From: an uncultured Spirochaetota bacterium
Lineage (GTDB): Bacteria > Spirochaetota > Spirochaetia > SZUA-6 > Fen-1364
Direction: 5' to 3'
DNA: 64,000 bases
Assembly: GCA_963745235.1 (NCBI GenBank)
Contig: CAVUXE010000099.1
Span: 1 to 64,000, forward strand
The notes under the pieces were generated by a model that made no database searches, had not been told where the DNA came from, and saw only the letters and a program-made list of their open reading frames with translations. Numbering within the stretch: the first letter of the stretch is position 1; every line of letters starts with the position of its first letter. Both the position numbers and the translations under genes were made by a program. Positions 1-64,000 of the stretch are shown here, piece after piece.

Positions 1-1944
1 AGCGAGAGTTCGAAGTCTTCGTCCCCGGTCGGGTGTGCCTCCTTGGGGAGCATTCGGATTGGGCGGGGGGCCACAGGCGGATCAATTCCGCAATCGTTCC
101 CGGCTACGCAATCATCTGCGGCACCAACCAGGGGATTCGAGCGCGCGTCCATTCCCATCCCGACAGGCTGATCTTTCATTCCTCCCTGACCGCTGACGGA
201 ATGCGGCAGGAGTTCGACATCCCCATGCAAGCCGGATGCCCTGCTTGCGGAAGCAAAAAAAGGCGGCTTCTTCAGCTACGTTGCCGGCGTGGCATACCAG
301 GTCCTCACGCACAACACGGTGAAGGGCCTGGTGATAGACAACTACGCCACGGACTTGCCGGTGAAAAAGGGGTTGTCCTCCAGCGCCGCCGTGTGCGTGC
401 TCACCGCCCGGGCCTTCAACCTCGCATATGACCTGAAGATGACGGTGCGCGGTGAGATGGACTACGCCTACAGAGGTGAGATCACCACGCCGTCACGATG
501 CGGCAGGATGGACCAGGGCTGCGCGTACGGCTCGCGGCCCGTGATGATGGAGTTCGACGGAGACTCCCTGGATGTTTCCGAGCTTGCCTGCGGGGCGGAT
601 TTCCACTTCATCATCGCCGACCTCAAGGCCACCAAGGATACCGTCAAGATTCTTGCGGACTTGAACAAGGCGTTTCCATTCGCTGAGAACGACATCGAAC
701 GGGGCGTCCAGGAATACCTTGGCCGCATCAACCAGAGGATCCTTTCGGAGGCCGCAGAAGCTCTCCGGGCGGTGATGCGCAGCGTATCGGCGCTCTCATG
801 ACGGAGGCGCAGGCCAATTTCGACAAGTATGCGGGGCCCGCGTGTCCGGAGCAGCTTCGATCTCCGGTCCTTCACAAGGCGCTGTCCTTGCCAGCCCTTG
901 CCCCGCATGTGCATGGCGGAAAGGGCGTGGGCAGCCAGGGAGATGGCTCTGTTCAGTTCCTGGCGCGTGATGAGAAAAGCAGAGAAGAAGCCATCCGCAT
1001 CCTGGAAAAGGAGCTCGGGCTCTCCTGCTTGCGCCTGACGGTTCCCAAGAGCAAGAAGATACGCAAGGCGGTCATTACAGCAGCCGGCTACGGCACGAGG
1101 CTTTTCCCCATGACGGCCGCGGTACGCAAGGAGTTCCTCCCCGTCGTGGATCAAAAGGGCCGCATGCTTCCCCTTATCCTGGCGAACGTGGAAGAGGCCA
1201 TCGAGGCGGGCATAGAAGAAATCTGCATCATCATCCAGGAGCAGGACCGCAAGTTCTTCCAGGACTTCTTCGGGCAGAACATCAGTCCTGACCTCTACGA
1301 CAAGCTCTCAGCCCGGGCAAGAGAAAGCCTCTCCACCATCAAGGAGTTAGGCAGGAAGGTCGTGCTGCGGGCGCAGGAGGAGCAGAGGGGTCTTGGCCAT
1401 GCTGTCTACCAGGTCCGAGAGTGGGTCGGCAACGAGCCGTTCCTCCTGATCCTTGGTGATCATCTCTTTGTGCAGGAAGGGCGCAAAGGGGTGCGCACGG
1501 CAGCTGGTGGAAAGGTTCGAAGAGCTGGATACGGCGGTCATCGGGCTGCAGCCAACCGCGGAATCTGACGTCGGCAGGTTCGGGACCGTTGGAGGCGCAT
1601 GGGTTGACGGAGAGGACCGGCGGGACCTCATCGACATCGCCACGCTCAAGGAAAAACCGGCCGTTGAGTTTGCCGAAGAGTACCTAAGGATTGACGGCCT
1701 TCCCGAAAAGACCTATCTGACGGTCTTCGGGCTCTACCTTCTGACGCCGCGGGTCTTTCAAGAGCTTCAGAGAAGCATCCAGGAATGCGGAGGGGAGAGC
1801 CGGGAGATCGAGCTCACAAATGCGCTTGATGCGCTGCGTCGAAAGGAAAGGATTCTCGGGTTGATTATCGAAGGGCAGAAAGTCGATATCGGGCTCCCGT
1901 CGGGATACCTGGACGGCCTGCTGAAGTACGCGGGTCGCGCATGA
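1..1944 (+). CDS. Bifunctional GHMP-family sugar kinase / NDP-sugar pyrophosphorylase (GalU-like); 5' end at or just outside window; about 3 apparent frameshifts (~240, ~775, ~1480)
   Basis: Merged ORFs 33-431, 289-801, 798-1568, 1453-1944. GHMP motifs PGRVCLLGEHSDW, LPVKKGLSSSAA, CGRMDQ, GGKGVGSQGDG; then KAVITAAGYGTRLFP..KEFLP, QRGLGHAV, LGDH, EKP, EIELTNAL (GalU-like). Confidence 0.8.
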
Positions 1945-2657
1945 TCCTTGTAAAGCGCCGCCTGCGAGGCATCCCGTATGTGCAGAAATGGTTTGCGCAT
2001 GAATCTGCGCCTGCTGACGCGTTCAGCGTTGCAATCTACTACCAGTACCTCGGGGCCAGGAGGCCTGCATTCCTTCTCAGGCAGAGCTTCTCAGCGGTCC
2101 AGATAGATCTTTCGCGTGAGGAAGACGCGGTCCTGGCGGACATGCAGAAGAACGTCCGCTACAAGATCCGTCGGGCGGAGAAAGACGACCTGAGGTGGGA
2201 AGTCGAAGTTGCGCCGAAGGACTTCGCGGATTTCCATGAGGCGTTTGCCCACAAGAAGGGAATTGAGGGAGTGGACCCTGGCCGGCTCGAGTCGTTCGGC
2301 GCATCCCTGGTTCTCTCCCGTGTCGCGCTGGGCCCGCAGGTCCTGGCCCAGCACGCGCATCTTGTGGACACGGGGGAGAGCAGGGCGCGCATGCTCTATT
2401 CTTCTTCAGCCCGGTTCGATGGCGTTGACGCTTCCCTGGTCGGACGCGCGAACTGCTGGTCCCACTGGAAGGAAATGCTGCACTTCAAGGAGCTCGGGAT
2501 CCGCACGTACGACCTTGGAGGCATTGCCACGGACACAAAGGACCGGACCCTTTCGGGTATCAACGAGTTCAAGCTGGGATTCGGCGGAAAAGTCGTTCGC
2601 GAAGATCATTGGCTGTCTCCACTGTACTTCCTTGCATCTCTTGCAGGAACACGGTGA
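1941..2657 (+). CDS. FemAB/GNAT-like protein (peptidoglycan-bridge acyltransferase family)
   Basis: IDLS..EDAVLADMQKNVRYKIRRAEK, YDLGG, GINEFKLGFGG motifs; ATGA overlap with upstream gene. Confidence 0.7.
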   Translation: MILVKRRLRGIPYVQKWFAHESAPADAFSVAIYYQYLGARRPAFLLRQSFSAVQIDLSREEDAVLADMQKNVRYKIRRAEKDDLRWEVEVAPKDFADFHEAFAHKKGIEGVDPGRLESFGASLVLSRVALGPQVLAQHAHLVDTGESRARMLYSSSARFDGVDASLVGRANCWSHWKEMLHFKELGIRTYDLGGIATDTKDRTLSGINEFKLGFGGKVVREDHWLSPLYFLASLAGTR

Positions 2658-3810
2658 GCCCGGCCGTTCTCCTGATCAACAGCCTCGGCACTGGCGGCGC
2701 AGAGAGAGCGGTAGCCGCCGCGGCGGCCTGGCTGGCCACCCGTCATGAAATCAGAATTGTCTGCCTGGAGCGCCACAGCTCTCAGATGGCCCTGCCATCG
2801 AATATCCCGATCAGCTACCTTTCCAACCTGCACGAATCCTCCAGCGCCATCCTCAAGTTGATGGCTCTCCCTTTCCTCGCCTTCCGTCTCTCCTCCAGCT
2901 CTCTCCCGTTTCCGCGCAAGCGCCGTCATGAGCCATTTGTTCCGGGCCAACTTCGTCAACGCGCTGGCCCGCGTTCTGGCCGGCTCCCGGCACCGGGTGG
3001 TGCTCGTGAATCACACGCGGATCAGCCGGCTCGAGGACAGAGGGAATCCAAGGACGGATCAACTGGGCACTCTGTCGGCTGCTTTACCCGAGGGCAGACC
3101 TTGTGGCCAGCGTTTCCAAGGGTGCCACCGCGGAGTGCGCGCGCCTCCTGGGGCTGCCTCAGGGAAAGGCAATCACGCTCTACGATCCGATCCAAACAGC
3201 CGTCTCCAGCCTGCCTTTTGAGGGGAAGGCCAGACAGCGCTTCATTGCAGCGGTTGGGCGACTGGTCGCCTTGAAGCGGTTCGAAGATCTGATAGACGCG
3301 TTCAGCGCAATCGCCACGGACTTTCCCGGGCTGCAATTGAAGATTGTCGGAGACGGCCCGGAGAGACACCGCCTCGAGCAGCGGGCGGCAGCCTCAGGCG
3401 CCGCGAAACGGATTCACTTCCTGGGCCAGCGCGCGGAGCCGATGAAAGAGATCGCTGGATGCGACGCCTTCGTCTCGACTTCCGCGGTTGAAGGCTTTGG
3501 CATGGCGATCGTGGAGTCGCTTGGTGCAGGGGTCCCGGTCATATCCGCTGATTGTCCATATGGTCCGCGGGAGATCCTCGCTCCATCTACTGACAGCTCT
3601 GTTCTCCTGGGAGAGGGCGCCGATGTCGAGATTTCCGAGTATGGTATCCTCTATCCCGTGGGTTCGCTCAAGGCACTCAAGAAAGCCCTGGAGCTCATCC
3701 TGAACAATGCGGCTCTGAGAGAGGAGCTCGGCCGCAAGGGACCGGCCCGGGCGGCGGATTTCTCCGTGGAACGCTCTACAGCCGAATATGAGAGACTTCT
3801 CTTTGCGTAA
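2654..3810 (+). CDS. GT4 glycosyltransferase (PglJ-like); about 2 frameshifts (~2910, ~3050)
   Basis: INSLGTGGAER N-terminus, VGRLVALKRF, EGFGMAIVES, DCPYGPREIL; merged ORFs 2609-3274, 2928-3221, 3103-3810. Confidence 0.8.
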
Positions 3811-4933
3811 CAATCACATCGTTATTTCCTACAACACCTGCTGGTATGTGTACATGTTTCGGCTCTCCCTCATCCGAGCCCTGCTGCAAAAGGGGTGGAG
3901 GGTGACGGTCCTGGCCCCTCGTGACGAGTATTCGGACCGCGTGATGGAAACAGGAGCGGCGCACAGGGATATTGGCCTTGACCCGAAGGGCACAAATCCA
4001 CTGCGTGAGCTGGCCTCCATCGGAAAGCTCGTAGCCGCCTACCGGGATCTCTCCCCGGCAATCGTCCTCCAGTACACCATCAAGCCGGTCATTTACGGCT
4101 CCATTGCCGCCAGGGTCAGAGGCATTCCCGTCATAAACAACGTTACGGGACTGGGCACCATGTTCTCAGGCGGTCTGAAGGAGGCGCTGGTCCGGATTCT
4201 CTACAGGTTTGCCCTGTCGAAGGCGGACCTCACTCTTTTCCAGAACCCCGATGACCACGCGTTCTTCATCAAGGAGAAGATTGTCAGCGCGGATCGGACC
4301 GGGCTTCTTCCCGGGTCGGGAGTGGACTCGGTTCGCTATGCGCCCCAGCCCCGAGGCGAAGGCCCCTTCACTTTCCTGATGGCGGCGCGCCTGCTTCGTG
4401 CCAAGGGAGTGGAGGAGTACCTGGCCGCGGCTCGTGACATAAGGTCGCGGCACGCGGAGACGCGGTTTGTCCTTGCCGGAAGCTACGACCAGGAAGACAC
4501 CGAGTACGCGAATGCTGAGCTTCTTGCCTGCGCGTCACGTGACGGAATAATCGAACGCCATGATCACGTGGATGACATCAGGCCGCTCATGGCAAGCGCG
4601 GACTGCGTCGTGCTCCCATCGTACTACCGCGAAGGGGTCCCCCGTTCCCTCCTGGAGGCGGCAAGCATGGGCAAACCCCTGATTGCCGCGGACTCCGTAG
4701 GCACGCGGGAACCGGTCCGGGACGGCGTGAACGGCTTTCTCTGCAAGCCACGGGACTCCGCGGACCTTGCAAGGAAAATGGAAGCCATGATTGCGATGTC
4801 TTCCCTCCAGCGCGGTTCCATGGGCGCGGCGTCGCGGTCTTACATGATCCAGCGCTTTGACGAGAGGACGGTCATCCAGACGTACCTTGACGCAATAGAA
4901 CGGCTTGTCGGACACGCTGAAAAACAGCCATGA
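3788..4933 (+). CDS. GT4 glycosyltransferase (PglA/CapM-like)
   Basis: FRLSLIRAL, YTIKPVIYG, FQNPDD, PGSGVD, REGVPRSLLEA; start may be TTG ~3803. Confidence 0.85.
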   Translation: MRDFSLRNNHIVISYNTCWYVYMFRLSLIRALLQKGWRVTVLAPRDEYSDRVMETGAAHRDIGLDPKGTNPLRELASIGKLVAAYRDLSPAIVLQYTIKPVIYGSIAARVRGIPVINNVTGLGTMFSGGLKEALVRILYRFALSKADLTLFQNPDDHAFFIKEKIVSADRTGLLPGSGVDSVRYAPQPRGEGPFTFLMAARLLRAKGVEEYLAAARDIRSRHAETRFVLAGSYDQEDTEYANAELLACASRDGIIERHDHVDDIRPLMASADCVVLPSYYREGVPRSLLEAASMGKPLIAADSVGTREPVRDGVNGFLCKPRDSADLARKMEAMIAMSSLQRGSMGAASRSYMIQRFDERTVIQTYLDAIERLVGHAEKQP

Positions 4934-4949
4934 AAGTACTGGTCAGCCC

Positions 4950-5988
4950 ATGAGCACTCTTGTTACAGGAGCCGCCGGCTTCATTGGTTTTCATGTTTGC
5001 CGCAGGCTTGCAGCACGAGGAGCTGAGATTGTCGGGATCGACTCGATCAACGATTACTATGATCCCGCCCTCAAGTATGCCCGGCTGGCAGAGCTGGGAA
5101 TCTCCAAAGCCGCGGCGGATTCCTTGAAAGTGTCTGCCAGCGCCGATTCTTCCTTCCTTCCGCTTCCAGCGTTTGTCCATCGAAGACGCACAAGGCACGG
5201 AGGCGCTGTTTGGCCGGCATTCCTTCAGCTCGGTCATTCATCTGGCTGCCCAGGCCGGCGTGCGCTACAGTATCGAGAACCCGCGGGCATATGTGACGGC
5301 GAACATTGACGGCTTTCTCAGCATCCTGGAAGGGTGCCGCTCTGCTCACGCGCATCACCTGGTTTTCGCCTCCAGCTCTTCGGTGTACGGACTCTCCCGT
5401 CAAACCCCATTCAGCGAGCATGCGTCCGTTGACCAGCCGGTAAGCCTCTACGCCGCCACGAAGAGGTCAAACGAGCTGATGGCTCACGCATACAGTCACC
5501 TGTATGGGATTCCCTCGACGGGGCTGCGCTTCTTTACGGTTTACGGCCCGTGGGGCCGGCCTGACATGGCCTACTACAGGTTTGCGCGATCCATCATGGA
5601 GGGCGCGTCCATCGATCTTTACAACAATGGGGACCTGAAGCGGGATTTCACCTATATAGACGATGTCGTCAACGCCGTCGAAAGGGTGGTGGATTGTCCG
5701 CCTGCTTGGAAAGACCTCACGGCATCATCTGCGCCTTTTCGCATCTACAACATCGGCAACAGCAGCGCCGAGCCGCTTGGCAAGCTCGTTGCAGCCCTGG
5801 AGCGCTGCATCGGGAAGAAGGCGAATCGGCGTCTCCTGCCCATGCAGCCGGGAGATGTCTTCGTCACTGAAGCCGACGTATCCGACATGGCGCGGGACTT
5901 TGAGTGGAAACCATCCACTCCCCTTGATGAAGGGGTTGCCCGGTTTGTCGCGTGGTTCAAAGACTACAGCAGGAGCACGTCGAAGTGA
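4950..5988 (+). CDS. UDP-glucuronate 4-epimerase-like NAD-dependent epimerase; frameshift ~5160
   Basis: GAAGFIG, HLAAQAGVRYS, YAATK, RFFTVYGPWGRPDMA, MQPGDV motifs. Confidence 0.85.
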
Positions 5989-7066
5989 GGAAGTTCAAAT
6001 GCATCCTGGTCACCGGCGGAGCTGGATTCATCGGATCCAATTTCATCCGGTATCTGTTGGACACTGCTGCATTCGATGGCAAGGTGGTCACCCTGGATGC
6101 CCTCACGTATGCCGGCAACCGGGAGAATCTTGCCGATGTGGAGGCCCGGCACGGCGGGGATCCGCGCGGAGCTCGGCACACCTTCGTACAGGCTGATATC
6201 TGCGACAGGGCGGCCGTCGAATCAGTCTTTGCTGATTACGAACCGGATGCGGTGGTTCATTATGCCGCGGAAAGCCATGTCGACAGGTCTGTCGTCGGTC
6301 CTGAAGCGTTTGTCCGGACGAATGTCCTGGGGACATTCACGCTGCTCGATGTCGCGCGCCGCGCGTGGGAAGGCAAGACAGGGAAGCTTTTCCATCATGT
6401 GAGCACGGATGAGGTTTTCGGGTCTCTGGGCAAGACGGGGTTTTTCACCGAGCAGACCCGCTACGACCCTCGGTCTCCCTATTCCGCAAGCAAGGCGGGA
6501 AGCGATCACCTGGTCATGTCCTACCATCACACGTATGGCCTGCCGTGACTCTCTCCAACTGTTCGAACAATTACGGCCCGTATCAATTCCCCGAGAAGCT
6601 CATTCCCCTCATGATCCTGAACATGCTTGACGGCAAGCCTCTCCCCGTCTACGGGGACGGCGGCAACGTTCGGGATTGGCTCTACGTCGGTGATCACTCC
6701 ACAGCGGTCTGGAAGATCATGATGGACGGACGGGTAGGGGAAACATACAACATTGGAGGCAGGACCGAGTGGGAGAATATCCGCCTTGTCCGTGAGCTGT
6801 GTGCCACTGTGGCGCGTGCCACGGGGAGAGACGCGGCGGAGCTCGCAAAGCTGATAACGCACGTCAAGGACCGGCCTGGCCATGACAGGCGGTACGCAAT
6901 CGACTGCTCAAAGATCGAGCGGGAGCTGGGGTGGCGGCCGTCAGTGAGCTTTGAGCACGGACTGGAGCTCACGGTGCGCTGGTACCTTGATAACCCGCTG
7001 TGGGTCGAGCACGTTCGGTCAGGCGCTTACCGCGAGTGGATTTCTGAAAACTACGGGAAACGTTGA
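5985..7066 (+). CDS. rfbB: dTDP-glucose 4,6-dehydratase; frameshift ~6545
   Basis: GGAGFIGSN, DALTYAGN, AAESHVDRS, HVSTDEVFG, YSASK, SNNYGPYQFPEKLIP, DRPGHDRRY. Confidence 0.92.
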
Positions 7067-10008
7067 ATGGCTATCCTTGACACGTGCATCATCACGGCAT
7101 CAGACGACCGGCAGGCAGAAGTCTTCAGGAAGCTCCTGGACCGCCGGATCCAGCGCGGCTTGTATCCGAAGGAAATTGATTTCCGCGTGTATTCAGATCC
7201 TCCCGCCGGGCGCGCAGGATCAGGCGGCGGCACCATCTGGGCTCTCCTGACTCTACTCAGAGAGGAAGGGATGGCTCCGGCAGAAGAGGCAGCATCCCAG
7301 CTTTCTTCGCGGCGAATCCTCGTCATTCATGCCGGCGGTGAGTCCCGCAGGCTGCCCTGCTACGTTCCCGAGGGGAAGCTCTTTGCGCCCGTGCCTGCCC
7401 CCTCCAGCTCGTTCGTCCCGCCCGTTGTGCTGGACGTCGAGCTTTCGCTCTTCCTGCGGTATCCCTGGAGAGACGGCGAGCTCCTGGTCACCTCCGGCGA
7501 CGCCCTCGTTGACTTCAACACCGACCTTCTGAATCTGCCTGAGGGTCCTCTCTGCGGTTTCTCCGCTCCCGAATCTTTCCAACGGGGATCACGGCATGGT
7601 GTGTTCGCTTTTGACCCTGTCACGGGCGCGGTCCGCGACTATCATCAGAAAGCTTCGCCGGAGTTTCTTGCGCGTGAAGCACGGATCGAGGGCACCGAGT
7701 CCTGCGCCGTGGACCTGGGGCCGGTCTCTTTCCGCGGCCAGGCCCTCCGTGCACTCATTGCAAGCGCGGTTCAGCCCCTTCCCGGAGGAAGCATCGCGGA
7801 GCAGGTAGGCGAGGGGACGCTGCCTATAGATCTTTACCTGGAGCTTCTCACGGCATGTCTTGCGGGCCTGGACAAGAAGTCGTACCTGGCCAGGCTCAAG
7901 GGCCGGAGCTCCGCTTCAGCGGAGGTTCTTGAGGTTCTCTTCGAGGCCTTTCACCCCTGCGGGCTTTCCGGGGCCCTGGTCAAGCAGGCTTCTTTCATCC
8001 ATTTCGGAAGCATCGCGGAGTTCCCCCAAGCCTGTCGGGAGCTTCGCGCCGGCGGGCTTCTCCCGTTCTACGCCCTTGCCCATGAAGAGCTGGTCCCGGA
8101 AGCGGGTGCAAGCCTGGTCAGATTCAACTGTCTGGACGCGAAGATCGAGACGGGGTCCGGAGGCTCGTGCATAGAGGATTGCCGAAACGTCACAATCTCC
8201 TGTGAAGGTGAGAATCTGCTGGTTGGCCTCCGACGCCTGGCAATTGACGATGTGTTGCCGCGCGGATTCTGTATCGATGAACGAAGATTTGAAGAACAGG
8301 GAACGCCGGTGACCCTGCGGCTGGTCTACCACAGGGATGACTCGTTCAAGCCGCAGAAAGGTCCGGATTCCCTTGTTTTCTGCGGCCTGCCTTTGAAGGG
8401 GTGGCTGTCTGCACGGAATCTTTGCCTTGATGATGTTTTCCCTTCAGGGCTCCAGACTGGACCTCTATAAGGCGTTGCTGTTCCCTGCAGGAGCTGGCGC
8501 AGAGCAGCTGAAAGGCTACTGGCGGGTGCCTGCGGACAAAGCGGCGTGGGCCGCCTGGTTCCGTTCTTCCCGCAGGTACTGCATCGCCGACGCCAACGCT
8601 CTTACCGATGCAGCGGTCCGGGACCGCGAGCGGGCGGACGCCAGGCGGCATGAAATTTCCCGCGGCCTGGAAAAGGGAGGCTTCTTTGCCGTTCCCGCCT
8701 TGGAGATGGCGGAGCTGGTGGCGGATGGGTTGAACCCGTTGAACCTCGTCACTCGATGCTTGCAGACCGATGAGCCTCTCCTCAAAGCCTACAGGAGCGC
8801 CACGCTGAGGGCGGCGCACGTCAACGGCGTGCCTCCCGTGGACAGGGTGGAGGTACCGTTTGCGCCTCGCGCCGCGGGTGGGCCGCTTCGATGCGCGGTC
8901 AAGCTCGATCAGATTGTGTGGGCGCGCTCACCGGTCCGCCTGGACCTTGCGGGCGGCTGGACCGACACCCCCCCCTACACCAACCGATACGGCGGCGCGG
9001 TGCTGAATGTCGCAGTGGACCTGAACGGCCAGAGTCCCATCCAGGTCTTCGTGCGGCGGACGCCTGAGCCGCGCCTTACGCTGCATTCGATTGACCTTGG
9101 GGTCACGGAAGTCCTTGCTGATACCCGCGGCCTGCGCGCCTACAGGGACCCGGGAAGCCCGTTTGCGCTTCCCCGCGCCGCCCTTGTCCTGCTGGGTCTG
9201 GGCTCAGGGGAGCCTGACGGCGCACCCCTTGCGCCCGCCTTCGAAGCGGCAGGGGGCGGCATGGAGCTCACCCTTCTGTGCGCCGTTCCCAAGGGCTCAG
9301 GTCTCGGCACTTCATCCGTGCTTGCCGGAACCATTCTGGCCGCCCTCGAGCGCTTCTACGGCATGGCGGCGCCGCGGGAGGAGCTTTTCCTGCAGGTCCT
9401 GGAGATCGAGCAGATGCTTACAACGGGTGGCGGCTGGCAGGACCAGATCGGCGGCCTGGTGGGAGGCGTCAAGTACGTCGAGTCCCGGGCCGCCCTGAAG
9501 CCGCGGCCCGTCGTCCGCCAGCTGGATCCGTGGACATTCGAAAGTCCTGAGTGCACGGAGCGGATGACCCTGTTCTATACAGGCGTCACGAGGCTTGCAA
9601 AGGGCATCCTCAAAGACGTTGTAGATCGGGTCAACGGAATGGAAAGATCGTACCTCTTCACGCACAACCGCATCGCGGAGCTTGCAAAGGAGGGAAGCGA
9701 TGCAATCTCGCTCCGCGACCTGGCGGGGCTTTCCCGCGTGATCCGGGAGTCATTCAGGGAGAACATGTTCATTCACCAGAGCACCACGAACGAAGAGATA
9801 GAGGCGGTGATCCAGGCCACATCGCCTTTCTACTCCGGGAATGAAACTCCTCGGGGCCGGCGGGGGAGGGTTCGCGCTCTTTGTCTCTCCGGACGCACCG
9901 AAGGCCCGCCTGCTGCGGTCCCTCCTGGCGGAGCGCTTCGAGAACGAGAGGGCGCGGCTGGTGGATTTTTCCCTCAACAAGCGAGGGTTGGAAGTGACGG
10001 TCAGCTGA
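7067..10008 (+). CDS. fkp: Bifunctional L-fucose-1-P guanylyltransferase / L-fucokinase (Fkp-like); frameshifts ~8440 and ~9840
   Basis: N-terminal DPPAGRAGSGGGT and HAGGESRRLPCY..GKLF; C-terminal SPVRLDLAGGWTDTPPY, PKGSGLGTSS, TTGGGWQDQ. Shifted frame from 9841 reads MKLLGAGGGGF and stops at TGA 10006-10008. Confidence 0.8.
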
Positions 10009-12428
10009 TGCAGGTCACAAGCTCACAGGAACGTCGCCAGGTCAGATCCATTCTCATCTTCTTTGCAATAGTCTTTGTGCTTGGGTGCATCCTGGACTTC
10101 GTCCTGATGAACCGCTACAAGGAAATTGCGCTCGGATCAATGGGAGACCTGCTCATTGACGCTCTGCCACAGGGCAGGGTGTTCCGCGCGGTTCTTTCCT
10201 CCATGGGCTGGTTGGACGCCGTTGTCATTGGCGGCCTCTTCCTTCTTCTCGTCTGGGTCATCGTTACGCAGGTCCGGCACAAGACTCTTTCCACGTTCTG
10301 CGAATGGACCTTAGCCTCCGAGCGGCGCACCAGGCTGGTCATCCTGGGAATGGCCATTCTTCTGCTCAAACCGATTCTGGCCCCCGGGGAGCCGTACTTC
10401 CAAGACGCGCCGAGCCACGTATCCCGGGCGTGGTTCACGTACGTCAACTTCATCCAGGGCTATCTCTTCCCGAGCTTCAATAACTACTACCACGCCGGTT
10501 TCGCGATGTTCTCTCACTATGGCTTCCTGTTCTCCGTCCTGGCGGGCGGACTGAACCTCCTGTTTCGAAACATCTACCTCTCTGTCAAGCTCGTGATGAT
10601 GGCGCTGGGCGTTGCCAGTGCATTCCTGTTCTACGCACTGGGCAAGCAGGTCACAAAGGATCGCGCCAGCGGTCTTCTGCTCTCTCTCATCATCACGGGG
10701 AGCAGCATCTTCATTTCCACGATGTTCTGGGGCGGGGTTCTTTTCTTCCCGCTCATTTTTGCGGGCGCCGGCCTTCTTCTGCTTGCCTTCGAACGATTCC
10801 TGGCAGGCACGTGGCCCCTGTACAGGGCCATCTTCATGACAGCCCTTGCGGCAAACATCCTCATAGCCACTCACCTGGGCTACGCCGCCCAGATCTTCCT
10901 GTTCTTCGTGGTGTACGCGATAGCCCGGCTTGTTTCGGAGAAACCTGAGGCGTGGAAGAGCTTCACCGTATGGGCCGCGGGAAGCCTGGGCATTGCGCTG
11001 GTGCTTTCCGCGTTCGTCGTGCTCCCGACGTTCCTGGACATCAAGGACGTCAACTTTTACAAGGCGTTTCCCTACTCCGACGTGAACACGTACAAGTTCT
11101 GGCATGAGAAGCTGTGGCAGTTGCTCGTTCCGCGACCCTTCTACCTCAACTACCTTGATTACCTGGGCCTTGCGCTCCTGGGGATCGCCGTCTGGCTGGC
11201 AGTATCCGCGGTCCGCCGTCCTGACCGCCGGCTTGCCGCCCATATCGCAACAATCGCTTCAACCATCGTCGTCCTGGGGTACAGCCGCAACTCGATCATC
11301 CTGCTGTTTGCAATCGGGCTGTTTGCTTGCCAGGCCTACGGCGTCCTGGTGACGCAGAGGGACCAGAAGCGCGCCGTTTTTGGCGTGCTGGTGCTGCTTC
11401 TGCTTGCGGACTCGCTTCTGTTCAACAACTTCAACACCTACCGGGATGGCGCGTTTGAGCATCGGCTGTATGACAAGTTGGCACTCGAACCTTGGGGGAC
11501 AAAGCTTGGGGTCGTGAAGGCCAATACCCTTCATGGCGGGAACAAGCCGGACGACAATGTTTACATATCGCCGTGGCTCAAGGTCACGGGCCAGCTTGTC
11601 GTCCAACCGAACGCAATCATGCTGGAGGCAAACAAGCAGGCGCTCTACCAGTTCCTGGCGACCCACGACCTCCTTGGCCAGGACATGCTGAATGGCAGGA
11701 TAACAGTGCCGACTCTGAAGGCGCTGGACCTCGTAGGCGTGCGATACCTGACCTTCCATACCGCGGATGCGTACTACCTGCCACCGGTGGAGTCGGATGG
11801 TCCCGTCATTCGAAACTCCTCGGGCCCGTGGATCGAGCTCCCGGGCACCTTTCCCATGCTCTTCGCGGAGCGCGTGACGAGTTTGAACGATCTGGCGGCC
11901 CAGAACCCCATTCTGGCCTACCGGCAGACCTTTGAAGCTGACGATGTCTCTCACGAGCGCGCCCCACTTCATTACAGGCTGCAGGCGGGAGACTATTTGC
12001 ATAAGCTTGTGGATCTCACCGGACCTTCCCTGGACCGGCCGATTGCGGACCAATTCGTCATGCGGGTTCCGATCACCGAAGATCTCACTTCGCCCGGCCC
12101 GGCGTCTCTGGAAGTATCTTCCTTCTTTGTGGACGCGCAGAAAGTGGTGGCGGATTTCACCACGGACAGGCCTGGATTTGTCAGGATCCCTTTTGGCTGG
12201 TTCCCATGGCACACCATTCGACTGGATGGCGCGCCGGCCGTGGCGTATCCGGACGTAATGAACATGATTTGCGTGCGCGTGGGGGCTCCTGGATCTCATC
12301 ACCTGCAGGTGGGCCCCTCGATCTCTCCAGCAAAGAGGACGGGGGCATGGATTACCGGGCTGAGCTTTGTTCTTTTCGCAGGAATCCTTCTGTTGGCTGA
12401 ATTGATTCGAAAGAAGGACCGTGCCTGA
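10008..12428 (+). CDS. Multi-pass membrane protein, GT-C / YfhO / PTPS-related membrane glycosyltransferase-like
   Basis: Starts MQVTSS at TGATG overlap inside the chimeric ORF 8427-12428. Many TM segments, QDAPSH loop motif, extracytoplasmic C-terminal domain with WFPWH and a final TM. Confidence 0.6.
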   Translation: MQVTSSQERRQVRSILIFFAIVFVLGCILDFVLMNRYKEIALGSMGDLLIDALPQGRVFRAVLSSMGWLDAVVIGGLFLLLVWVIVTQVRHKTLSTFCEWTLASERRTRLVILGMAILLLKPILAPGEPYFQDAPSHVSRAWFTYVNFIQGYLFPSFNNYYHAGFAMFSHYGFLFSVLAGGLNLLFRNIYLSVKLVMMALGVASAFLFYALGKQVTKDRASGLLLSLIITGSSIFISTMFWGGVLFFPLIFAGAGLLLLAFERFLAGTWPLYRAIFMTALAANILIATHLGYAAQIFLFFVVYAIARLVSEKPEAWKSFTVWAAGSLGIALVLSAFVVLPTFLDIKDVNFYKAFPYSDVNTYKFWHEKLWQLLVPRPFYLNYLDYLGLALLGIAVWLAVSAVRRPDRRLAAHIATIASTIVVLGYSRNSIILLFAIGLFACQAYGVLVTQRDQKRAVFGVLVLLLLADSLLFNNFNTYRDGAFEHRLYDKLALEPWGTKLGVVKANTLHGGNKPDDNVYISPWLKVTGQLVVQPNAIMLEANKQALYQFLATHDLLGQDMLNGRITVPTLKALDLVGVRYLTFHTADAYYLPPVESDGPVIRNSSGPWIELPGTFPMLFAERVTSLNDLAAQNPILAYRQTFEADDVSHERAPLHYRLQAGDYLHKLVDLTGPSLDRPIADQFVMRVPITEDLTSPGPASLEVSSFFVDAQKVVADFTTDRPGFVRIPFGWFPWHTIRLDGAPAVAYPDVMNMICVRVGAPGSHHLQVGPSISPAKRTGAWITGLSFVLFAGILLLAELIRKKDRA

Positions 12429-12452
12429 TTCTCGAGCGGGAGGCTCGCGTTC

Positions 12453-12800
12453 TTATCTCCCAAGTACGACATCGATTCCGTGGACGATTTGCGCGAATTG
12501 TTTGGCTGTGAGTCGTCCAACGCGCTCGCTGAGAAACGAACGGTCAACCGCAACGATTTGGGTAGCGTTCGCGACGGCGTCTTTTTTCAAGCCTGTGACC
12601 TTGGCCTGAAGAAGCGTATTACCAGGGGCGTCAGCCCAGACAAGATTACTTGTCAGAGGCACGCACACAACAGTCGCGATGCGGCTCTGATTGAGATGGT
12701 TCCCTTGGACAACGACTACAGGGCGACGAAATCCCGGTTCAGATCCAGCGGGCTCCGGCAGGTCCGCCCACCAGACTTCTCCTTGCGAGACTTCTACCAC
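12453..12800 (-). other. mazF: MazF/PemK family toxin
   Basis: QGEVWWADL.EPAGSEPGFRRPVVVVQ, VPLTSN, ANATQIVAVDR; overlaps antitoxin stop. Confidence 0.9.
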
Positions 12801-13042
12801 TCGGTATGCTCGAACACCCGGCGCACCGCACGGGCGAGAAACGGGTCAGGGCCAGGCTCTCCCAGTTTCTCAACCACGCGATTCATGGCCTCCGTTACCT
12901 CCTCTGGCGTATGTCTCGCCAAGTACTCAGTCAAAGCTTGTGCATAGAGTTGGCTTCGGGGTTTCCGCGTCCTTTTCGCGTATCGTTCTGCAGCGCGGAA
13001 CACATCATCAGGCAGAGACACCGCCGTCTTTGCTTTTTTCAT
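12794..13042 (-). CDS. RHH/CopG-type antitoxin (MazE role); native ATG at 14988-14986 is separated from the body by the group II intron
   Basis: MKKAKTAVSLPDDVFRAAERYAKR..RSQLYAQAL..EW; directly upstream of mazF. Confidence 0.85.
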   Translation of the reverse strand: MKKAKTAVSLPDDVFRAAERYAKRTRKPRSQLYAQALTEYLARHTPEEVTEAMNRVVEKLGEPGPDPFLARAVRRVFEHTEW

Positions 13043-14985
13043 TGGTCGATAGCTGGTGCGGTATCGCTCAGAGCGACCCGTTCCCAGCACCTCCTTTCAA
13101 ACTGTGCGTGCCGTTTTCCGGCACACAGCTTACCGATGAGTTCTCCTGACCGTGCTTGCGCGGAGTGGCTGCCTGGGGATATCGCGTAGTCCCCCTCAGT
13201 CGCTGCAGGCCCATCTCGTACAGGCGTTTCTGGGGCCATCGGTCGAAACGGAAGCGCGTTCGCTGTCCGCCCCGTCGCCACTGCCATTGGAGCACACGGC
13301 CGTACACGTAGTCATCCACTCGGTTGAACTCTCGGTCCGCGTTGCCCGTTCGGAAGTAGTTGCCCCATCCACGAAGCACCGGGTTTAGCTTGTCGATCAG
13401 CTCCCCTATGCCCTTCGCTTGCCTTCCTCGCGCCTCGGTGATCTCATGCACGCGGGATCGGATTCGCTTCATAGCCTTCGGCGACGGCCAGCGCTGCACG
13501 AAATGCCAGCGTGGGTTGCGTTGAATGCTCCTGCACTTGCGCACCGTCCACCCAAGAAACGTAAAGCCCTCCTTACCCAGTGCCAGATTCACTACGCGCG
13601 TTTTCTCGGGATGCATTTCCAGCCCCAGGCGTTCCATCACAATCTTTACGCGCCTGAGGGCTTCCTTGCACTGCGACTTGTTCTTGCACAGCACCACGAA
13701 GTCGTCAGCGTAACGCACCAGGATTCCAAGGTGTTTGCACTTGCTCTCCCAGATGCGATCCAGAAAGCCAAGGTAGATGTTGGACAACAGCGGCGAGATC
13801 ACTCCGCCTTGCGGGGTTCCCGCAAGCGTTTCCCTCACCGTCCCATCTTCCATCACGCCCGCCGCCAGCCACTGACCGATCAGTTTCAGGACTCGCCTGT
13901 CCGAGATCCGCTCCTTCACCAACACCATGAGCTTCCCATGGTCGATGCTTCCGAAGTAATCCCGAATATCGGCGTCCAGCACCCAGTTATGCCCTCGGTT
14001 GCCCGCCTCGCGAATGACTTCCATTGCCTGCGTCGCTCCCCTTCTCGGTCGAAACCCCCAACTGCACGGTTGAAAGTCGGCTTCAAATATGGGTTCGATC
14101 ACCAGCTTGGTTGCCATCTGCACCACGCGATCCCTCACCGTCGGTATCCCCAGCGGCCTCTGCCTCCCGTCCCCCTTGGGGATGTATCGCCGTCTCACCG
14201 GTGACGGTCGATACCTGCCTGCCTTCAGGACGTTCTGTATCTCCTTCAGATACTCTCCCGCCCCTCGCTCTTCGATGTCGCGGATGGACACCTCATCCAC
14301 CCCCGCGGCACCTCCGTTCGCCTTCACCCGTCTCCACGCCTCCAGCAGGACGTCACCCCGCCAGATCCGGTCATACAGCGCGTGAAAACGTCGGCTCCTG
14401 CTCCGCTTGGCACATGTCCATAGCCGTCGCTGGAGTTCTCGCACTTTTTCTTCGGGGTTGTTGGGTCTTTCGACCATGCCCTCGCGCTTACCTCCACGCC
14501 CCAGCACACTCAAAGCAGGGTCCCTTCCCTCCAGCGGCTTCTCACCGCCTTCTCAGGTACTACGAACCCCTCGGACTCCCTCCTGACTCCGCGCGCTTTC
14601 GGTCTCCCCCTTATACGCGTGGTCTTTGCCCGACGTGGGCCGCCAGGGAGGGCCTCTCGTGTTCCCTACCATTCCGTCACAACGTGCCGCCGCCAATACC
14701 CCGAGGGCGTCCAACGTCCACTTCGGATTCGGTCCGTTGTCTGTTGCCTTCGCCGTGGCATGATCGGCTCGGCCACCCTGAACACCTTTCGGCTGATACT
14801 CTGACGAGGCTTGCTCGGCGTTCACTCGCGTTGCGGCCCGCTGTGTTGCTTCCTCCTTGGAGGCTTTTGTCGGTCCGCTCGGTCAGAGACATTTCGGCCT
14901 CTGACTGGACCCTGCTACCGGGCGCTCCGACGCTTACCCGGGCGGAACTTTCATCCGCTGGAACGGTACGGCTTTCACGACGCAC
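13040..14985 (-). mobile_element. Group II intron (about 1946 nt), complete
   Basis: 5' GTGCG at 14985; EBS1 loop CATGCCA (14762-14756); DIII GTAGTACC..GAAG..GGAGGGAAGGGAC; DV TAAGCTGTGTGCCGGAAAACGGCACGCACAGTTTG (13132-13098, AGC triad); DVI with putative branch A at 13046; 3' end ...ACCAATG. Confidence 0.9.
13068..14477 (-). CDS. ltrA: Group II intron reverse transcriptase/maturase without endonuclease domain
   Basis: GAAGVD, YIPK..RPLGIPTVRDRVVQ, GTPQGGVISPLLSNIYL, RYADDF, FLG, LNPVLRGWGNYF (X domain); no HNH; ORF continues through DV. Confidence 0.95.
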   Translation of the reverse strand: MVERPNNPEEKVRELQRRLWTCAKRSRSRRFHALYDRIWRGDVLLEAWRRVKANGGAAGVDEVSIRDIEERGAGEYLKEIQNVLKAGRYRPSPVRRRYIPKGDGRQRPLGIPTVRDRVVQMATKLVIEPIFEADFQPCSWGFRPRRGATQAMEVIREAGNRGHNWVLDADIRDYFGSIDHGKLMVLVKERISDRRVLKLIGQWLAAGVMEDGTVRETLAGTPQGGVISPLLSNIYLGFLDRIWESKCKHLGILVRYADDFVVLCKNKSQCKEALRRVKIVMERLGLEMHPEKTRVVNLALGKEGFTFLGWTVRKCRSIQRNPRWHFVQRWPSPKAMKRIRSRVHEITEARGRQAKGIGELIDKLNPVLRGWGNYFRTGNADREFNRVDDYVYGRVLQWQWRRGGQRTRFRFDRWPQKRLYEMGLQRLRGTTRYPQAATPRKHGQENSSVSCVPENGTHSLKGGAGNGSL

Positions 14986-14994
14986 CATACCATT

Positions 14995-15023
14995 AGTATA
15001 ACCAAGGGATAGACTCCCGACAA
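14995..15023 (-). promoter_or_regulatory. Sigma70-type promoter of mazEF-type operon (leaderless)
   Basis: TTGTCG (15023-15018), 17 nt, TATACT (15000-14995), 6 nt, ATG (14988); imperfect ATAC-N5-GTAT inverted repeat over the start. Confidence 0.65.
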
Positions 15024-15100
15024 GCTGGCAAAAGTGGCCTCAGGTCTTGCGCCTCCACACCAGCTTATTGTGCGCAGGCTGCCGATAACCTCGTCTTCTT

Positions 15101-15490
15101 TCATGGCGATGGAAGGGTTGTTGAAATCGCCAAGTCAGGAATCTGCTTGAAGTGCTCGTCAGAAGAGATGACGGTAGCGCCGGCCCGCATGGCACAACAG
15201 GCAATTACCAAGTCTGTAAGCGGCAGCACAACCCCACGGCGATCCAAAGTCCAGGCAAGATGGGCGGTTTCATCCCACGTTGTGTTGTCTATGTCTACCG
15301 AGATCATTGTTTCAAAGAGCTCACGCATCCTCGCGCGTATCTTTTCACGCACAACGCCGCGGAGCACTTCGCAGCGGATGACGCCGCAGCAAAGGACTTC
15401 TTCATGAAGAAGCCACGGGCGTAAAGCTTGCACTGGATCTTCTCGTGCGCGCAGAAGGCCAATGTAGAAAGTCGAATCGACAAGAAGCAC
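15101..15490 (-). CDS. vapC: VapC PIN-domain toxin
   Basis: LLVDST, EVLRG, DLVIACCA, SSDEHF acidic PIN motifs. Confidence 0.88.
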   Translation of the reverse strand: MLLVDSTFYIGLLRAREDPVQALRPWLLHEEVLCCGVIRCEVLRGVVREKIRARMRELFETMISVDIDNTTWDETAHLAWTLDRRGVVLPLTDLVIACCAMRAGATVISSDEHFKQIPDLAISTTLPSP

Positions 15491-15495
15491 TATGG

Positions 15496-15723
15496 TTACC
15501 CAGCCGGTATTTCCCGCGCGCGCAGCGCGCGAAGGTCGTACCGCGGGTCAACAGCGTTCTCGAGATCTTTGGGAGCCAAGGATGTTGAGAGGAGTTTGTT
15601 GCGCATCGCGCTTCGCTCGGCAGCGCTTAAGGCGTAGTTTAAGGCTTTTGTTTTGGTCTTTATGCCTGTGAGTTTCATGAGCCTTGAAAGCTTCTTCTCG
15701 TCAATCTCTACGGTCATCTTCAT
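15496..15723 (-). CDS. vapB: VapB antitoxin
   Basis: MKMTVEIDEKKL..LTGIKTKTKALNYAL; immediately upstream of vapC. Confidence 0.82.
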   Translation of the reverse strand: MKMTVEIDEKKLSRLMKLTGIKTKTKALNYALSAAERSAMRNKLLSTSLAPKDLENAVDPRYDLRALRAREIPAG

Positions 15724-15729
15724 ACGACT

Positions 15730-15765
15730 ATTATATGGCAAGATGACCCATACGTCAATATGGGT
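15730..15765 (-). promoter_or_regulatory. vapBC promoter with palindromic operator
   Basis: TTGACG (15758-15753), 17 nt, TATAAT (15735-15730), 6 nt, ATG; perfect inverted repeat ACCCATA-N6-TATGGGT (15746-15765) flanks the -35. Confidence 0.75.
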
Positions 15766-15821
15766 AGGCTTGCGTTTGCTTCGGTCTACTTGTCCAGCGG
15801 GCCATGGGCTGTCCATCCAAG

Positions 15822-17036
15822 CTAGGTTTTGCGCCTCCAGACCAGCTTGTTGTACGCAAGCCAGTTGTAGGGTAGGACCAGGAAAATGATGGTCAGGATC
15901 AAGGTTATCTGCCTGACCTCCGTCGTGTTGCCGAATAGCCGTGCGGCAATCCCGACTGTGCAGAACTGAATCACGATCCCGCCTACTGAGAGCAGGTTGA
16001 ACGCGAGGAACTTCTTCACGGTCTGAAGGACTTCTGCGGCCCGCCGCTTCTGGAAAGTCCAGAAGTTGTTCCAGAGAAAATTGTTGATGATCGAGCCTTC
16101 CACGGAAAGTGCCGCTGCCCAGGCCGCTGTCTCGGACGCAAAAGCGAGCCAGTGCCTGGAGGACAGAAAGGCAAACCGCCCCGCCAGCCCTGCCACGAAT
16201 CCCGCCCTTACAAACAACTCAAGAAGAACCGCATTCACGACGAAGCCGGAAACTCCGACCACGCAGAAGCGAATGAAGCGCTTTGTCCTCTCCTCAGAGA
16301 GGCGCAGCCGAAGCGCGGTGCCGAGTATCTCCACGGGGGTCTGCTGGGTCATCTTGCTTTCCCCCGAGTCTCTAGCGCGAAACTGAAGCGGAACCTCGCT
16401 GATCCGGGCTCCAAGGTTGGCCAGGCGAAAAAGCATCTCGATCTTGTAGCCAAACCCGCGGCTTCGGATTGAGCCGAGGTCCAGGCGCCCAAAGGGGCCT
16501 TCCACCCGCGTCGCCTTCAAGCCGGTAGTGGGGTCGGTGACTGTCCAGAATGCGCGCGAAGGAAAGAAGAGTATCAGCCGCGCCAGGAAGCCGCCCGCCC
16601 GGCTGAAAAAAAGCCGCAGCAGGTCCCACCGCTCCGGATAGCCCCCGCCGGGACGCCTGCGCGAGCCCAGCACAAGGTCGGATCCGCCCTCGATCTTCCG
16701 AAGCAGGTCAGGAATGGACTCCGGCGGGTGCTGGGAATCCCCATCGAACTCAATGAGCACGTCCGCGTGCATGTCGTCAATTGCATGCCGGAATCCCTTG
16801 AAGTACGCCGCCCCGATCCCCTCCTTCTTCTCCTCCACAATCAGTTGAATCTGAGGATGCAGCGCCATGGCGCCTCGGACGATCTCTGCCGTCCCGTCCG
16901 GAGAGCTTCCGTCAACAACCAGCAGGGAGCATTCCCAGCCGGTGGCGCTCAGGGCGCAGGCAAGAACCCCCTGGATCGTCGCGTTGATGGACCCGGACTC
17001 GTTATAGGTCGGTATGATGACAACGGCGTGCTTCAT
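15822..17036 (-). CDS. GT2 polyprenol-phosphate glycosyltransferase (DPM1-like) fused to GtrA flippase domain
   Basis: IIPTYNE, VDGSSPDGT, DGDSQH, GSR, DPTTG, GESK; C-terminal RFIRFCVVGVSGFVVN..NNFLWNNFWTF. Confidence 0.85.
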   Translation of the reverse strand: MKHAVVIIPTYNESGSINATIQGVLACALSATGWECSLLVVDGSSPDGTAEIVRGAMALHPQIQLIVEEKKEGIGAAYFKGFRHAIDDMHADVLIEFDGDSQHPPESIPDLLRKIEGGSDLVLGSRRRPGGGYPERWDLLRLFFSRAGGFLARLILFFPSRAFWTVTDPTTGLKATRVEGPFGRLDLGSIRSRGFGYKIEMLFRLANLGARISEVPLQFRARDSGESKMTQQTPVEILGTALRLRLSEERTKRFIRFCVVGVSGFVVNAVLLELFVRAGFVAGLAGRFAFLSSRHWLAFASETAAWAAALSVEGSIINNFLWNNFWTFQKRRAAEVLQTVKKFLAFNLLSVGGIVIQFCTVGIAARLFGNTTEVRQITLILTIIFLVLPYNWLAYNKLVWRRKT

Positions 17037-17120
17037 CGTGCATAATTGCCGCAGAGACGCCTGACGGCGGGTTGACTGTGTACCACCGCCCCGGGCGCAT
17101 GTCAAGGGAACGAGAGGAAA

Positions 17121-18656
17121 TTGAACCAGAACAGGCCCGGTGCGTTCAACGGCAGCGCAGCCATGCTCCTTCGAATTGCCGTCCGCAATCTCATTCGGCG
17201 CGGCCGCAAGAACGCCGTTGTTGCCATCCTGATTGCGGTGGGCATCTGCGCGTTCTTCACCGGCAACGCCGTGCTGGAGAGCTCCATCGGAGGGATCCAG
17301 AAGACATTCTCCGACAACTTCACGGCGGATCTTTCCATCTGTCAGGCCAGCGAGCAGTCCTTCAGCCTGTTCGGACCCGACATCCCCGTCATCGGCGGAT
17401 ACGAGTCCGACCCGGTCATCCTGAATGCAGCGGATGTGGGAGAGCGGATCGCTCGAGCTCCCGGAGTTGCGGGAATGGCGTACGTGCTGACATCGCCTGT
17501 CCTCCTGGAGGCTGGAGGCGTGAGGGACGGCGCGCTTGGCCTTGGCGTCATTGGGAATGAGTATTTCTCCCTGTTTCGCGGGCCTCGCTTCATCTCCGGC
17601 GCACCTCCCGCCCCAGGAGCCTCGGGCTGGGCGGTGATCACGGAGGAGTGGGCCAGGAAGATAGCCGCCGCACAGGGTCGGCAGCCCGTTCCCGGTGACA
17701 GGATCCAGCTTTCCTTTTTCCGCAACCAGACCTTCAGCATCCGGGAAGCTACCATTGCCGGCATCATCAGGTACGAGCCGTCCAACGACGCGCTGAAGAC
17801 CGTTGTGATCATGGACGGCAGGATTCTTCGCGCCCTGTGCGGCTACCTGCAGGTCTCCGGCACCGAATCTCCTGCCGCGTCAACAGGATCTTCGGGGGAC
17901 AGCGGCGCCACGGGCAACATAGATTCACTGTTTTCGGGAAGCTCGAGCGCCGCTCCCGCCACGGGAACCTCACAATCCTCTTCCCCTGTCAGCATCAATG
18001 AGCTTCAGAAGCTCATGTCGGAGGCCAGCCGGGCCGGAGCCCGGGAAGACGTGCTGCCGCTGGGGCACGACGGAGCCTGGCACTTCATCCTGGTCAGGGC
18101 TGCTCCGGGAGCCGACAAGGGTCGTCTGGGGGACAGTATTCGCCACGTCCTGCACCAGGCAGGCTTCACTGTCCAGGTCAGGAACTGGCGAGGGACGGCG
18201 GGGGCTGTGGCCCTGTACGTGTATTTCATGCAGATCGTCCTGGATATCGGGCTTCTCATGCTCGGAGGAATTGTCCTCATCCTGACGATAAACTCCCTGG
18301 TGATGTCTGTTTTCGAGCGCGTCTCCGAGATCGGGACCATGCGGGCAATCGGTGCGCAGAGGGGATTCATCCGCGGCATTTTCGTGGTGGAAACCGGCGC
18401 GCTGACGCTGGTTGCGGGGGCGGCGGGGGTATTGCTGGGGAGCGTGGTGGTGCTCCTCCTGAACAGGATCCCGCTGCACTTCAACAACCAGATCCTCATT
18501 CTGCTTTTTGGCGGAACATCCCTGCAGCCGGCGGTTTCTGGAATGAACGTGACGGTCTCCCTGGCAGCCTCGATTGTCCTCGGGGCATTCGCCTGGATCT
18601 ATCCGGTCAGGCTGGCACTGCGAATCCAGCCCGTTCGAGCAATCCACGCCTCATGA
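17121..18656 (+). CDS. FtsX/LolE-family ABC permease
   Basis: IAVRNLIR N-terminus, ERVSEIGTMRAIG, ALRIQPVRAI; Ser/Gly-rich periplasmic insert. Confidence 0.85.
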   Translation: MNQNRPGAFNGSAAMLLRIAVRNLIRRGRKNAVVAILIAVGICAFFTGNAVLESSIGGIQKTFSDNFTADLSICQASEQSFSLFGPDIPVIGGYESDPVILNAADVGERIARAPGVAGMAYVLTSPVLLEAGGVRDGALGLGVIGNEYFSLFRGPRFISGAPPAPGASGWAVITEEWARKIAAAQGRQPVPGDRIQLSFFRNQTFSIREATIAGIIRYEPSNDALKTVVIMDGRILRALCGYLQVSGTESPAASTGSSGDSGATGNIDSLFSGSSSAAPATGTSQSSSPVSINELQKLMSEASRAGAREDVLPLGHDGAWHFILVRAAPGADKGRLGDSIRHVLHQAGFTVQVRNWRGTAGAVALYVYFMQIVLDIGLLMLGGIVLILTINSLVMSVFERVSEIGTMRAIGAQRGFIRGIFVVETGALTLVAGAAGVLLGSVVVLLLNRIPLHFNNQILILLFGGTSLQPAVSGMNVTVSLAASIVLGAFAWIYPVRLALRIQPVRAIHAS

Positions 18657-19883
18657 TGAGATTTACCACGCTTCGCATCGCGTTTCGCAACTTCACGAGA
18701 AACGGCAGGCGCTTTCTGCTCCTCGGGCTTGCCGTGTGCGCGGGGTTCTTCTTCGTCTGCACCGTGCAGAGCCTCGTGGGAGGGCTTTCCTACCAGATCA
18801 ACACCCGGGGCGCCCGGTTCTACGGCGGCCATGTCATCATACGGACCCAGGACAACGTGGACCTCACTCCGACTCGGGAGGAGGCGGCAATCAAGGATGC
18901 CATTGCCAGGACCGGCGTCCATCCGGCGGTCGTTTCCCACAGGACGCATTTCGGCAACGTGGGCGGCATAGACGGAGAGGTGTTTTTCAACGGGGAGTCG
19001 CTTCGCATCCGGCGGATCATCGGCTGCGACTGGTCCAGCGAAGGCCCCAAGATCAGCGAGATGCAGTTCATCTCTGGGAATCCGGGCGATATGAAAGACC
19101 CAACCGGCGTCCTGATCTCTGATATCACCGCGCGGCGCCTCGGTGCTTCCGTGGGGGACCAGATCATCCTCCAGGTCATCCGCGAGGGAGGCGCCATCAA
19201 CACCGTTCCCGTCTGGGTCAAAGCGATTTTCCACGAGGCGAGCATATTCGGCTATTACACCGCCTACATGGACAGGAGCACGCTGGACCAGACCCTTGGG
19301 CATGGATCCGCGGCACGCCGCTACAGTGGGCCTCTACCTGGGGGACTACCGGAGCGCTGGCCGGGTGGCTTCCCGGCTTGCGGCTGCCCTGGGGCCGGAC
19401 TTCGTGGTCACGCCCGTTGTCGGCCTCATGCCGGAAATACGGACCATGCTGGAGGCGTTGACGCTGGTCAGTTATGCAATCCTCGCCCTGCTGGCCGTTG
19501 TGATTGCCGTGGGCATCCTCAACATGTATCGCGTGATCATCTACGAGCGGACCCGGGAGATCGGCACCATGCGGGCAATCGGCGTGCAGAAGCCGCAGGT
19601 CCGGGATATCGTTCTCTGGGAGGCGTTTCTCCTTGCGCTCTGCGGGATCATCGCGGGCCTTGCCCTGAGCGTGGTGGTGCTCGCGGCCATCGGGAGGATC
19701 CCGTTGAGCGGCGCGGCGGGTTTCGATATCTTTCTGGATCGCGGGCACCTGGGCTGGGTGCTGTACCCGGATGTCGTCGGCCTTGATGCGGTCCTCATCG
19801 CAATCATCACCGTGCTGGGCGCCCTGAGCCCTGCCCGCGCGGCCCAGGCCATCGAGCCGGTGGTTGCAATCAGAGCGGAATGA
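18653..19883 (+). CDS. Second FtsX/LolE-family ABC permease; frameshift ~19300
   Basis: IAFRNFTR and ERTREIGTMRAIG..PARAAQAIEPVVAIR; merged ORFs. Confidence 0.82.
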
Positions 19884-20683
19884 ACTGGAGTGATATGCGA
19901 ACATCTCGTTTCATGCTGATTCTCGCAGCCTGCACGCTGCTCAGCGTTCAAACTGCGAACTCCCAGGAAAACAGTGCTCCTGATTTCCACCAGCTTCTCA
20001 AGAGGGCGGACTCCCTGGTCACCTTTCCAGACACTGACTTCTCAGCGCTCTACAGCTTTGTCCAGGAGACGCCGGGGCAGGGGAGCAGCTCCAAGCAGGC
20101 CATGGTTTTCAGGAGGGATCAAAACAACACGTACCTGATTGTCATCACCGATCCCCCGGAGGACCGCGGCAAGGGGTACCTCAAGTACGGCAACGACCTG
20201 TGGTACTACGACCCCGTGTCGCGCAGGTTCACCTTCACCAGCGCCAAGGACAGGTTCCAGAACATGAACGCCAGGAACTCGGACTTCACGCGATCCAACC
20301 TGGCCGGAGACTACAAGGTTACCGGTTCCCAGCGTGCAAAGCTCGGCATCTACGACTGCTGGCTTCTCGACATGGAGGCCACCAGCAGCGACATCACGTT
20401 CCCGAAGATGAAGCTCTGGATCAGTGACGACGGCCTTGTCCGAAAGACGGAAGACTACAGCTACTCGGGCCAGCACCTGCGCACCGTGGCCTTTCCGCGC
20501 TACCTGGAGATCGGCGGCCGCTACTTTCCCTCCCTCGTCGTGATCGTGGATGAGCTTCGCGGCGCGACGATAAATGGAGTCTTCCAGCACGAAAGGACCA
20601 CGTACACCGTGACTCGTCCGTCCCTGCAGCGTCTTCCTGACGCCACCTTCACCAAGACATGGCTGGAGAAGCTCAGTGAATAG
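19880..20683 (+). CDS. LolA-like outer-membrane lipoprotein-sorting protein
   Basis: Signal peptide; P.EDRGKGYLK..DLWYYDP, NARNSDF, LPDATFTKTWLE; typical partner of FtsX permease pairs. Confidence 0.72.
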   Translation: MNWSDMRTSRFMLILAACTLLSVQTANSQENSAPDFHQLLKRADSLVTFPDTDFSALYSFVQETPGQGSSSKQAMVFRRDQNNTYLIVITDPPEDRGKGYLKYGNDLWYYDPVSRRFTFTSAKDRFQNMNARNSDFTRSNLAGDYKVTGSQRAKLGIYDCWLLDMEATSSDITFPKMKLWISDDGLVRKTEDYSYSGQHLRTVAFPRYLEIGGRYFPSLVVIVDELRGATINGVFQHERTTYTVTRPSLQRLPDATFTKTWLEKLSE

Positions 20684-22171
20684 GCTGCTCGGGACGGTCC
20701 TCCTCTGCGGCGCTTTCGCGCTGGCGGGCCAGGCGTTGTGCGGCCAGGCGCAATCATCCCAGGATCAGTCATCCCAGACCCAGTCATCGTCGGGCTCGGA
20801 CAACATCGACAACCTTTTCAACGGGGGAGCGACGGGGACGACGGGAGCGCGGCTCAACGGGGACAACGGGGACGCAGCAGCAGGGGCAGCAGACTCCGGG
20901 CCGGCGCAGCAGCAGCCCGCCGCAGCGGGCCAGGCGCAGGCGCCGGCATCTTCCTCGGGGGCCGTTCGGCCTGATGACATCCTGAACGACCACAAGCTCC
21001 ACTTCTTCGGGTCCCTGGATCTCTACGGGAACGTCGGCGGGGGCCTGCAGGAGACTCCGGATTTTTCTCTCATTCGGAAACAGCTTCGGATACGACGTCG
21101 GTGGTTCATTCACTGCGGCGCTGGGGTTTGAGATCAGGCCCGCCACGGAGCTTCGCATCCGCGGCAAGCTGACCTATTCATTTCCCGGCTTTGAGCCCAG
21201 CGCCCTGCCCGAGCTGTCGGAAATGTTCTTCGATTACTCGGTGCTGGATGCGGTGTTTTTTCGAATAGGCATTTTCGATTACACGTGGGGCAATTCCCAG
21301 TTTTTCCAGTTCGGCAACCTGCCGGCCCGGAGCCTGCCCGGGGTGGGGCGGACTGAGCACGCTGCCCTTGTGGGCGCAGACCAACCTGCTCACTACCATC
21401 CCCACGCAGAACTACCCGGTGTCCCTCAAGATGAACATTCCCATGGGCTTCAACACGCTGACCCTTCTCGCCAGGTTCGACCTGCTCAACTACGGGAATC
21501 CTCCCATGGGGACATCGCCCAGCCCCAAGGACGCCGGCTACGGAATAGAGTACGACCTGGTGACCGGACCCATCGAGTGGAGCCTTGCCGGCTACTACCA
21601 GTGGCAGCTCAATCCACGGACGCTGCTCGCGCTCAAGACGAGCATCCTCGGGTTCGACGTGTCCGCGGAAGGCACCCTGGCATCACCGGTTTCGATCAAC
21701 CGTTTCGCCATCTCCTCCGACACCACTCCGGGCGGAGGGATCTACGTCGGGGGAGCGCTGCAGTACATCTATCCCACTGCTGTTGTGGGAGTTTCCCGGG
21801 AATGGACGGATGCCGGCATCAAGGTCTACGCGGAATATGGCTACAACGGAGAAAGGGCTCCGGGAGAGTCATGGCTTCTGGACGAATCGGGCCCCGGCGG
21901 CCATAACTCCGCGATGGGCGCGCGATTCAGCAATCTGAACGGCTCCGGAATGACTCTGAACGTTCTCTGGCAGCAGAACTGGTCCGATGGTTCGGGCCTC
22001 GTTGCGCCGTTCATCGAGTTTTCTCCGGTGGGCCTGGCATCCATCCAGGTCGGCATTCCTTACCTGTGGGGCTCCAGGACGAGCGAGGTCGCATCGAACC
22101 GCCTGGTGCCTGGCAGCCAGGGAGTCGAGCTTCTCATTCTTGTCAAGATAAGCCAGAGCTTCCGCCAATGA
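20676..22171 (+). CDS. Exported, probable outer-membrane beta-barrel protein; 2-3 frameshifts
   Basis: Signal peptide, Q/S/A/G-rich linker, amphipathic strands; merged ORFs 20676-21131, 21223-21360, 21368-22171. Confidence 0.5.
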
Positions 22172-23170
22172 GCGTCGTGACCGTTATTGGCGGTTCGGGC
22201 TTCATAGGCACGGAGCTGGTGAGACAGCTCCTCGGCTCAGGGCGCAAAGTCCGGATTGTCGACAAAGCAAAAAGCGGAACGTATCCGGACCTGTGGACGT
22301 TCGCGGACGTCCGGGATGCATCCACGCTCACCTCTGCGGCTCAGAGGGTCCGAGGTTGTATACAACCTTGCGGCGGAGCACAAAGACAATGTCCGACCGC
22401 GCTCCTTGTACGACGAGGTGAACGTCACGGGTGCGCGCAACGTCTGCAGCGCGGCGCAGGAGCTGTCCATTCGGACCATCGTGTTCACAAGCTCCGTTGC
22501 GGTCTACGGGTTCGCGGAGCCTGACATCGATGAGTCCGGGCCGCTGAACCCGTTCAACGAGTATGGCCGCACAAAGATGCTTGCTGAAAACGTCTACCGG
22601 GAATGGCTTTCGAATGACCCCGGCCGCTCGCTGGTGATTGTGCGGCCAACCGTGGTATTCGGTCCTCGCAACCGCGGAAATGTTTACAATCTTCTCCGCC
22701 AGATGGCTTCGGGCCGGTTTGTGATGGTGGGGAACGGGAAGAATGTAAAGTCGATGGCTTTCGTGGAAAATGTCGCCGGCTTCCTGGCGGCAGCGGCCGC
22801 GCTGGGACCCGGGGAGCACCTTGTCAATTACATCGACAAGCCAGATTTCTCGATGGGTGAGCTTGTCGCGCTGGTGAACGCACGCCTTGGCCGTACCGCG
22901 GGCATCAAAGTCCGCGTTCCCTACGGGCTCGGCTATGCGGGCGGGCTGCTGGCGGATGTTGCGGCAAATCTTCTCAAGAGAGAGTTTCCCATCAGCGCGG
23001 TTCGCGTGAAGAAGTTCTGCGCAACAACGCAGTTCAGCTCATCTCGAATGGCTACCCTGGGCTTCACGCCGGCCGTAACGCTGCAGGAAGGGCTGGCACG
23101 AACCATTGCCTACGAGTTTCTCGGCGGCCGGGAGCGGGATGGATCGCTGCCGGTCTTTGAGAGCGAGTAG
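22168..23170 (+). CDS. NAD-dependent epimerase/dehydratase; frameshift ~22345
   Basis: IGGSGFIG, LAAEHKD, TSSVAVYG, YGRTK, RPTVVFGP.NRGNV. Confidence 0.82.
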
Positions 23171-23268
23171 GGACAGCACCGTTGAGCGGCTGTTTGATAT
23201 GAATGGACGCGACGATGAATCGTTGATAAGTTTACCCACAATGCTGCGAAAACCGTAAGGAGGTGTGC

Positions 23269-23727
23269 GTGACGAAACGTGCCCTGTTCTTCGTGCTCGC
23301 AATGGCGGCAACGGGAGTGCCGCTTCTCACGGCCCAGTCAAACGAGGTCCTGGACGCCGTTCTTGGCCAGGCAACGCTGAGCTACGGCAACGCGGCCTAC
23401 CTGGTAGGCACGGCGTCGGGGCACCTTCCCGAGACAGTCACTCCAGAGGATGCCGTACCGCAACTGGAGCAGGCGGGCCTGGGGTTGCCGGGCCGCAAGT
23501 CCACTGACCCGGTTTCCCTTGGGGACTTCTCCTACATGCTCACCCGAGCATTTGGCATAAGCGGGAGCATCATGTACTCCATCCTCCCCGGCCCGCGCTA
23601 CGCCACGCGTGAGCTCGCCTACCTTGAGATCATTTCCGGGCCAGCCAAGCCCGGCATGTCGCTCTCCGGCGAGCGCGCCCTCAGGATCCTCGAGCAGATC
23701 ATTCACCGCAGGGAGGCCGCCCAATGA
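23269..23727 (+). CDS. Exported hypothetical protein
   Basis: SD TAAGGAGGT, signal peptide, MYSILPGPRYATREL motif; first gene of cluster. Confidence 0.6.
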   Translation: MTKRALFFVLAMAATGVPLLTAQSNEVLDAVLGQATLSYGNAAYLVGTASGHLPETVTPEDAVPQLEQAGLGLPGRKSTDPVSLGDFSYMLTRAFGISGSIMYSILPGPRYATRELAYLEIISGPAKPGMSLSGERALRILEQIIHRREAAQ

Positions 23728-25016
23728 GAACCATCGTCGTGCTCGTGGCCGTCCTTGCCCTCGGCCTGGCGGCCGGCGTCGCCTTTGCCGTAGACACGGA
23801 TTTCGGCATCAACCTGGATACCTCGACGTTCCTGAGCAGCGGGGACATCGACACCACGTATTACAGCCAGTACAAGGCGGCCATCTGGGGTGAGTTGTTC
23901 CAGGAAATGAGCAAGGGAGGGTCCCTGGATCTCACGGGCCAGGGAAGTTATCGATACACGGCGCTTCGTCCCTATATCGTGGACATCGATCTCTTGCGGT
24001 TCAAGGGCCTTTTTTCCGAGGCACTCGGCGCTGGCACCGCGATAGAGTTGACCGCGGGACGGTTCAATTTCAGTGACACGACAAAGCTGATCCTTGATCA
24101 GACGCTGGACGGCGTTCAGGTCAGGTTCCTGTTCTCTGGTTTCCAGGTACGGCTTGCAGGCTCCTATTCAGGCCTCATCCTGAACCCCAGCTCCAACGTT
24201 CGAATCTCCGCGGACGACATTGCTGAGACAAACAACAATTCGGTCTTTTTCGGCCCAAGCCGACTCATTACGCAGGCGTTTGTCGGATCGGACGGATTTG
24301 GCCTGGAGGGCCTTGCCCAGTTCGACATGCGGGGGAGCGGCGCAGGGGAGCTCATCAATACACAGTACCTGGGCATTGTGGGCGTGCCCCGTCTCACGCC
24401 GGGCCTCTACCTTGACTACAACCTGACGGCAAGCTACGGACAGGACACGGTTGCGGCAAAGACGACGGACCTCGTCTCCGCCCTCGCGGGTCTTGGGGTG
24501 CGGCTGTACAGCGAGCGGCTCGCGGATTCCCGCGCTCACTTGAAGGTAAACTACGCCACGGGTTTCTCTCCGGTTGTCCTGCTTCTCAACAACCTCAGCG
24601 TGGACAACTTCCGTTCGATCAGCACGCCGACAATCGGACTCGCGTTCTCCCCGCCGCTGGCAAACCTTCTTTATGTGGATTTCGGATACTCGTTGCGGCC
24701 GTTTGCCGGCAATCCGTCTCCTATTCTGTCCAACATCGAACCGCTTGTCGGGGCTCGTGTCTTCTTCCGGGATCCCGTCCCCTTGCTGATCAGCGGGACG
24801 CCCGCAAGCCTCCAGGTGATTGACCTGAATCCCAGCTCCACTGAGCTATACTTAGGTACGGAGATCGATGTGGGTGTGGCGGCTCGCTTGTTCTCCGATC
24901 TGGGCGTGTCAATTACGGGGGGAGTATTCGTGCCCTCCACCGGGCCTACCGCCGCGTTTACGTCGAACCGGGGGCTCGGATACGCGCTCAAGATCGATCT
25001 CTCTGCCGCCATTTAG
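23724..25016 (+). CDS. Probable outer-membrane beta-barrel protein
   Basis: Signal peptide, alternating strands, AGRFNFSD, YLGTEIDV, terminal strand. Confidence 0.55.
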   Translation: MRTIVVLVAVLALGLAAGVAFAVDTDFGINLDTSTFLSSGDIDTTYYSQYKAAIWGELFQEMSKGGSLDLTGQGSYRYTALRPYIVDIDLLRFKGLFSEALGAGTAIELTAGRFNFSDTTKLILDQTLDGVQVRFLFSGFQVRLAGSYSGLILNPSSNVRISADDIAETNNNSVFFGPSRLITQAFVGSDGFGLEGLAQFDMRGSGAGELINTQYLGIVGVPRLTPGLYLDYNLTASYGQDTVAAKTTDLVSALAGLGVRLYSERLADSRAHLKVNYATGFSPVVLLLNNLSVDNFRSISTPTIGLAFSPPLANLLYVDFGYSLRPFAGNPSPILSNIEPLVGARVFFRDPVPLLISGTPASLQVIDLNPSSTELYLGTEIDVGVAARLFSDLGVSITGGVFVPSTGPTAAFTSNRGLGYALKIDLSAAI

Positions 25017-25024
25017 GGGGTTCT

Positions 25025-25690
25025 ATGAAAGGGATCGGAATTGCGATCATAATCGCATTGGCACTCGTTGTGGCAGTCGTTCAAGCAGGTGCTCAAGCCC
25101 GAGCGGTGTTGAGCTCCGTCTCGGGGAAGGTCGAGATCAAGAGTCCCGGAGAACAAACCTGGCAGGCAGCGACCGTTGGAATGGAGGTGCCCATCAAGGC
25201 CACCATTTCCACGGGTTTTGACGGCCGCGCAGTTCTCACGCTGGGGGCCTCGACCCTGACGGTCCGTCCGCTCACGCGGCTTCGCCTTGACGAGCTTTCC
25301 ACGCAGAACAACGTCACCAGGACGAACCTCGTAATGCCGGTGGGTCGAATCCGGGCCGAGGTGAAGTCAACGGACGGCTCAAAGAACGACTTCACTGTGC
25401 ATAGCGCTCTTTCTACGGCAGCCGTGCGCGGCACCGGCTTCGAGACGGACGGCGTTAACTTGACCGTCTTCGAGTCTATTGTCGCCTTCCTGTCTCAGTC
25501 CGGCATCGGCATCAACGTGCACAACGGGGAGACGGGCGTCTCCGCGGACGGCGGCTCTCCATCCGGAGGCGCCGATCAGCTGGACCTTGATATGGCCGTG
25601 GACACGGAGACCTCGGGCACGGGCGCAGGCGGACTGGTCGGGGGGCTGCCCGGACATGGCGTGGGCACCATCACCGTGACCTACCAGTAG
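25025..25690 (+). CDS. FecR-domain protein (exported)
   Basis: Signal/TM, VSGKVEIK, ISTGFDGRA, TAAVRGTGF. Confidence 0.75.
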   Translation: MKGIGIAIIIALALVVAVVQAGAQARAVLSSVSGKVEIKSPGEQTWQAATVGMEVPIKATISTGFDGRAVLTLGASTLTVRPLTRLRLDELSTQNNVTRTNLVMPVGRIRAEVKSTDGSKNDFTVHSALSTAAVRGTGFETDGVNLTVFESIVAFLSQSGIGINVHNGETGVSADGGSPSGGADQLDLDMAVDTETSGTGAGGLVGGLPGHGVGTITVTYQ

Positions 25691-25715
25691 CCGCGTCATG
25701 AAGAGGAGAACGGAT

Positions 25716-26382
25716 ATGAAAGACGAAGATCGGCTTGCGCGCACGCGTCGTAGGGATCGTCATTGCCGCGGCGTTGCTGGCCAGCTGCTATGCGCCCCTT
25801 GCAGACCAGAATGGCTACCTCAACTTGATCCTCGCTGCCGCCGGCCCAATCTGGCATTGCCGCCACGCCGACCACGGCGATAGTGATGGTCGTCGACTCA
25901 GACTACCAGGCAACACTTGCGGAGATGCTCTACCTGGTTTGCAAGGGCCTACAACCCAGACGAATGGCGGACCTTGGTCCAGCTCCGATGCTGACAGGCT
26001 CAAGACACTTGGTAAGCAACTGGCCACCAACGGCCTCGTGAGCTTCGGCGGCTATCCCTTCTACCAGGCAAACCTGACCTCGTCCACGGGATCCTTCGAT
26101 ATTCCTGGAGTTCCTGCTGGCAAGTCGTATTTCGTGAAGTTTTATCGTTCTCAACCAGAACACATCTTTCAGCAGTCCAGAGTATTGACGAGGGTTTCTG
26201 GAGCCTGATCCAGTCAGAGAACCAGGTGTTTAGCAATTTGTCACGGGGGGGCCTATTGGTGACAGCTCCCAGCGCCACCTCGTGGCAGACTTGGAATACT
26301 TTTGCTGCTGGCCAACCTGTCTCCGTGAGTGCGGGGCAGTCCGTCACTCTCCCCGTTGACGCTCGCCCCCACTATGCAGTGA
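25716..26382 (+). CDS. Putative lipoprotein; several frameshifts
   Basis: SD GAGGAG; lipobox AALLASC; coding fragments to ~26382, upstream of a terminator. Confidence 0.45.
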
Positions 26383-26412
26383 CAGGCAACATCGCACGGC
26401 CGGAGAATCACC

Positions 26413-26440
26413 AAAGGCGGGGCTGAGGCCCCGCCTTTTT
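26413..26440 (+). terminator. Intrinsic terminator
   Basis: AAAGGCGGGGC-TGAG-GCCCCGCCTTT followed by T-run. Confidence 0.75.
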
Positions 26441-26468
26441 GCAAAGCCCTGCTGACAAGGAGACAGAG

Positions 26469-29174
26469 TTGCTTTCAAAGCACCCCTTCGATTTCCTGGT
26501 CCCAGCGGTAGTCGTCATCCTTTTCGCCGCTCTCGGCATTGTCGGCGTCGTCACCCGCCTTGACGCGCGGGTCTACGACTTCTTCCTGCGCGTCCGCCCG
26601 ACAGTGGCGGAGGATCACTCGCTCCTGCTCGTGGACATAGACGACGCCGCCATTGCAAATGTCGGGGAATGGCCGTGGAGCCGTGACGTCATGGCCAACG
26701 GCCTCATCCTGATGCGGGAAATGGGAGCTGCGTCCGCCGTCTTCGATATTGAGTACGTCAACGCAAGCCCCCACGGCCTGGACACCCAGGCCCTGGCCAC
26801 CACGCTGCCGGACACATTCAGCCAGGAGTTCTCCCAGATCCAGACACACCAGCAGGATCTGCTCGATGCGCTCGCCTCGGGCCGTGTTCCGCTCCGGGAC
26901 GCGGGAAAGTACGCCTCTGACCTGAGGGACCTGGATGACCAGAGCAGGCAGCGCCTGCTGGATGCAGTGCAGGGCGTCGAGCGTGACAACGATGCGTTCC
27001 TCGGAAAAGCCGCGCGGTTCTTCGGCAACACCACGGTGACCGTTCACTGGAACAAGCGGCCGGACAATTCCGTGCCGAAAGATCTCCTGGACTATGTCCT
27101 TGCCAATCTCTCCGTGAAGAACATCGAGGTGCGGACCAGCACGCCGCCGCAGGCCGTGTCCCTGACGCCGACTATTCTCGCCGTTGCAAAAGGCGCGGCA
27201 AGCGCGGGATTTCCGAACGTGGATCCTGATCCGGACGGCGTGCGCCGCCGTGTGGACCTCATCAAGGCATACAAGGGCAAGTACTTCGCGCAGCTTGCCT
27301 TCGGCGGGCTCCTCCCGTGGCTCGGAAATCCGAAGGTGGTGCTGGGTCGCCGGTCCATCGTCCTGCAATCAGCAAATGTCCCGGGGAGCGGCCGCAGGGA
27401 CATCGTCATCCCCCTGACGCCCCAGGGCGCATTCCTGATCAACTGGCCTCACGAGGAATATCTCAAGAGCTTCCGGCATCTCTCGTTTTACGCTCTCTTC
27501 CGTGAAAACCAGCGCGAAGGGGACCTCCTTTACAACTTCAAGCTCATGGACCAGGCCGGCTACCTGACGTACGACAAGGACCAGCCAGGCCTGCTCAAGA
27601 GGTATGACGCGGCGGAGCGAATAAAGAACGACATCCTGAACGGAGGAAGCACCGACCAGGTCCCGCAGTACGTGAAGGCACGGTCAGAGTTCTTTGACGC
27701 CGCGGGCAGGTTCCTGAACGGCCCCGCGCAGGACCAGATCCTTGCAGACATCGACAGGCAGCTGGCGCAGAAAGGCATCACGGCGGACCAGCGGCAGAAC
27801 GCCGAACAGACCAGAGCCCAGGTGGTGGATTTCTTCACCAAGACGCGCAACGTGTACAAGGATGTCATGGACATTCGCAGTCTCCTCTCCAGCAGCCTCC
27901 CCGGCTCTTTCTGCATCATCGGAGTTTCCGCAACGTCCACGACGGATCTCGGGGTAACCCCGTTTGCCAGCATCTACGCGAACATGGGCCTCCATGCCGC
28001 CGTGGCGAACACCATCATCCAGGGTCAGTTTCTCCGCGAGGTTCCCTGGTGGTTCGGACTGATCCTCGCCGCCATCGTTGCCGCGGCCGCAACCTTCGCG
28101 ATCCTCGGGCTGACCCCGGCGCGCTCCATCGTGGTGGGCGCCGTTATCGTGCTGGTGGTCGCCGCTGTCCTGGTATTCGTTTTCCGGCAGACCGGAGTCT
28201 ACCTGGGGGCCGTCTCCCCGGTCAGCTCGGCGTTTCTGACTTTCATAGGCCTGACAGCCATCAAGTTCCTGCGGTCCGAGCGGGAAAAGGGTGAGGTGCG
28301 CAGCGCCTTCTCGCGATATGTCTCGCCCCGCGTCGTCAGTGACCTCCTTGCCAACCCCGAGAAGCTGAAACTCGGTGGTGAAAAAAGAGAGATGACCGCG
28401 ATATTCAGCGACGTGAAAGGGTTCTCGTCCATTTCCGAGGTTCTCGATCCTACCGAGCTGGTACGGCTCCTGAACGAATACCTGACGGTCATGAGCGACA
28501 TCATCTTGGACCTTGACGGAACGGTGGACAAGTACGAAGGGGATGCAATCATCGCCTTTTTCGGGGCCCCGCAGGATCTGCCGGATCACGCCGAGCGCGC
28601 GTGCCGCGCGGCCGTGAAGATGAGAAGAGCGGAAAAGATTCTCAACGAGCGCGTCATTGCCGAGAACCTTTCAAAATCCCCGCTGCTTACCCGGATCGGA
28701 ATCAACACGGGCAGCATGGTCGTGGGGAACATGGGCACACCACAGAAGATGAACTACACCATGATGGGGAATGCCGTGAACCTCGCCTCACGCCTGGAGG
28801 GAGTGAACAAGCAGTACGGCACCTGGATGATGATGAGCGAGGCTACCCACGACGCGGGCGGCAAGGACTTCTTCATGCGCAAGCTGGACAGGGTGAGGGT
28901 CGTTGGCATCAACGAGCCCGTCCGGCTCTACGAGCTGATAGAGGAAAAGGACGCCGTGGACAGGACCGTCGCGCAGGCAGTGGAGGTCTTTCAGGACGGG
29001 CTGCAGGATTTCGAGGCGAAAAATTGGAAGCTCGCTGCAGCCACGTTCAGGCGAGTCCTTACTATCCTCCCCACGGACGGGCCGGCACAGGTCTACCTCA
29101 AACGATGCCAGGCTTTCATGAGGAAACCGCCCGTGGAAGGCTGGGACGGAGTCTTCAAGCTGGAGACGAAATAG
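26469..29174 (+). CDS. CHASE2-domain class III adenylate cyclase with C-terminal TPR-like tail
   Basis: VDIDD..GEWPWSR, DPDGVRRR, 3 TM, FSDVKGF, VDKYEGDAI, RIGINTG, YTMMGNAVNLASRLEG, DGPA..YLKRC..WDGV. Confidence 0.9.
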   Translation: MLSKHPFDFLVPAVVVILFAALGIVGVVTRLDARVYDFFLRVRPTVAEDHSLLLVDIDDAAIANVGEWPWSRDVMANGLILMREMGAASAVFDIEYVNASPHGLDTQALATTLPDTFSQEFSQIQTHQQDLLDALASGRVPLRDAGKYASDLRDLDDQSRQRLLDAVQGVERDNDAFLGKAARFFGNTTVTVHWNKRPDNSVPKDLLDYVLANLSVKNIEVRTSTPPQAVSLTPTILAVAKGAASAGFPNVDPDPDGVRRRVDLIKAYKGKYFAQLAFGGLLPWLGNPKVVLGRRSIVLQSANVPGSGRRDIVIPLTPQGAFLINWPHEEYLKSFRHLSFYALFRENQREGDLLYNFKLMDQAGYLTYDKDQPGLLKRYDAAERIKNDILNGGSTDQVPQYVKARSEFFDAAGRFLNGPAQDQILADIDRQLAQKGITADQRQNAEQTRAQVVDFFTKTRNVYKDVMDIRSLLSSSLPGSFCIIGVSATSTTDLGVTPFASIYANMGLHAAVANTIIQGQFLREVPWWFGLILAAIVAAAATFAILGLTPARSIVVGAVIVLVVAAVLVFVFRQTGVYLGAVSPVSSAFLTFIGLTAIKFLRSEREKGEVRSAFSRYVSPRVVSDLLANPEKLKLGGEKREMTAIFSDVKGFSSISEVLDPTELVRLLNEYLTVMSDIILDLDGTVDKYEGDAIIAFFGAPQDLPDHAERACRAAVKMRRAEKILNERVIAENLSKSPLLTRIGINTGSMVVGNMGTPQKMNYTMMGNAVNLASRLEGVNKQYGTWMMMSEATHDAGGKDFFMRKLDRVRVVGINEPVRLYELIEEKDAVDRTVAQAVEVFQDGLQDFEAKNWKLAAATFRRVLTILPTDGPAQVYLKRCQAFMRKPPVEGWDGVFKLETK

Positions 29175-29276
29175 AGGTCAACGCTCCCGCTCGGCGTTTT
29201 GAGCGATACCACGGCTTCCTTGGCGGCCAGGAAAGGGAGGCTTCACAGCCCCTGTTCGACAGCGAATAGAAGGGAG

Positions 29277-30620
<1,344 letters not shown>

Positions 30621-30621
30621 C

Positions 30622-31659
30622 TCACCACTTCCTCAACCAGCCGTATCCGTTTGCCTTCAACACCTTCAAACCATCTCCCGGCGGTTTGAGCCCCGCGGCC
30701 TCCATGTCAGCATCCACCATGACTCGGACCAGGTCCCGAAAGCCAAGGCGGCTCTTCCATCCCAGCGCCTTTGAGGCCTTTGACGAGTCAGCGCAGAGCG
30801 CATCCACCTCAGTGGGCCGGAAATATCGCTCATCGATCTTCACGTGTTTTGCCGGATCCAGGCCGGCATAAGCGAAGGCCTCGTTGAGAAACTCCTGGAC
30901 GGAGTGAGTGTCTCCCGTGCCGATCACAAAATCGTCGGGCCTGTCCTGCTGAAGGATCATCCACATCGCTTCCACGTAGTCAGGCGCGAATCCCCAGTCC
31001 CTCTTGGCCGCCAGGTTCCCGAGGAAAAGTGTGTCCTCCTTCCCGGCTTTGATCCGGGCAATTGCCATGGTGATTTTTCTTGTTACAAACGTTTCCCCGC
31101 GGCGCGGGCTTTCGTGGTTGAAAAGGATTCCGTTCGTTGCGTACATCCCGTACGCCTCCCGATAGTTCACCGTCATCCAGTAAGCATACACCTTGGCCGC
31201 CGCATACGGGCTTCGGGGCCGAAAGGCGGTGGTTTCCGATTGAGGCGGAGGCGCCGCGCCGAACATCTCGCTGCTGGAGGCCTGATAGAACTTTGCCGGG
31301 ATTCCGCTTCGGCGCAGGGCCTCCAGCACGCGTGTTGTGCCCATGGCAGTCACGTCACCGGTGTATTCGGGGATATCGAAGCTGACGCGAACGTGGCTTT
31401 GCGCCCCGAGGTGATAGATCTCATCTGGCTTGATGTTGTAGAGGATATTGGTTATCTGGCCCGAGTCGCTCAAGTCTCCATAGTGGAGATGGAGGCGGGT
31501 TTCCGTGTGCGGATCCTGGTAGATGTGATCCACCCTCTGCGTGTTGAAAGTGCTGGCCCTGCGGATGATTCCGTGCACTTCGTAGCCCTTGGACAGGAGA
31601 AGCTCCGTGAGGTATGCGCCGTCCTGCCCGGTGATTCCCGTGATGAGCGCTTTTTTCAT
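30622..31659 (-). CDS. gmd: GDP-mannose 4,6-dehydratase
   Basis: [52 protein letters not shown]. Confidence 0.96.
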
Positions 31660-31669
31660 GGTTGGAGAC

Positions 31670-31762
31670 TTTGTACCAGAAGGAGGGAGGCCTTTCAACC
31701 TGCCGCTCCTGCCGCCACGCTCCTGCCAGCCCCTTGCGGGCTGCCGGCGGCCGGCCTATTAT
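31670..31762. promoter_or_regulatory. Divergent sigma70-type promoters (gmd, minus; caspase, plus)
   Basis: Minus TTGAAA (31698-31693), 17 nt, TACAAA (31675-31670); plus TTGCGG (31734-31739), 17 nt, TATTAT (31757-31762). Confidence 0.45.
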
Positions 31763-31803
31763 GCGAGCAATTCATAATCGCTCATTCAGAAAGGGGATCG
31801 AAA

Positions 31804-32673
31804 ATGAAAAAGGCTCTTCTGGTCGGAATCAACGACTACCCGGGCACCCAGAACGATCTCATGGGATGCGTCAACGACATCACGAATGTCTATGACGTCC
31901 TCGTGAAGTACTTCGGGTTTCAGCCGGGTGACATCACGCTGCTCGCGGACAAGCGGGCAACAACAAAGGCCATCCTGGATGCCCTGGGAAAGCTGATTGC
32001 CGCGGGCGCACCCGGGGACACCCTGGTGTTCCACTACTCAGGCCACGGCTCGCAGGTGGCGGACGTCGAAGGTGATGAGGCGGACGGAAAGGATGAGATC
32101 ATCTGCCCCTACGACTTCGACTGGGACACCAACTACATCAAGGACGATGATTTTGCCCGGATCTTCAAGGACCTCCGGAAAGGGGTGGCCCTGGAGGTGA
32201 TTCTGGATTCCTGTCATTCAGGGACTGGAACCCGGGAGATGATCCTGGACCGCACCTCTCTTTCGACCCTCCCCGGTACGCAACTGTCGGAGGCAGACCT
32301 GTGGTCGAGCCCCCACTGCATCCGGCCGCGCTACCTGGCGCCTCCCGCTGATGTTGCGCTGCGCGCGGACGAGATCTTCGGCCGGGAGCTGCCCCTGGCC
32401 AGGCTCGGACGCGCCAATGCCGTCACGAACCACGTGCTGTGGGCGGCCTGCCGAGACAACCAGTACTCCGCGGACGCCGATGTGGGAGGCAAACCGGGCG
32501 GGGCCTTCACGTACTTCTTCTGCAGGCACGTTCGGGATGCGGCCGGCCGCATCAGCAGATCGGACCTCGTCAAACGAGTGAAGGCTTCCCTTTCTCATGA
32601 AGGCTTCTCCCAGGTGCCGCAGCTCGAGTGCACGGAGGCCTGCCGGAAGGCAGAGGTATTCGGAGGCGCATAG
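31804..32673 (+). CDS. Peptidase C14 metacaspase-like protease (stand-alone)
   Basis: KKALLVGINDY..L.GCVND, HYSGHG, DEIICPYD, ILDSCHSG (His/Cys dyad), AACRDNQYSADA, GAFT, QVPQL. Confidence 0.9.
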   Translation: MKKALLVGINDYPGTQNDLMGCVNDITNVYDVLVKYFGFQPGDITLLADKRATTKAILDALGKLIAAGAPGDTLVFHYSGHGSQVADVEGDEADGKDEIICPYDFDWDTNYIKDDDFARIFKDLRKGVALEVILDSCHSGTGTREMILDRTSLSTLPGTQLSEADLWSSPHCIRPRYLAPPADVALRADEIFGRELPLARLGRANAVTNHVLWAACRDNQYSADADVGGKPGGAFTYFFCRHVRDAAGRISRSDLVKRVKASLSHEGFSQVPQLECTEACRKAEVFGGA

Positions 32674-32706
32674 CCATCATCACGTAGCCGTCGTTACATT
32701 ATCCTC

Positions 32707-33252
32707 ATGACCAACGGACACATCTACGACTTCGTCATGAAGGACATCGGCGGCGTTGACGTCCCCCTGCGCAACTTCAGGGGCAAGGTGCTACTTGTCG
32801 TCAACGTCGCCAGCAAATGCGGATTCACGCCCCAGTATGCCGGCCTCCAGAGCCTCTACGAGCGCTACAGGGAAAGGGGGTTCGAGATCCTGGGCTTCCC
32901 GGCCAACGACTTCCTGTGGCAGGAGCCGGGGAGCGACCAGGAAATCAAGCAGTTTTGCTCAATGACCTACAACGTCAGCTTTCCCCTCTTCTCGAAGATC
33001 CCGGTCAAGGGAAGGAACATTCATCCGCTGTACAGTTTCCTCACGGACAAGGAGACCAACCCGAGCTTCAGCGGAAAGATCACGTGGAACTTCAACAAGT
33101 TCCTCGTGGACAGGAATGGCCGGATCGTGAACCGCTTTGATTCAAAGGTCGAGCCGCTGGACGAGCGTGTGCTTTCCGCGGTGGAGGCCGCGTGGCCGGT
33201 CAGGACGTCGCCGCCAGGACCTCAGCGGTCCGGACGTCAGCGGCCAGGATAG
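32707..33252 (+). CDS. Glutathione peroxidase family (Cys type); 3' end uncertain
   Basis: GKVLLVVNVASKCGFTPQY, LGFPANDF..QEPG, WNFNKFLVD. Confidence 0.9.
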   Translation: MTNGHIYDFVMKDIGGVDVPLRNFRGKVLLVVNVASKCGFTPQYAGLQSLYERYRERGFEILGFPANDFLWQEPGSDQEIKQFCSMTYNVSFPLFSKIPVKGRNIHPLYSFLTDKETNPSFSGKITWNFNKFLVDRNGRIVNRFDSKVEPLDERVLSAVEAAWPVRTSPPGPQRSGRQRPG

Positions 33253-33264
33253 TCCCTGACCCCC

Positions 33265-35806
33265 TCAGCGCGCGGATTCGTTGACCGGGAAAAGAACGCC
33301 GGACAGGATGTAGAGAAAAGCAACTCCGGCAAGCACAACGGAAAATCCAAGAGAGGTCGAAATAAGCCGGGTAAGGACCGACCCGGTCACTGACAGCGCG
33401 CCGTTGACTCCCCATGCCCAGGGCAGAACAGCCTTCCGTGACTCGGAGAGGGCAGCAAGCCCGGTGGGGAAGGGGACCCCCATGAAGAATCCCATGGGAG
33501 CCACCAGGACAGCGGTGATGAGGACTTTCACCAGGAGAGAGAGCCCGAGACAGGCCTGAAGGAGCGGCGGCACAGCGAACAGAAAGACGAGGACAAGAAT
33601 CCCGATGCCCACGGCCGCCGCCAGCACTTTGACCCTTCTTTGGAGACGAAGCGTCTCGGTCACGAGGCTTCCGATCCCTGATGAGATGAGAAGGATCGTG
33701 ATGATGATCGAGTTTGCGTACACAGGGTTTGCAAGGAAGAAGACGAACCGCTGGATCAGGAAGATCTCCGCCATGAGGTACGCGAGGCCAAGACAGGCAT
33801 AGTACACGATGATGCCCGCCGTCCCGCGCCTGCCCCGGAAAAGCTCGCGCCATCGCAGGACCAGCGGAAGAACGATGATGAGCGCACCGAAGATTATTGA
33901 CTGGAGAAACGTCGCCAGGAGCAGCAGGTAGCCCCATTCCTCGGATATCTCTCCCAGCCGGGGAAGAAACTGCGGGATGGACAGGGGTTTCAGATAGCCC
34001 GAGTAATATGGCCTGTCGTCCGTGGCGGGGCGGATGTCGAAGACGTATTTCGAGAAAAGCTCCGTCTCTCGATGGGAGAGCATCCACTCGAGTGAAAGGT
34101 GATAGAGGTCTGCCGGACGCAGGTCCATCTCGGGGCCCGCAGGCGCTGGCCCGCTGTCCGCGCCGCCCGCGCTGCCCGAATAGATGTCCGAGTACCCCTC
34201 CATGAGCCTGTCGAACCGCTTTGCATCGCTCAGCATCCCCGGGAAGTAGTTCACATCGAACGACATGCGGCGGCAGAAAGCCCTCAGGCGCGCCGTCTCC
34301 GCGGAAGTGAAGCCATTCTTCTTGACGAGCACGGTGGCGGTAGACAGGAGGAGATTGAAGGAAAAAACATCCTTGTCTATGGCGGGCAACCCCTCTTCCC
34401 GCAGCGCCTGGACTATCGTTGCAAGGAGGCGCGGCACGTTGCGGGGGGGGTTGAGCCTGTCCCAGACAGTGATAGAGAGTATCCCGGACGGGCTGAGCGA
34501 CTTCAGGTACTCCTTCATCGCTTCCACTGTGTAGGTATAGTTTTCTTCAACTGAATATCCGCCGGCCTGGGACAGCCCCGTGGAATCGATGAGGCTGATC
34601 TCCACCAGGTCGAACTTCTGATCCGTGGAGCCGGCAAACGCTCGGATCTCGGTATTCACCACCTTGACCCGGGGATCCTCCAGGATCCGTCCGGAAAAAC
34701 CCTGGAAGAAGGGCACATCCCGCATCATGTGGATAAGGTCGGGGTCAGGCTCCACTACCCAGACCTGCCGCGCCCCTTTGTGCAAGGGCAGTGAATATTC
34801 CCGCGCCCCCGCCCAACCGCAGGAGAAGGACCTTGGGATGATCAAGGACGAGGTACGGCGCCGACATGGGAAGGAAGTCGATGTACGCGTCTTCCGGGGG
34901 CGAAAGATGTCGCATGACGCCCACCGGACCGTCTCCGTCTACGTAGAGCCCCAGAAAAGCATTCCGGGGCATCCGGGCAAGGGAAACGCTCGCCGTGTCG
35001 CTCAGCCCGGGAGCAAAGTGGAAATAGGAGCTCTCGATTACCCGCATCTCTCCCAGGGGACTGAACGAGGAATACACCTGGCGCGAGTCGGGGAACTTTT
35101 CCGCGTAGCTCACGGGCTTGAAGTCGGAGACGAAGAGCTGCCCGAAGCTCAGGAGCAAGGCGTAGCTCATTCCAGCGATCGCGACGGTCAGAATGGCTTC
35201 AACGGCATGGATACGCGGCTTGTTGTCCTGCGGGCTCCATCGCACGCTGGAAAGCAGGGCCGGGATGACTGCAATCCCCACCAGGGGGTAGATGAGAAAG
35301 TCCGGGGGAAAGAGGAACATGAGCCCAAGGATGGCAACGCCTCCGATCCCGGAGCCGACCATGTTCCAGAAATACAGCTGGTGCATCCGGGAGGAGAAGG
35401 CAGTGAAGCAGACGCCGACGAACAAGCCGCCCGCAAAGAAGGGAATCCCGTAGACAAGATAGTACGCGCCGATCCACCAGAGCTGCGCGGGGTCCGACAC
35501 AATCAGGACGGGGTTGAACGGAATGTGCTGGGCAACCGTGTGGGCGACCGCCATGGATGGGCCAAGGGAAAACGCGGAGGTGGCAAGCCAGCCGTCAGGA
35601 TTTCTCCGCACGCTGTCCCCAAGGAAGGTCAGCAGCGTCCCGGCCACGCCGAAGCCCAGAAGGGCAATGCTGATGACCATGGAACCGAAGTTCGACCAGC
35701 TGCCCACGGAGAAGACGCGCATCACCTCGATCTCGAAGCCGAGCACACAGATCGACACAAGAAAGAGCGCCGCCATGCGCACGTCGGAGAGTTTCATGGG
35801 TCTCAT
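33265..35806 (-). CDS. Membrane-embedded spermidine-synthase-like SAM-dependent protein; frameshift ~34775
   Basis: N-terminal TMs (ISIALLGFG..GT), LGGGAG and VVE SAM motif, PATDDRPYY, C-terminal TMs with WAWGVNGALSV. Confidence 0.75.
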
Positions 35807-35812
35807 GAGAGG

Positions 35813-37174
35813 TTAGTCTTTTTGGTCCCCAGCCCTGTGAACTCCGCCGCCCCGGGCCGTGAAGGGGACGAAGATCTGCTTGTGCCTGCCATGATAGATG
35901 TCTTCACGCTCCAGGCTCACAGTCCCGTCCGCGGCGACTTTTTTGACTATGCGGAGAATGGTCTGGCCGGACGGCGGCCCGATGGGAATGACCATGATCC
36001 CGCCAGGAGCAAGCTGCCTGATGAGCGCGGGCGGAACGTGGTCTATCCCGCACGTCACGATGATCCTGTCGAAGGGTGCGTACTCTTCCCAGCCGTAGTA
36101 GCCGTCATCCACTTTTCTCTTGATGTTCCTGTACTCCGGGTACGTAGGCTCCAGGCGCTTGTAAATGGCGTCCGTCTGGCGGGCAAGCTTCTCGATGATC
36201 TCTATGGTATAGACGTGGTTTGAGATTTCCGACAGCAGCGATGACTGGTACCCGGATCCCGTTCCGATCTCCAGGACTTTCTGTTCCGGCAGGGGATCGA
36301 GGTAGTCGGTCATCCGGGAGACCAGGTGCGGTCCCGAGATGGTCTGACCGTACCCGATGGGCAGCACTGCGTTTTCATACGCGCGGCGGGGGTCTCGGGA
36401 AAAATACTCCCGCGGGGCCCGCAGGAACGCCTCCCGGACGCGCTCGTGTGTGAAGTTGCCCAGGCGCTGGATCATCTGTGCCCTGTCCCACTTCGCCTTC
36501 AAGAACTTCGCCTGCTGGTCGGTGTGCTTGACCATCCAGTCCACGAACGCATCTTTATTGTCAAAGGGTGGGTTGTCCGTCCGGGTGGCTACGTCGAAAG
36601 GCACCGCGGGCTCAGGGCCGGAAAGGAGGATGCCGCTGGCGCCGGGGGTTCCAGTTGCGGGTTGCCGGGCGGCGAGTCGTGCCCCGGCAGGTGCTCCCGC
36701 GGCGGGTCCGGCGATGGGGCCCGTGGCGGTTTGTGCCGCCGCCGTGTCCGCGGAGGCACTCTGCGGGTTGATGGCAACGGCGGCTGGACCCTGAGCGGCA
36801 TCTCCCGCAACGCCGCCCGCCGGGACGTCAGAAGGGTTTCCGGTGGCGGCCGGCTGCGCTGCCGGGCTTGCCTGTGTTGCCTCAGTGGGGAGCTGCAGGT
36901 GAATCTCTTGGGTCAGGACAAAAACCGCAAGGAGGACCAGCAGCCCTCCCGCCGAAAGCAGCAGGACCAGGAGAGCGCCGCCCCTGCGCTTCTTGCCGGG
37001 CGCGCCGGAGGACGCCTTGGATGCGGAGGGCTGCAGGCTCGCGGGCTGTGTGCCGGGAGGCGTGAAACCGCAGACCTGGCACGGTTTTCCAGGTTCGATG
37101 TCGAATCCACACTTGGGACAGGATGTCGGCCGGCTCCCCGCGGGGGTCCTGTTTTTCTCTGGCACACTGCTCAC
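35813..37174 (-). CDS. pcm: Protein-L-isoaspartate O-methyltransferase with N-terminal zinc ribbon, TM helix and Ala/Pro linker
   Basis: PIGYGQTIS, VLEIGTGSGYQ, TIEII, DGYYGWEEYAPFDRIIVT, QLAPGG..IPIG, FVPF; N-terminal CPKC..CQVC then hydrophobic segment. Confidence 0.85.
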   Translation of the reverse strand: MSSVPEKNRTPAGSRPTSCPKCGFDIEPGKPCQVCGFTPPGTQPASLQPSASKASSGAPGKKRRGGALLVLLLSAGGLLVLLAVFVLTQEIHLQLPTEATQASPAAQPAATGNPSDVPAGGVAGDAAQGPAAVAINPQSASADTAAAQTATGPIAGPAAGAPAGARLAARQPATGTPGASGILLSGPEPAVPFDVATRTDNPPFDNKDAFVDWMVKHTDQQAKFLKAKWDRAQMIQRLGNFTHERVREAFLRAPREYFSRDPRRAYENAVLPIGYGQTISGPHLVSRMTDYLDPLPEQKVLEIGTGSGYQSSLLSEISNHVYTIEIIEKLARQTDAIYKRLEPTYPEYRNIKRKVDDGYYGWEEYAPFDRIIVTCGIDHVPPALIRQLAPGGIMVIPIGPPSGQTILRIVKKVAADGTVSLEREDIYHGRHKQIFVPFTARGGGVHRAGDQKD

Positions 37175-37333
37175 CTGTATGAACGCCCTCCCGAAATTAT
37201 CGACCCTTTTGTCCGCCGAATTGAGGATGCCACGGAACCGGGGTCCTCGAATAGTGCCCGGGAAGGCTCCCTGCGTAGAAAGTACACCCGCCAGCCTTGA
37301 AAGAATACCCCGCTTGGGCTATGAAGAGCGAAC

Positions 37334-38518
37334 ATGAATCAAGGCGTAGAACGACTCGTTTTGGGTGATCGCACCATCATTCTGGTAGGAACAGCGCACA
37401 TCTCGCGGGACAGCGTGGATGAAGTCCGCCGGGTGATTGAAGAAGAGTCTCCGGACCGGGTCTGCGTGGAGCTGGATGACGGCCGCCATACCTCCCTGAC
37501 CCAGGGCAACTCGTGGCAGAACCTGAACATCGGCAAGGTGATCAGGGAAGGGAAGGGCTTCCTTCTCATGGCCAACCTCGTCCTTGCTTCGTTTCAAAGA
37601 CGGCTGGGGAGCGAGCTGGGAGTCCGCCCCGGTGAGGAGATGCTGGCCGCCATCCAGGCCGCGCAGGAAAAGGGGATCCCTTTTTCCCTCTGTGACCGCA
37701 ACATCCAGATCACGCTCCGCCGGGCCTGGTCCCGGACGGGAGCGTGGGGAAAAATGAAGATGCTTGCCGCCATGCTCACCTCCGTGTTCACCACGGAGAA
37801 GCTCAGCCCGCAGGACATCGAGAAGCTCAAGGAGAAGGATGTTCTCCAGGAAATGATGGAAGAGCTGGCCGCGTATCTTCCGGGAGCAAAAGAGGTCCTG
37901 ATCGACGAGCGGGATATCTACCTCGCCACCAGGGTCTTCCAGGCAGACGGCAAAAAGATCGTGGCCGTGGTGGGCGCGGGTCACCTGTCCGGCATAGCCA
38001 GACACATCCAGGCGCTCTCCGAGAACAGGGAGGCCGCGGACCTTTCGTCCCTGGACAAGCTCCCCGAGCGCAGGTGGACGGGAAAGGTTCTCCCGTGGAC
38101 CATCCCGGCCATCATCCTTGCCCTGTTCGTCCTCGGGGTCATCCGGGCCGGATGGAATCTGAGCCTCGCGATGTTCGGCCGATGGGTGCTGATCCACGGC
38201 GGTCTTGCCGCCGTTGGCTCACTCATCGCCTGGGCCCACCCGTTGACCATCCTTATCGCGTTCGTGGGAGCGCCCATCGGAACGTTCAACCCCTTCGGGA
38301 AGATCGGGCTCTTCACCGGCGCGGCGGAGGCGTACCTCCGCAAGCCGCGCGTCAGGGACCTGGAAGGCCTGGCGGAGGACGTTGGCACGTTCAAGGGCTT
38401 CTACACGAACAGGGTGACGCACATCCTCATCGTGTTCTTCATGTCCACTCTGGGCGCGGCCATCGGCAACATCATTTCGATTCCGTTTCTGACGGCTCTT
38501 CTGCGAGGCGCCCGGTAA
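37334..38518 (+). CDS. TraB/PrgY/GumN family protein
   Basis: LVGTAHIS, VCVELD, PGEEM, DRNIQITLRR, LIDERDIYLA, VVGAGH; C-terminal TMs. Confidence 0.9.
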   Translation: MNQGVERLVLGDRTIILVGTAHISRDSVDEVRRVIEEESPDRVCVELDDGRHTSLTQGNSWQNLNIGKVIREGKGFLLMANLVLASFQRRLGSELGVRPGEEMLAAIQAAQEKGIPFSLCDRNIQITLRRAWSRTGAWGKMKMLAAMLTSVFTTEKLSPQDIEKLKEKDVLQEMMEELAAYLPGAKEVLIDERDIYLATRVFQADGKKIVAVVGAGHLSGIARHIQALSENREAADLSSLDKLPERRWTGKVLPWTIPAIILALFVLGVIRAGWNLSLAMFGRWVLIHGGLAAVGSLIAWAHPLTILIAFVGAPIGTFNPFGKIGLFTGAAEAYLRKPRVRDLEGLAEDVGTFKGFYTNRVTHILIVFFMSTLGAAIGNIISIPFLTALLRGAR

Positions 38519-38523
38519 GGAGC

Positions 38524-39645
38524 TTACCTCCGCTCCCGTTGCCGCAGCGGTCTCTCCTCGCGGAACCGCAGGGAATAGGCGGTTGGATCCTCTCCATTGT
38601 TTCGCCGCGAATACAGCCGCGTCAGGTACCTGACTGATGCCATGCGCATCTCCACGTCGGCGCGGTCCCGCTGGAGCTGATCAAAGAACTGCGCCGTCGT
38701 GAGGGTGGCGGAAATATCGCCCCTTCCGAAGCCCTGGTCGTGAAGCCTTTGGAGCCGCAGGAGCCTGGCATGGACCCTTTCAAGGCGAAACAGGGTCCTG
38801 CGCAAGCGCAGGATGGTCCCGGCCACGGCACGTTTTTCCCTGTCGAGGTCCGTCGCTGCCCCTATCTTTCCCTGCCTGTCCTCCGCAATCCACTTGGAAA
38901 TGATCGTCTGCTGGCGCCTCAAGGCCCCGTAGTCCTTGTCGAATACCTCGCGCAACCGCTGGTACCGGAGGGCATTCGCCTGGATGAGCCGAAACGCGTT
39001 GGCACGCACCGCTGCCCTGCGCTGCTCCGCCCACGTGCTTCGAAAAGCATCAAGGTCAGATGCGGCCACGGGCACGCTTCGAAACGGGCCGTCAGCCTGG
39101 TTCTCAACGACGGTCCCGGGCGTGGCCTGATACTCGGTACCGTTCTCCGCCGTGCAGGCCACCGCGCCCGTGCTGCAGTCCACGAGGACGTCCCCCGCGT
39201 CCGATGTCGTCACCGTGAGCTCGGTGCCCCTGACTCCAAGGACCGTTGTCTCGGTCTGCACGTCAAGGTCCTGGTCCGAGGAAAGGGCCGAGACCTTGAG
39301 GCGGAGTGAGCCGCTGATGAGGTTGATGGAGCTGTGCGTGTGGCCCTGCAGCGCAGACAGCTCGAAGGTGAATTGCGTGTCGGGGGACAGGGAGAGCGTT
39401 GAAGCGGGAGCCTGGGCGGATGTCACTTTGATCTGCGCGCTGCCATCATCCCCCGTCTTCACGAGATCAAAGTTTTCAACGGGAGCTCCAATGACCACCG
39501 CATCAGCGGCAAGGGCCGCGCCGTTTCTCACCACCGAAACATCGCCCTCCAGATAGACTGTCTCGCCAATCTGTCCCTGCTCGACAGAGCCGTTCGAGGG
39601 CGCCAGCAGGAGCGGCAGGAAAAAGAAGAGGACCAGCTTTCGCAT
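38524..39645 (-). CDS. Exported FecR-domain protein with helical C-terminal region
   Basis: Signal peptide, YLEGDVSV, VKTGDDG, VLGVRGTE; Arg-rich helical C-half. Confidence 0.72.
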   Translation of the reverse strand: MRKLVLFFFLPLLLAPSNGSVEQGQIGETVYLEGDVSVVRNGAALAADAVVIGAPVENFDLVKTGDDGSAQIKVTSAQAPASTLSLSPDTQFTFELSALQGHTHSSINLISGSLRLKVSALSSDQDLDVQTETTVLGVRGTELTVTTSDAGDVLVDCSTGAVACTAENGTEYQATPGTVVENQADGPFRSVPVAASDLDAFRSTWAEQRRAAVRANAFRLIQANALRYQRLREVFDKDYGALRRQQTIISKWIAEDRQGKIGAATDLDREKRAVAGTILRLRRTLFRLERVHARLLRLQRLHDQGFGRGDISATLTTAQFFDQLQRDRADVEMRMASVRYLTRLYSRRNNGEDPTAYSLRFREERPLRQRERR

Positions 39646-39677
39646 CGATCGCCTCCCGTGTTGAGCTTGTCAGCGTG

Positions 39678-40997
39678 CTACTGACCGGGGAACCTGTACC
39701 TTCGCCTGTGAAGGTTCACAAGGATGCCCACGCTGGCCAGGGCTGCCCACAGGGAAGACCCGCCGTAGGAAAGAAAAAGAAGCGGGATTCCCGTGACGGG
39801 CATGATTCCCATGGCCATGCCCGCGTTGATCACCAGGTGGAGGAAGAGCATGGCCAGGATGCCGCCGCCAGCGAGGTGGGCAAAGGAGTCCGCCCTCAGG
39901 CTCCAGACGATGCTCAGGCCCCTGAGCAGGACGATGAGGTAGAGCAGAAACACGAGCAACCCGCCAAGGAATCCCCATTCCTCTGACACGATGGAAAATA
40001 TGAAGTCCGTGCTCTGCGAGGGAAGGAACTGGTAGTGGCTCTGCGTCCCGTGCAGGAACCCTTTGCCGTGGAAGCCGCCGGAGCCGATAGCGGTAAGGCT
40101 CTGCAGGATGTTCCAGCCCGATCCCTGCGGGTCCAGGTGCGGGTTCAAAAAGATCACGAACCGCATGATCTGGTAGTCCTTGAGCGCCAGGCGGACGGCA
40201 ATGGAACAGACCGCGGACACCATGACGAGGGAGGCGAAATAGAAGATCCAGTAGAAGTACACGCGTCGGGAAGCGCGGAATCCCATCAGCGACAGCCCCG
40301 CAACCACCGCGCCCGGCGGGATGAGATAGAGGAGGGACGTCGGCTCGCGCATCATGCCCAGGAGGGCGGGGCCGTGCCCCGTGCGCTGCAGGATGCTCGG
40401 CAGCGCCGCCATGACGATCGTGAGCGCCCCGACCATGAAGATGAAGAACAGGTGGCGAAGCTGCGCTCCCGCCATGAATGCCATGAAAAGGAAGATGAAG
40501 ACCAGGACAAGGGTGGTGCCGAGGTCGGGCTGCAGAAGGATCAGCCCCAGGGGCACCATTGTGATGAAGACGCCCAGGAGCAGTCTTGGCAGCTCCCGCA
40601 CCCCGTTGCCGATGTTGGAGAAATAGGTGGCCAGAAAGAGAATGAGAGAGAGCTTCGCGAACTCGGAGGGCTGAATACCGAGCTCTCCAACACCCAGCCA
40701 GGATCTGTGGCCGTTCACGTCCCTGCCGATGGCAAGGGTCACGAGGAGGAGAACCAGCGAAATTGCGTAGATGTAGACGGACAGCATCCGAAGAGTTCCG
40801 TAGTTGAGGAAGGAAAAAAGGAGCAGGATCCCGATGCCCGTGGCGGCCCAGATGAGCTGCTTGATATACTCACGGGAAACCGCGATGCCGCTGGAGTTGA
40901 CGCCGCTCGAATAGATGAAAAGCACACCCACCATGATGAGAAGGAAAGTCGCGCCAAAAAGCACGAAGTCGAAGGAAAAGGTGAGTGACCGTCTCAT
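39678..40997 (-). CDS. rodA: Rod shape-determining protein RodA (SEDS)
   Basis: IQPSEFAK, LQPDLGT, GWNILQS..AIGSGG..GKG, TDFIFS..SEEWG, PVTGIPL.FLSYGGS. Confidence 0.92.
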   Translation of the reverse strand: MRRSLTFSFDFVLFGATFLLIMVGVLFIYSSGVNSSGIAVSREYIKQLIWAATGIGILLLFSFLNYGTLRMLSVYIYAISLVLLLVTLAIGRDVNGHRSWLGVGELGIQPSEFAKLSLILFLATYFSNIGNGVRELPRLLLGVFITMVPLGLILLQPDLGTTLVLVFIFLFMAFMAGAQLRHLFFIFMVGALTIVMAALPSILQRTGHGPALLGMMREPTSLLYLIPPGAVVAGLSLMGFRASRRVYFYWIFYFASLVMVSAVCSIAVRLALKDYQIMRFVIFLNPHLDPQGSGWNILQSLTAIGSGGFHGKGFLHGTQSHYQFLPSQSTDFIFSIVSEEWGFLGGLLVFLLYLIVLLRGLSIVWSLRADSFAHLAGGGILAMLFLHLVINAGMAMGIMPVTGIPLLFLSYGGSSLWAALASVGILVNLHRRRYRFPGQ

Positions 40998-41107
40998 GGT
41001 GACTTTCTATCATGTTCGATGGCTGCGCTCCAATAGGCGCGGTTGCGGGCGCGGTTGCCGGAAGTCGCTTTTCAGCCAATAATGCGTTCTCAAGGGAGAA
41101 CACAGTC

Positions 41108-42037
41108 ATGCGAAACGCGAGCAAGATCTCAAGGGATTTCTGGGACTACACCACTCTGGACCCGAAGTTGCTGGACGACGCGGCTCGATTGACGGAAAAG
41201 GACATTGAGCAGATGGGACGGCCTGGGTTCATCGTGAAGCTCTACGATAGCCTGGAGGCCTTCTTCAACGCCGAGGCCCTCGAATACGTCTGGACCTGGA
41301 AGCAGTCCACCAAGAGCAGGCCGGCGGGAATCTGCGGTCCCATCGGCCCGACGGAGCAACTCCCCCTTGTCGCGCAGATCGTGAATGACCTCGAGATAGA
41401 CGTGAGGGAAGGCCACTTCTGGGCCATGGACGAGTGGTACGCTGACGGTCGGGAGGTTGCTGTCACTCATCCTCTGAGCTTCGCGAAGGCGGACCTGGAT
41501 CTGTGCTTCAACAGGATCGACAAGAAACTGCGGATGCCTGACTCCAACCTTCATTTCATCACGTCAAAAGGGATAACGGAATACTCCCGGTCCTATGACG
41601 CAGCCACGTGCCTGATCATGCAGGGCGGCCAGGGAGAGGTGAAACACTGGGCGTTCAACGATCCTCCCCAGCGGGAGGGGGCGCACAAGGATTCACCGCC
41701 GAGTCCTGCCGAATATCGGAAGCTTTCGACCAGGGTCGTTGACCTCCACCCCATGACCATCATCCAGAACGCGCGCACATCAGGCGGAGGCGTGGTTTCC
41801 GCCGTCCCTTCCCAGGCGCTGTCGGTCGGGCCCGTTGAGACATGGAAGGCGGAGAAGGTCTCCATCTGGCATCCCGGATGGCATGACAACCCCTTTGGAT
41901 TGCGCCTGACAACGCTCATGATCTCAAAGAGACTTCCGGATTCTTCGGTGCCCATGAGTCTCCTTGCTGATCACCCCAACGTGCAGTTCAACTTCTTCCG
42001 CGGCGGCATTGGCACCTGCCAGGCGGAGATGCACTAG
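41108..42037 (+). CDS. Glucosamine-6-phosphate isomerase/deaminase (NagB)-like protein
   Basis: [41 protein letters not shown]; divergent from canonical NagB. Confidence 0.6.
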
Positions 42038-42073
42038 GTGTGCGCGCGACCTATCAATCGCCATGGTGCAGCG

Positions 42074-42574
42074 GTGACACGGGGTATCCGTTTCTCGCAC
42101 GCCCGGATCCTGCCCGCGCTGATTCTGGGATCCACCTTGCTCCTGGCAGGCGCCACGCTTCCAGACTCCCAGACTCCGCCGGCTCTCAAGACGGAAAGGG
42201 ACGTGCAGAGCCTTTGTGAGAACGCCCTGTCCCATGTCGTGGAGGGAGACCTGGCGCAAGGTATTGCCACGCTTCGCCCTTATGCCACCAGCATCTCCAA
42301 GGAAGACGTCGACAGCCTGGAAAGCCAGCTCCTGGGCCAGGAGGGGACCATCAAGCAAAGCTACGGAGATGCCATTGGCTACCTGTTGATTTCAAGAGAG
42401 AACCTCAAAGATGCAATCCTCAAGCTCGTATACGTCGTGAAGTACGAGCGGCATCTCATCCGCTGGTCGTTCATATTTTACAAGCCGTACGACTCATGGA
42501 TTCTTGACTACTTCAACTACGACGACGATATCGAGGCCCTGTTCGGACCCAAGACGCCGGCGCCGTCAAAGTAG
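42074..42574 (+). CDS. Exported hypothetical protein
   Basis: Signal peptide; YVVKYER..RW.FIFYKP..W motif; coding-like composition. Confidence 0.55.
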   Translation: MTRGIRFSHARILPALILGSTLLLAGATLPDSQTPPALKTERDVQSLCENALSHVVEGDLAQGIATLRPYATSISKEDVDSLESQLLGQEGTIKQSYGDAIGYLLISRENLKDAILKLVYVVKYERHLIRWSFIFYKPYDSWILDYFNYDDDIEALFGPKTPAPSK

Positions 42575-42630
42575 CGCAAGGGGGGGCGGGCGCCGCGGGG
42601 GCGCCAGGCGCCGTGGCGCCTCACCGTCCG

Positions 42631-45224
42631 TCACCGGGGCTGGAGAGTCAGCCGCTCGGGCCCGGAAGACTCCAGGGCCGCAAAGTCCCACAGGGTGGGA
42701 TGGTATTTCACGGTTGCGCCAGGAATCGATCATGTCATCGTAGTGCCTGTTGCCTGGGTGGCCGCTCTGCCCGGTCGTGTGAATGGTCACGGACTTCGAC
42801 AGGTCTGAAAGATCAATGACCTGCCTCATGGAAGAAACATTCGCCACCTTGAAGGGATCACTTGCCTTCCAATCCGTGCAGAAGACCTGCTGGAAACCAG
42901 CGGCAACGGGAAAGGGCCCCCGGTTGAAAATGCGCTCGATGAGAGGGATTCCCGAGCTCCCGAAGGTCTGATTGCGAAACTCCGCGGTGTGCTCCTTGCC
43001 CCATCGCCATTTTCCCATGTCGGGGCCCTGGGCCTTCGTGCCCATCTTGACCGCTTTCTCCAGCGCCAGCGCGAGGATGTCGTCACGAGTCTCCCGCACA
43101 TTCGGCGTCGCCCGCTGGTCCCACAAGGGGTGGTGGGGGTCCTTGAGCATCATGGAGATTGCGTTCAACTGCCGCGAGTTGTCCTCCAGGACAGCTTCGG
43201 GAACCCACAGAGACTGCGGGATGTTGTCCTTGAAGGTTTTCTCCAACAGGGATTGCCAGAAGTAGGCGTAGACGGCTGCCCCGGCGCTCTGCGTGTCCAT
43301 CCTGTCATTCCAGGCAGTGAGAATGTCCCTGGCTCTCCCTTCGGCACCGGTGAGAGGAAGCCCTTTCAAGTAGGGGATGATTTCCCGGGCAAAGATGTTC
43401 AGCGTATCACCCTGCATGGCCTCCACGTCACCGACCGTTATTTTCGCCTGCGCGCTGGTTATCATGTCGACGATGCGCCGGGCGCGGTAGCCGTAGTCGA
43501 AATCCCGACCTATGAAATACCGGTACGAGGTCGTTGTCACCGGATTATTCGCGGAGGCAACATAACCCTTGGGGGGGTTGTAGGACCAGGGAAGGTCTTC
43601 GAACGGAATGAACCCGGTCCATTCGTAGTCATCAACCCAGCCGGGGGATGGTACGGAGCCGTCCCCTTTTGCCCGGATGGGAACGAGGCCCGGCATCTGG
43701 TAGCCGATGTTTCCGTCAACGTCGGCATATATGAAGTTTTGCGATGGGATGTCCCATAACCGCAGGGCGTCGCGAAACTCCTGGAAGTTCCGCGCCTGGT
43801 CGAGCTTGACCGCGGATTCAAACGTCCTGTTCGGCATGAAGGCCGTCCACTTCAGAGACAGGGCTGAGAGGGAAAGGTTCATGGGGAACTCGCCGTGCGG
43901 ATTGATCGCGAACCCCCGGTATCCCGCGTACGCGCCCTGGTCGGTGATGATGGGGCCGTGGCGGGTCTCACGCGCCAGCAGGATGAACGGCTCATCCCGT
44001 GCGGAACACCTTGATCTCCTCCCGATGGACCTTCATGTCCACCCAGCGGCCGTTGACCTCGTACTGGTCAGGGTTCTGCGGGTTGACGTGCTCGATGTAG
44101 AGCTGCTGCACGTCCGGGTTCGTGTTCGTGACCCCCCAGGCGATCCTGTCGTTATGCCCAATGATGACTCCCGGGTCGCCGGGAAAGGAGAAGCCGCGAA
44201 GATGGAAGGGCCCGCCGGCCGGCTTTCCCATCTGGGCCTCGGGGGCGGAGCAGTACAAGTCCACCTCGTACCAGATGGAGGGCATCTGGATGCCAAGGTG
44301 CGGATCGTTGGCCAGGATTGGCTTGCCGGTGGCGGTGCGGGATCCGGCAATCACCCAGTCGTTGGAGCCGATTCCCGGCCCCGTGCCGAACGCCAGGCTG
44401 CTCCAGGGATCGAAACCACCGACAAGGCGCGTCGATACACCCTTCAACGCGGCCAACTCCGAGAGGTCAGGGGAGAACACGGAGCCGGCCTGGACGCCCA
44501 CTGTCTTTTTCAGCAAAGCCGCCGGCAGCTCGTCGTTCGGCACAATGACCGGCATGCGGTCATAGCGGTAGTCCGCCAGGAAATCCCGGGTCTTCTCGAT
44601 GCCCAGGGACTGTATCAAGTCAACGGTGTACAGCTCCTTTCGCAGGTTAGCGCCGAGGTCAAGCGCCATCAGCTTCAGCCATGTGAGGGAGTTCGCGGGC
44701 TTCCAAGGCTCAACCCTTATAGGAACGCCCTGGAGCCGAAGAAGTGCAAACTCGAGGCCCAGCTGTCGAGGCTTCTTGCCGGCAATGTACGTGTTGACCC
44801 CATCAGCGTAGGCCTGAAGGATGCTCCTGTCCGCCTGGTCCATGGCCGCGTAATCAGCTTCGGCGGCCCGTAAGAAGCCCGCTGTGCGGATGAAAATATC
44901 GACGCCAAGAGTTTTCGCGCCGAAGAGCTCAGAGAGCCTGCCGGACCCGATCCTGCGCCAGAACTCCATCTGCCAGAACCTGTCCTGCGCGGCAACGAAA
45001 CCCTGCGCAAAATACAGGTCGTGCATGTTCGCCGCCCGTATGTGCGGAACGCCGTACCTGTCCCTGAGCACCTGCACGGGGGCCTGCAGCCCCTTCATGG
45101 CAATTGTGCCGCGGGTCTGGGGAAAGGAGCTGCGAAAGAGCCAGGTGACCGCGCCCCCGGAAACAAGAAGCAGAAGGACGATAACGCCGACGATGATGAG
45201 GAGATTTCTAACGATTCTGCTCAT
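42631..45224 (-). CDS. Penicillin acylase family Ntn-hydrolase (peptidase S45), membrane anchored; frameshifts ~44000 and ~42710
   Basis: RDRYGVPHI, AQDRFWQM, GSNDWV (N-terminal nucleophile Ser), ANDPHL, QNFIYAD..GNIGY, SANN, GQSGHP..HYDD. Confidence 0.88.
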
Positions 45225-45231
45225 GCCTGCC

Positions 45232-45260
45232 TTGATAGCTCCCGGGAGGGTCGCAGTCAA
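45232..45260 (-). promoter_or_regulatory. Sigma70-type promoter, leaderless acylase transcript
   Basis: TTGACT, 17 nt, TATCAA, 7 nt, ATG (45224). Confidence 0.5.
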
Positions 45261-45374
45261 GGGCCAGCGGCTCGGACCGCGCTTCGTTTCAGCCCTCCGT
45301 GGTTGCGAGCCAAAGCGATTGGATGACAGTTTCCCACATAAGGAATAACATCATGAGTCCGGAGGAGGCGCCTC

Positions 45375-45773
45375 ATGAGTACCTTCAGTCTGCTCAAGGT
45401 TCGGACCAGCAAAGCCAACCCTGTCGATCCCTCGTCAGCTGACCCCGCTGACACAACGACAATCAGCGCCTTTCTGACCACGCAATCCCTTGCGAACTTC
45501 GCCGCGATGACCGGTGCAATCGGTGCAGCCTGGTATGCGCTGACCAGACTGTCTGCCTTTTTCTCCGGGATCTGGGTGCCATACGCCTTTGCCGGTCTTT
45601 TCGTCATCGTTTCGATCCTGATTTCGCTGGACAGCCTGAAGAACAGCTCCGCGAAATTGGATCTGGGCAAAGTGGTCCCCGCGGTTTTTGTAGGCATCAT
45701 AAACGGGTTGGTTCTTGCAAGCGCCGTGGTGGGTGCCAGCAGTCTCGCCACTGGCAACGCAGTTGGGAGGTAG
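45375..45773 (+). CDS. Small membrane hypothetical protein (3 TM)
   Basis: SD GGAGGAGG; FLTTQSLANF motif; hydrophobic segments. Confidence 0.55.
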   Translation: MSTFSLLKVRTSKANPVDPSSADPADTTTISAFLTTQSLANFAAMTGAIGAAWYALTRLSAFFSGIWVPYAFAGLFVIVSILISLDSLKNSSAKLDLGKVVPAVFVGIINGLVLASAVVGASSLATGNAVGR

Positions 45774-45800
45774 GTGGCTCTCAGCCGGGCAGGAAGTCTC

Positions 45801-46028
45801 TCAGCTCACGTCCCAGAAAATGCGCATAACCACGACAGAGAGGCCTCCAGCGAGCACGGCCGCGAGAATAGAAAGGAGAATGCCCTCCCCGGGGGCGAGC
45901 CGGAGGTGAAGTGTCGACAAGATGCCGTCAGCCAGGACACCGACGAAAAGCGCCACGACGATTCCGTTCGTGAGGGCGCGGGCGCCGGCCATCTGGGGGC
46001 GCCTCTTGTGCGGACCTTGTACTTTCAT
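45801..46028 (-). CDS. Small 2-TM hypothetical protein
   Basis: Two hydrophobic helices; follows the peptide gene on the same strand. Confidence 0.4.
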   Translation of the reverse strand: MKVQGPHKRRPQMAGARALTNGIVVALFVGVLADGILSTLHLRLAPGEGILLSILAAVLAGGLSVVVMRIFWDVS

Positions 46029-46136
46029 AATGATGACATCGCGCGAGCTACCTGCCGACGCTGTCCGTTGCGCCGGCGGGTCCGCTGGGTCGGTTCCGCG
46101 TCTTGAGAAGCGATTCTGTCTGGTTGTCCGTCTATG

Positions 46137-46265
46137 CTACAGCGGTGGATTCTGCTGATCCTGCGGAGGAGGATCGTAGGGGCATGCACTTGCGCTGGCC
46201 GCGGCGGCGAACGTAAGCACAACCGCAAGGGCAAAAGCCAGAAGCCATCTATTGATTCGGGACAT
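46137..46265 (-). CDS. 42-aa secreted peptide precursor
   Basis: SD GGGAGG; MSRINRWLLAFALAVVLTFAAAASASA-CPYDPPPQDQQNPPL (signal peptide plus 15-aa mature part). Confidence 0.55.
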   Translation of the reverse strand: MSRINRWLLAFALAVVLTFAAAASASACPYDPPPQDQQNPPL

Positions 46266-46342
46266 ATGAGCCTCCCGTGAAGAATGCCTGTGAGAAAGGT
46301 AAGACCGCAAGGGTCGGAAGTCAAATGCCGCGGACGGGTCGT

Positions 46343-47488
46343 TTAGAACAAGAGGCCGAACCCGCCTCCCAGAACTGCCTTTTCGCCGCTTATTGTCTGG
46401 CCGACAAGGGGAAAGGCAACGTACAGTGTCAGTGTGACAAACTGAGCGACGCCAGCGAAGATTCCGCCTCCTGCTGAAAGGAGACATCCGGCAGGCGTGT
46501 TTGTCGGATCCTCGAAGTATCCGTTGTAGTATTCCGAGTCAAAAAAGCCGTAGCAACCCGGAACGAAGTCGCCGCACTGGCAGGATGCACGGATTTCGAA
46601 GTTGTTGAGAGCCTTGAAATCAGCACCATAGGATCCCGTTTCGAACCCGCGGACCGTGGAGGCCTCGCTCGTTCGCGGGTACCGTCCTCCGATGCTTTCG
46701 AAAACGTAGATGGGTATGGAGCTTCCGCCCGCGTAATCCACCGAAGCATAGTCAGCGAGGTACAGGCTCGGGCCCTCAGAAGACAGCCCGCATATTGTCC
46801 TGAAAGCTTCTGCTGTCGCATTCAAGCGATAGTAGTCGACTTCGCCGTCGCCGTTGAAAGGCCCGCGCGGCCCATATTCCAACGACGCCTCAACGTACAG
46901 ACCGTCTTGCGCTGGCCCGCTCCCTCTTTTCTCAAGGCAATTGTAATCAGCGCCAAAGAGAGCAGCGTTGCTCATGATTTCGACGCGGTCCGGAAAGGCG
47001 GATTGGAAAACAAGCGGCACGGGAGTACCCGGAGTCTGAAAATTGCGATCGAAATGCAGTCTGTAGAATGCAAACAGTTCCAGGAGATTGCCTGTTTCTG
47101 ACTTGTTCTTGGCGATGCCCAGACGGGCGCCGATATCAGTCCAGAACTCTTCCTGATCGAACGTTGTCGGTGCAACGCTCGAACCGCTGTACGGGCTGCC
47201 GTCGGGGTTTCGGTAGAAATAGTTCAGTTGCCATCCCGCTCCTGCGTCCAGCTCCAAAATGAGATCGGGTTTTGTGGTTTGCTGATGGTCCACGTACGTG
47301 GGATCGAACAAGATGTTCACGCTTATGCCGGAAGGGGGAAGCGGGAAAAAACCACCGATGAGGTACGTGTAAGGGCTCACGTTGGCAAGTGTCAAACAGT
47401 CAGTTGGAGTCGTTGGTTGACCCCATCCTGCGCAAGAGCATACAAAAAACATGAGGGCGGGCAGAACCGTGACCATCACGCTTTTCAT
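46343..47488 (-). CDS. Omp85/BamA-TamA-like beta-barrel without recognisable POTRA domains
   Basis: SD AAGGAGG, signal peptide, STVRGF loop-6-like motif, NNFEIR, GFFD, C-terminal Phe (GFGLLF). Confidence 0.62.
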   Translation of the reverse strand: MKSVMVTVLPALMFFVCSCAGWGQPTTPTDCLTLANVSPYTYLIGGFFPLPPSGISVNILFDPTYVDHQQTTKPDLILELDAGAGWQLNYFYRNPDGSPYSGSSVAPTTFDQEEFWTDIGARLGIAKNKSETGNLLELFAFYRLHFDRNFQTPGTPVPLVFQSAFPDRVEIMSNAALFGADYNCLEKRGSGPAQDGLYVEASLEYGPRGPFNGDGEVDYYRLNATAEAFRTICGLSSEGPSLYLADYASVDYAGGSSIPIYVFESIGGRYPRTSEASTVRGFETGSYGADFKALNNFEIRASCQCGDFVPGCYGFFDSEYYNGYFEDPTNTPAGCLLSAGGGIFAGVAQFVTLTLYVAFPLVGQTISGEKAVLGGGFGLLF

Positions 47489-47557
47489 CCGCGGCTCCTC
47501 CTTGTTTGACGGTAGTGCGGTCAAGGTCTCAAGTCAATGGAACTCTTTCACCTGAAT

Positions 47558-47580
47558 AAAAAAGCCTGCAAGACGCAGGC
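47558..47580 (-). terminator. Intrinsic terminator (probably the original ssrA terminator, displaced)
   Basis: Minus GCCTGC-GTCTT-GCAGGC-TTTTTT, directly after the duplicated tmRNA 3' end. Confidence 0.65.
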
Positions 47581-47589
47581 GTTCTTGAA

Positions 47590-47603
47590 ATGGAGGTGGC
47601 GGG
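47590..47603 (-). repeat. att-like direct repeat: duplicate of tmRNA 3' end
   Basis: ATGGAGGTGGCGGG identical at 47590-47603 and 50831-50844. Confidence 0.72.
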
Positions 47604-47651
47604 CGACGCACTCTCGCCACCTCTGAAACTGCACGCGGCCGCGGGGTGCCC

Positions 47652-48152
47652 CTATGACTGCTTGTTTACAAAGTCCGAAATACTGTTCAGGAGCACTTTC
47701 GCATTTTTGTCTCCAGCTTTTTGCAGAATAACGTACTGCTGAACCGCCTTCGCGAGATTGCCGTCCTGCAGAAAGGCTTCCCCGAGATATTCCCGCGCCT
47801 CGGGGAAATTCGGCTTCAGCTTCAGCGCGGCATCATAATAGTCGAACGACTTTTTAACGTCCCCCAATCTTCGCGAGCAGTAGCCCAGCATGTTATACGC
47901 TTCGGCATAGTCGCTTTTCAAAGATATAGCGGTTTTGAAATCCTGGATCGCCTCATCGAAGTGCCCTTTATCCGAGGCGTTGTATCCTACATTGTACCAA
48001 TCCTGCGCGGTCGTCGGCTTCGCCGGCACTGAGACGGTCCCCGAGCTACTCCCGTATCCGCCTCCGCCACCACCTCCTCCTCCCCCTGAGCCTGCCGCGA
48101 ATGCCGAGGTCGCGGCGAACAGCGAGATTATTAAAACGACGGATCGCTTCAT
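47652..48152 (-). CDS. Exported TPR protein with poly-Gly linker
   Basis: Signal peptide, poly-Gly tract, AEAYNMLG, EAREYLGEA TPR motifs; SD GGAGGT. Confidence 0.8.
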   Translation of the reverse strand: MKRSVVLIISLFAATSAFAAGSGGGGGGGGGGYGSSSGTVSVPAKPTTAQDWYNVGYNASDKGHFDEAIQDFKTAISLKSDYAEAYNMLGYCSRRLGDVKKSFDYYDAALKLKPNFPEAREYLGEAFLQDGNLAKAVQQYVILQKAGDKNAKVLLNSISDFVNKQS

Positions 48153-48347
48153 GTCGCCTTACCTCCCCAGTCTAATATAATAAAGGGCAGCAGAAGCGGA
48201 AGTGGCCCCTAATCCCAGTTGATGTCGAGTGCCGCGCGGCGATTCCGGATTTGCTCTGCGGTCAGAGGATGCCTCCACAAGCACCCGCGCATTTTCGGAG
48301 GAGGGGATTGAAAGAAAACAGCAAACCCATATCATCAGAAAGTGTCT

Positions 48348-48497
48348 ATGGACAGACATACGAAGAGTGACCTGAAAGAAGTGGTCCGTTTCTTGATCTT
48401 GCTGGCAGTGGTCTTTGTGGTACTCGCTATCATGGCTTTTGTCCTTGGGTTCATCTGGTCGAAAGTGCCAGTTCCAAAAATAGACAGCGGAGAATAA
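48348..48497 (+). CDS. 49-aa single-TM small protein (below ORF-track cutoff)
   Basis: MDRHTKSDLKEVVRFLILLAVVFVVLAIMAFVLGFIWSKVPVPKIDSGE, read manually. Confidence 0.4.
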   Translation: MDRHTKSDLKEVVRFLILLAVVFVVLAIMAFVLGFIWSKVPVPKIDSGE

Positions 48498-48667
48498 CCT
48501 TGGGGCGACTTCTCAAAAAGGCACGGAGGCATGGCTTCGCACACGCTGAAGGGAAATCGTCAGCATGGCAACCTCCCTTCATGGCGTCCAATGGAACCAT
48601 ATCTGTCAAGATAAGGCAGCATTCGTTTGAATGGCGCGACTATCTGCAAAGCTGGTAGACAAGTAGG

Positions 48668-48994
48668 TCACGGGCATGCGCCCTGCGCGCTGGACTTGGC
48701 CCGAGCCGCCGGGATCGCGGGGAAGTCTACAGTCCTCCCGACAAAGCTCAGAATGTGATCCAATTTTGCGAGACCAATATTCTCCGCCTCCCCGGCTCGA
48801 ATGCTTTGAATGGTAGCCGCGGAAACTTTTGCGCATTTCGCGAGCTGTCTTACCGAAAGTCCGTGCTTTTTCATTTCATCAGCGAGGATATCGCTGAGCA
48901 GGTATTCACGAACCTTGGCATCAATTCGCCTGCGCACCTCTGGATCTTTGGCACGCTCAAAGGGACTGATGCGCTCCTTGGTCTTTTTCGGCAT
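48668..48994 (-). CDS. Xre/HTH antitoxin (HigA-like)
   Basis: GLSVRQLAKCAKVSAATIQSIRAG..L.KLDHIL; overlaps toxin 3' end. Confidence 0.75.
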   Translation of the reverse strand: MPKKTKERISPFERAKDPEVRRRIDAKVREYLLSDILADEMKKHGLSVRQLAKCAKVSAATIQSIRAGEAENIGLAKLDHILSFVGRTVDFPAIPAARAKSSAQGACP

Positions 48995-49388
48995 AGTATA
49001 ACCCCTTAGTATTTCGCAAAAAGTAATCGGCGCGATATTCTTTCGCCCTTCTCCTTTCTTTGGGCGGTAACTTATCGCGCTTCTTCTTGAAACCGTGAGT
49101 TAGAATCACGGTTTTCCCTTCCGCATAAAACCACAACAATCGATGTGGCGTGGGCTTGAAAGCAAAGATTTCCTCCCCTTCGTCTCTGACCTTTTGCTCG
49201 TTTAGTGGTTTGCCTTCTCTTTGACGGGTCGCAAAATACTCGAACAAAGCCGTAAGGTCATCTTTTTCTGCCTCATTCAGGCTTTCTTCATAATATTCGC
49301 GCGCCGGGCTGTCACCTCCTTCGTCGAAATACCATTCAAAACGCCAGTCCTCGAACTTATGAGCGAAGCATTCTCTACGGCTAACCAT
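48957..49388 (-). CDS. RelE/ParE-superfamily toxin (HigB/Gp49-like), toxin-first arrangement
   Basis: SPAREYY, EIFAFKP.PHRLLWF..KTVILTHGFKKK.DKLP.KE..A. Confidence 0.8.
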   Translation of the reverse strand: MVSRRECFAHKFEDWRFEWYFDEGGDSPAREYYEESLNEAEKDDLTALFEYFATRQREGKPLNEQKVRDEGEEIFAFKPTPHRLLWFYAEGKTVILTHGFKKKRDKLPPKERRRAKEYRADYFLRNTKGLYYAEKDQGAHQSL

Positions 49389-49409
49389 GATAGTGAACTT
49401 CTTGAATGA

Positions 49410-49438
49410 AATGTACCAGAATATTAGTACAGTGTCAA
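49410..49438 (-). promoter_or_regulatory. Promoter/operator of higBA-like pair
   Basis: TTGACA (49438-49433), 17 nt, TACATT (49415-49410); TGTAC-N10-GTACA inverted repeat across spacer and -10. Confidence 0.65.
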
Positions 49439-49680
49439 CCGTCCCTCTTTTGTTTCCGTAAAGGTCGCCACAAGGGCGTTTTGCGCGTCTGCCCCGTCCT
49501 GCATGTATTCGAGGGAAAACGCCGAATAGTGTCCTGCCATTTTCGCCGTTTTGTGGCCGTGATTTCCTGCACCACTTCCCCGGCAGCCCCGCGGCCCCTG
49601 GAAATAGGCGTTCGCAAAAATACGCCACGAGTGGAATGTGGTGTTCCTCTCGACGCGTCGAGCCTCATCGATGCCAATCT

Positions 49681-49761
49681 TTCGGCATGGTCGCTCTTCA
49701 AAGAAATGGCAGTTTTGAAATCCTGGATCGCCTCGTCGAGATGCCCTCTATCCGAGGCGCT
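49681..49761 (-). pseudogene. Fragment of a paralogue of the 47652-48152 TPR gene
   Basis: About 81 nt aligns with 47901-47981 with about 10 mismatches (ASDRGHLDEAIQDFKTAISLKSDHAE vs ASDKGHFDEAIQDFKTAISLKSDYAE). Confidence 0.75.
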
Positions 49762-50006
49762 TACGCGGCGGAACACTTTGCGCAACCTGTGGGACGGCAA
49801 CACCCGCGGCCAACTGCTTCAGAGCAAGGGCACGCAAGACGACGCGCACCTGCTGGACCCCGCCTCGCAGTAAGGATCGAATTTCAGCCAAATCCTTTGC
49901 TTTTAGACGAACAGGGATGGGTTGACGTGCCATGGGCACAACATAGCCTGAGAGATCCGCATAAGGAAGTCTCCATAGGAAACATTTCAGGCGGTCGAGG
50001 AAGTAG
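49762..50006 (-). mobile_element. IS630-family transposase 5' remnant (HTH N-terminus and possible left end)
   Basis: MARQPIPVRLKAKDLAEIRSLLRGG.QQVRVVLRALAL..L..G..V.QVAQ resembles IS630 N-terminal HTH; truncated. Confidence 0.5.
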
Positions 50007-50041
50007 CACAAAAAAAAGAGTCTCCGCAGAGGGGCTTCGGC

Positions 50042-50248
50042 TCACTTGGTCTTCTTTGTCCGCGAAGTGAGATCCTTCGGATGCTGCATGTCTGCGACTG
50101 AATCCCTGAGCACCGCAAGCTGCTCAATCACTCCGTCGATCAGACTCTTCAACGCTTGCCGAGTTTTCGGCTTCAATTCCGTTGCTAGCTCGATGAACCG
50201 CTTATGTGACAAGTCCCTCAGCGCCTGGATCGGGTCTACCTCTGACAT
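50042..50248 (-). CDS. Hypothetical 68-aa protein
   Basis: SD GAGGAGG before MSEVDPIQAL; helical, charged. Confidence 0.4.
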   Translation of the reverse strand: MSEVDPIQALRDLSHKRFIELATELKPKTRQALKSLIDGVIEQLAVLRDSVADMQHPKDLTSRTKKTK

Positions 50249-50504
50249 GGGCTCCTCCTCTTGGTCGAAGCCTGCACCCATGCAAGTGAGCTGTCAACCC
50301 ATTCCTGCGCCCTCGGTAAACACGTTTGGCGCATGAGATGTATCTTCGTCGGCATACCATTCTCCGAAGCGATCATCCGTGAAGTCTGGCGCCGCGGCGG
50401 CAGCCGCGCACGCCTTAGGCCGGTTTCATGAAACGTATTTTCGAAGATCGCTTGCCCCATCAGCGGTCATCATCGTCTTCCGACTGCTCCCGAGCTATAC
50501 AATC

Positions 50505-50580
50505 TAAGGTTCTCGTCGCCGGCGCGGACATCAACGCCAAGGACAAAGACGGCGTGACCCCGCTGATGGTTGCAGCGGGG
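50505..50580 (+). pseudogene. Ankyrin-repeat fragment
   Basis: LVAGADINAKDKDGVTPLMVAA, one canonical ankyrin repeat with no surrounding gene. Confidence 0.6.
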
Positions 50581-50749
50581 CCTGTAGCTTGCGACAGTGC
50601 GCGCGGGCCGCGCTCGGCGTGGTCATTCCCGTGTTTCGGGCTGTAATACGCCTGCCGTCCTCGTCTCGGGCCTGGTGGTAGCACACCACTTTGCCCGAAG
50701 GCATCCCGCGGGGAAAGATTGTGAAAGGCTCGTGAAAACGCTCACTCAT
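50580..50749 (-). pseudogene. N-terminal remnant of a spirochaete-type tyrosine integrase
   Basis: EPFTIFPR..SGKVV.Y.QARDEDGRR.TAR.TG.TT.SAARA.C resembles N-termini I recognise from spirochaete integrases; lies next to the att site; no catalytic domain. Confidence 0.5.
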
Positions 50750-50831
50750 AGAGCGATCTGCTCGCACTGTTGCTGACAATGACCAATTTTCAATTCAGCT
50801 GACTCCTTGCAGCGAGACGACATAGAACGTA

Positions 50832-51178
50832 TGGAGGTGGCGGGAGTCGAACCCGCGTCCTGGAGTGTTGACCAAGAACCTCTACAGGTTTATCCGCCCG
50901 TTAGAACTCGGCGAGAGGTTTGGGAGGCGGCGTCCCGCTTCCCGCCAAAGCCGGCTTTAGTGTCCCCAGGCGCCCGCTGGCATGCGCTCGGGTAAGCCCC
51001 GGTTTGTTACAGGCACCTCCGGATGTTCGGGACCACGCTCCAGAGACCCGTGGCCGCAATTAAGCAGCCAGTGCGAAATCTGCGTTATTGGCAGTTGTGT
51101 TTTTGCCATTTTTAGGAGACTGGCGCTCCACCTGCAGCCCATGGCCGAACCGACCCCAGTCGAGACCGTTGCACCCCC
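50832..51178 (-). ncRNA. ssrA: tmRNA; tag (A)ANNADFALAA at 51092-51060
   Basis: 5' GGGGGTGCAACGGTCTCGAC; 3' GGACGCGGGTTCGACTCCCGCCACCTCCA; tag ORF ending LAA-TAA; adjacent to smpB. Confidence 0.95.
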
Positions 51179-51269
51179 GTAGCAATTGCGCGAAGGCGCA
51201 AGTTGCGAAGCCCTTTCAGCCGGCCGCGCAGCGGACGGCGGAAGGGCAGCCGGACACGGAGAAAGCGCG

Positions 51270-51734
51270 CTACTTCACCCTGTACTCGCGCTCGATCTCT
51301 CTCTTCTGATCTCTCTTCCTGATGTCGTCTCGCTTGTCAAAGAGCTTTTTCCCTTTTGCGATGCCAAGCTCGCACTTTACCATCCCACGTTTAAGGTAGA
51401 CCTTCAGTGGAACAAGGGTCAAGCCTTTCTCATCCGTGACTCGCGCGAGTCTCTTGATCTCCTTGCGATGAACGAGGAGCTTCCTCCGTCGAAGCGGATC
51501 GTGGTTGACCCGGTTGCCGAAAGCGTACGGCGTCACGTGGAAGGCAAGGAGCCATAGCTCGCCCTTTTCGACCAGGGCGTAGGAGTCCGCGAAGGAGAAC
51601 CTGCCCTCCTTGATGGACTTGACCTCCGTGCCCACCAGGGAGATCCCGCACTCGAAGGATTCCTGGATTGCATAGTTGAACCTCGCCTTCCTGTTGAACG
51701 CGAGGACCTTGATGCCTTGGTCAGTCTTTGCCAT
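51270..51734 (-). CDS. smpB: SsrA-binding protein
   Basis: NRKARFNY, GISLVGTEVKS, RKLLVHRKEI, KGKKLFDKR. Confidence 0.97.
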   Translation of the reverse strand: MAKTDQGIKVLAFNRKARFNYAIQESFECGISLVGTEVKSIKEGRFSFADSYALVEKGELWLLAFHVTPYAFGNRVNHDPLRRRKLLVHRKEIKRLARVTDEKGLTLVPLKVYLKRGMVKCELGIAKGKKLFDKRDDIRKRDQKREIEREYRVK

Positions 51735-51749
51735 GCAAGCCCCTGGCAG

Positions 51750-53387
51750 CTATTTTCGCGCCAAAGCCACCCGGAAGCCAAGATACGGTGTTGACCAGTC
51801 AGCCGGCTGAGACCCCCTGGTGAAAACGGAGATCTGCTCGGACTGGTTGTTCCAGGAACCGCCTCTGACCACCCTGTCGGGACCGGCGGTGTAGGATCTC
51901 TCGTAGGACGCGTTCAGTCCCGGGTCAAGCGAAGAAAGGAGGTAGCTGCCGGGCGCGTAGGGGTCAGCGCACCATTGCCAGACGTTTCCGGCCATGTCGC
52001 GAAGTCCGTACCCGTTGGGCTCCGAGGTTCCGGCCCGAGACGGCCCGACCGCCCCCTTGTGAAAGAAAACCGCGGCTCCCGGCTTTTCCCCCAGGGGATA
52101 CAGCACGCCACGGAGCCCTCCACGCGCCGCCCATTCCCATTCGCTTTCAAGGGGAAGCCTGGCGATGTATCCAGGGAGGGAGGACTGAACAGCGCCCGTG
52201 AGCCACTGGCAGAAGGCGGCTGCCGCGTGGAAGGAAACCGATGTGACCGGCAGATCTTCCGCCCCGGCCGGAGGTCTTCCATTCACCCAGTCGGAGAGAT
52301 ACGTGTCGTCCGCGAGGCCGCTCGAGACCAGGCCGGCGGCGTTAGCCGGGCTCCACTGCGGCGTCTGCGCGACGAAAGCAGCAAACTGCCTGTTGGTGAC
52401 TTCCGTCTCGCCAAGGTAAAAGGAATCAACGGTGACAGGGTGGGGGAGGAGCGGGTCCACTGACTTTCCCAGGGAGTCGACGTTGTCATCCTTTCCCATG
52501 GTGAGCTCACCCGAGGGGACGGAACGATAACTTGCACCCTGCAGGACCACGAGCCTTCCGCCGCCCCCTGCTGATGGCGGGAACCTCCCCTGGTAGTACT
52601 TCGACATTGTCTCCCGGTACATGGAGAGGTATTGCTGGATCCAATCACCCGAGGCGAGCTTGACCGCCTTGTCACGCGCAAGGGTCAGAAGAAGCCACGA
52701 CGGAGCATTGTCATATTTTTGTTTAACGTGTACTGAATCTTCTACTAAATCCACCAGCGCAGACGGAGAGAGAAAAGAGTTTCTCGATGATGCTCGCGCA
52801 GCGGCCAAAAGTAGTTCTCGCAACTGGAACTCGGCAGTGACGTATCTGGCCGAATTGTCCAGAAAATCATACACCTTCAAGCGGGAGCCTTCATCCACTG
52901 CGGCACGCGAAGCGTCTGAAAGTATCTGTGGTATCTCGGGATTCTTCTGGAAATCGCCAAGAGACCAGGCAAGAAGCCCGTCCAGGTCAGAAACCCGCAG
53001 TTCCTGTTTCGTCGAACTGGTGTCGGGAAAGAGGAGGGTGGCAAAGACCCTGCCGCTGACAGTTTCATTCAGCGTGACCGGCGAGTAATACGGTTTGGAT
53101 ATCTCTACCGTTCTCGAGCCGCTCTTCAGAAAGATGATGCACGGCGTGCTGCCGGCGTAGGCACCATCCACCTTCACCGTGGCCTTCCCCGGATACGTGG
53201 TTATGGAAAGGAATGCGCCATGGCGATGCAGCCCGGGATAGAGCAGGATGAAGAAGAGGAGGACAACCACGGCCACAGCGTAGAGACCGGTAAGATAGGT
53301 ACCCGGCCGCATGCCAAGGATGGGCTTCAAGTGGACGGCGAGGTCGTCGGCGGGCGCCTGGCCAGCGGTCCGGTCCTTTTTCGACAT
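51750..53387 (-). CDS. PEGA + FGE-sulfatase (SUMF1-like) domain membrane protein
   Basis: TM, ATVKVDG.YAGSTP (PEGA), ETEVTN.QF, PVTSVSF, RLP.ESEWEWAARGG, PNGYGLRDMAGNVWQW, RGGSW, GFR. Confidence 0.85.
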   Translation of the reverse strand: MSKKDRTAGQAPADDLAVHLKPILGMRPGTYLTGLYAVAVVVLLFFILLYPGLHRHGAFLSITTYPGKATVKVDGAYAGSTPCIIFLKSGSRTVEISKPYYSPVTLNETVSGRVFATLLFPDTSSTKQELRVSDLDGLLAWSLGDFQKNPEIPQILSDASRAAVDEGSRLKVYDFLDNSARYVTAEFQLRELLLAAARASSRNSFLSPSALVDLVEDSVHVKQKYDNAPSWLLLTLARDKAVKLASGDWIQQYLSMYRETMSKYYQGRFPPSAGGGGRLVVLQGASYRSVPSGELTMGKDDNVDSLGKSVDPLLPHPVTVDSFYLGETEVTNRQFAAFVAQTPQWSPANAAGLVSSGLADDTYLSDWVNGRPPAGAEDLPVTSVSFHAAAAFCQWLTGAVQSSLPGYIARLPLESEWEWAARGGLRGVLYPLGEKPGAAVFFHKGAVGPSRAGTSEPNGYGLRDMAGNVWQWCADPYAPGSYLLSSLDPGLNASYERSYTAGPDRVVRGGSWNNQSEQISVFTRGSQPADWSTPYLGFRVALARK

Positions 53388-53394
53388 GCGGGGG

Positions 53395-53423
53395 ATTATA
53401 GGAAGGCCGTACTCGCTTGTCAA
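53395..53423 (-). promoter_or_regulatory. Consensus sigma70 promoter, leaderless transcript
   Basis: TTGACA (53423-53418), 17 nt, TATAAT (53400-53395), 7 nt, ATG (53387). Confidence 0.8.
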
Positions 53424-53463
53424 CGATTCGCTTCCCATGATAGCCTTGACGCGCGGAGACCGC

Positions 53464-54504
53464 ATGGCAGCAAATACGAACACCGCGTGGATGCAGTGGG
53501 AGAAGAATGTCCAGACCGCCACGGAGCGCTTTCTCACCTGGCGAAAGAAGCGGTCCCTCGCCCGCAAGGCGCGCCAGAAGAAGCGAAACCCGGTTGTGGA
53601 CTGGATAGATGCAATCGCCTCCGCGGTCGTGATCGTCCTGGTCATCAACCAGTACCTTCTCCAAGCGTACCAGATCCCATCTCCCTCCATGGAGCCGAGC
53701 CTCCTTGTGAGCGATCGAATCTTCGTGAACAAGATCGTCTACGGCCCTGAGCTGATCCCGGGCATGCTGAAGATGCCGGGTTTCAAAGTACCCGCTCGGG
53801 GAGACGTGATCATCTTTGAGAGCCCGGAGTATATCTCCAGCGGCCCGATCAAAGACATTCTCCAGCGGATCATCTACATGGTCACCCTGTCCATCGTGGA
53901 CATCGACAAGGACGAGTACGGCCAGCCCAAGCATCACTTCCTTATTAAGAGGGCCATCGGGATGGCCGGAGATCGGCTTCGCATGCGGCAGGGGAATGTG
54001 GAGATCCTTCCCCCCGGCGAGTCGACATGGCTGCCGGAGGAAACGCTGAAGGAAAGCCTCGGGATGATCTATCCCTCGCATCGGTCCATCAACCCGGACG
54101 AGTACCAGTACTTCAAGGAAGAAGGTGTCGGCATTGCGCTGCAGCTGGCTGGGCTTTCGGCAACCTCGGAGCAGAAGAGCGCCATCTCCCGATACTACGA
54201 GGCTACGCAGGATTCGAGCGGCAACGCCCATTTCCGGCTCATAGCGCTGAACGATGAGAAGGAAGTGGAGCTCTGGCAAAGCCGGACAGAGTGGGCCATG
54301 GAACCGTTCAACCTCGGCAAGGCAGCTGATTGGCGGCTTCTGCAGGAAGGCTACTATGTCCCGCAGGGGAGAATATTCCCCATGGGTGACAATCGCGACA
54401 ATTCGCGGGATGCCCGGTACTTCGGCACGGTCCGCCTCGACAAGGTCCTCGGCAAGGGATTGTTCAGGTACTGGCCGCTGGCCAGGTTCGGCGTCATCAG
54501 GTAG
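53464..54504 (+). CDS. lepB: Signal peptidase I
   Basis: IPSPSMEPSL, RGDVIIF, IKRAIG, MGDNRDNSRDARYFG. Confidence 0.92.
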   Translation: MAANTNTAWMQWEKNVQTATERFLTWRKKRSLARKARQKKRNPVVDWIDAIASAVVIVLVINQYLLQAYQIPSPSMEPSLLVSDRIFVNKIVYGPELIPGMLKMPGFKVPARGDVIIFESPEYISSGPIKDILQRIIYMVTLSIVDIDKDEYGQPKHHFLIKRAIGMAGDRLRMRQGNVEILPPGESTWLPEETLKESLGMIYPSHRSINPDEYQYFKEEGVGIALQLAGLSATSEQKSAISRYYEATQDSSGNAHFRLIALNDEKEVELWQSRTEWAMEPFNLGKAADWRLLQEGYYVPQGRIFPMGDNRDNSRDARYFGTVRLDKVLGKGLFRYWPLARFGVIR

Positions 54505-54509
54505 GAGAG

Positions 54510-55259
54510 ATGATCGGTTCGGTGGAGCGATATTCTTCCTCGGTCAGAAAGAGGAGGATGTCGCTTCTTGGCACGCGCACCTTTCGGATTCTCCTCATTG
54601 CTTTCATCCTCTACGTGGTGGTCTCCCGGTTCATCGTGGCCACCTACCGCGTGGAGTCCGTTTCCATGGAGCCCCAGATAAGCCCGGCCGACAGGGTGAT
54701 TGTCAGTCTCCTGGCATTCGGACCGCGCGTGCCCTTTTCTCATGCCCGGTTCCCCGGGCTCACTGAGCCCCAACGGGGTGACCTCGTGATGGTGCAGCCT
54801 CCCTTTTATGACGATGAACCGCTGCTCGTGAAGATCTTCCAGCCCGTCGTGAGCTTCCTGACCCTGCAAAAGGCGACACTCCGCAGGGACCTGTACGGTG
54901 GCAGGGTGAACAGTTACATGCTGAAGAGGATCGTCGGGATGCCGGGAGATACGATACGGCTCGGCAACTACAAGGTGTGGGTCCGACCGCGCGGCGGATC
55001 AGATTTCGTGCCGGAGGACCAGATTGTGCCCGTCCGCTACGGGACGCGCTCTGCCGTGAACGCTCCCGGGTGGGACTCGTCACTGCCCTTTTCAGGGAAC
55101 GAGGACGATCTCGTGTTGAAAGACGGAGAGTACTACGTTCTTGGGGACAACAGGCCGGAGTCCAGTGACAGCAGGTCATGGGGTCCTGTCCCCGCGGACA
55201 GGATCATCGGCAAGGTGATCTACCGCTACTGGCCGCCTCGCTCCATTGGCGGGCTCTGA
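54510..55259 (+). CDS. lepB: Signal peptidase I (second copy)
   Basis: SVSMEP, RGDLV, LKRIVGMPGD, LGDNRPESSDSRSWG. Confidence 0.9.
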   Translation: MIGSVERYSSSVRKRRMSLLGTRTFRILLIAFILYVVVSRFIVATYRVESVSMEPQISPADRVIVSLLAFGPRVPFSHARFPGLTEPQRGDLVMVQPPFYDDEPLLVKIFQPVVSFLTLQKATLRRDLYGGRVNSYMLKRIVGMPGDTIRLGNYKVWVRPRGGSDFVPEDQIVPVRYGTRSAVNAPGWDSSLPFSGNEDDLVLKDGEYYVLGDNRPESSDSRSWGPVPADRIIGKVIYRYWPPRSIGGL

Positions 55260-56487
55260 GCTCCCCCTGTCCCTGTACATCCACGTTCCCTTCTGCGTGG
55301 ACAAGTGCCTCTATTGCAATTTCTATTCCGTGCCTCGGCGCTCCGTCCATGAAGGCATCCAGGAAGCTGTGGTCGACCAGACCATCCAACAGATGCGCTT
55401 TTTCCTCGATGCCATGGGGGACGCCTGCGCGGTGCAGACCGTCTTCATGGGCGGCGGAACTCCCAGCACGCTGCCCCATCCGTTGCTGCGCCGGCTCCTG
55501 AGCTCTCTCAAGCTCTCCGCCTGCCAGGAATGGACGGTGGAGGCCAACCCCGAATCCATCAACCGGGATTTTCTTGATGCTTGCGGGGATGCGGGGGTCA
55601 CTCGAATAAGCGCCGGCGTGCAAAGCACCGATGACAGGCATCTGAGCACCCTGCGAAGGACGGGAAGCCGCCAGGACATACTGCGGGCAGCAGGATTGCT
55701 GCGAAGCTGCTGGAAGGGCGACGTGAACCTGGATTTCATTGCGGGTATCCCCGGACAGGAACCGGCAGACGTTGCAAGGGACCTTTCGCTCCTGGATGAG
55801 CTGCCGGTGTCCCACGTCTCACTCTACTCCCTGACGTACGAGCCTGATACGCCCCTCGCCCGCCTGGTGGCGAACGGAAGGGTCCGGTCGAACTCCGCCG
55901 AAAAGGACGAACAGCTGTGGTTCACGGGCGTTGAAGAGCTCAAGAGGCGAGGCTACATCCACTACGAGGTCTCGAACTTCTGCCGTCCAGGAAAAGAATG
56001 CCGTCACAACCTTCGTTACTGGAGGCTGGAGCCATATCTCGGGGCAGGTCCGGGTGCGGTCTCCACGCTTCCCGCTGGGGCCGTTGCAAAGGCCTTGAGC
56101 AGGCCCGGCGTTTCCGCCGATGGGGAAAGCGGCGGAGTGCTTCGCATGAGCAATCCGCGTGACATCCGCGGCTACCTGGCAGGCCGGGAGCAGCTCTGGG
56201 GCGCGGAGCTGGAAGCCGTGAGGCCGGCAGACTTTCTGCTTGAAACCCTGATGATGGGCTTTCGGCTGGAGGAGGGGATATCCGCAGGCCTGTTTGAGAG
56301 GAGGTTCGGAAGTCCCTTCCAGGAGATCTTTCCGGGGCTCTGGGAAAGCTGGGTTTCGCGGGGTGCAGCGCGACCCGCCGGTGGCAGGCTCGCGCTGAGT
56401 GATTCCGGCAGGATGATGCTGGATGGTCTTCTTTCCGAAACGCAGCATGAGCCGGACGCGCGCAACCTGACCGTGTCATGGCCCTGA
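55246..56487 (+). CDS. hemW: Radical SAM heme chaperone HemW
   Basis: YIHVPFCVDKCLYCNF, GGGTPS, EANPE, YEVSNF, HNLRYW. Confidence 0.88.
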   Translation: MAGSELPLSLYIHVPFCVDKCLYCNFYSVPRRSVHEGIQEAVVDQTIQQMRFFLDAMGDACAVQTVFMGGGTPSTLPHPLLRRLLSSLKLSACQEWTVEANPESINRDFLDACGDAGVTRISAGVQSTDDRHLSTLRRTGSRQDILRAAGLLRSCWKGDVNLDFIAGIPGQEPADVARDLSLLDELPVSHVSLYSLTYEPDTPLARLVANGRVRSNSAEKDEQLWFTGVEELKRRGYIHYEVSNFCRPGKECRHNLRYWRLEPYLGAGPGAVSTLPAGAVAKALSRPGVSADGESGGVLRMSNPRDIRGYLAGREQLWGAELEAVRPADFLLETLMMGFRLEEGISAGLFERRFGSPFQEIFPGLWESWVSRGAARPAGGRLALSDSGRMMLDGLLSETQHEPDARNLTVSWP

Positions 56488-56517
56488 TTGACTTCTGTTT
56501 TTTTTTCATGATACGCT
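56488..56517 (+). promoter_or_regulatory. Probable yebC-ruv operon promoter
   Basis: TTGACT, 18 nt (T-run), TACGCT with extended TG. Confidence 0.45.
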
Positions 56518-56547
56518 CGGACAAACTTAACCAGGAGAAGGGGAAAC

Positions 56548-57291
56548 ATGTCTGGCCATAGTAAATGGCATACAATCAAGCACAAGAAAGGCGTTGCAGA
56601 CGCCAAGCGCGGACAGATGTTCACGAAGCTCATCAAGGAAATCAGCATCTCCGCGCGGTTCGGGGGCGGTGACCCTGAAACGAACCCCCGACTTCGTACC
56701 GTCATCCTGAAGGCCAAAGCGAGCAACATGCCCAAGGACAACATCGACCGGGCCATCAAGAAGGGCACCGGCGAGCTGGAGGGCGTGAGCTACGAAGAAA
56801 TCCTCTATGAAGCGTACGGGCCGGGCGGGGTGGCCATGCTCATTGACGTCCTCACGGACAACAAGAACAGGGCGGCCGCTGAGATCCGCAACCTCCTGAA
56901 CAAGGGCGGCGGAAGCCTTGGCGCGGCGGGAAGCGTCTCCTACCAGTTCAAGAGGAAGGGGCTCATCACCTACGACTCCTCCAAGTACAAGGAGGACGAC
57001 ATCCTTGCCGTTGCCATAGAAGCCGGCGCGGAGGATGTGAGCAGCTATGGAGACAGCATCGAAGTCACTGCGAGCCCTGAGGATTTCGAGAACGTGGTCA
57101 AGGCGCTCGAAGCGGCCGGGTTCCAGCACAGCATGGCGGAGATCGCGCGCGTGGCGGACACCACGGTGACGCTGGACAACGACAAGACGCAGAAGGCGCT
57201 GCGGCTGGTGGAGAACCTTGAGGACCACGAGGACGTTCAGAATGTGGCGACAAATCTGGAGATCCCTGCCGGATTTGTCATGAGCGAGTAG
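56548..57291 (+). CDS. yebC: YebC/PmpR family protein
   Basis: MSGHSKW..IKHKK, NMPKDNI.RAI, YEAYGPGG, TDNKNR, LEDHEDVQNV. Confidence 0.95.
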   Translation: MSGHSKWHTIKHKKGVADAKRGQMFTKLIKEISISARFGGGDPETNPRLRTVILKAKASNMPKDNIDRAIKKGTGELEGVSYEEILYEAYGPGGVAMLIDVLTDNKNRAAAEIRNLLNKGGGSLGAAGSVSYQFKRKGLITYDSSKYKEDDILAVAIEAGAEDVSSYGDSIEVTASPEDFENVVKALEAAGFQHSMAEIARVADTTVTLDNDKTQKALRLVENLEDHEDVQNVATNLEIPAGFVMSE

Positions 57292-57312
57292 TGTCATGGC
57301 CGCGCCGCGAGA

Positions 57313-57814
57313 GTGATGAGGACACTCATCGGGATTGATCCCGGGCTCGCGGCAACAGGCTGGGGGGTCGTCCGGTTCGACGGCTCCAGGTTCTTCCACG
57401 TTGCTCACGGCGTTGTGCGTACAGATTCCGAGTCATCGCTTTCAGCCAGGCTCCTCGCAATTCACGGCGCTGTTCGCAAGCTCCTTGTGAAGTACTGCCC
57501 CACGGAGGCAGGGGTGGAGGAGCTGTTCTTTTCCCGCAACGCATCAAGCGCAATGCAGGTTGCTCATGCCCGCGGCGTCGTTCTGCTGGCCCTCGGCCAG
57601 AGAGGGATCCCCGTGGAGTGCTATTCCCCCCAGCACGTGAAGGCCGCCGTCATCGGGAGAGGGAGAGCGGACAAGGACCAGGTGCAGCGCCTGGTATGCG
57701 TTGTCCTGGGGCTGGAGGAGATACCGGCAGCCGGATCACGCCGCGGATGCCCTTGCCGTGGCCATCTGCCACGCAAACAGGTCGCAGGTCGATGTTCAAC
57801 AGCATCACTGGTGA
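57313..57814 (+). CDS. ruvC: Holliday junction resolvase; frameshift ~57728
   Basis: IGIDPGL..TGWG, VEELFF, HARGV, G.GRADK.QV; shifted frame PDHAADALAVAICH to TGA 57814. Confidence 0.9.
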
Positions 57815-58487
57815 GATCACCTTCAAGGGTGAGGAGAGGCTCTGCGTCCAGACTGGCGGCGTGGAGTGGGACCTCACTGTCTCCCGCCGGGCGCTCGACA
57901 AGCTCCCTCCCGTGGGGCAGGTGGCCAGAATCCATACACACCTCCTGCACCGCGAAGATTCCATGCGCCTCTACGGGTTCTTCGATGCCGCCGAACGGGC
58001 ACTTTTTCTGGACCTCCAGAAGGTGGAAGGGGTCGGACCGCGCGGGGCCCTCAAGGTGCTCTCCGGCGTGGACAGGGACAAGTTCGCGCAAGCCCTTGAT
58101 CAGGATGACGTGGAGGCGCTGTCCGCCCTGCCGGGGATCGGGAAGCGGACTGCCCAGAAGATCATTCTCACCCTCAAGGGAAAGCTGACTCCCGCAACGG
58201 AAACCGCGGGGCGCTCCGCGGAGGATGACATTGCAACCGCCCTGGTCGGAATGGGCTTCGACCGCAGGACGGCAAAGACCGCGGTGACGGCGGCGCTGAA
58301 GTCGCTGGCCGGGCGGAAAATGAAGGGTGAGGAGCTCGAGCGCGAGCTTTTCAAGCTGGCGGTGGCCATTGCCGGCGGTGAATCCAATTCCGCGAGCAGC
58401 GGCGGCACCGCGAGCTGCCGTGCGACAAGCGGCGGTACCACGAGCAGCGCGCCGCGGGATGGCACGCCGCAGGACGGCGCCTCGTGA
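57792..58487 (+). CDS. ruvA: Holliday junction branch migration protein A
   Basis: MFNSITG, HREDSMRLYGF, VEGVGPRGA, PGIGKRTAQKI, ALVGMGF; low-complexity tail. Confidence 0.92.
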   Translation: MFNSITGEITFKGEERLCVQTGGVEWDLTVSRRALDKLPPVGQVARIHTHLLHREDSMRLYGFFDAAERALFLDLQKVEGVGPRGALKVLSGVDRDKFAQALDQDDVEALSALPGIGKRTAQKIILTLKGKLTPATETAGRSAEDDIATALVGMGFDRRTAKTAVTAALKSLAGRKMKGEELERELFKLAVAIAGGESNSASSGGTASCRATSGGTTSSAPRDGTPQDGAS

Positions 58488-59528
58488 AAGACCGCTCCCA
58501 GGATCCGACTCCGCGTCTCCCGAACCCGAGCTTCAACCCCGCCTTCGACGGGGAGGAGCTGTCCCTGAGGCCGCGCCTCCTGTCCGAGTTCGTGGGGCAG
58601 GACAAGCTCAAGGAGAACCTGGCAGTCTACATCGAAGCGGCAAAGAGGCGGGGGGAGCATCTCGATCACGTGTTCCTTTCCGGCCCTCCGGGCCTCGGGA
58701 AGACAACGCTCGCGGCAATCGTCGCCAACGAGCTGGGAGTCCAGTTTCGAGCCACTTCGGCGCCTGCCCTGGAGAAGCCGGGTGACCTGGCCGCAATACT
58801 CACGAGCATCGGGGAACGAAACATCTTCTTCATCGACGAGATCCATCGACTCAAGCCGGTCGTGGAAGAAATGCTGTACTCCGCCATGGAGGATTTCGAG
58901 ATCGACGTCGTTATCGGTCAGGGGCCCGGCGCGCGAACAATCAAGATTCCGCTGCCTCCCTTCACCCTTGTCGGGGCGACCACGAAAACGGGCCTGGTAT
59001 CCAGCCCCCTGTATTCCCGGTTCGGCATCCCCATGCGCCTGGATTTCTACGATCCCGCGGACATACGCAAAATCGTGTTTCGTTCCGCGGGGATCCTTGC
59101 CATCACGGTGGAAGAAGACGCTGCTGAAATGGTTTCCCGGTGCTCCCGCGGAACTCCCCGAATTGCAAACAGGATCCTCAGACGCATGAGGGACTTTGCG
59201 GAGGTCTGGGGAAGGGGAGTCATCGATCTGCCAATCGTGACGCGAGGCCTTGAGTCCCTGGAAATAGATGCCCGGGGGCTGGACAAGCTTGACCGCGAGA
59301 TCCTGCGCACGCTCGTTGAGAAATACGCCGGCGGGCCCGGTCGGCTCGGAGACAATCGCCATCTCGATTGGCGAAGCTGTCGATACCCTGGAGGACGTGT
59401 ACGAGCCGTACCTCATCCAGATCGGATTTCTGAAACGAACGCCGCGGGGAAGAGTGGCCACGGCAGGGGCATGGGAACACCTCGGGATCAAGCAGACCAC
59501 GCGTGGAGACCAGTCTCTTCTCTTTTGA
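58484..59528 (+). CDS. ruvB: Holliday junction branch migration helicase B; frameshift ~59338
   Basis: [49 protein letters not shown]. Confidence 0.95.
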
Positions 59529-60511
59529 CCTCCCCCCGGAGCTGATAGCCCAGGAGCCGGAATCCGATCGTGAGAACGCGCGGCTCCTGGTCCTGGATCG
59601 GGCAACCGGGCAGGACCCGGGACTCGCGCGTGCGCGAAGTCGCCGGCGCCCTTGCGCCCGGGACCGTGGTGGTGCTGAACGACACCCGCGTGCGAAAGGC
59701 ACGCTTGTTTGCCGAAAGCGAGAAGGGTCGGAAAGTCGAGGTTCTCCTTCTGGCCCGGCGGGAAGCTGCCGTCTGGGAAGCGCTGACCGGCGGAGAGAAG
59801 AATGCGCGGACTCTGGGGTTTGCGGATGGCGTCATGGGGACCATCGAATCAAGGGAAGAGGATGTCCGCGTGATTCGCTTCGAGCCGGCAATTGACGATG
59901 CCTGGCTGGAGAGGAACGGCCACGTGCCCCTGCCGCCGTACGTGAGACGCCCGGACACCCCGGCGGATGAAGAGAGGTACCAGACAGTCTATTCGAGAGC
60001 CGTTGGCTCGGCGGCCGCGCCCACGGCAGGCCTCCATTTCACCAGGCGCCTGCTCGGGGAGCTGCAAACCGCCGGGATCCTGGTCTGCCATGTCACGCTT
60101 CACGTCGGGCTTGGCACGTTCCTCCCCATCCGCAGCGCGCGCATCGAAGACCACAGGATGCATGAGGAAGAGTTTTCGGTTCCGCGGGAAACGAAGGAGC
60201 TGGTCGACACGGCGGTGCGAGAAGGTCGGCCCGTTCTGGCCGTCGGAACCACCGTTGTTCGAACCCTGGAGACCGCGTGGACGGATGACGGCCTTTCGGC
60301 GGGCGAAGGGCGCACCCGCATGTACATCACGCCCGGTTTCAGGTTCAAGGTGGTGTCCCAGCTTTTCACGAACTTTCACACGCCGCAGTCCAGCCTGCTC
60401 GTGCTGGTGAGCGCGTTCGCCGGGCGCGAGCTGATCCTGCAGACGTACCGGGAGGCGATCCGGAAGAGGTACAGGTTTTTCAGCTACGGGGATGCAATGC
60501 TGATCACGTAG
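59503..60511 (+). CDS. queA: tRNA preQ1 SAM ribosyltransferase-isomerase; frameshift ~59612
   Basis: [60 protein letters not shown]. Confidence 0.95.
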
Positions 60512-60526
60512 CGACCATGCCCGGCG

Positions 60527-61135
60527 CTAGTAGGTGTGCTGGTCCATCTTCTGGAAGTCCGCCCGGACCTTTTCCAGCCGGGCCAATTGCGCGTCGATGA
60601 TCTGCTTGTAGTCCAGGTCCCCGGACTGCACGCGGAAGTTTTCATCCTCCCACTCCTGGATCTGGGGGAGGTGGATGTCCTGCATGGCCCACGCCAGGGC
60701 TGACCACTTCTGGGCATCTGTCCAGTAGCCGTAGGCGACCCGGTAGATCTTCTCCGCGGTGTCGAGGCTCTCGAGGTTCTGCCGCTTCCAGGGGTAGTTG
60801 TAGAAATACGCCACCATCTTGTCGTACTTGCTTCCCAGGGTCAGGTAGAGGTAGATCAGCTTCAGGTTCACGTGCATGTAGAACAGGTTTCGATATCGCT
60901 CCCACTCTGTCGTGTCGTGGATCGTGGCCAGTGCATACAGCGGATTGGCAAAAGGGGCAAAGTCTGCCTTCAGGGCGAGCTCGAGGTACTGGATGTCCTC
61001 CATGGCGTCTTCGGGATAGTGGTGGAGGGTCTCGTGGTAGAGCCTGTAATACTGCTCGGCATAGAGGATGCGCCATCCCGAAGCGGGGAGGAGAGGGACC
61101 ACGACAAGAACAAGAGCAAGTACCGCGCTCTTCAC
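60527..61135 (-). CDS. Conserved exported hypothetical protein
   Basis: GTGA overlap with tmk, signal peptide, YAEQYYRLYH, FANPLYALA, YFYN.PWK motifs. Confidence 0.65.
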   Translation of the reverse strand: MKSAVLALVLVVVPLLPASGWRILYAEQYYRLYHETLHHYPEDAMEDIQYLELALKADFAPFANPLYALATIHDTTEWERYRNLFYMHVNLKLIYLYLTLGSKYDKMVAYFYNYPWKRQNLESLDTAEKIYRVAYGYWTDAQKWSALAWAMQDIHLPQIQEWEDENFRVQSGDLDYKQIIDAQLARLEKVRADFQKMDQHTY

Positions 61136-61764
61136 ATCCCTGTTATCGGCAGGCCGGAGAGTATTTTCCATATCTCCTCATGGATGGCCCCCGCCGGCCT
61201 GTCACCGTTGACGATGGAAATGGCCATGCCGCTGGCGGCGAATCTCTCCAGGGCAGCCAGGTAGTTCTCACGCACCCTGGCCTGGAACGCCACGCTGTCG
61301 AAAAGCTCTGCCTTGTTTCGCCGGGAAAGCCTTTCCTGGCTGACTTCCACCGGGGTGTCGATGAAAAGGAGGCACTGCGGGAAGGGGAAGCCCTGGTTCA
61401 GGTTCCAGACGAAGTCGAAGCCGCACTCGATGGACTGGTAGGCGAGGCTTGAAAAGAGGTAGCGGTCGCAGACGACGAGCTCTCCCCGCGAGGCAGTGGC
61501 CAGGATCCCCGCTTCCGGCGCATGGAGGTGCTCGTTTCGATCTGCCGCATAGAGCATCGCCGTTGTCGTGGGAAGCGCCTTCACCTCGCGCGCCAGGATG
61601 GCGCGAAGAAGCTTTCCCACCGGGCCATCGGTGGGCTCCCAGGTTGCTGTATGCTTCTTCCCGGCGGAGCTCAGCCTCTGGGAAAGCAGCTTCAGCTGGG
61701 TGGAAGTGCCCGCCCCGTCGAGCCCTTCCAGAACAATGAAACTTCGAAGTATAGTGTTTTTCAC
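61132..61764 (-). CDS. tmk: Thymidylate kinase
   Basis: FIVLEGLDGAGTSTQ, EPT, YAADR, CDRYLFSSLAYQ. Confidence 0.92.
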   Translation of the reverse strand: MKNTILRSFIVLEGLDGAGTSTQLKLLSQRLSSAGKKHTATWEPTDGPVGKLLRAILAREVKALPTTTAMLYAADRNEHLHAPEAGILATASRGELVVCDRYLFSSLAYQSIECGFDFVWNLNQGFPFPQCLLFIDTPVEVSQERLSRRNKAELFDSVAFQARVRENYLAALERFAASGMAISIVNGDRPAGAIHEEIWKILSGLPITGM

Positions 61765-61779
61765 CGGGCGCCGATTGTA

Positions 61780-62091
61780 ATGCGAACCGCCTGCCTTGTC
61801 ATCGCCATCTTGCTCTTCTCCATTGCTTTCCGTGGCTACCCGCAGGAGAGCGCAGCTTCCCAGGAAGGGCGCGCGCCGGCAGGCGGCATAGATCAGGATA
61901 TCACGTTGACCGGGGGGGATGAGACCGCCCTTCCCGTTCCTCCGCCGGGAGGACCGGGGCCGCTCCTGGTTCCTGACGTGGATCTCCAGAGGCCGCCTGC
62001 ACTTTTTCGCGCTCCCGTGCTCCCTCCCTCCGGGGTATGGGCTGCTCCTCCCGCGGAGTGGCGCGTGAAGGATCCCCTTCATGCGGGCTGA
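61780..62091 (+). CDS. Pro-rich exported hypothetical protein
   Basis: Signal-like N-terminus; overlaps TonB gene start. Confidence 0.35.
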   Translation: MRTACLVIAILLFSIAFRGYPQESAASQEGRAPAGGIDQDITLTGGDETALPVPPPGGPGPLLVPDVDLQRPPALFRAPVLPPSGVWAAPPAEWRVKDPLHAG

Positions 62092-62857
62092 AGAAACCCG
62101 CAGACAGCGCCCAAGCCCCCCAACTCGGGCGTCCGTGATCGTAGTCGAAGAACCCGAAACAACGGATTTCCCTCGACGAGCTCTTCCCTGGCTTGCATCC
62201 CTGACCTTCCTTGCGGTCCTTCTGGCTGCCTCCACCGTGATCGTCTTCGACCGCACCGAGCTGCCGCTGCCGCCGGAGCCGGTCGAGGTGGTCCTGGGCG
62301 GTGCCTCCCTGGAGCAACTGCAGGACGACAGCGCTGGCTCTGCCGGGGGGCGCCTCTCACCATCTTCAGCGAGGCTGGCGCTTCCCGCCCCCGGGGGCAT
62401 TGTCGGGGCACGCCCCGGCCGTCCCGTTGTCTCTTCGGATGCCCCGCCTCGCATGCGGCCCATCGGCATCCCGGCCGGCGGTGGCGTTGACAGCATCCCT
62501 CAGCCCTCCGCCCAGGACGTTCTGTCCGACCTTCCCTCCGCTTCCTCTCCGGAGGCGCACTCGGATGGGCAGTTCGGCTGGGAGCAGGGCAAGCCGCGTA
62601 GAGTCCTCTCCCGCCAAGATCCGCAGTTTCCTCCCTTCCTTGGCGCCGCGGGCGTCGAGGTCGAATGCACGGCGCGCATCACCGTTTCCCCCATGGGAGC
62701 GGTGACTCGAGTGGAAATAACCCGTAGTTCAGGGTATACTGAAATAGATGCCAGCGTTGAGGCAGCCCTCCGTGAGTACCTATTCTCTCAGGTGGACGGG
62801 AGGAAAGACGAGGTTGGAACGGTAAGGTTCCGCTTCCGCCTGGAGAAGCCGAATTGA
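62081..62857 (+). CDS. TonB-family energy transducer
   Basis: TM, Pro-rich linker, TonB_C-like ITVSPMGAV..VEI..SSGY..IDASV..AL. Confidence 0.72.
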   Translation: MRAEETRRQRPSPPTRASVIVVEEPETTDFPRRALPWLASLTFLAVLLAASTVIVFDRTELPLPPEPVEVVLGGASLEQLQDDSAGSAGGRLSPSSARLALPAPGGIVGARPGRPVVSSDAPPRMRPIGIPAGGGVDSIPQPSAQDVLSDLPSASSPEAHSDGQFGWEQGKPRRVLSRQDPQFPPFLGAAGVEVECTARITVSPMGAVTRVEITRSSGYTEIDASVEAALREYLFSQVDGRKDEVGTVRFRFRLEKPN

Positions 62858-64000
62858 AGAAAGCGTTTGTCACCTTATTTGCCCTGGCGAGCCTCTGCGT
62901 CCTTCTGGGGCTGACAGTGATCCTGGGGTCCGCAATCAGCCGGGAAATGGCGCGGCGGATGGCGCAGCTGAAATCAGCAAGCATCAGCGAGCTGGAATCA
63001 GTCCTCGGACATACGGTGACCTACACCAGCATCTCTCCGTCCTTCCTCAACTACCTGGAAGTGCGTGACCTGACCATCCACGATTCTGCTGACACGGGCA
63101 ATGCCCTCCTCACGATCCACCGGCTTCGCATCTACTACAGCCTGGTTCACCTCCTGGCCACCGGCGACCCCGTGGGGTCGCTGCGCGAGATACGGATCCT
63201 GAATACGCGCTTCGCCCTCGACCTGCAGAAGGACACGACGGTGATCGATCTCCTGCAGAAGCTCACGGCAGTCGGAGGCGGTGAAAGCGGCCTTCACGCC
63301 CGCGTCACCGGCGCGGATGTCGACATCGTTCTCCAGACAGACGGAACCACCGTGACGATCTCCCACCTTTTCTTCCAGGTCGACACTGCGAGGGACGCGC
63401 TGGCTGTTTCTTTTCGGGGGAACTGTCATGGGGTCCTTGCGTCCGGGTTCGATTTCACTTCGGGAGTGGACGTTTCCGGAAAGGTCGATCGGGCGTTCAC
63501 GTGGTCCGACCTCACCGTACGCCTCCTGTCTTTCGACAGCTCCCTGTTTGCGCTGGAAAAGCAGACCTTGCAGGTTGTCTGGAAGGGAAGCCAGGTGCAG
63601 GTCCACAAGATAGAGGACAGGTCACCCATTGACCTGGGGGTGACGGCGGACCTCGACCAGCAGCAGCTGACGGTGAGCTTCCAGACCGACGGACTGCGCG
63701 CGGACCACCTGGTGCGGTTTTCCGGCGCCATGGAGAGATTCAACAACTGGCTGAAGGCACCGCTGACGGCGGCAGGTCATCTCACGTACGTATTTCCGAC
63801 CCACAGTCTCGCCTACCAGGCGGGTGTCTCGGTCTGGTTCCAGGATCAGCTCCCCATCCATGACCTGACCCTGGACTCCACGTTCTCCGGGACTGAAAAG
63901 GGCGCCTCGTTTTCCCCGCTGCGCATTTCCTCCCCCTCGGGAAGTCTCCAGTTCGACGGCAGCGTTCGATACGACACGTTCTATCCGGAAGGGATGCTCA
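62854..64000 (+). CDS. Large membrane-anchored AsmA/TamB-like protein, N-terminal part (runs off window)
   Basis: TTG at 62854, N-terminal TM, Y.SISPSFL.YLEVRDL.I, beta-rich; absent from ORF track, consistent with no stop before the window end. Confidence 0.55.
   Translation, partial: MKKAFVTLFALASLCVLLGLTVILGSAISREMARRMAQLKSASISELESVLGHTVTYTSISPSFLNYLEVRDLTIHDSADTGNALLTIHRLRIYYSLVHLLATGDPVGSLREIRILNTRFALDLQKDTTVIDLLQKLTAVGGGESGLHARVTGADVDIVLQTDGTTVTISHLFFQVDTARDALAVSFRGNCHGVLASGFDFTSGVDVSGKVDRAFTWSDLTVRLLSFDSSLFALEKQTLQVVWKGSQVQVHKIEDRSPIDLGVTADLDQQQLTVSFQTDGLRADHLVRFSGAMERFNNWLKAPLTAAGHLTYVFPTHSLAYQAGVSVWFQDQLPIHDLTLDSTFSGTEKGASFSPLRISSPSGSLQFDGSVRYDTFYPEGML

Follow-up and report, generated by a model that had tools for sequence, protein, structure and literature searches.

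Does a mobile intron lying between the promoter and the body of an antitoxin gene serve the toxin–antitoxin (TA) module as a switch, or did it arrive there because the promoter is the target that the intron seeks? The question is raised by a locus in the 64,000-nucleotide stretch of DNA analysed here (the window), where a group II intron follows immediately behind the start codon of a mazE-type gene. Group II introns are presumed to have given rise to spliceosomal introns, and they also serve as programmable tools for gene targeting. We consider it highly probable that this intron belongs to an endonuclease-less lineage whose specialised homing target is the DNA signature that marks leaderless genes, that the copy in the window is active, and that its presence in mazE is the result of cognate homing.

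The intron lies inside mazE, downstream of vapBC

The mazEF, vapBC and intron features all lie on the minus strand and are listed in Table 1 by their positions in the window. The GTG start of mazF overlaps the stop codon of the antitoxin, and the two genes form one operon, both downstream of the intron. The antitoxin matched Pfam weakly (RHH_5, 0.0018, under the Pfam cut-off) and was 49–55% identical to antitoxins adjoining MazF in related genomes. With a PemK/MazF-fold toxin directly behind a small antitoxin, and with paralogous pairs in related genomes, the locus can be taken to encode a type II MazEF-like TA pair. Upstream of the mazE promoter lies a co-oriented vapBC pair, whose vapB ATG (15723) is 6 nt downstream of its promoter-like site and thus has a leaderless geometry too.

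Table 1. Features of the mazEF–vapBC locus and of the intron (window positions)
Feature	Position	Strand	Evidence or remark
vapBC promoter-like site TTGACG-17-TATAAT	15730..15758	-	11/12 consensus matches in scan
vapB antitoxin	15496..15723	-	VapB_antitoxin 1.5e-5, frame read
vapC, PIN-domain toxin	15101..15490	-	PIN 3.3e-13
mazE-type promoter, -35 hexamer TTGTCG	15018..15023	-	sequence and consensus scan; TTGACA/TTGACG in intron-less paralogs
mazE-type promoter, -10 hexamer TATACT	14995..15000	-	last 5 nt (ATACT) double as intron IBS2
Native antitoxin ATG	14986..14988	-	final 3 nt of IBS1 (TGGTATG)
Group II intron, 1946 nt, GTGCG...CGACCAATG	13040..14985	-	
Domain I segment, Rfam group-II-D1D4-4 (RF02003)	14826..14960	-	96 bits, E 4.6e-20
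EBS2 candidate AGUAU	14796..14800	-	unpaired in D1 consensus fold; complements ATACT of -10 box
EBS1 candidate CAUGCCA	14756..14762	-	9-nt hairpin loop; complements UGGUAUG
Intron-encoded RT/maturase, 469 aa, YADD	13068..14477	-	RVT_1 5.6e-37, GIIM 3.7e-17
Domain V, AGC triad, 5-nt loop GAAAA	13098..13131	-	
Domain VI, long, two-part	13044..13094	-	covarying outer and inner helices; basal GG/CC pairing placed by hand, probable
Intron-borne terminal AUG	13040..13042	-	in frame with antitoxin codon 2
Antitoxin body, RHH type, codon 2 to stop	12794..13039	-	
mazF/pemK toxin gene	12453..12800	-	PemK_toxin 4.6e-24; ORF intact

The antitoxin promoter predicts a leaderless transcript

Read along the minus strand, TTGTCG is followed by a 17-nt spacer, TATACT, the six nucleotides AATGGT and the ATG, and the GTGCG of the intron begins at 14985. 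In a consensus scan this promoter had 9 of 12 matches and was one of two promoter-like sites in 12300–16000, against 0.9 ± 0.9 in shuffled sequences. None of the Shine–Dalgarno words GGAG, GAGG and AGGA was present in the 13 nt preceding the native ATG. The same arrangement, TTGACA/TTGACG-17-TATACT/TATACC-N6-ATG AAG ACT GCA, recurs in three intron-less paralogs, so that the promoter and the native start of the antitoxin are both confirmed. Across the genome, TANNNT before ORF starts peaked twofold at spacers of 6–7 (184 and 185 occurrences compared to ~90). The -10 box 6 nt upstream of the ATG, the missing Shine–Dalgarno sequence, the conservation in paralogs and the genome-wide spacer peak together predict that the mazE transcript is leaderless, its 5′ exon consisting of the AUG only. 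Both statements made on this point by the original prediction, that TTGTCG-17-TATACT stands 6 nt before an ATG devoid of a Shine–Dalgarno sequence and that the mRNA would be leaderless with a 5′ exon of about 3 nt, thus agree with our reading.

The element is a complete and probably mobile group II intron

The element is a complete, ORF-containing group II intron and is probably mobile. The best PDB relatives of its RT were group II intron RTs (7uim, 9e-61; 6ar1, 4.3e-55), and RVT_1 and GIIM were the sole domains found in the 469-aa protein at E≤0.01, with no endonuclease domain among them. Compensatory changes were seen in 41 of the 106 pairs of the domain I fold, where the EBS1 and EBS2 loops are both unpaired, and in 13 of the 25 pairs of the domain V/VI fold. 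The UCAU of the EBS1 loop was invariant in 16/16 aligned introns, and the domain V loop read GAAAA or GAAAU in 14/14. The candidate branch point is a bulged A at 13046, the seventh nucleotide from the 3′ end. At that end the intron reads CCAATG (to 13040), and its ATG is in frame with the AAA AAA GCA of the antitoxin. The RNA features appear IIE/IIF-like, a class assignment that draws on two such features and not on a phylogeny.

Most relatives insert behind a -10-like box and an ATG

We compiled the distinct 5′ junctions of the window and of all the loci with a 5′ match (49 of 82). Among these 50 junctions, which are not independent since many sites stem from few multi-copy intron families, 43 followed an ATG and all 50 had G at -1; the seven others read GCG, GGG (twice), ACG (twice), GTG and AGG. 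TANNNT was present 4–10 nt upstream in 46/50, with a spacer of 6 in 31, whereas it occurred in the same range at only 109 of 4061 other ATGs of the same loci (2.7%). A Shine–Dalgarno-like word was found at one junction of the 50. The distinct 3′ junctions (n = 35) ended in ATG in 31 cases, in ACG in three and in ATT in one; the ACG-ending sub-lineage resides in transposase genes. The intron's own terminal AUG, to which the original prediction had assigned a role in expression, is therefore a conserved feature of the lineage.

The interrupted genes have little in common. Of 29 downstream ORFs with 60 codons or more, 18 had Pfam matches, representing at least 18 unrelated Pfam-identifiable genes, and several of the profiles start at residue 1–6 (SRAP, for instance, covers residues 1–211 on profile positions 1–214). 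The hosts are MAGs of Spirochaetota, Acidobacteriota, Planctomycetota and Actinomycetota. More distant RT relatives (~45–55% identity, 28 loci, mostly Bacillota) had no usable 5′ match and have 3′ ends of the form CUACUCUAU, without an AUG; these introns were excluded from the junction counts as a separate lineage.

Proposed pairing of two intron loops with the promoter and the start codon

The junctions suggest how the target could be recognised. Two single-stranded loops of domain I would read it by EBS–IBS pairing: EBS2 (AGUAU) would pair with bases 2–6 of the -10 hexamer and EBS1 (CAUGCCA) with the 6–7 bases ending in ATG, the intron landing right behind the ATG. In the window the target reads ATACT-AA-TGGTATG and matches EBS2 and EBS1 perfectly. 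Because the mazE promoter matches perfectly, we read the insertion as cognate homing and not as a device built for the TA module.

Covariation across the lineage, where EBS2 has the consensus A-N-N-N-U and EBS1 the consensus CAU-N-N-C with an invariant CAU, points the same way. At 42 sites, EBS2 paired with the -10 hexamer perfectly (5/5) in 24 and at four or more of the five positions in 37. The mean pairing was 4.38, compared to 3.75 in 2000 shuffles (maximum 4.05), none of which attained the observed value; this test is conservative, as five mis-anchored extractions were kept among the 42. For EBS1 positions 4–6 and exon positions -4 to -6, the mean was 2.12 compared to 1.70, again attained in none of 2000 shuffles. 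Since EBS2 pairs and covaries with the -10 hexamer, the promoter box is also IBS2. We considered that TATACT might be IBS2 only and no promoter; this was rejected, as the intron-less paralogs keep TTGACA-17-TATACT-N6-ATG, and the hexamer has both roles. In transcripts from mazE's own promoter the IBS2 box is, by the promoter geometry, predicted to be left untranscribed. Two features fit the pairing less well: spacers of 7–10 nt at some sites agree poorly with a rigid IBS2–IBS1 geometry, and the first T of the hexamer, kept in 46/50, is unexplained by pairing with a 5-nt EBS2.

With ATG repeated at both ends, the intron boundary is formally ambiguous by 0–3 nt. We favour a boundary after the G of the ATG, even though the intron then ends ...CCAAUG and lacks the canonical 3′ AY. 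Moving the boundary one base to the left would split the start codon (AT|G), giving an intron with GGUGCG at its 5′ end and ...CCAAU at its 3′ end, and the exon G would complete the downstream ATG. The AY end would be regained, elements of the ACG sub-lineage would have AC as their last bases, the variant 5′ ends TTGCG (two copies at different sites, L030 and L031) and TCGCG (L067) would start with G, and the invariance of G at -1 also suits this placement. However, EBS1 complementarity starts at the G at -1 and runs upstream from there, and the branch A is the seventh nucleotide from the end only with the G inside the intron. Moreover, the element that ends in ATT (L003) has a host ORF that is open only with the upstream ATG as start, and the nucleotide after the ATG shows a subfamily-specific bias (A in the window's subfamily, mostly C/T in the others). 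On balance, we regard an intron inside the start codon as rather unlikely and retain the boundary after the G.

Recent mobility and the choice of gene starts

The genome contains three near-identical copies of the intron. Of the two outside mazE, one has a single mismatch to the window copy over 1952 aligned nt, and the other has six mismatches and one gap over 1961; an epimerase gene and a membrane-protein ORF are their host sites. The flanks differ among the three, which speaks against segmental duplication. In addition, an RNA library yielded a contig of 642 nt in which the intron 3′ end is fused to the 49 nt that directly follow the ATG of proC. As the proC site is empty in the assembly (TACACT-N6-ATG), this represents a fourth, polymorphic insertion. 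The near-identical copies and the polymorphic proC insertion imply recent mobility of the intron. All four insertions follow TAYACT-N6-ATG, and the perfect-match target sites of the genome are both occupied.

A further 28 TAYACT-N6-ATG sites are unoccupied. An ORF of at least 60 codons follows at 19 of them, 15 of these 19 have a Pfam match, and ~12 of the 15 begin at the N-terminus of the profile. This base rate indicates that base pairing alone suffices to reach real gene starts, and the idea that pairing is unable to account for such targeting was rejected on the same ground. It bears also on a possible contribution of promoter melting, in which the intron would reverse splice into the non-template strand opened by RNA polymerase. 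The intron target spans exactly the region that is melted in open complexes. Endonuclease-less introns prefer single-stranded DNA (PMC7306698 and PMC8914252, as far as the passages concerned describe it), and melting could account for the conserved but unpaired first T of the hexamer. The gene-start rate at unoccupied sites (~12/28), however, is near that at occupied ones (18/29 relatives with Pfam matches), so no extra mechanism is needed, and we consider assistance by melting quite improbable.

These distributions bear equally on the proposal that the intron is kept as a regulatory switch, MazE and MazF output being set by transcript origin and splicing. The promoter/ATG geometry is real, and an unspliced 3′ junction does occur in an RNA library (see below). 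Type II TA promoters are typically autoregulated. From the -10 box to the ATG runs a palindrome-like ATACTA-N-TGGTAT that is kept in the paralogs; with an autoregulated promoter and such a site, the intron and its RT would be derepressed along with the TA operon. Against a TA-specific gate stand the insertions of the same intron in the epimerase gene, the membrane-protein ORF and proC, the occurrence of relatives in so many unrelated gene families, and the three TA paralogs that have no intron. Among the 24 further genomes of this family, none was found to hold the orthologous mazE locus, with or without the intron; mazE paralogs were present in four of the 24 (68–79% DNA identity). The imbalance between antitoxin and MazF expected by the original prediction also found no support, both genes being downstream of the intron. 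We therefore hold a TA switch to be very unlikely, and return to cognate homing.

Splicing and expression of the host gene

Transcription from the gene's own promoter would start downstream of the -10 box, and AUG would be all that such RNA has as 5′ exon; and as the homing site is the -10 box plus ATG, IBS2 and half of IBS1 would never be present in RNA from the invaded promoter. Either splicing on a 3-bp contact would restore pppAUG-AAA..., or read-through from vapBC would be needed, and the conserved in-frame 3′ AUG may act as a fallback or an aid for host-gene expression. Expression of mazE, mazF and the intron RT would all be driven by the TA promoter and by read-through from upstream.

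The claim that such RNA could not splice is too strong. Three base pairs (AUG/CAU) remain at the splice site, the EBS2–IBS2 pairing of IIE/IIF introns is dispensable for self-splicing in vitro in the passages on those classes (PMC3753933), and the ACG-ending sub-lineage (3/35) would express its host genes solely through splicing. Read-through from vapBC, also invoked by the original prediction, is possible: a sequence scan predicted no minus-strand terminator-like site between vapBC and the mazE promoter. Its placing of the intron RT under the TA promoter holds in so far as expression of the RT has to rely on promoters of the host. An independent antitoxin promoter in the 3′ part of the intron, which it had named as contrary evidence, was not found; no promoter-like site appeared on the minus strand inside 13040–14985 at the scan threshold, and introns of the window's subfamily had no TANNNT at a distance of 5–8 nt upstream of their terminal ATG. 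From the reading of the locus as intron-gated TA expression, then, the promoter/ATG geometry, the AUG and the possible read-through stand, whereas the TA specificity, the splicing block and the imbalance do not.

In contigs of four peat metatranscriptome sets we found no spliced ATG-AAA joint, and mazF was uncovered. One contig (12899–13107) contains the unspliced 3′ junction, and the RNA library may contain DNA; contigs, which show neither RNA ends, strand nor level, are silent either way on splicing and on the transcription start. The unseen joint would suit an insertion that simply silences the gene, with no useful splicing from a 3-nt exon, mazEF off at its own promoter and the module decaying. 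The sequence offers no Shine–Dalgarno motif before the intron-borne AUG, and four relatives (L026, L027, L037 and L072) have a degenerate 5′ ATG or GTACG/GCGCG 5′ ends and have lost the upstream start. On the other hand, the ORFs of the antitoxin and of MazF are both intact, although the near-identical sister copies and the population polymorphism would mean that the insertion is recent and decay not yet visible. The ACG-ending sub-lineage in transposase genes, moreover, implies working splicing at such sites. Silencing is in our view unlikely.

More tentatively, and with rather less confidence than even belief would require, we extend the homing reading as follows: a multi-phylum intron clade homes to '-10 box plus ATG', which leaves its own IBS2 and half of its IBS1 untranscribed; splicing from a pppAUG exon or the terminal AUG would then be needed; and a home site in the mazE promoter/operator would couple expression of the intron and its RT to TA derepression.

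Comparison with known group II introns

In the literature searched, we found no paper in which leaderless starts or -10 boxes are connected with group II introns. The nearest published system appears to be the IIB1 start/stop-codon clade of Michel, Costa, Doucet and Ferat (2007), to which Avi.groEL and EcKTE56.groEL belong, as far as it is summarised in the relevant passages of PMC12584367. Both are monophyletic lineages at start or stop codons and not in one gene, and both restore a functional codon where they insert (TAA becoming TAG in the IIB1 clade, ATG in the present lineage). In contrast, the IIB1 clade has an endonuclease-bearing CL1 RT, a domain I whose base carries a 300–700-nt insertion, and hosts that are proteobacterial housekeeping genes (PMC12584367, same passages). 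The present intron, in whose RT no endonuclease domain was detected, lacks that insertion, its domain I basal helix closing at alignment columns 9–13/345–349 with a 5-nt gap to the helix at column 19, and its lineage differs further by the 5-nt domain V loop, the -10 box in the target and hosts in four other phyla.

Class E/F introns (IIE/IIF; for example Cl.be.I2, Pe.th.I2 and Ge.ur.I1-1; Nagy et al. 2013, PMC3753933) share the 5-nt domain V loop, the long structured domain VI (IIF), and the location of EBS1 and EBS2 in DId. Their EBS2–IBS2 pairing was suggested to serve retrohoming only, and this dispensability is just what a leaderless transcript without IBS2 would need. Start codons, promoters or a terminal AUG are not mentioned in the passages of that account. 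Like this intron, RmInt1 (class D, Sinorhizobium meliloti) has an endonuclease-less RT and EBS1/EBS2 target pairing, but it homes to an insertion sequence and not to a promoter/start signature, and no terminal AUG is described for it in the passages of PMC8914252 and PMC4075523.

Class C (IIC) introns, like this lineage, target a generic regulatory signal that occurs genome-wide, which allows a large number of dispersed sites and a spread across taxa. Their insertion sites follow intrinsic terminators or attC sites, and their IBS1 is very short, at 3–4 nt (PMC12584367 and PMC7306698, in the passages on this class). They recognise a DNA hairpin and have no EBS2, whereas here EBS2 is base-paired to a promoter hexamer; the domain V of the present lineage is of the AGC and not the IIC type, and it sits at the start of the transcription unit, IIC at the end.

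Targeting of a generic regulatory signature would thus have a second example after the terminator-seeking IIC introns, and would show how such elements come by numerous landing sites that are safe and expressed, in different genomes and phyla. It raises the mechanistic question of how splicing proceeds from a pppAUG 5′ exon with IBS2 untranscribed, and what part the intron-borne AUG plays. For annotation, it would account for start codons that seemingly lie inside intron RNA, and the leaderless genes at risk of invasion, many of them TA antitoxins, would become predictable.

The promoter and start codon at the intron insertion site

The original prediction placed a group II intron between the promoter and the body of a mazE-type antitoxin gene, and its description (promoter, spacing, ATG, intron, antitoxin and MazF) was correct in all details. 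Past the intron's final ATG, the frame continues AAA AAA GCA AAG ACG and encodes an 82-residue RHH-type antitoxin, the stop codon of which is overlapped by the GTG start of a downstream, intact MazF/PemK gene (4.6e-24).

Features of the mazE locus and its surroundings in the window
Feature	Position	Strand	Evidence or remark
vapB-vapC pair	15723-15101	minus	VapB_antitoxin 1.5e-5, PIN 3.3e-13
Putative leaderless vapB start, TTGACG-17-TATAAT-AGTCGT-ATG	15723-15758	minus
-35 hexamer TTGTCG	15023-15018	minus	sequence, promoter scan
-10 hexamer TATACT, 17 nt after TTGTCG	15000-14995	minus	sequence, promoter scan
Imperfect palindrome ATACYA-N-TGGTAT	14986-15000	minus
ATG, preceded by AATGGT (6 nt) after TATACT	14988-14986	minus	sequence
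Group II intron, 1946 nt, GTGCG directly 3' of ATG, end CGACCAATG	end at 13040	minus
Candidate EBS2, AGUAU	14800-14796	minus
Candidate EBS1, CAUGCCA	14762-14756	minus
103-codon open frame from putative leaderless ATG into domain I	14677-14988	minus
Intron ORF, 469 aa	14477-13068	minus	RVT_1 and GIIM domains, YADD
Bulged A of domain VI	13046	minus
1333-codon ORF, convergent with mazF, ending 25 nt from its stop	8427-12428	plus	kinase-type N-terminal part, long multi-pass membrane part (by eye only)
tmRNA gene	50829-51178	minus	Rfam RF00023, 146 bits

Intron-less paralogs of the antitoxin-toxin pair are present in related genomes of the same family. As three of them show the same arrangement (TTGACA/TTGACG, 17 nt, TATACT/TATACC, 6 nt, ATG AAG ACT GCA; MKTAISLP...), the ancestral state of this antitoxin family is a promoter close to consensus whose -10 box lies 6 nt ahead of the ATG. 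No ribosome-binding site was found at the family's start, either in the window or in these paralogs. In the window's genome (5.85 Mb, 61% GC; ORFs of at least 150 codons), TANNNT peaks 6 and 7 nt before the ATG (184 and 185 versus ∼90 at other spacings), which points to leaderless genes being present, but as a minority.

Insertion behind promoter hexamers across the lineage

A search with the RT yielded 232 relatives, and 80 loci were retained. Intron ends were anchored with nhmmer (5' match in 49 of 82 loci, 3' match in 69), giving 50 distinct 5' junctions including that of the window, and 35 distinct 3' matches that reach the element end. Remoter RT relatives (∼45–55% identity, mostly Bacillota), which end CUACUCUAU without AUG, were excluded from the counts as another lineage.

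We observed the following. ATG precedes the intron at 43 of the 50 5' junctions, and G occupies position -1 at all of them. A TANNNT ending 4–10 nt before the codon is present at 46 (spacer of 6 in 31 of those), and an SD-like word at only one. Among 4061 other ATGs of the same loci, 2.7% have such a TANNNT, 0.7% at spacer 6–7. At the 3' junctions, 31 of 35 end in ATG, three in ACG (one transposase family) and one in ATT (the copy on contig C54). ORFs of at least 60 codons read on from the 3'-junction codon in 29 cases, 18 of them with a Pfam match (E<=1e-5), and several of the profiles start at residue 1–6. These matches fall into unrelated families (SRAP, epimerases, class IV aminotransferase, MscS, CarD, GH3, TgpA, radical SAM, AhpC/TSA, transposases and others), and the hosts are MAGs labelled Spirochaetota, Bryobacterales/Terriglobia, Planctomycetota, Steroidobacteraceae and others, together with Conexibacter and Engelhardtia genomes. 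Insertion after a promoter hexamer plus ATG thus appears, from these junctions, to be a habit of the whole lineage.

Seven related insertions (L026, L027, L036, L037, L072, L032/L033) have GCG, GGG, GTG, AGG or ACG in place of the upstream ATG. They keep the hexamer at the usual distance, and some 5' ends are altered (GTACG, GCGCG). The ORFs downstream of L037 and L072 still resemble real signal-peptide proteins (DUF3738 and LolA_like matches); these host genes would need an intron-borne ATG, or else be silenced.

Probable recognition of the -10 box and the start codon by the intron

Folding domain I of 16 introns to a consensus structure gave 106 pairs, with compensatory changes in 41, and two unpaired stretches of this structure match the target. 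EBS1 is a 9-nt hairpin loop with invariant UCAU, of which CAU pairs with the AUG. Pairing of the three loop bases that follow with exon positions -4 to -6 averaged 2.12 of 3, versus 1.70 when loops were reassigned to sites at random (n=43; none of 2000 shuffles reached the observed value). EBS2 is an internal-loop 5-mer, A-N-N-N-U, complementary to the last five bases of the hexamer, with which it covaries by subfamily: AGUAU-ATACT, AGUGU-ACACT, AUUUU-AAAAT/AGAAT, AUCGU-ACGAT, AUGAU-ATCGT and AUUAU-ATAAT/ATGAT. At 42 sites, with five mis-anchored extractions kept, pairing was perfect in 24 and at least 4/5 in 37. The mean was 4.38 versus 3.75 in shuffles (maximum 4.05; 0/2000 reached the observed value); sites within one intron family are not independent, but targets are matched by nine distinct EBS2 words. 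Because of this pairing and covariation, the -10 box would be promoter element and IBS2 at once, with (NNN)ATG as IBS1. The lineage-wide A...U of EBS2 and CAU of EBS1 would keep the intron on promoter-plus-start signatures.

The palindrome between -10 box and start codon is also found in the paralogs L086, L088 (as ATACT-AAA-AGTAT) and L089. It probably serves as operator for the antitoxin, and IBS2 and IBS1 of the intron fall on its two arms. The vapB start, which matches EBS2 at 4/5 positions, is an unoccupied potential target adjoining the locus.

As ATG flanks the intron on both sides, the insertion point can be placed by comparison only to within 0–3 nt. Placed inside the codon (AT|G), the boundary would yield a canonical AY end and account for variants starting TTGCG or TCGCG, but we consider this placement rather unlikely. 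The boundary after the G is favoured because the EBS1 pairing runs upstream starting at that G, because the base after ATG is biased subfamily by subfamily, because the host ORF of L003 (the C54 copy) is open only from the upstream ATG, and because the bulged A then becomes the 7th nucleotide from the 3' end. This A lies in a conserved CUACC/CGACC above two invariant G-C pairs; domain VI covaries in part in the consensus fold, its basal pairing being a manual reading. The ligated exon sequence is identical under either placement.

Start/stop-codon association and the targeting of a generic regulatory signal are already in print separately, for a IIB1 clade (Michel et al. 2007, via PMC12584367) and for IIC introns at terminators (PMC12584367, PMC7306698), as far as the available portions of these sources go. 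The RT of the IIB1 clade bears an endonuclease domain, and its introns carry a large 5' insertion (PMC12584367, in part), whereas a Pfam domain search detected no endonuclease domain in the window's intron ORF and its domain I is without such an insertion. Terms for leaderless starts, a -10 box as IBS2 or a terminal AUG had no match in the available text of PMC4424553, PMC7306698, PMC8919778 and PMC3753933, nor did a full-text literature search, partial in its sources and covering the start-codon clade via citing work, find them for group II introns.

Copies in the genome and in the population

The genome has three intron copies; alignment of the other two with the window copy shows 1 mismatch over 1952 nt in one case, and 6 mismatches and 1 gap over 1961 nt in the other. 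The starts invaded by these two copies belong to an NAD-dependent epimerase gene (MKALFIGGTG..., matching the Epimerase profile from residue 4) and to a membrane-like ORF of 149 codons; in each, TACACT or TATACT and then 6 nt come before the ATG that the intron follows. The intron is therefore not specific to the TA locus.

Contigs of four peat metatranscriptome runs cover the intron, and one of 209 nt spans its 3' end into the antitoxin (12899-13107). Another, of 642 nt (X2 record 9), fuses the 3' end to the first 49 post-ATG nucleotides of proC, a gene on another contig of this genome (G000 contig C18, L091) whose site (TACACT-CCTTCC-ATG) is empty in the assembly. The insertion at proC is thus polymorphic in the population and represents a fourth landing on the same type of site. 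In three of the four runs (X1, X3 and X4), contigs follow the intron as far as 14838 and continue into other sequence common to them; they probably derive from a variant of a related intron in which part of domain I has diverged.

In this genome only two sites match the intron perfectly, ATACT-AA-TGGTATG at the mazE promoter and ATACT-CC-TGGTATG on C54, and each carries a copy; complementarity is lower at the epimerase and proC sites. This occupancy is the usual pattern of homing with rarer ectopic insertion. Promoter melting could possibly help in target choice. However, 28 TAYACT-N6-ATG sites are unoccupied; 19 carry ORFs of at least 60 codons, 15 of these with Pfam matches, and ∼12 align from the N-terminus of the profile (MFS, PIN_4, alpha/beta hydrolase, Fe-ADH, nucleoside hydrolase, HTH_17, GH1, ProC and others), which puts the share of true gene starts among all motif sites at about one half. 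With this base rate melting is not needed, and base pairing by itself explains the intron's presence at real starts.

Consequences for splicing and TA expression

RNA from the TA promoter would be pppAUG-intron-AUG-AAA..., without IBS2 and half of IBS1, and was originally expected to be unable to splice. This loss is no bar by itself. Splicing from the AUG exon is not forbidden, because three splice-site pairs remain, because IIE/IIF introns, with which the window intron shares a 5-nt DV loop and a long DVI, self-splice without EBS2-IBS2 (PMC3753933, available portion), and because in the ACG-ending sub-lineage the host gene is expressible only through splicing. Contigs of the four metatranscriptome runs contained no spliced joint and are unable to settle splicing. 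A full exon could come from transcripts that read through from vapBC, as originally proposed, since a sequence scan predicted no minus-strand terminator between the two operons.

In the ACG-ending sub-lineage (L011, L013 and L015, from three different MAGs), the host is one and the same small transposase-like ORF (MRNLVILF...), with the intron behind its ATG, and EBS2 is AUCGU or AUUGU, matching TACGAT or TAAGAT.

Conservation of the terminal AUG suggests, at the sequence level, selection for a start codon at the 3' junction. No Shine-Dalgarno sequence precedes it in the window. Among 28 distinct tails, 12, all of Acidobacteriota-type subfamilies and none of the window's, have TANNNT 6–7 nt before this AUG (L007, L008, L010, L014, L023, L026, L037, L038, L046, L066, L072 and L083). 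This TANNNT lies in the 3' strand of domain VI (e.g. TAAAAT-CTACCA-ATG) and mimics the target's -10/ATG geometry.

The anticipated imbalance between antitoxin and MazF does not follow: mazE and mazF both lie downstream of the intron and are translationally linked, so the intron should scale both. Expression of the intron and its RT would be driven by the TA promoter, presumably an autoregulated one. Domain I matches Rfam model RF02003 (96 bits), and among solved structures the intron ORF is closest to group II intron RTs. Ribosomes that load at the 103-codon frame of a leaderless, unspliced transcript would read through the EBS region.

Follow-up and report, generated by a model that had tools for sequence, protein, structure and literature searches.

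Group II introns at translation signals have been described before, and the closest described system is a monophyletic clade of subgroup IIB1 found at initiation and termination codons, with Avi.groEL and EcKTE56.groEL among its members (Michel et al., 2007, as summarized in the relevant passages of Gomes et al., 2025, PMC12584367). According to these passages, the groEL introns split the stop codon after its second position, and intron bases rebuild the stop, converting UAA to UAG. The clade is described there as proteobacterial and as targeting housekeeping genes, with CL1 reverse transcriptases (RTs) that carry an endonuclease and with a subdomain Ia of 300–700 nt at domain I's base, and its authors state that the targeting process is unknown (PMC12584367). 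Subgroup IIC introns, in the sections of two papers that treat them, insert after intrinsic terminators by means of a DNA hairpin and a very short IBS1, with no EBS2 (PMC12584367, PMC4028801). The excerpted accounts of two further groups are also relevant here: group IIC-attC introns carry outward-facing promoters (PMC3001079), and B.c.I4-type introns have a 3' splice site 53–70 nt downstream of domain VI (PMC2691827, PMC4028801). Our full-text literature search found no description of group II introns at leaderless starts or with an AUG end; Michel et al. (2007) and Simon et al. (2008) could describe related introns. The review by Zimmerly and Semper (2015) mentions neither start codon, ATG nor initiation, start codon, ATG, IBS1 and promoter are all unmentioned in Toro and Martinez-Abarca (2013), and in Mohr et al. 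(2010) the start-codon mentions refer to the intron's own ORF. The window analysed here, a stretch of 64,000 nucleotides, contains a group II intron that in our judgement probably lies directly behind a leaderless start codon, was guided there by its EBS1 and EBS2 loops, and ends in AUG.

The host gene and the inserted unit

The interrupted gene encodes an antitoxin on the minus strand. The 3' exon, from codon 2 (KKAKTAVSLPDD...) to the stop codon, occupies 12794..13039, and the end of the gene overlaps a PemK/MazF-type toxin gene on the same strand (12453..12800; PF02452, 4.6e-24). A Pfam search of the antitoxin ORF gave no match, and its homologues in relatives share the N-terminus MKTA[IV]S. 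The 5' exon ends in ...TATACTAATGGTATG, the host ATG being located at 14988-14986 on the minus strand. The sole promoter-like site within 12900-15200 is TTGTCG-17-TATACT, with 9/12 matches. It consists of a -35-like hexamer (TTGTCG, 15018..15023, minus strand), at whose position five of six intron-less antitoxin homologues have TTGAC[AG], and of the -10 hexamer TATACT (14995..15000, minus strand). As only 6 nt separate the -10 box from the antitoxin ATG, a ribosome-binding site has no room.

The intron itself comprises 1946 nt (13040..14985, minus strand) and reads GUGCG...CCAAUG, with boundaries that follow from three genomic copies, intron-less homologues and the junctions of related introns. 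It begins with GTGCG at 14985 (14985-14981) and ends with ...CTATCGACCAATG, which is followed across the junction by AAAAAAGCAAAG, and its terminal AUG (13040..13042, minus strand) is in frame with host codon 2. The original prediction had assigned the span 13040-14988 to the intron, of which the 13040 end stands, while the other end included the exon ATG and has to be moved to 14985. Including the full-length one in the window, the same genome contains three near-identical copies, whose intron bodies differ at 0-5 positions and whose RT ORFs are all open. Between the window copy and copy 2 there is one differing base in 1946, and copy 3 has a T in place of G13040, which changes its 3' end to ATT. 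The same intron is present at two further sites in metagenome contigs of related strains. The window intron thus appears to be intact, and the near-identical copies at different sites suggest that it has been mobile recently.

Intron-less homologues of two host genes indicate what exactly was inserted. For an epimerase gene, 11 loci were compared, and all seven that were readable have a single ATG in the form ATG AAR GCN, preceded in six of the seven by TAnnCT-N6. For the antitoxin gene, all six intron-less homologues read TTATAC[TC]-N6-ATG AAR AC, again with a single ATG. Since the homologues of both genes have one ATG, the terminal ATG has to be part of the inserted unit, as had originally been claimed, and the mobile unit, as seen in the DNA, reads GUGCG...CCAAUG.

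The ribozyme and its 3' end

The core of domain I is recognized by the Rfam model group-II-D1D4-4 (RF02003) at 14826..14960 on the minus strand, with 96 bits at a gathering threshold of 49 and an E value of 5.8e-21. The model for domains V and VI (RF00029) aligns over 13041-13133 with 36.4 bits, which is below its gathering threshold of 40 (E 5.5e-05), and the domain V part of this alignment has a high posterior probability. From the sequence and this alignment, domain V was placed at 13099..13131 (minus strand), with its AGC triad at 13130-13128. For domain VI (13044..13094, minus strand), RNAfold predicts two basal G-C pairs, a 4-nt AAUG tail and, immediately 5' of CC, an A that stays unpaired. 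This base, A13046, is the candidate branch point and would be the 7th nucleotide from the intron end, a distance that is equal in the lineage to which this intron belongs and in its sister clade. An alignment of relatives places J2/3 at 14571..14573 (minus strand), where it reads CGA with C14573 as gamma, and this CGA is found in 14/14 aligned lineage members versus AGA in 8/8 members of the sister clade. The positions that had been proposed for gamma and for the branch A are thereby both corroborated.

As a rule, group II introns end in AY. The sister-clade introns follow this rule and end in AU or AC; their canonical ends read ...UAU and ...CUACUCUAU, and the last base is U in the eight that were aligned. 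In the lineage, by contrast, the unit ends in UG in 26 of 32 distinct 3' ends, where the terminal triplet is ATG; four of the others have ACG (L066, L067, L076, L084) and two have ATT, namely copy 3 of the genome and one copy in a relative. The gamma–gamma' pair covaries with this difference, being C:G in the lineage versus A:U in the sister clade. As reverse splicing inserts exactly the excised RNA, the 3' splice site would lie after the G of AUG, and the usual AY ending would have been abandoned by a change of gamma from A to C, which pairs with the terminal G while the branch A stays 7 nt from the end.

The same region could also be read with a canonical end at ...CCAAU, in which case the 3' exon would begin with the next G or T and the in-frame ATG would be coincidental. 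Such an end would conform to the AY rule, the sequence common to the three genome copies indeed stops at CCAAT and continues with G, G and T, and the RF00029 alignment stops at U13041, the canonical AY position, with two model positions deleted. However, the intron-less homologues do not have the extra base that this reading requires, as they show ATG AAR and not ATGG AAR, and a canonical end would put every host ORF out of frame by +1, at each of the eight compared sites and across the lineage rows. Moreover, the branch A would be the 6th nucleotide from the end as opposed to the 7th in the sister clade, and gamma C would face a U, which in the sister clade is faced by A. We therefore regard a canonical end as very improbable.

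More weight has to be given to the idea that the boundaries are as described above but that the terminal AUG serves the ribozyme or its mobility, with the in-frame start as a by-product; the AUG could, for example, define the 3' splice site without an EBS3-IBS3 pairing, or mimic the AUG-ended 5' exon. Codon 2 varies, which leaves no role for the usual pairing to the exon's first base in defining the 3' splice site, and the terminal AUG has no ribosome-binding site. The existence of ACG- and ATT-ended copies furthermore means that a terminal AUG is dispensable for persistence. On the other hand, gamma is the only intron partner that was identified for the terminal AUG, and in every case the triplet is precisely a start codon and precisely in frame. 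We consider this explanation unlikely, but it deserves to be taken seriously, and we continue with the reading in which the terminal AUG regenerates the start codon.

Start-codon insertion and guide loops across the lineage

The intron-encoded protein ORF, located in domain IV (13068..14513, minus strand), comprises 481 aa from a TTG codon, and its likely start is an ATG at 14477. Pfam identified an RVT_1 domain (6e-37) and a group II maturase domain (GIIM, 3.9e-17) and nothing else; there was no HNH or endonuclease match, and the C-terminus extends about 60 aa beyond the maturase domain. The translation contains the YADD motif, and among PDB entries its best relatives are RTs of group II introns. 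In a quick tree, for which 59 rows were reduced to 50 by dropping sequences with stops or N, sequences of less than 400 aa and duplicates, the introns with an ATG end group together in a single clade (26 rows, SH-aLRT 97). The intron appears to be a member of a monophyletic, multi-phylum lineage that is specialized on leaderless genes, at the junction where the start codon meets codon 2. Many lineage members come from Bryobacterales MAGs, and the Solibacter intron So.us.I2 is assigned to class F in the relevant part of Toro and Martinez-Abarca (2013; PMC3552965). This could hint at a tie to the bacterial class E/F introns, which are endonuclease-less and IIB-like, and we mention it as a lead only.

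Lineage members were taken from 80 of 232 relatives, and in 45 of the 48 rows with a 5' junction the GTGCG of the intron directly follows ATG. As the remaining three rows have GTG, GCG and AGG, insertion directly behind a start codon is seen in 46 rows (45 ATG, 1 GTG). The intron 5' end is kept as GTGCG[TC]C[GC]TG over all 48 rows. Downstream of the intron, 35 of 39 rows have an open frame of 52 codons or more that begins with the terminal triplet; it is the host ORF, and its translation shows typical N-termini, such as MKALFIGGTG, MSNQYVVTGGAGFIG or signal peptides. The host genes number dozens and are unrelated. With three genomic copies and 45/48 lineage junctions, the ATG-junction pattern is far beyond chance. 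The homing to start codons that had been postulated in the original prediction is thus borne out. Its expectation that all 5' exons and all introns end in ATG holds for most cases (45/48 and 26/32) and fails for the rest, and homologues at sites unrelated to start codons, which it had named as contrary evidence, are absent within the lineage, whereas the sister clade does insert at sites that do not end in ATG. Codon 2 is variable, and copies of identical sequence differ in it as well (L068-L075: c, c, t, t, a, t, t); as judged at the DNA level, the 3' exon has no part in targeting.

An aspect missed by the original prediction is that the insertion sites resemble leaderless promoter–start modules of the type TAnnnT-N6-ATG. 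The distance between TANNNT and the start is 6 nt in 28 of 46 unique sites and 7-8 nt in another 11; in four sites it is 4, 9 or 10 nt, and in three the motif is missing. As a genomic background, TANNNT is present at 5-8 nt in 3.4% of 8238 long first-ATG ORFs. A T at -15 is kept in 31 of the 46 sites, and as this position lies beyond the EBS2 pairing, its conservation fits a promoter and not a guide requirement. The designation of these starts as leaderless rests on the promoter geometry and on its conservation in intron-less homologues. The intron itself carries TAnnnT-N6-ATG at its 3' end in 16 of the 32 distinct 3' ends, all of which belong to one acidobacterial sub-branch; being confined to this sub-branch and absent from the window intron, an intron-borne module was rejected as a general explanation.

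At the DNA level, the target appears to be read by two RNA guides. The first is EBS1, which consists of CAU and four variable bases and is directed at the ATG and the four preceding bases. In the window, EBS1 is CAUGCCA (14756..14762, minus strand; sequence and lineage alignment), and it pairs at 7/7 positions, including one G-U, with IBS1 UGGUAUG (14986..14992, minus strand), whose last three bases form the host start codon, with which the 5' exon ends; in this case, the proposed coordinates and the pairing could both be reproduced. The second guide, which had not been noticed before, is EBS2, and its partner is the -10 hexamer. An alignment of 47 lineage members, from which the loops were extracted by alignment columns, places the window EBS2 loop GAGUAU at 14796..14801 (minus strand) in the context GUCA-NNNNNN-CAGCCGAAAGG. 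It forms 5/6 pairs with IBS2 AUACUA (14999-14994, minus strand), which overlaps the -10 hexamer. Over 45 sites, EBS2 and IBS2 form on average 5.00 of 6 pairs, compared with 4.19 ± 0.11 after shuffling, and for EBS1 positions 4-7 against -4..-7 the mean is 2.36 of 4 pairs, compared with 1.95 ± 0.07; in both cases, 0 of 5000 shuffles reached the observed value. Guide and site also change in a matched way, with perfect pairs: CAUCGU is found opposite ACGATG, for example, and CAGUAU opposite ATACTG.

These pairings bear on the question of whether the tie to leaderless genes reflects targeting at all, as the introns could insert at many ATGs and survive, or be transcribed, only at leaderless starts. 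In line with this, EBS1 pairing beyond the AUG is weak at some sites, and copy 2 reaches only 4/7 pairs. However, EBS2 and the -10 hexamer covary, and the invariant T and A of the hexamer lie opposite the two bases of EBS2 that do not vary, A and U. Moreover, identical copies occupy sites that agree in the half of the hexamer matched by the guide (TA[GC]ACT for EBS2 AAGUGU, for example), and this agreement indicates recognition and not survival. An untargeted insertion is therefore improbable, and guided insertion is the reading that we retain.

Transcripts, proposed mechanism and known systems

For the region 12700-15300, contigs were aligned from three metatranscriptome runs on peat and from one DNA run. 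The metatranscriptome contigs cover the intron interior, and one of them crosses the 3' junction in unspliced form; no exon–exon joint was found among the contigs of the three metatranscriptome runs. Contigs from RNA runs cannot show RNA ends, and in such contigs a spliced leaderless mRNA would be indistinguishable from unspliced RNA, as its alignment would run without a gap from the terminal ATG. Taken at face value, the lack of spliced RNA in the metatranscriptome contigs would agree with a dead relic in the window that simply disrupts the antitoxin gene. This is contradicted by the near-identity with copy 2, by the intact RT ORF with its YADD motif, by domains V and VI and EBS1 and EBS2 loops that match their sites, and by the occurrence of the same intron in related strains, and we attach hardly any probability to it.

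With a functional intron, the host promoter would fire about 3 nt upstream of the intron, and the intron would thereby capture transcription. Splicing would then restore the original leaderless mRNA, consisting of AUG and codon 2 onwards. In unspliced RNA, the terminal AUG might keep a start codon directly before codon 2, and such a backup could perhaps matter, as a transcript that begins at the leaderless start offers a 5' exon of only 3 nt for ligation. As the terminal AUG is not preceded by a Shine-Dalgarno sequence, translation from an AUG inside a long structured RNA is uncertain. In its most far-reaching form, our tentative model, which as a whole may well prove wrong, is that the guides evolved towards the invariant A/T of the -10 box and the AUG, which are all that leaderless starts universally share, and that this enabled the invasion of any leaderless gene. 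The host promoter would drive the intron with a 5' exon of 3 nt, the 3' splice site would have been rewired (with UG in place of AY, and gamma C in place of A), leaving the element with a start codon at its end, from which the host protein can still be made if ligation fails, and the acidobacterial branch would rebuild the whole TAnnnT-N6-ATG module.

If the guided reading is correct, the lineage would be the first among group II introns for which homing to translation starts follows a worked-out, RNA-guided rule, and the AY rule would prove breakable at the 3' splice site through a compensated gamma–gamma' change. The ecology of a retroelement would be linked to leaderless gene expression, and the guide rule, with EBS2 directed at the -10 box and EBS1 at the ATG, could serve to predict leaderless promoters in uncultured phyla. 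It also raises the question of whether a group II ribozyme can ligate exons when the 5' exon is pppAUG alone.

In comparison with known systems, the likeness to the IIB1 clade consists in a monophyletic group II lineage at translation signals and in the shared logic of regenerating a codon. Unlike that clade, the present intron has no endonuclease domain, ends in UG and not AY, and lacks subdomain Ia, as its domain I match begins 25 nt from the 5' end and only about 470-510 nt separate the 5' end from the RT ORF; furthermore, its lineage appears to target any leaderless gene through the pairing of EBS2 with the -10 box. With IIC introns it has in common that a generic gene-boundary signal is used and not one particular gene, and that the 3' exon is little used or unused, but it differs in having an EBS2 that covaries with the site, two base-pairing guides, and a promoter–start target. 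As in the B.c.I4-type introns, the 3' splice site is non-canonical relative to domain VI; the present intron, however, keeps the normal 7 nt from the branch A, and only the identity of the last bases is changed. Finally, as far as the sections on IIC-attC introns describe them, both kinds of intron compensate for parting the downstream gene from its expression signals, there by a promoter and here by a regenerated start codon, and the TAnnnT-N6-ATG module at the 3' end of the acidobacterial introns may be analogous to the IIC-attC promoters.

The intron and the boundary of the inserted unit

The intron lies directly behind the ATG (14988-14986; minus strand, like all window features named here unless stated otherwise) of an antitoxin gene, starts with GTGCG at 14985 and ends in ...CTATCGACCAATG, with the terminal ATG at 13042-13040. 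The original prediction had bounded the feature at 13040-14988; its 13040 end stands, and the other end takes in the exon ATG, the complete group II intron proper comprising 13040-14985 (1946 nt). The prediction placed EBS1 at 14762-14756, the C that opens J2/3 at 14573 and the candidate branch A at 13046, all of them correctly. The second guide, EBS2, is the 6-nt loop GAGUAU (14801-14796) within GUCA-NNNNNN-CAGCCGAAAGG. Six bases ahead of the host ATG stands the −10 hexamer TATACT (15000-14995), and 17 nt before it the −35-like hexamer TTGTCG (15023-15018); this pair is the only sigma-70-type promoter-like site in 12900-15200. The 3' exon, AAAAAAGCAAAG..., runs on as an antitoxin-like ORF of 82 codons that overlaps a PemK/MazF-type toxin gene. 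In Rfam, domain I matches RF02003 (96 bits, gathering threshold 49) and domains V-VI match RF00029 slightly below threshold (36.4 bits, gathering 40). The domain IV ORF (481 codons) carries RVT_1 and a group II maturase domain and no other domain, and its top relatives among solved structures are group II intron reverse transcriptases (RTs). A VapB-like antitoxin and PIN-domain toxin pair (15101-15816) lies directly upstream of the intron-bearing pair, and the locus therefore holds two toxin-antitoxin modules in tandem. On the plus strand, an ORF of 1333 codons (8427-12428) appears by eye sugar-kinase-like in its N-terminal part, and the rest resembles a large multi-pass membrane domain.

The genome contains three copies of the intron. 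Copy 2 and the window copy are identical but for one base, copy 3 has five differences within the intron, its last base being T and not G, and the stretch common to all three stops at ...CCAAT, which at first sight favours a canonical AY end; a junction after CCAAT was also the outcome named as speaking against the original prediction. It is contradicted by intron-less homologues of two host genes. For the epimerase gene that hosts copy 2, all seven readable homologues in relatives (three further loci, displayed on the opposite strand, are excluded) have a single ATG, in ATG AAR GCN CTN (MKALF[IV]GGTG), and all six antitoxin homologues read TTATAC[TC]-N6-ATG AAR AC..., with TTGAC[AG] 17 nt upstream in five of them. 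As these homologues have one ATG, the DNA gained after the host ATG is GTGCG...CCAATG, 1946 nt, and the terminal ATG is, as predicted, part of the inserted unit. With a boundary at CCAAT, all eight host ORFs examined would go +1 out of frame. What reverse splicing inserts is the very RNA that was excised; by this established mechanism, the excised intron should therefore end in AUG.

A lineage at start codons

An RT search with one genome per species gave 232 relatives, from which 80 loci were fetched, and more were added from the window's own genus. Insertion after a host ATG proved to be general, as 45 of 48 5' junctions in the lineage have an exon ending in ATG, the others being GTG, GCG and, in a truncated copy, AGG. 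The 3' ends likewise bear out the predicted ATG: 26 of 32 distinct ends read ...ACCAATG, four ACG and two ATT. Three of the ACG ends (loci L066, L067 and L076) precede the same transposase-like ORF (RDLVILF[IV]H...), where the intron may move along with the host element. In 35 of 39 cases, the frame that follows from the terminal triplet is open for at least 52 codons, the other four being contig ends or the truncated copy, and the N-termini of the host frames are of common kinds, Rossmann motifs and signal peptides among them. At locus L078, GTG stands upstream of the intron and ATG still at its end, which fits an upstream triplet that belongs to the host and a downstream one that belongs to the intron. 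In related strains, the window intron is found at two further sites, both at loose ends of metagenome contigs, one with TATACT-N6-GTG ahead of the intron and the other with an in-frame MERIGIVGFG after it.

In a quick maximum-likelihood tree of 50 RTs, the ATG-ended introns form one clade (26 members, SH-aLRT 97), and the canonical-ended introns form two others. By record title, the hosts are Spirochaetota (closest), Acidobacteriota, Planctomycetota, Pseudomonadota, Myxococcota, Actinomycetota and others, nearly all of them metagenome-assembled genomes (MAGs). One acidobacterial-type member, whose 5' exon ends in GCG, lies on a contig from a MAG with Arcobacter as its title (L074), which could reflect either wrong binning or insertion away from the usual target. 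In another genome (G008:C13; L031/L048/L039), a different group II intron is nested inside the RT ORF of a lineage member, with an RT 41% identical, and L080 and L081 have a second intron, starting GTGTGTCCAGCG, immediately 3' of domain V. In the sister clade (L100-L134), the 5' flank ...GTAGTATTGATGT|GTGCGTCCAGC is conserved in many Bacillota genomes, which suggests that the homing target of those introns is a conserved and probably mobile sequence.

Two guides and the putative leaderless module

The host starts lie close behind a −10 box. TANNNT stands 6 nt ahead of the start triplet in 28 of 46 unique 5' flanks, at 7 or 8 nt in 11 and at 4, 9 or 10 nt in four; the remaining three have near matches. 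A classic −10 profile emerges over the 46 flanks, with T at −15 in 31, A at −14 in 35 and T at −10 in 34. That this enrichment merely reflects a genome in which most genes are leaderless is ruled out, as TANNNT occurs at 5-8 nt in only 3.4% of 8238 long first-ATG ORFs, and a Shine-Dalgarno-like motif in 23.5% (a crude set that includes spurious frames). Rather, the modules are enriched because EBS2 reads them, its loop covarying with site bases −14 to −9: GAGUAU faces ATACTC (L062 and copy 3), CAGUAU ATACTG (L106), AAGUGU ACACTT (L075, L126), UAUUUU AAAATA (L060), CAUCGU ACGATG (L076) and AAUUAU ATAATT (L119). Over 45 unique sites, EBS2 pairs at a mean of 5.00 of 6 positions, against 4.19 ± 0.11 with sites shuffled among introns, and EBS1 at 2.36 of its four variable positions, against 1.95 ± 0.07; 0 of 5000 shuffles matched either value, counts that overstate independence, as related introns have guides in common, although different sites of one intron are separate insertions. 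EBS2 has A at position 2 and U at position 6 in 13 of 16 distinct loops and at 42 of 45 sites, the exceptions being the more distant members L093, L094 and L097. Both bases stand opposite those that define the −10 box, its T and its A. The T at −15 is conserved though it lies outside the pairing, and homologues without the intron conserve the hexamers too, which argues at the level of sequence that these are genuine promoter elements and that the intron has come to recognise them. The distance from −10 box to leaderless start equals the standard geometry of IBS2, one base and IBS1. Codon 2 is free to vary, even among identical copies, and the 3' exon is therefore not read. In 16 of the 32 distinct 3' ends, all from an acidobacterial sub-branch (L059, L060, L063, L077, L085, L102 and others), TANNNT also stands 6-7 nt ahead of the terminal ATG, in the 3' strand of domain VI (e.g. 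CTAAAATCTACCAATG); the window copy lacks it. These ends resemble a leaderless promoter-start module and possibly act as outward-facing promoters from which the host gene is transcribed.

A probably rewired 3' splice site, the proposed cycle and known systems

The sister clade, with an RT identity of about 50% to the ATG lineage, ends in ...CUCUACUCUAU, whereas the ATG lineage ends in ...CUACCAAUG. Gamma, the first base of J2/3, pairs with the last intron base. J2/3 reads ...GCAGUC-AGA-... in all eight aligned sister-clade members and ...GGGAGUC-CGA-... in all 14 of the ATG lineage, and the pair is accordingly A:U in the former and, as predicted, C:G in the latter, a compensated change between the clades. 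The bulged A is followed by three pairs and a 3-nt tail in the sister clade, and by two pairs and a 4-nt tail in the ATG lineage. The branch A is 7th from the end in the sister clade, and in the ATG lineage only if G is the last base, in line with the prediction. Copy 3 (contig C54 of G000; L003, about 1516-3462) ends in ATT at the equivalent of 13040, and a degenerate copy in another genome (G034:C6), whose RT has three TGA stops, has the same G-to-T change; both keep gamma = C, and the gamma-gamma' pair is therefore broken. In conclusion, the observation behind the original prediction is confirmed, and DNA and comparative evidence support its interpretation.

We propose that the ribonucleoprotein would find the −10 box and the ATG through base pairing, reverse-splice after the ATG and be copied into DNA. 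Priming in introns without an endonuclease domain depends on host replication, and would probably do so here, for want of such a domain. The host promoter would then fire about 3 nt upstream of the intron, and splicing after the terminal G would restore the mRNA of the uninterrupted gene. Were transcription to start at the A of the ATG, the 5' exon would be three nucleotides held by three base pairs, and exon ligation should be fragile, which would make sense of an element that ends in a start codon immediately ahead of codon 2. As no ribosome-binding site precedes the terminal AUG, its role as start codon for the host gene is the weakest link. The frame from the host ATG is open for 103 codons into the ribozyme, through EBS2 and EBS1 (14677-14988), and for 161-162 codons in many acidobacterial members; given this open frame, leaderless translation of unspliced RNA would cross domain I.

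In full-text searches of the literature, we found no description of group II introns that sit at leaderless starts, pair with −10 boxes or end in AUG, although an earlier mention is possible. The present intron is not IIC. A published precedent for its codon-regenerating logic are the groEL introns of the IIB1 clade, which split a stop codon and whose bases complete a new one, and for this start/stop-codon clade the process of colonisation is called 'currently unknown' (extracts of PMC12584367). Two features that define the clade in those extracts, an endonuclease-bearing RT and a subdomain Ia of 300-700 nt, are absent from the present intron, which is therefore a different lineage in a convergent niche.
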